In this document: positions 1 through 4,445 of the stretch, in pieces
How the letters are laid out: each line of letters begins with the position of its first letter
Numbering within the stretch: the first letter of the stretch is position 1
From: a virus
Taxonomy: Duplodnaviria; Heunggongvirae; Uroviricota; Caudoviricetes
Length of the DNA: 4,445 nt
IMG/VR virus record: IMGVR_UViG_2579778609_000006
Reading direction: 5' to 3' (one strand)
The notes under the pieces: generated by a model
What the model was told of the DNA's origin: nothing
Seen by the model: the letters and a program-made list of their open reading frames with translations, nothing else
The model's database searches: none
Program-made: the position numbers and the translations under genes

Positions 1-314
1 GCAATTTTGAGAATAAAGTTACGGTAACTTTAGCGTTACGGGACAAAAAACGCTTTGACGGTGAAATTTTTGACCTGGACATCTCGCTGGACCGTGTTGA
101 AGGTGCCGCGCTGGAGTTTTATGAGGCAGCAGCCAGAATGAGCATCAGACAGGTCTTCCTGGATGTTGCTGCCGGGTTATGTGAAGGGGATGAGCAGTCG
201 CCGGAAAAGCGCCCCGTAATTTTAGAGGCGCAGAATGTATGGATAACCTACAAAGGAAAGCTACCGGGAAGAATTACTGGTTCTCTGAAGACTCCTCCGG
301 AATCACAACCTTAA
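1..314 (+). CDS. Hypothetical protein, C-terminal 104 codons (5' end lies upstream of the window); hydrophilic, not holin-like; tentatively YdfR/DUF1327-like
   Basis: Open frame with codons phased from position 3 runs uninterrupted to TAA at 312-314 (translation NFENKVTVTLALRDKKRFDGEIFDLDISLDRVEGAALEFYEAAARMSIRQVFLDVAAGLCEGDEQSPEKRPVILEAQNVWITYKGKLPGRITGSLKTPPESQP). Same strand as, and 63 bp upstream of, the endolysin gene. Absent from the ORF track only because its start codon lies outside the window. No transmembrane-like hydrophobic segments, so not a holin. The family assignment is a recollection of the gene between essQ and rrrQ in E. coli Qin prophage, not verified. Confidence 0.55.
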   Translation, partial: NFENKVTVTLALRDKKRFDGEIFDLDISLDRVEGAALEFYEAAARMSIRQVFLDVAAGLCEGDEQSPEKRPVILEAQNVWITYKGKLPGRITGSLKTPPESQP

Positions 315-377
315 GTCACTGACCGGAACAGATAAACCTGTCCGTGGGCAGAAACCGATAAATCCTGATAAATATCC

Positions 378-911
378 ATGAACGCAAAAATCAGATACGG
401 CCTGTCGGCTGCCGTTCTGGCACTGATTGCCGTCGGTGCGCCCGCGCCTGATATTCTCGACCAGTTTCTGGATGAAAAAGAAGGTAACCACACAACGGCA
501 TACCGCGATGGGTCCGGCATCTGGACCATCTGTCGGGGTGCCACGATGGTGGATGGAAAACCCGTTTTTCCCGGTATGAAACTGTCGAAGGAAAAATGCG
601 ACCAGGTCAACGCCATTGAGCGTGATAAGGCGCTGGCATGGGTGGAGCGCAATATTAAAGTACTACTGACCGAACCACAAAAAGCGGGTATAGCGTCATT
701 CTGTCCCTATAACATTGGCCCCGGTAAGTGTTTCCCGTCGACGTTTTATAAGCGGCTGAATGCCGGTGATCGTAAGGGCGCATGCGAGGCGATTCGCTGG
801 TGGATAAAAGATGGTGGGCGCGATTGCCGCATACGTTCAAATAACTGCTATGGACAGGTTATTCGTCGTGACCAGGAAAGCGCATTAGCCTGTTGGGGGA
901 TAGAGCAGTGA
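378..911 (+). CDS. R: SAR (signal-anchor-release) endolysin, phage lysozyme of the T4-lysozyme-like / P21 R21 type (177 aa)
   Basis: ATG at 378, TGA at 909-911. N-terminal weakly hydrophobic Gly/Ala-rich segment ([18 protein letters not shown], residues 7-24) typical of SAR domains, followed by the catalytic-triad spacing E35-x8-D44-x5-T50 ([16 protein letters not shown]) characteristic of R21-type lysozymes. Sits directly upstream of Rz/Rz1. It is not the lambda R transglycosylase. Confidence 0.9.
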
Positions 912-1369
912 GCAGAGTCGCCGCGATTATTTATGCTTTGGTTATCTGCATCATCGTCTGCCTGTCGTGGGCGGTCAATCATTACCGTGATAACGCCATC
1001 GCCTACAAAGAACAGCGTGATAAAAAAGTCAGTGAGCTGAAGCAGTCGATCGCCACCATCGCTGACATGCAGCAGCGTCAGCGTGATGTTGCTGCACTCG
1101 ATGCAAAGTACTCGAGAGAATTAGCCAATGCGAAAGCTGAAAATGAAACTCTGCGCGCTGATGTTGCCGCTGGTCGTCGTCGGTTGCACATCAAAGCAGT
1201 CTGTCAGTCAGTGCGTGAAGCCACCACCGCCTCCGGCGTGGATAATGCAACCAGCCCCCGACTGGCAGACACCGCTGAACGGGATTATTTCACCCTCAGA
1301 GAGAGGCTGATCACTATGCAAAAACAACTGGAAGGAACCCAGAAGTATATTAATGAGCAGTGCAGATAG
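908..1369 (+). CDS. Rz: Rz i-spanin (inner-membrane spanin subunit), 153 aa
   Basis: Translation from GTG at 908 gives [29 protein letters not shown]...[13 protein letters not shown], near-identical to my recollection of lambda Rz (identical C-terminal half). N-terminal TM segment then coiled-coil-like region. The GTG start overlaps the endolysin stop (GTGA at 908-911). The ORF track's 893 start is a TTG in the same frame; 908 is preferred because it matches the lambda Rz N-terminus. Confidence 0.9.
1128..1310 (+). CDS. Rz1: Rz1 o-spanin (outer-membrane lipoprotein spanin subunit), 60 aa, nested in the +1 frame of Rz
   Basis: ATG at 1128; [60 protein letters not shown]. Lipobox LVVVGC with Cys20, a penta-proline stretch, and complete embedding within Rz, as in lambda Rz1. 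Confidence 0.9.
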
Positions 1370-1372
1370 AGC

Positions 1373-1390
1373 TGCCCATATCGATGGGCA
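1373..1390. repeat. Short inverted repeat / hairpin (7-bp stem TGCCCAT/ATGGGCA, 4-nt loop) in the 31-bp gap between the convergent Rz and bor genes
   Basis: Read directly: tgcccat-atcg-atgggca. No clear U-tract on either strand, so terminator function is doubtful; confidence refers to function, the repeat itself is present. Confidence 0.3.
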
Positions 1391-1400
1391 ACTCATGCAA

Positions 1401-1694
1401 TTATTGTGAGCAATACACACGCGCTTCCAGTGGAGTATAAATGCCTAAAGTAATAAAACCGAGAAATCCATTTACGAATGTTTGCTGGGTTTCTGTTTTA
1501 ACAACATTTTCTGCGCCGCCACAAATTTTGGCTGCATCAACAGTTTTCTCCTGTCCAATTCCCGAAACGAAGAAATGATGGGTGATGGTTTCCTTTGGTG
1601 TTACTGCTGTCGGTTTGTTTCCAACAGTAAACGTCTGTTGAGCACATCCTGTAATAAGCATTGCCAGAGCGGCAGAAAACAACATTTTTTTCAT
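1401..1694 (-). CDS. bor: Bor outer-membrane lipoprotein (serum-resistance moron), 97 aa
   Basis: Minus-strand ATG at 1694 (AGGA Shine-Dalgarno 8-11 nt upstream), stop at 1401-1403. Translation MKKMLFSAALAMLITGCAQQTFTVGNKPTAVTPKETITHHFFVSGIGQEKTVDAAKICGGAENVVKTETQQTFVNGFLGFITLGIYTPLEARVYCSQ has lipobox LITGC and is near-identical to my recollection of lambda Bor. The ORF-track start at 1742 adds 16 codons in frame; the shorter start matches Bor and has the RBS. AT-rich relative to neighbouring genes. Confidence 0.9.
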   Translation of the reverse strand: MKKMLFSAALAMLITGCAQQTFTVGNKPTAVTPKETITHHFFVSGIGQEKTVDAAKICGGAENVVKTETQQTFVNGFLGFITLGIYTPLEARVYCSQ

Positions 1695-1891
1695 CTTATT
1701 ATCCTGCATTGTTAAAAACGGCAGAATCCTATGTGACAACAATTAAACGATAGTTAAATGGATTGATGAAAATTAAAACTATATAGGTGGATGCTCAGCC
1801 TATTGGAGGAGGGGGGCACTCAGAATCCTGTGGAATGAAATAAACCGCTCTTTCTGTCCATTACCCTTTTAGCTGCGCTGTATCGTCGCCG

Positions 1892-1956
1892 TATTCCCGC
1901 ATTAACCATGACCGTAGCCCGACGGGGAATTCCTTCTGCGTGAGTGTGCGGGAATA
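1892..1956. repeat. Perfect 10-bp inverted repeat (TATTCCCGCA at 1892-1901 / TGCGGGAATA at 1947-1956) with a 45-bp spacer, in ORF-free DNA
   Basis: Read directly from the sequence; the spacer contains the palindrome GGAATTCC and a CCCGACGGG mini-palindrome. A 10-bp inverted repeat within 60 bp is only marginally unexpected by chance in 4.4 kb (rough expectation ~0.25). Function unknown. Confidence 0.4.
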
Positions 1957-2053
1957 ATCAAAAACGATGCACACCGGGTTTTACTGTGCTGACAGACGCA
2001 GGGTTACCCTCATAGTCGCTTTTCCGGTGCGATGGTGGAAGAAACCGGGATGT

Positions 2054-2248
2054 TTATTCATCATCACTCTGGATTGATGTATATGCTCTCTTTTCTGACG
2101 TTAGTCTCCGACGGCAGGCTTCAATGACCCAGGCTGAGAAATTCCCAGACCCTTTTTGCTCAAGAGCGATGTTAATTTGTTCAATCATTTGGTTAGGAAA
2201 GCGGATGTTGCGGGTTGTTGTTCTGCGGGTTCTGTTCTTAGTTGACAT
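2054..2248 (-). CDS. Small basic protein, YlcI/YnfO-like (DUF3950), 64 aa; possible ribbon-helix-helix DNA-binding fold
   Basis: Minus-strand ATG at 2248, TAA at 2054-2056. Translation MSTKNRTRRTTTRNIRFPNQMIEQINIALEQKGSGNFSAWVIEACRRRLTSEKRAYTSIQSDDE has a basic N-terminal arm followed by a short strand-helix-helix-like segment. The family assignment is from memory of E. coli prophage small proteins, not verified. Confidence 0.6.
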   Translation of the reverse strand: MSTKNRTRRTTTRNIRFPNQMIEQINIALEQKGSGNFSAWVIEACRRRLTSEKRAYTSIQSDDE

Positions 2249-2442
2249 GAGGTTGCCCCGTATTCAGTGTCGCTGATTTGTATTGTCTGAAGTTGTTTTT
2301 ACGTTAAGTTGATGCAGATCAATTAATACGATACCTGCGTCATAATTGATTATTTGACGTGGTTTGATGGCGTAGATGCACGTTGTGACATGTAGATGAT
2401 AATTATTATCATTTTGCGGGTCCTTTCCGGCGATCCGACAGG

Positions 2443-2464
2443 TTACGGGGCGGCGACCTCGCGG
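2443..2464. other. cosN: terminase nicking site with the lambda 12-nt cohesive end GGGCGGCGACCT at 2448-2459
   Basis: Sequence ...ccgacaggttacg|GGGCGGCGACCT|cgcgggttttcgctatttatg... matches the joined right and left ends of mature lambda DNA as I recall them. Position is immediately upstream of cosB and Nu1, as in lambda. Confidence 0.85.
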
Positions 2465-2499
2465 GTTTTCGCTATTTATGAAAAATTTCCGGTTTAAGG

Positions 2500-2612
2500 C
2501 ATTTCCGTTCTTCTTCGTCATAACTTAATGTTTTTATTTAAAATACCCCCTGAAAAGAAAGGAAACGACAGGTGCTGAAAACGAGCTTTTGGGCCTCTGT
2601 CGTTTCCTTTCT
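2500..2612. promoter_or_regulatory. cosB: gpNu1-binding R elements R3 (2500-2515 catttccgttcttctt), R2 (2556-2571 agaaaggaaacgacag) and R1 (2597-2612 ctgtcgtttcctttct), with an AT-rich presumed IHF-bending segment between R3 and R2
   Basis: R2 and R1 are exact reverse complements of each other (read directly); R3 is a related copy. Arrangement and sequences match lambda cosB as I recall it. The IHF site is inferred from position and AT-richness only. Confidence 0.8.
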
Positions 2613-2636
2613 CTGTTTTTGGCCGTGGAATGAACA

Positions 2637-3182
2637 ATGGAAGTCAACAAAAAGCAGCTGGCTGACATTTTCGGTGCGAGTATCCGTACCATTCAGAACT
2701 GGCAGGAACAGGGAATGCCCGTTCTGCGAGGCGGTGGCAAGGGTAATGAGGTGCTTTATGACTCTGCCGCCGTCATAAAATGGTATGCCGAAAGGGATGC
2801 TGAAATTGAGAACGAAAAGCTGCGCCGGGAAGTTGAAGAACTGCGGCAGGCCAGCGAGACAGATCTCCAGCCAGGGACTATTGAGTACGAACGCCATCGA
2901 CTTACGCGTGCGCAGGCCGACGCACAGGAACTGAAGAATGCCAGAGACTCCGCTGAAGTGGTGGAAACCGCATTCTGTACTTTCGTGCTGTCGCGGATCG
3001 CAGGTGAAATTGCCAGTATTCTCGACGGGATCCCCCTGTCGGTGCAGCGGCGTTTTCCGGAACTGGAAAACCGACATGTTGATTTCCTGAAACGGGATAT
3101 CATCAAAGCCATGAACAAAGCAGCCGCGCTGGATGAACTGATACCGGGGTTGCTGAGTGAATATATCGAACAGTCAGGTTAA
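2637..3182 (+). CDS. Nu1: Terminase small subunit gpNu1 (181 aa)
   Basis: ATG at 2637, TAA at 3180-3182. MEVNKKQLADIFGASIRTIQNWQEQGMPVLRGGGKGNEV... is near-identical to my recollection of lambda Nu1, including the N-terminal winged-HTH region and the GGGKG motif (K35). Lies immediately downstream of cosB. Confidence 0.95.
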   Translation: MEVNKKQLADIFGASIRTIQNWQEQGMPVLRGGGKGNEVLYDSAAVIKWYAERDAEIENEKLRREVEELRQASETDLQPGTIEYERHRLTRAQADAQELKNARDSAEVVETAFCTFVLSRIAGEIASILDGIPLSVQRRFPELENRHVDFLKRDIIKAMNKAAALDELIPGLLSEYIEQSG

Positions 3183-4445
3183 CAGGCTGCGGCATTTTGT
3201 CCGCGCCGGGCTTCGCTCACTGTTCAGGCCGGAGCCACAGACCGCCGTTGAATGGGCGGATGCTAATTACTATCTCCCGAAAGAATCCGCATACCAGGAA
3301 GGGCGCTGGGAAACACTGCCCTTTCAGCGGGCCATCATGAATGCGATGGGCAGCGACTACATCCGTGAGGTGAATGTGGTGAAGTCTGCCCGTGTCGGTT
3401 ATTCCAAAATGCTGCTGGGTGTTTATGCCTACTTTATAGAGCATAAGCAGCGCAACACCCTTATCTGGTTGCCGACGGATGGTGATGCCGAGAACTTTAT
3501 GAAAACCCACGTTGAGCCGACCATCCGCGATATTCCGTCGCTGCTGGCGCTGGCTCCGTGGTATGGCAAAAAGCACCGGGATAACACGCTCACTATGAAG
3601 CGTTTTTCCAATGGTCGTGGCTTCTGGTGCCTGGGCGGTAAAGCGGCAAAAAACTACCGTGAAAAGTCGGTGGATGTGGCGGGTTATGATGAACTTGCTG
3701 CCTTTGATGAGGATATTGAACAGGAAGGCTCTCCGACGTTCCTTGGCGACAAACGTATTGAAGGCTCGGTCTGGCCAAAGTCCATCCGTGGCTCCACGCC
3801 CAAAGTGAGAGGCACCTGTCAGATTGAGCGTGCAGCCAGTGAATCCCCGCATTTTATGCGTTTTCATGTTGCCTGCCCGCATTGCGGGGAGGAGCAGTAT
3901 CTTAAATTTGGCGACAAAGAGACGCCGTTTGGCCTCAAATGGACGCCGGATGACCCCTCCAGCGTGTTTTATCTCTGCGAGCATAATGCCTGCGTCATCC
4001 GCCAGCAGGAGCTGGACTTCACTGATGCCCGTTATATCTGCGAAAAGACCGGGATCTGGACCCGTGATGGCATTCTCTGGTTTTCGTCATCCGGTGAAGA
4101 GATTGAGCCGCCGGACAGCGTGACCTTTCACATCTGGACGGCGTACAGCCCGTTCACCACCTGGGTGCAGATTGTCAAAGACTGGATGAAAACGAAAGGG
4201 GATACGGGAAAACGTAAAACCTTCGTAAACACCACGCTCGGTGAGACGTGGGAGGCGAAAATTGGCGAACGTCCGGATGCTGAAGTGATGGCAGAGCGGA
4301 AAGAGCATTATTCAGCGCCCGTTCCTGACCGTGTGGCTTACCTGACCGCCGGTATCGACTCCCAGCTGGACCGCTACGAAATGCGTATATGGGGATGGGG
4401 ACCGGGTGAGGAAAGCTGGCTGATTGACCGGCAGATTATTATGGG
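3157..4445 (+). CDS. A: Terminase large subunit gpA, N-terminal 429 codons (3' end beyond window)
   Basis: GTG start at 3157 overlapping the last 26 nt of Nu1. Translation (M)NISNSQVNRLRHFVRAGLRSLFRPEPQTAVEWADANYYLPKESAYQEGRWETLPF... is near-identical to my recollection of lambda gpA. Walker-A-like KSARVGYSK with K76 at 3382-3384; four Cys C240/C243/C274/C279 at 3874-3993. The frame stays open to the window end. Not in the ORF track because no in-window stop. Confidence 0.95.
   Translation, partial: MNISNSQVNRLRHFVRAGLRSLFRPEPQTAVEWADANYYLPKESAYQEGRWETLPFQRAIMNAMGSDYIREVNVVKSARVGYSKMLLGVYAYFIEHKQRNTLIWLPTDGDAENFMKTHVEPTIRDIPSLLALAPWYGKKHRDNTLTMKRFSNGRGFWCLGGKAAKNYREKSVDVAGYDELAAFDEDIEQEGSPTFLGDKRIEGSVWPKSIRGSTPKVRGTCQIERAASESPHFMRFHVACPHCGEEQYLKFGDKETPFGLKWTPDDPSSVFYLCEHNACVIRQQELDFTDARYICEKTGIWTRDGILWFSSSGEEIEPPDSVTFHIWTAYSPFTTWVQIVKDWMKTKGDTGKRKTFVNTTLGETWEAKIGERPDAEVMAERKEHYSAPVPDRVAYLTAGIDSQLDRYEMRIWGWGPGEESWLIDRQIIM

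Follow-up and report, generated by a model that had tools for sequence, protein, structure and literature searches.

A ydfR-family (DUF1327) gene between the holin and endolysin genes of a lambda-like Escherichia coli prophage, and its possible link to RNase E

Introduction

Which gene occupies the position immediately upstream of the endolysin gene in this prophage, and what might its product do there, in a place where a holin would be expected? The question is raised by a 4,445-nt stretch of Caudoviricetes DNA (IMG/VR record IMGVR_UViG_2579778609_000006), the whole of which is referred to here as the window, and whose left edge cuts through an open reading frame. An earlier note, made from the letters alone, had described this frame as coding for a hydrophilic protein, had placed the true holin gene outside the window and had tentatively pointed to a DUF1327-type gene, ydfR, at the same position in the Qin prophage of E. 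coli K-12. A gene of the DUF1327/YdfR family in the holin-endolysin position is already known and is annotated in thousands of genomes, including that of E. coli K-12, while the literature on DUF1327 and ydfR comprises one relevant functional paper (PMC13232886) and a few screen listings. Here we establish the identity of the frame, describe its conserved and variable parts, its distribution and its setting within the late operon, and weigh the roles that its product could play.

Results

A 5'-truncated ydfR-family gene at the left edge of the window

The annotated features of the window that bear on the question are the following, in window positions.

1..182, + strand: N-terminal core of ydfR, codons 14-73 of 116 (codons 1-13 lie to the left of the window), delimited by DUF1327, the AlphaFold2 model and dN/dS
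183..314, + strand: variable C-terminal tail of ydfR, codons 74-116 and the TAA stop at 312-314, delimited by pLDDT, dN/dS and homology breaks
315..377, + strand: spacer of 63 nt between ydfR and R, with no Shine-Dalgarno, fold, promoter, terminator or Rfam signal; homology to variant loci resumes at 351-368
378..911, + strand: endolysin R, 177 aa (PF00959 Phage_lysozyme, E=1.5e-23; 'lysozyme'/rrrQ in RefSeq)
908..1369, + strand: i-spanin Rz (PF03245 Phage_lysis, E=1.8e-49; 'lysis protein'/rzoD in RefSeq), with a GTG start at 908 that overlaps the R stop
1128-1310, + strand: o-spanin lipoprotein Rz1, in another frame inside Rz, with the lipobox LVVVGC
1401-1694, - strand: iss/bor lipoprotein, 97 aa (MKKMLFSAALAMLITGC...), directly after Rz; 'increased serum survival lipoprotein Iss' in matching genomes
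2054-2248, - strand: open frame of the YlcI/YnfO (DUF3950) family, 64 aa, between iss and cos

Positions 3-311 (+ strand, frame 3) are free of stops and are closed by the TAA at 312-314, giving 103 residues and a stop. The other five frames of positions 1-377 contain between 3 and 11 stops each, with a longest open run of 46 codons, and the chance expectation for 104 stop-free codons is ~0.007. The open frame that had been reported is thus real, although its length had been put at a minimum of 104 residues, a figure that includes the stop codon. The 63-bp gap to the endolysin gene was given correctly, R starting at position 378.

Many E. coli chromosomes match window positions 1-1400 at 100%, and MS6198 and others match the whole window at 99.8%; over positions 1-1400 induced E. 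coli prophages are 99.7% identical. In the identical genomes the 13 missing codons lie directly upstream. The complete gene measures 351 nt (116 aa) in the matching locus of E. coli ATCC 43886 (L001), where its ATG lies 39 nt to the left of window position 1, so that positions 3-314 of the window (+ strand) represent residues 14-116, the 3' 89% of the gene. A GGAG Shine-Dalgarno sequence is located 9 nt upstream of the ATG, within the 3' end of the holin gene S. The frame is therefore continued upstream to a start codon with a ribosome-binding site, rather than being closed there by stops, which the earlier note had named as grounds for giving up the gene.

The full-length protein matches Pfam DUF1327 (PF07041) with 142.4 bits against a cut-off of 25 (E=5.3e-42), over profile positions 1-92 of 93, and this is its sole Pfam match. 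It also matches PHROGs phrog_406/2091 at E about 1e-68 (E=1.7e-67 for phrog_406), both labelled as of unknown function, and is 99% identical to a protein cluster named 'YdfR family protein', the label that RefSeq gives it in the genomes that are 100% identical over window 1-1400. The tentative comparison with a DUF1327 gene of the Qin prophage is borne out, the order in K-12 being essQ-ydfR-rrrQ. It is near certain that the frame is a gene of the YdfR (DUF1327) family and that the cassette around it is the late lysis cassette of a lambda-like E. coli prophage.

Beyond DUF1327, profile and remote-homology searches found no sequence relationship for YdfR. There was no match in an NCBIfam profile search, none of the PADLOC-DB defence profiles matched at E<=1, a sequence-profile search of the PDB returned noise as its best match (E=1.3), and Foldseek comparison of the predicted structure with BFVD and the PDB gave nothing at E<=0.001. 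DUF2730, the releasin family, did not match at E<=0.01, and YdfR has no hydrophobic segment or N-terminal anchor; a releasin of the Mu type was rejected on these two counts.

YdfR is a 13-kDa acidic protein (pI 5.2) with a GRAVY of -0.36. Over 19-residue spans its Kyte-Doolittle mean peaks at 1.03, in a segment with R and D among its residues, against a usual threshold of ~1.6 for a transmembrane helix; the same measure reaches 1.70 for the upstream holin and 1.87 for the endolysin N-terminus (residues 9-27). YdfR is thus predicted to be a soluble cytoplasmic protein, in agreement with the hydrophilic character noted before. The earlier argument that it is not a holin also holds for the full-length protein, which has no transmembrane helix and DUF1327 alone as a Pfam domain, the holin profile PF04971 being taken by a neighbouring gene for 71 aa. 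A holin or pinholin was accordingly rejected as the identity of YdfR, there being neither a transmembrane helix nor a holin-profile match.

The holin gene and the layout of the cassette

The holin gene lies where it had been predicted to lie, upstream and outside the window: in the matching genomes a class II holin of 71 aa (PF04971 'P21 holin S', E=9e-33), with a dual-start-like N-terminus (MDQMEK), ends 4 nt before the ydfR ATG. Downstream of ydfR, a Gly/Ala-rich and weakly hydrophobic N-terminal segment suggests that the endolysin R is of the SAR type, and Rz/Rz1, a standard embedded two-component spanin, completes the lysis cassette. In the MS6198 prophage the order is the Q antiterminator, tRNAs, S, ydfR, R, Rz/Rz1, iss (bor), ylcI, cos, Nu1/A and lambda-type head and tail genes, and this prophage looks intact.

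The remainder of the window shows a mosaic boundary of its own at ~1809. Positions 1-1809 are 99.9% identical to E. coli ATCC 43886; past this point ylcI, cos and lambda-type Nu1/A follow in the window, but an HNH endonuclease and a P27-type terminase in ATCC 43886, such that two different packaging modules are found attached to one lysis module. The stretch 1743-2053, which adjoins the YlcI/YnfO frame, holds no annotated gene. At 2448-2459, 178 nt upstream of a Nu1-like gene (2637-3182), there is an exact 12-nt copy of GGGCGGCGACCT (expectation in shuffled sequence, 0), which we take to be the lambda cohesive-end (cosN) sequence; the prophage appears to keep a lambda-type cos site.

A conserved core and a variable tail

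YdfR divides into a core, residues 1-73, and a tail. In an alignment of 24 sequences including that from K-12, R44, E46, G47, A48, L50, E51, F52, Y53 and E54 of the core are invariant or nearly so, and the resulting motif R-x-E-G-A-x-L-E-F-Y-E is present in the window protein. An AlphaFold2 model of YdfR, built on an alignment of 39 sequences, places strands at residues 5-14, 18-27 and 34-43 and a helix at 50-73 with moderate confidence. Block means of pLDDT are 60-84 over residues 1-70 and below 50 for nearly all of 72-116, and on this model the tail is probably flexible. Against diverged homologues dN/dS is 0.25-0.35 for codons 1-72 and 0.10-0.47 for tail codons 73-112; judged by these ratios, core and tail are both under purifying selection.

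The tails are interchangeable among members of the family, which have 72, 103, 104, 114, 116 (here), 176, 183, 263 and 268 aa; in phage Evi the core alone forms a free-standing protein of 72 aa. The points at which DNA homology to other loci ends and resumes are as follows (window positions).

K-12 Qin: ends at 169, resumes at 368
PhiR12_5: ends at 213, resumes at 353
mEp460: ends at 215, resumes at 362
183-aa form: ends at 299, resumes at 351

Since homology to the variants breaks within the tail and resumes just before the R start, the DNA between the YdfR N-domain and R (window 169-368) reads, in sequence comparison, as a mosaic cargo slot. In the other phages compared (L003, L005, L006, L081, L097 and L098) this slot contains alternative tails and extra C-terminal domains, giving proteins of up to 268 aa; reverse-strand frames are also found there, at 2958-3218 in L006 and at 1744-2040 in L098. 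The C-terminal extension domains of the longer members match no Pfam domain, and all of them fall in PHROGs of unknown function.

These data bear on whether the frame at the window edge could be a chance opening or a dead remnant instead of a functional gene. The window does hold only a 5'-truncated frame, and the tail is predicted at low confidence; both would suit such an origin. They are outweighed by the strength of the DUF1327 match (E=5e-42), by dN/dS values far under 1 for core and tail alike, by the complete frame with ATG and Shine-Dalgarno sequence in all matching genomes, and by the K-12 protein, which builds up as a stable product when tagged. We therefore rejected this explanation, whose probability is negligible.

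Distribution and fixed position

DNA encoding the YdfR N-domain is present in 4,343 of 5,426 complete E. coli genomes (~80%), at 8,534 places and in up to nine copies each; the class II holin occurs at 13,417 places in the same genomes. A phage collection yielded 101 records with ydfR, all of them E. coli lambdoids, among which are H-19B, BP-4795, mEp460 and many Stx1a- and Stx2c-converting phages. The family comprises 319 clusters at 90% identity among 5.8 billion proteins, and 63 matches among 1.84 billion representatives at 50% identity, nearly all of the latter being fragments of the Escherichia family. Two long proteins that also scored (P0159, 1,560 aa, and P0162, 3,128 aa; E ~1e-9 to 1e-8) were discarded as spurious, both being highly repetitive with scores summed from weak repeat matches. 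A survey of 185,579 species-representative genomes placed YdfR in Escherichia alone (coli, ruysiae and albertii), apart from two contigs in metagenome-assembled genomes that look mislabelled; the family is confined to Escherichia lambdoid phages. These two contigs, L092 and L094, assigned to a Veillonella parvula and a Bacillota bin, carry a Qin-like holin-ydfR-lysozyme arrangement with N-domains 73-78% identical (tblastn) and are most likely Escherichia contamination of the bins.

In all 93 loci examined ydfR lies between a class II holin gene and a lysozyme gene. Its ATG follows the holin stop by 4 nt (3 nt in one locus) throughout, with holin alleles that are 74-100% identical, and the lysozyme gene begins between -4 and +452 nt after ydfR. 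The same slot, with the same short gap after the holin stop, is occupied in the diverged phages BP-4795, mEp460, PhiR12_5, Stx1_499 and Evi. One and the same YdfR N-domain allele is found paired with holins that are 77-100% identical and with endolysins that are 90-100% identical. The gene is nonetheless optional and hence accessory, because 933W and DLP12 join S directly to R and because the places with ydfR number 8,534 against 13,417 with the holin.

Expression of ydfR and R

In 933W it is R that follows S and uses a GGAG inside the holin 3' end (L096 4040-4055); ydfR occupies the slot that R holds there. As its ATG lies 4 nt past the S stop and its GGAG inside the S end, ydfR stands in an S-coupled translation slot, and its product should be made along with the holin when the lytic cycle is far advanced. 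Its presence puts R 400 nt from the S stop, with a start that lacks a recognizable Shine-Dalgarno sequence (no core of >=4 nt within 20 nt upstream of the ATG); by taking the S-coupled slot ydfR therefore changes the initiation of R translation. An RNA element in the 63-nt spacer was considered and rejected, the folding energy of 315-377 being insignificant (z=0.33) and an Rfam scan of the window giving no match.

A consensus scan of positions 8400-10800 of locus L007 found no + strand promoter or terminator between S and R, a weak negative from a crude scan. The earlier suggestion that the gene might be a moron fits poorly with the lack of promoter-like or terminator-like sites between holin and endolysin in that scan, and a moron with its own promoter and terminator is unsupported. 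The same locus has a terminator-like hairpin with a 12-bp stem and a T run at 8677-8705, ~40 nt upstream of the holin gene and outside the window, which Q-modified polymerase would need to read through to express S-ydfR-R. With neither a promoter nor a terminator found for it alone, ydfR probably shares the Q-dependent late message with S and R.

Evidence linking YdfR to RNase E

The earlier statement that the gene has no known function is essentially right, although for K-12 YdfR binding to the N-terminal half of RNase E has been reported (Göpel et al., RNA Biol 2026; PMC13232886). In that study a bacterial two-hybrid screen baited with RNase G yielded YdfR 1-72 three times; the long-linker YdfR 1-72 clone gave signals with Rng, Rne1-597 and full-length Rne, and Rne1-598-FLAG co-eluted with Strep-YdfR from cell lysates (PMC13232886). 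Full-length YdfR in a short-linker T25 fusion, however, gave a signal only with Rne1-597 (PMC13232886). Strep-YdfR eluates contained DNase-resistant nucleic acid, and the authors allow that a contaminant may carry the RNA; direct, nuclease-resistant binding was demonstrated for YegJ, whereas YdfR co-purified without nuclease treatment, so that bridging by RNA is possible (PMC13232886). Over-production of YdfR altered few transcripts and left growth unaffected (PMC13232886); these limits make the RNase E link a weak one. Uninduced K-12 gave almost no ydfR RNA-seq reads (PMC13232886). Elsewhere, ydfR has an entry in a sigma-S run-off array.

Over residues 1-74, which cover exactly the region reported to interact with RNase E, the protein encoded here and K-12 YdfR share 80% identity and 95% similarity.

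Discussion

The reading that we favour, at a probability of about 0.35, is that YdfR would be a late-made cytoplasmic accessory protein that contacts host RNase E, through its N-domain and on the catalytic half of the enzyme, perhaps together with RNA. By orthology to K-12 residues 1-72, the N-domain of this allele would bind the N-terminal catalytic half of the enzyme and possibly RNA, and the protein would act as a non-essential accessory that tunes RNA processing or decay late in infection; it would not be a structural part of the holin-endolysin-spanin machinery. The RNase E evidence was obtained with the K-12 orthologue outside the phage context, and its transfer to this allele by orthology carries low confidence. 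The acidity of YdfR (pI 5.2), which is atypical of an RNA binder, counts against this reading. A more specific form of it, in which YdfR is an RNase E modulator of the late operon made in a fixed ratio with the pinholin and alters the stability or processing of S-R-Rz or of the whole late transcript, strikes us as rather improbable. If true, it would let RNA decay feed into the timing of lysis in most E. coli lambdoid prophages, those of the Stx1 and Stx2c phages included, and the mosaic tail would diversify partner or RNA specificity.

The main alternative is a role in lysis itself, which the fixed site beside the pinholin would also fit; lysis timing and SAR-endolysin regulation had both been offered as candidate roles in the earlier note. 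[quoted passage not shown] Its invariant slot, after the class II holin and before the lysozyme in 93 of 93 loci and in all of the diverged phages with no other context, speaks for such a role, as does the 4-nt coupled junction kept across holin alleles. On the other hand, ydfR is absent from DLP12 and from 933W, which has the same holin family and the 177-aa endolysin type, the S/R/Rz set of phage 21 is sufficient for lysis, and co-variation of YdfR with holin or endolysin alleles, sought in the 93 loci as a sign of interaction, was not seen. Mu gp25 is a precedent for the control of SAR endolysins by a protein that is not a holin, but a releasin requires a membrane anchor (PMC9239132), and YdfR is without one; furthermore, over-production in K-12, which has essQ-rrrQ, produced no growth or lysis phenotype (PMC13232886). 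The fixed synteny is also explained by a single origin in a one-genus family, and on this balance we consider a lysis regulator unlikely.

It is likewise doubtful that YdfR has no lytic role at all and is either a conditional benefit to the lysogen, under stress, cold or antibiotic, or a selfish passenger locked between essential lysis genes. The presence of the gene in 4,343 of the 5,426 E. coli genomes, with up to nine copies and including the defective Qin, would suit a passenger, as would the mosaic cargo slot between the N-domain and R with its extra domains and reverse-strand frames in other phages. In K-12, over-expression of ydfR in a screen raised the streptomycin MIC 3-fold (PMC12924614), and two further results are known here through their citation in PMC13232886, namely the induction of the Qin cluster by cold stress and a match of ydfR in the Paradis-Bleau envelope-integrity screen. 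However, as ydfR lies directly upstream of rrrQ, the kan cassette of the Keio mutant may cause the envelope phenotype through polarity on that lysozyme gene. Expression in the lysogen is doubtful because the gene has no promoter or terminator of its own that we could find and, in uninduced K-12, almost no reads (PMC13232886), while purifying selection on the N-domain and the tight coupling to S favour a function while the late operon is on. Counter-defence or exclusion, in which small, acidic YdfR would inhibit a host or competitor-phage enzyme by binding to it, RNase E being the target or by-catch, seems to us quite improbable.

As a sequence feature, ydfR at the edge of this window changes nothing in current knowledge. 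It is one of the commonest uncharacterized genes of E. coli prophages, being found in ~80% of complete genomes and in Stx1- and Stx2c-converting phages, and it belongs to the operon by which lysis and, in Stx phages, the release of toxin as well are controlled. With RNase E as the sole reported partner of its product, the gene raises the question of whether these phages add a fourth, regulatory component to the three of the textbook lysis cassette.

Small phage proteins that bind or modify RNase E and change mRNA decay have been reported in T4 Srd, T7 gp0.7 and phiKZ Dip, Srd reportedly binding the N-terminal half of the enzyme as is proposed for YdfR. These three are early products of virulent phages, in contrast to ydfR, a late gene of temperate phages whose product would act on RNase E. 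Like YdfR, the Mu releasin gp25 is neither a holin nor an enzyme and is encoded with a SAR endolysin, and it acts from the cytoplasmic side; unlike YdfR, with its DUF1327 domain only and no hydrophobic segment, gp25 belongs to DUF2730 and has an N-terminal transmembrane anchor (PMC9239132).

Among cassettes of the same build, 933W and DLP12 share the holin family, and 933W also the 177-aa endolysin type, Rz/Rz1, bor and a next gene 4 nt past the S stop. Both are without ydfR, R itself being the gene 4 nt past the S stop in 933W and essD overlapping rrrD in DLP12; ydfR is therefore dispensable for the basic pinholin/SAR-endolysin pathway. The Stx phage BP-4795 has the S-ydfR-R slot and, in the 114-aa ORF47, the same architecture of an N-domain followed by an 'EKRPIILEAQ...GSLKTPP' tail, although its N-domain is just 54% identical (dS saturated at ~1.7) and ant is inserted between R and Rz; H-19B gives a tblastn match to YdfR at 63% identity. 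The counterpart in K-12 is YdfR of Qin (b1555, P76160), which shares with the window gene the DUF1327 domain, the order holin (essQ), ydfR, lysozyme (rrrQ) and the 4-nt gap after the holin stop (loci L091/L093). After about residue 69 the two tails are unrelated, the K-12 protein having 103 aa with a stop that overlaps the rrrQ start by 4 nt, and that encoded here 116 aa with a spacer of 63 nt before R.

Follow-up and report, generated by a model that had tools for sequence, protein, structure and literature searches.

A conserved non-coding unit between the lysis and packaging genes of lambdoid phages is probably a folded RNA of the late transcript

Positions 1874 to 2051 of the stretch analysed here (the window; 4,445 nucleotides, IMG/VR virus record IMGVR_UViG_2579778609_000006) form a conserved non-coding unit that probably represents an undescribed folded RNA inside the phage late transcript, because its base-pairing is kept by compensating mutations among homologues. 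We put the probability that 1874-2051 is a selected plus-strand RNA structure at roughly 0.75. For the explanation as a whole, in which a structured RNA of the late transcript serves as a processing and stability module next to a bor promoter and a stretch of filler, we consider the odds to be even. Lambda is the best-studied phage, yet its copy (46,861-47,038) carries no gene or feature in the records examined. If the fold is real, a conserved RNA would be added to the lambdoid late programme, Stx phages included, where the lysis genes meet those for virion assembly, and it would explain why mosaic exchange and morons (bor, ybcV, ylcI, and KilA-type genes) stop at the edges of the unit.

The unit lies in a region (1743-2053) that a sequence-only reading had described as free of ORFs between bor and a DUF3950 gene. 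This description was confirmed: neither strand had an ORF of at least 60 codons, the longest ORFs measured 36-37 aa, and both flanking genes were borne out by Pfam. The region consists of three parts, a bor promoter, lineage-specific filler, and the conserved unit, which are arranged with their neighbours as follows.

1401 to 1694, minus strand: coding sequence of bor (outer-membrane lipoprotein), left neighbour; Pfam Lambda_Bor PF06291, 3.7e-30; named bor in phage 434.
About 1720 to 1760, minus strand: putative bor promoter region, with a PhoP-box-like direct repeat and a -10-like hexamer.
1761 to 1873, no strand assigned: lineage-specific spacer that holds GGAGGAGGGGGG and a mini-ORF; seen only in 434/21-type phages.
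1874 to 2051, plus strand (late-operon sense): conserved non-coding unit of ~178 nt, candidate structured RNA, from homology and a covariance model.
2054 to 2248, minus strand: DUF3950 (YlcI/YnfO family) gene, right neighbour; Pfam PF13132, 2e-20.

The DUF3950 gene shared 96.6% identity with the DLP12 ylcI region, and its stop codon is 3 nt from the edge of the conserved unit. BLAST breakpoints were found near 1809, 1874, and 1982. The spacer is missing in lambda, DLP12, and Stx phages, in which the upstream region of bor adjoins the conserved unit directly. The G-rich, Shine-Dalgarno-like run GGAGGAGGGGGG was found at 1805-1816 as described in the earlier reading, and the mini-ORF ATG-AAA-TAA is also present, at 1835-1843 rather than at 1832-1840; both lie within the spacer and thus occur only in the 434/21 lineage.

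A promoter for bor had been predicted at the low-coordinate end of the region, and a PhoP-box-like repeat supports this. In a PhoP promoter, the repeat (T/G)GTTTA-N5-(T/G)GTTTA replaces the -35 element one turn upstream of the -10 element. On the minus strand of the window, CATTTA-ACTAT-CGTTTA is located at 1760-1744 and the -10-like TAGGAT at 1731-1726. This box is degenerate. In the alignment, the region corresponds column by column to TGTTTAgggttTGTTTA ... TACGAT, the sequence that precedes bor in lambda, borD in DLP12, and bor in the Stx1 phage, all three of which have the perfect box TGTTTA-GGGTT-TGTTTA. borD belongs to the PhoP regulon (PMC5740661). From this alignment, we infer that 1720-1760 is a PhoP-type promoter of bor on the minus strand.

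Conservation of the unit starts at TGCGC (1874) and stops at ACCGGA (2051), and the flanks are unrelated. The identity of this interval was 74-87% to lambda, DLP12, Stx1 and Stx2 phages, phage 1717, and the Salmonella phages 29485 and ES18; the unit is also present in phage 434 and in 933W-type Stx phages. The lambda copy lies between bor and a ybcV-like ORF and carries a 1-nt deletion. Among complete E. coli genomes, 4,579 of 5,426 (84%) contained the unit, with ~11,800 copies altogether, and none of the E. coli matches listed had an annotation over it. A pattern scan of viral contigs gave 120 loci. Matches to the covariance model scored 131-227 bits and were full length, usually one per locus. 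The model can serve as an annotation aid for a very common unannotated element. When the pattern with the 1-nt deletion of lambda was used on other assemblies, it matched almost only lambda control-DNA contamination.

In every case, the unit was oriented with the late operon and separated the lysis cassette from the packaging genes. Rz is found on one side of it and, on the other, a terminase of one of at least four unrelated types, whether or not bor is present. The stop codon of Rz lies ~8 nt upstream (26 loci) and that of KilA ~5 nt upstream. Downstream, the stop codon of the minus-strand DUF3950 gene is 1-3 nt away (20 loci), and that of the minus-strand YbcV gene lies 3-4 nt inside the estimated edge of the unit (25 loci).

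A fold was modelled from an alignment of 53 distinct sequences. The model comprises 46 pairs and predicts the following elements, all on the plus strand.

1880 to 1970, plus strand: 5' domain, a long interrupted hairpin made of P1, P2, P3a, and P3b.
1880 to 1886 with 1964 to 1970, plus strand: P1, recovered by RNAalifold and by the single-sequence MFE.
1892 to 1901 with 1947 to 1956, plus strand: P2, identical to a 10-bp inverted repeat, recovered by RNAalifold and by the single-sequence MFE.
1913 to 1917 with 1936 to 1940, plus strand: P3a.
1918 to 1920 with 1925 to 1927, plus strand: P3b.
1957 to 1978, plus strand: most conserved stretch, AUCAAAAACGAU-CACAC-GGG; (nearly) invariant columns 90-115 of alignment A2.
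1976 to 2009, plus strand: P4, hairpin of variable sequence, closed by GGG/CCC at 1976-1978 / 2007-2009.
2015 to 2050, plus strand: 3' domain, predicted H-type pseudoknot made of S1, S2, and L3.
2015 to 2019 (GUCGC) with 2029 to 2033 (GCGAU), plus strand: S1, 95.3% paired, double changes in three of five pairs.
2022 to 2028 (UUCCGGU) with 2044 to 2050 (ACCGGGA), plus strand: S2 (also P5), 95.7% paired, double changes in five of seven pairs.
2034 to 2043, plus strand: L3, A-rich loop GGUGGAAGAA.

P2 corresponds to the perfect inverted repeat TATTCCCGCA/TGCGGGAATA to which the sequence-only reading had drawn attention, together with the palindromes GGAATTCC and CCCGACGGG within its 45-nt spacer, and the coordinates of the repeat were correct. 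In dinucleotide-shuffled windows, 0.34 perfect 10-bp inverted repeats with a loop of up to 60 nt were expected per window, and at least one occurred in 23% of the shuffles. The earlier estimate of ~0.25 per window was therefore fair, and the repeat by itself is no more than chance. It rises above chance because it is conserved with compensatory change in homologues: double changes in P2 convert C-G to G-C in lambda and C-G to U-A in phage contig L069, and several are found in Salmonella. The conservation of the repeat across related prophages, which had been proposed as a check, was thus positive. Throughout the 5' domain, 98-100% of cells were paired. The stretch AUCAAAAACGAU-CACAC-GGG is partly unpaired, forming an internal loop at 1957-1963 and a junction at 1971-1975.

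In P4, the inner stem of the window is CUGUG/CGCAG (1984-1988 / 1997-2001). The inner stems CCGCG/CGCGG, CUGUG/CGCAG, CAGCC/GGCUG, and CCGCGC/GCGCGG are found in different lineages, and the shape is identical. In the 3' domain, S1 occurs as GUCGC/GCGAU, CUCGC/GCGGG, or GCCAG/CUGGC, and S2 as CCGG/CCGG, CCUG/CAGG, or CUCGAU/AUCGAG; S1 is weak in the lambda copy. With 5 bp in S1 and 7 bp in S2, loops of 2 nt (L1) and 10 nt (L3), and no L2, the geometry is consistent with a classical H-type pseudoknot: the two helices cross, each shows covariation, and the loops are long enough to be able to span the grooves. Two other pairings were rejected. CACCGG (1972-1977) and CCGGUG (2024-2029) are complementary in the window without covariation (L166 only), and the loop-loop pairing of GGAAGAA in L3 with a CCUUCU stretch also showed no covariation. 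Outside the helices, AUAAUCAAAAACGAU-CACAC-GGG, GGAAGAAAC, and AUUAAC are invariant unpaired runs.

Across the 53 sequences, 97.1% of cells of the model were paired. Both sides had changed in 18 pairs, compared with 7.2 ± 1.5 in shuffles (0 of 500 reached this value) and 4-11 with slid partners; these figures come from a model derived from the same sequences on which it was scored, and the shuffle control overstates their significance because the sequences cluster in a few clades and numerous column pairs outside the model likewise show apparent double changes. The variation was strongly asymmetric between the strands, with 166 G-U cells against 17 A-C cells; G-U variants were present in 24 pairs and A-C variants in nine. 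Read as plus-strand RNA, 97.3% of cells were paired, compared with 90.2% as minus-strand RNA. Covariance analysis across homologous prophages, another check proposed at the outset, thus found pairing kept by compensatory changes, and the unit combines the generic features of a structured non-coding RNA: compensatory and G-U changes above controls, strand asymmetry, and no coding signal. The single-sequence fold of the plus strand was no more stable than shuffles (z = -0.18), and the case for the fold accordingly comes from comparative data only, as single-sequence thermodynamics is unsupportive.

We examined whether the unit could instead encode a small protein or be a pseudogene in decay. A 37-aa minus-strand ORF (1861-1974) and, in the Stx1 phage, an 81-aa plus-strand ORF are called by some pipelines, hypothetical proteins are annotated over the unit in some records, and the commonest variant has a plus-strand frame of ~45 codons without a stop. 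However, that frame has stops in lambda, Salmonella, and several other lineages, and the copy in the window is interrupted by stops in each of the three plus-strand frames. No frame was open in all homologues, frames varied among them with frame-breaking indels of 1 nt and 10 nt, codon periodicity was absent, column entropy was lowest at the would-be third codon position, and no Pfam match was found. A coding origin is thus highly improbable. Both a 10-codon mini-ORF from the ATG of the unit and a longer frame through it were rejected, being broken in several lineages.

Signals for separate transcription were also searched. No sigma-70-like promoter was found on the plus strand upstream of the unit, and the terminator scan found none in or after it. 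The block edges thus lack the promoter and terminator of an independent sRNA gene, as far as sigma-70-like promoter sites are concerned. Since conservation begins and ends exactly at the fold, without a conserved promoter or terminator, an independent sRNA gene is unlikely. Inside the unit, a sigma-E-like GGAACTT...TCAAA was discarded (spacing of 25 nt), as was a minus-strand TTGATT without a -10 element. Known families gave no assignment: there was no Rfam 15 match within 1743-2053 (E up to 10), none over the unit in lambda, the Stx1 phage, phage 1717, or Salmonella phage 29485 (E up to 5), and nothing by ARAGORN. Sequence strings of the unit had no match in the literature searched, and it is absent from the phage L and 'window into lysogeny' papers. 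VIPR vrRNA consists of tandem YNNGG repeats beside the vipr gene (bioRxiv 10.64898/2026.04.26.720920); at least four tandem pentamers would be expected, and not even three repeats were present on either strand of the window.

The sequence-only reading had favored a prophage sRNA locus or a regulatory protein-binding site, with a minus-strand hairpin that could terminate the DUF3950 transcript. The idea of a conserved non-coding element stood. By contrast, a minus-strand RNA of the lysogen (an sRNA, or the 3' untranslated region and terminator of the DUF3950 transcript) or a regulatory site is distinctly improbable, because the 166 G-U against 17 A-C cells point to the plus strand, and a protein-binding palindrome would leave the G-U-tolerant compensatory changes unexplained. 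The parts of the hairpin were located (GCACA/TGTGC at 1969-1973 / 1985-1989; A5, or T5 on the minus strand, at 1960-1964), but with a loop of 11 nt and 4 nt between stem and T5 it fails the terminator scan. Only 61% of it was paired over the 53 homologues, two of the five pairs being broken in 45-49 sequences, and it is specific to the lineage of the window. In favor of a minus-strand RNA, the DUF3950 gene of the window stops 3 nt from the unit with no terminator between, so that its transcript must cross the unit antisense. In addition, the abundant Hfq-bound EcOnc10, EcOnc11, and EcOnc12 adjoin the unit on that strand in Sp9, Sp10, and Sp12 of O157 Sakai. After correction of the Sakai peak coordinates by ~+140 nt, calibrated on AgvB1, however, these peaks fell not inside the unit but on a neighboring, separate canonical terminator of the opposite strand (ACUGCUGUG...CACGGCAGU followed by U7), 24-70 nt outside the unit, and the window lacks this terminator. 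Furthermore, the unit is retained in phages lacking both bor and an adjoining antisense gene.

Other prophage sRNAs were compared with the unit. The Hfq-dependent sRNAs (AgvB/AsxR, EcOnc10-12, Pas, PreS/LPR1, and LPR2) are, like the unit, non-coding RNAs of lambdoid prophages; unlike the unit, they are 50-100 nt long and have their own terminators, and none matches it in sequence. EcOnc10-12 lie within 70 nt of the unit in the Sakai prophages but on the opposite strand. AgvB, AsxR, and the Pas sRNAs are located between Q/pR' and the holin gene, and Pas was rejected as an identity on account of its site on the phage map. AgvB and AsxR are 51-60 nt long with a conserved 3' region and terminator, and occur 3' of pR' at the stx/moron site in convergent pairs; an anti-sRNA of this kind was rejected, as the unit lies after Rz (AgvB1 is ~4.8 kb upstream of it in Sp10) and matched neither AgvB (RF02702) nor AsxR (RF02703). 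EcOnc05/08/21 and EcOnc13/32 were set aside, being sited upstream of the holin gene. In lambda, RIL-seq found only LPR1/PreS, LPR2, and 6S as Hfq-bound phage sRNAs, with PreS (LPR1) at ea10-ral (tL2a terminator) and LPR2 beside 6S RNA near pR' (bioRxiv 10.1101/2024.10.31.621285). The unit maps elsewhere, at 46,861-47,038, so neither is its identity; that study reports no Hfq-bound sRNA at the locus of the unit, and no entry for the interval was found in the text of its supplements.

A role at the DNA level, in which the unit is a recombination linker for lysis, moron, and packaging modules or a palindromic protein site and the RNA structure is incidental, is also improbable. Mosaic breakpoints do occur at the edges of the unit and internally near 1982. 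In L069, two copies flank an inserted gene, another contig (L096) has one full and one degenerate copy, and a truncated copy accompanies the iss island on plasmids. However, a neutral linker would not preserve 97% pairing through compensatory, G-U-biased changes or swap P4 for unrelated sequences that fold alike, and a protein-binding palindrome predicts conserved half-sites, not covariation. Recombination would in any case follow from the conservation of a block, whatever the cause of that conservation.

The selected plus-strand structure thus remains the preferred reading. As the pairing fits the plus strand and the late operon is read in that sense, the unit would be part of the Q-dependent late (pR') transcript, which extends from S-R-Rz, the lysis genes, through cos to the packaging genes. 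Without a promoter or terminator of its own, it would be made only while late transcription is on. In the likeliest role, it would act in cis as a marker, recognized by a host factor, of the border between lysis and packaging genes in the late mRNA. Cleavage in or beside the unit would give the lysis mRNA a protective hairpin at its end and the RNA downstream a structured 5' end, thereby uncoupling the lifetimes of the two segments. This role in processing or stability is tentative and, taken by itself, less likely than not; it is suggested by the place right after the last lysis gene, the absence of transcription signals, and the hairpin-plus-pseudoknot anatomy. The anatomy is compatible with an RNase III or stabilizer element, with P1 and P2 giving 17 bp with an internal loop ~8 nt past the Rz stop. 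RNase III sites and stabilizers such as the early R sites of T7, lambda sib, and REP likewise lie directly past the last stop codon of a block, share the interrupted ~17-bp hairpin with a conserved internal loop, and are expected, as the unit would be, to determine where mRNA segments end and how long they last. However, these are single hairpins, whereas the unit adds a variable hairpin, a pseudoknot, and many invariant unpaired bases. The latter exceed the need of a simple stability hairpin, which hints that the unit is specifically recognized or has a tertiary fold, and perhaps a richer function.

We therefore also considered a richer functional RNA, within or cut from the late transcript, that binds a host component: RNA polymerase or elongation factors in processive antitermination, a small ligand, or a host RNA-binding protein that is titrated; a self-cleaving fold is a further option. 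The multi-domain fold with its pseudoknot and long invariant unpaired runs would suit such a function. Moreover, the unit is conserved though its Q-independent neighbors (Rz types, terminases, and morons) all differ among phages, so that any constant partner must be host-derived, and it behaves like a gene, with morons inserted exactly at both edges. On the other hand, no ribozyme, riboswitch, or antiterminator of Rfam was matched at E up to 10, no expression platform (terminator or helix sequestering a Shine-Dalgarno sequence) follows the unit, the downstream genes vary, and the Hfq interactome of lambda infection showed no sign of the unit. This reading is unlikely, if less so than a role in DNA. 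It is similarly doubtful that the unit, in lambda and in the majority of E. coli, Shigella, and Salmonella lambdoid prophages, is an undescribed class of ~180-nt RNA with a multi-domain, pseudoknotted fold that acts through a host factor and is more than a simple processing hairpin; such a class may boost elongation or antitermination, act as a ligand- or protein-sensing switch for the packaging genes, or be a decoy that draws off an RNA-binding or defence protein of the host.

Some known RNAs resemble the unit in part. The likeness of its 3' domain to the leader of T4 gene 32 and to classical H-type pseudoknots is in shape only; unlike that leader, the unit is not 5' of a constant gene, and it has no slippery site or start codon. 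EAR (eps-associated RNA) of Bacillus is a processive-antitermination RNA. Like the unit, it is structured and non-coding, exceeds 100 nt, is located between genes of a long operon on the sense strand, and lacks a promoter or terminator of its own; its several helices and pseudoknot also recall the predicted fold of the unit. In contrast, its host and operon are unrelated, and the late operon is already served by protein-mediated (Q) antitermination. Neither EAR nor the put antitermination RNAs showed sequence or covariance-model similarity to the unit. In phage HK022, putL and putR are cis-acting folded RNAs in a lambdoid phage transcript that are recognized by RNA polymerase. They are ~70 nt long, with two stem-loops, and lie just downstream of the early promoters, whereas the unit is ~180 nt long, contains a predicted pseudoknot, and lies deep in the late operon.

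The sequence-only reading of the ORF-free interval at 1743-2053 had listed a 10-bp perfect inverted repeat (1892-1901/1947-1956), a G-rich run, a mini-ORF and a minus-strand hairpin. All of these features were found where they had been placed, except the mini-ORF, which is present but lies at 1835-1843. The inverted repeat alone was not significant: shuffled windows contained 0.34 such repeats on average, and at least one occurred in 23% of shuffles. However, it is one helix of a widespread, unannotated structured element that is also present in lambda and apparently undescribed. The interval is of greater interest than could be seen from one sequence, although the grounds differ from those proposed and the strand is the opposite one. 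The hairpin, proposed as a terminator of the DUF3950 transcript, failed a standard terminator scan and was not conserved in homologues.

The window covers the junction of the late region and cos in a 434-type lambdoid phage. Phage 434 and many "Lambda_ev" isolates match the interval and its flanks at 100% identity. In BLAST comparisons with phages and E. coli genomes, breakpoints fell near 1809, 1874, 1982 and 2051; the interval is a three-part mosaic (1695-1760, 1761-1873 and 1874-2051).

Features of the window
378-911, endolysin R
between endolysin R and bor, Rz/Rz1
1401-1694, minus strand, bor
1695-1760, bor upstream region with putative minus-strand promoter
1731-1726, minus strand, TAGGAT, aligned with TACGAT
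1760-1744, minus strand, PhoP-box-like CATTTA-ACTAT-CGTTTA, aligned with the perfect PhoP box TGTTTA-GGGTT-TGTTTA
1761-1873, part with the G-rich run and mini-ORF, 434/21 lineage only
1874-2051, plus strand, conserved element
2054-2248, minus strand, DUF3950 gene, YlcI family
2447-2458, cosN (GGGCGGCGACCT)
2637-3182, nu1
after nu1, start of A

The bor promoter anticipated at the low-coordinate end probably lies in 1695-1760: the PhoP-box-like repeat and TAGGAT there align with sequences ahead of bor in lambda and Stx1 phage and of borD in DLP12; borD is a PhoP regulon member (PMC5740661). No evidence of function was found for 1761-1873. It is missing from lambda, DLP12 and Stx phages, whose bor promoter is separated from the conserved block by no more than a short AT-rich stretch. 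The cosN is intact and lambda-type, and because it lies inside the window, the window is a prophage or a circular junction.

The ~178-nt element recurs across lambda, DLP12, Stx phages and Salmonella phages.

Places of the element
lambda, J02459 46,861-47,038, between bor and a ybcV-like ORF
DLP12 (K-12), NC_000913.3 579,002-579,180, between borD and ybcV
933W-type Stx phages, after bor, ahead of their own terminase
Stx2 phage 1717 and Salmonella phages 29485, ES18 and SPN3UB, bor absent, after KilA/HK620p39-type genes
O157 Sakai Sp3, 903,293-903,484
O157 Sakai Sp10, 1,946,750-1,946,941, starting 11 nt past the Rz stop by BLAST
O157 Sakai Sp12, present
Qin prophage (locus L005), 5462-5621, minus strand of the locus, between gnsB and ydfO; 16 bits, E ~0.01, GC 0.33
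plasmid NZ_CP069894.1, 1501-1596, truncated, in the iss (bor homologue) island, with Rz/Rz1 remnants and the 5' half kept

The Qin match, obtained with a covariance model, is weak and degenerate, has the relative position and orientation of the element, and is possibly a decayed copy. By blastn, the element was present in 4579 of 5426 complete E. coli genomes, at 11,825 places (median 2 per genome, maximum 11), and no annotation covered it among the matches listed. Among the 695 places on plasmids is the iss island, whose 5'-half copy, cut off by IS2, accounts for many of them.

In all 133 copies surveyed, the element had the lysis cassette on one side and the packaging genes on the other and was oriented with late transcription, independent of terminase type (Nu1/A, two other TerS families and 933W-type). 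Its 3' edge was adjoined by DUF3950- or YbcV (DUF1398)-family genes in ~45 of the 133 loci, antisense to the late operon every time. The Rz stop lay ~8 nt upstream (26 loci), the KilA end ~5 nt upstream, the stop of minus-strand DUF3950 genes 1-3 nt downstream (20 loci) and that of minus-strand YbcV genes 3-4 nt inside the estimated edge (25 loci). Since neighboring genes end at its edges, morons have been inserted on either side, never inside. Two phage contigs carry two copies each: L069 (5050-5240 and 6000-6190), where one inserted plus-strand ORF lies between them, and L096 (12456-12646 and 10720-10861), where the second is degenerate (53 bits). These contigs suggest that morons enter via recombination at the element.

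We aligned 53 distinct copies (<97% identical to one another). RNAalifold recovered P1, P5, a small P3 and P2 (the inverted repeat). Visual inspection, together with scanning of every column pair, added P3a, the P4 hairpin and pseudoknot stem S1, which crosses P5.

Helices of the RNA model (all plus strand)
1880-1886/1964-1970, P1
1892-1901/1947-1956, P2
1913-1917/1936-1940, P3a
1918-1920/1925-1927, P3b
1976-1979/2002, 2007-2009, P4 outer
1984-1988/1997-2001, P4 inner
2015-2019/2029-2033, S1
2022-2028/2044-2050, S2 (P5)

In the final 46-pair model, drawn from the alignment used to score it, 97.1% of cells were paired. Both sides had changed in 18 pairs, compared with 7.2 ± 1.5 in shuffles (0/500) and 4-11 with partners slid. 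Independent compensations in P2 were C-G to G-C in lambda, C-G to U-A in L069 and U-A to C-G in another clade, with several more in Salmonella. P5 appeared as CCGG/CCGG, CCUG/CAGG and CUCGAU/AUCGAG, and S1 as GUCGC/GCGAU, CUCGC/GCGGG and GCCAG/CUGGC; in P4, unrelated replacement sequences still gave a hairpin closed by GGG...CCC. The structured strand is clearly the plus strand: G-U or U-G cells numbered 166 versus 17 for A-C, 24 pairs had G-U variants versus 9 with A-C variants, and pairing was 97.3% as plus strand versus 90.2% as minus strand. The modeled 3' domain has the geometry of a classical H-type pseudoknot (S1, 5 bp; L1, 2 nt; S2, 7 bp; A-rich L3, 10 nt). We put the probability that a selected plus-strand RNA structure exists at about 0.75 and no higher, because the window sequence folds no more stably than shuffled controls (z = -0.18), the model comes from its own alignment, S1 is weak in lambda, and the sequences fall in few clades, so that many unrelated column pairs show double changes and the shuffle control is generous. 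The only sigma-70-like plus-strand match nearby, CTGACA-16-CATAGT (9 of 12; 1989-2016), is lineage-specific, lies within variable P4 and is probably a chance match.

The element is not coding. Each of the three plus-strand frames of the window copy contains stops, the commonest variant has a longest frame that is broken in the window as well as in lambda, Salmonella and several further lineages, copies differ by indels of single bases and 10 bases, and column variability in the alignment showed no third-position excess. Some pipelines annotate a 37-aa ORF on the minus strand; it had no match in Pfam, and its frame differs in other homologues.

Rfam 15 at permissive thresholds gave no family match to the interval or four diverged homologues, and no tRNA or tmRNA was found. 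Known prophage and lambda sRNAs map elsewhere: AgvB/AsxR and Pas sRNAs between Q/pR' and the holin gene, PreS between ea10 and ral, and LPR2 beside 6S RNA (the last two from bioRxiv 10.1101/2024.10.31.621285). VIPR vrRNA was ruled out by the lack of YNNGG repeats, and a full-text literature search for the most conserved strings returned no match. EcOnc10/11/12, very abundant Hfq CRAC peaks in O157 Sakai (Tree et al. 2014), seem to fall inside the element on uncorrected coordinates. After calibration on AgvB1 (shift ~+140 nt), the peaks lie 24-70 nt beyond its 3' edge on the opposite strand, at the canonical terminator of a DUF3950-like gene (in Sp10, about chr 1,946,960-1,947,008, minus strand, directly beside the element). 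They appear to be one multi-copy RNA, the terminator/3' UTR of ECs_1967 and paralogues, and a candidate 3' UTR-derived sRNA. This terminator is absent from the window, whose DUF3950 gene has no such candidate.

The element is thus discrete, conserved, non-coding and structured on the plus strand, and it lies within the late transcript immediately past the lysis genes. A scan detected neither a promoter-like nor a terminator-like signal belonging to it. Its RNA would be made only during late transcription and would act in cis or once processed, via a host component; the partner would be supplied by the host because Rz types, terminases and morons vary among carriers. Our best single guess, a tentative one, is an mRNA processing/stability module at the lysis-packaging border, resembling the RNase III and stabilizer hairpins between T7 early genes, lambda sib and REP elements. 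The pseudoknot and the large number of invariant unpaired bases suggest a possibly richer role, as a sensor, a decoy or a put/EAR-type elongation/antitermination RNA, which we consider the main rival and rather improbable. A DNA-level linker, a minus-strand sRNA and a coding sequence are less likely.

Some minor observations concern the surroundings. The DUF3950 protein carries …NIRFPNQMIEQINIAL…GNFSAWVIEACRRRL… and looks like a small DNA binder of the ribbon-helix-helix type. A long inverted repeat between cosN and nu1 (2553-2615), the source of spurious miRNA/sRNA Rfam matches, looks like cosB-type Nu1-binding repeats. Exact lambda sequence (L027-L060) was present in assemblies of Pseudomonas, Ralstonia, Cohnella, Flavobacterium, Shewanella and others; since many of these matches are on ~3.5-kb or ~48.4-kb contigs, they indicate lambda control-DNA contamination of public genomes.
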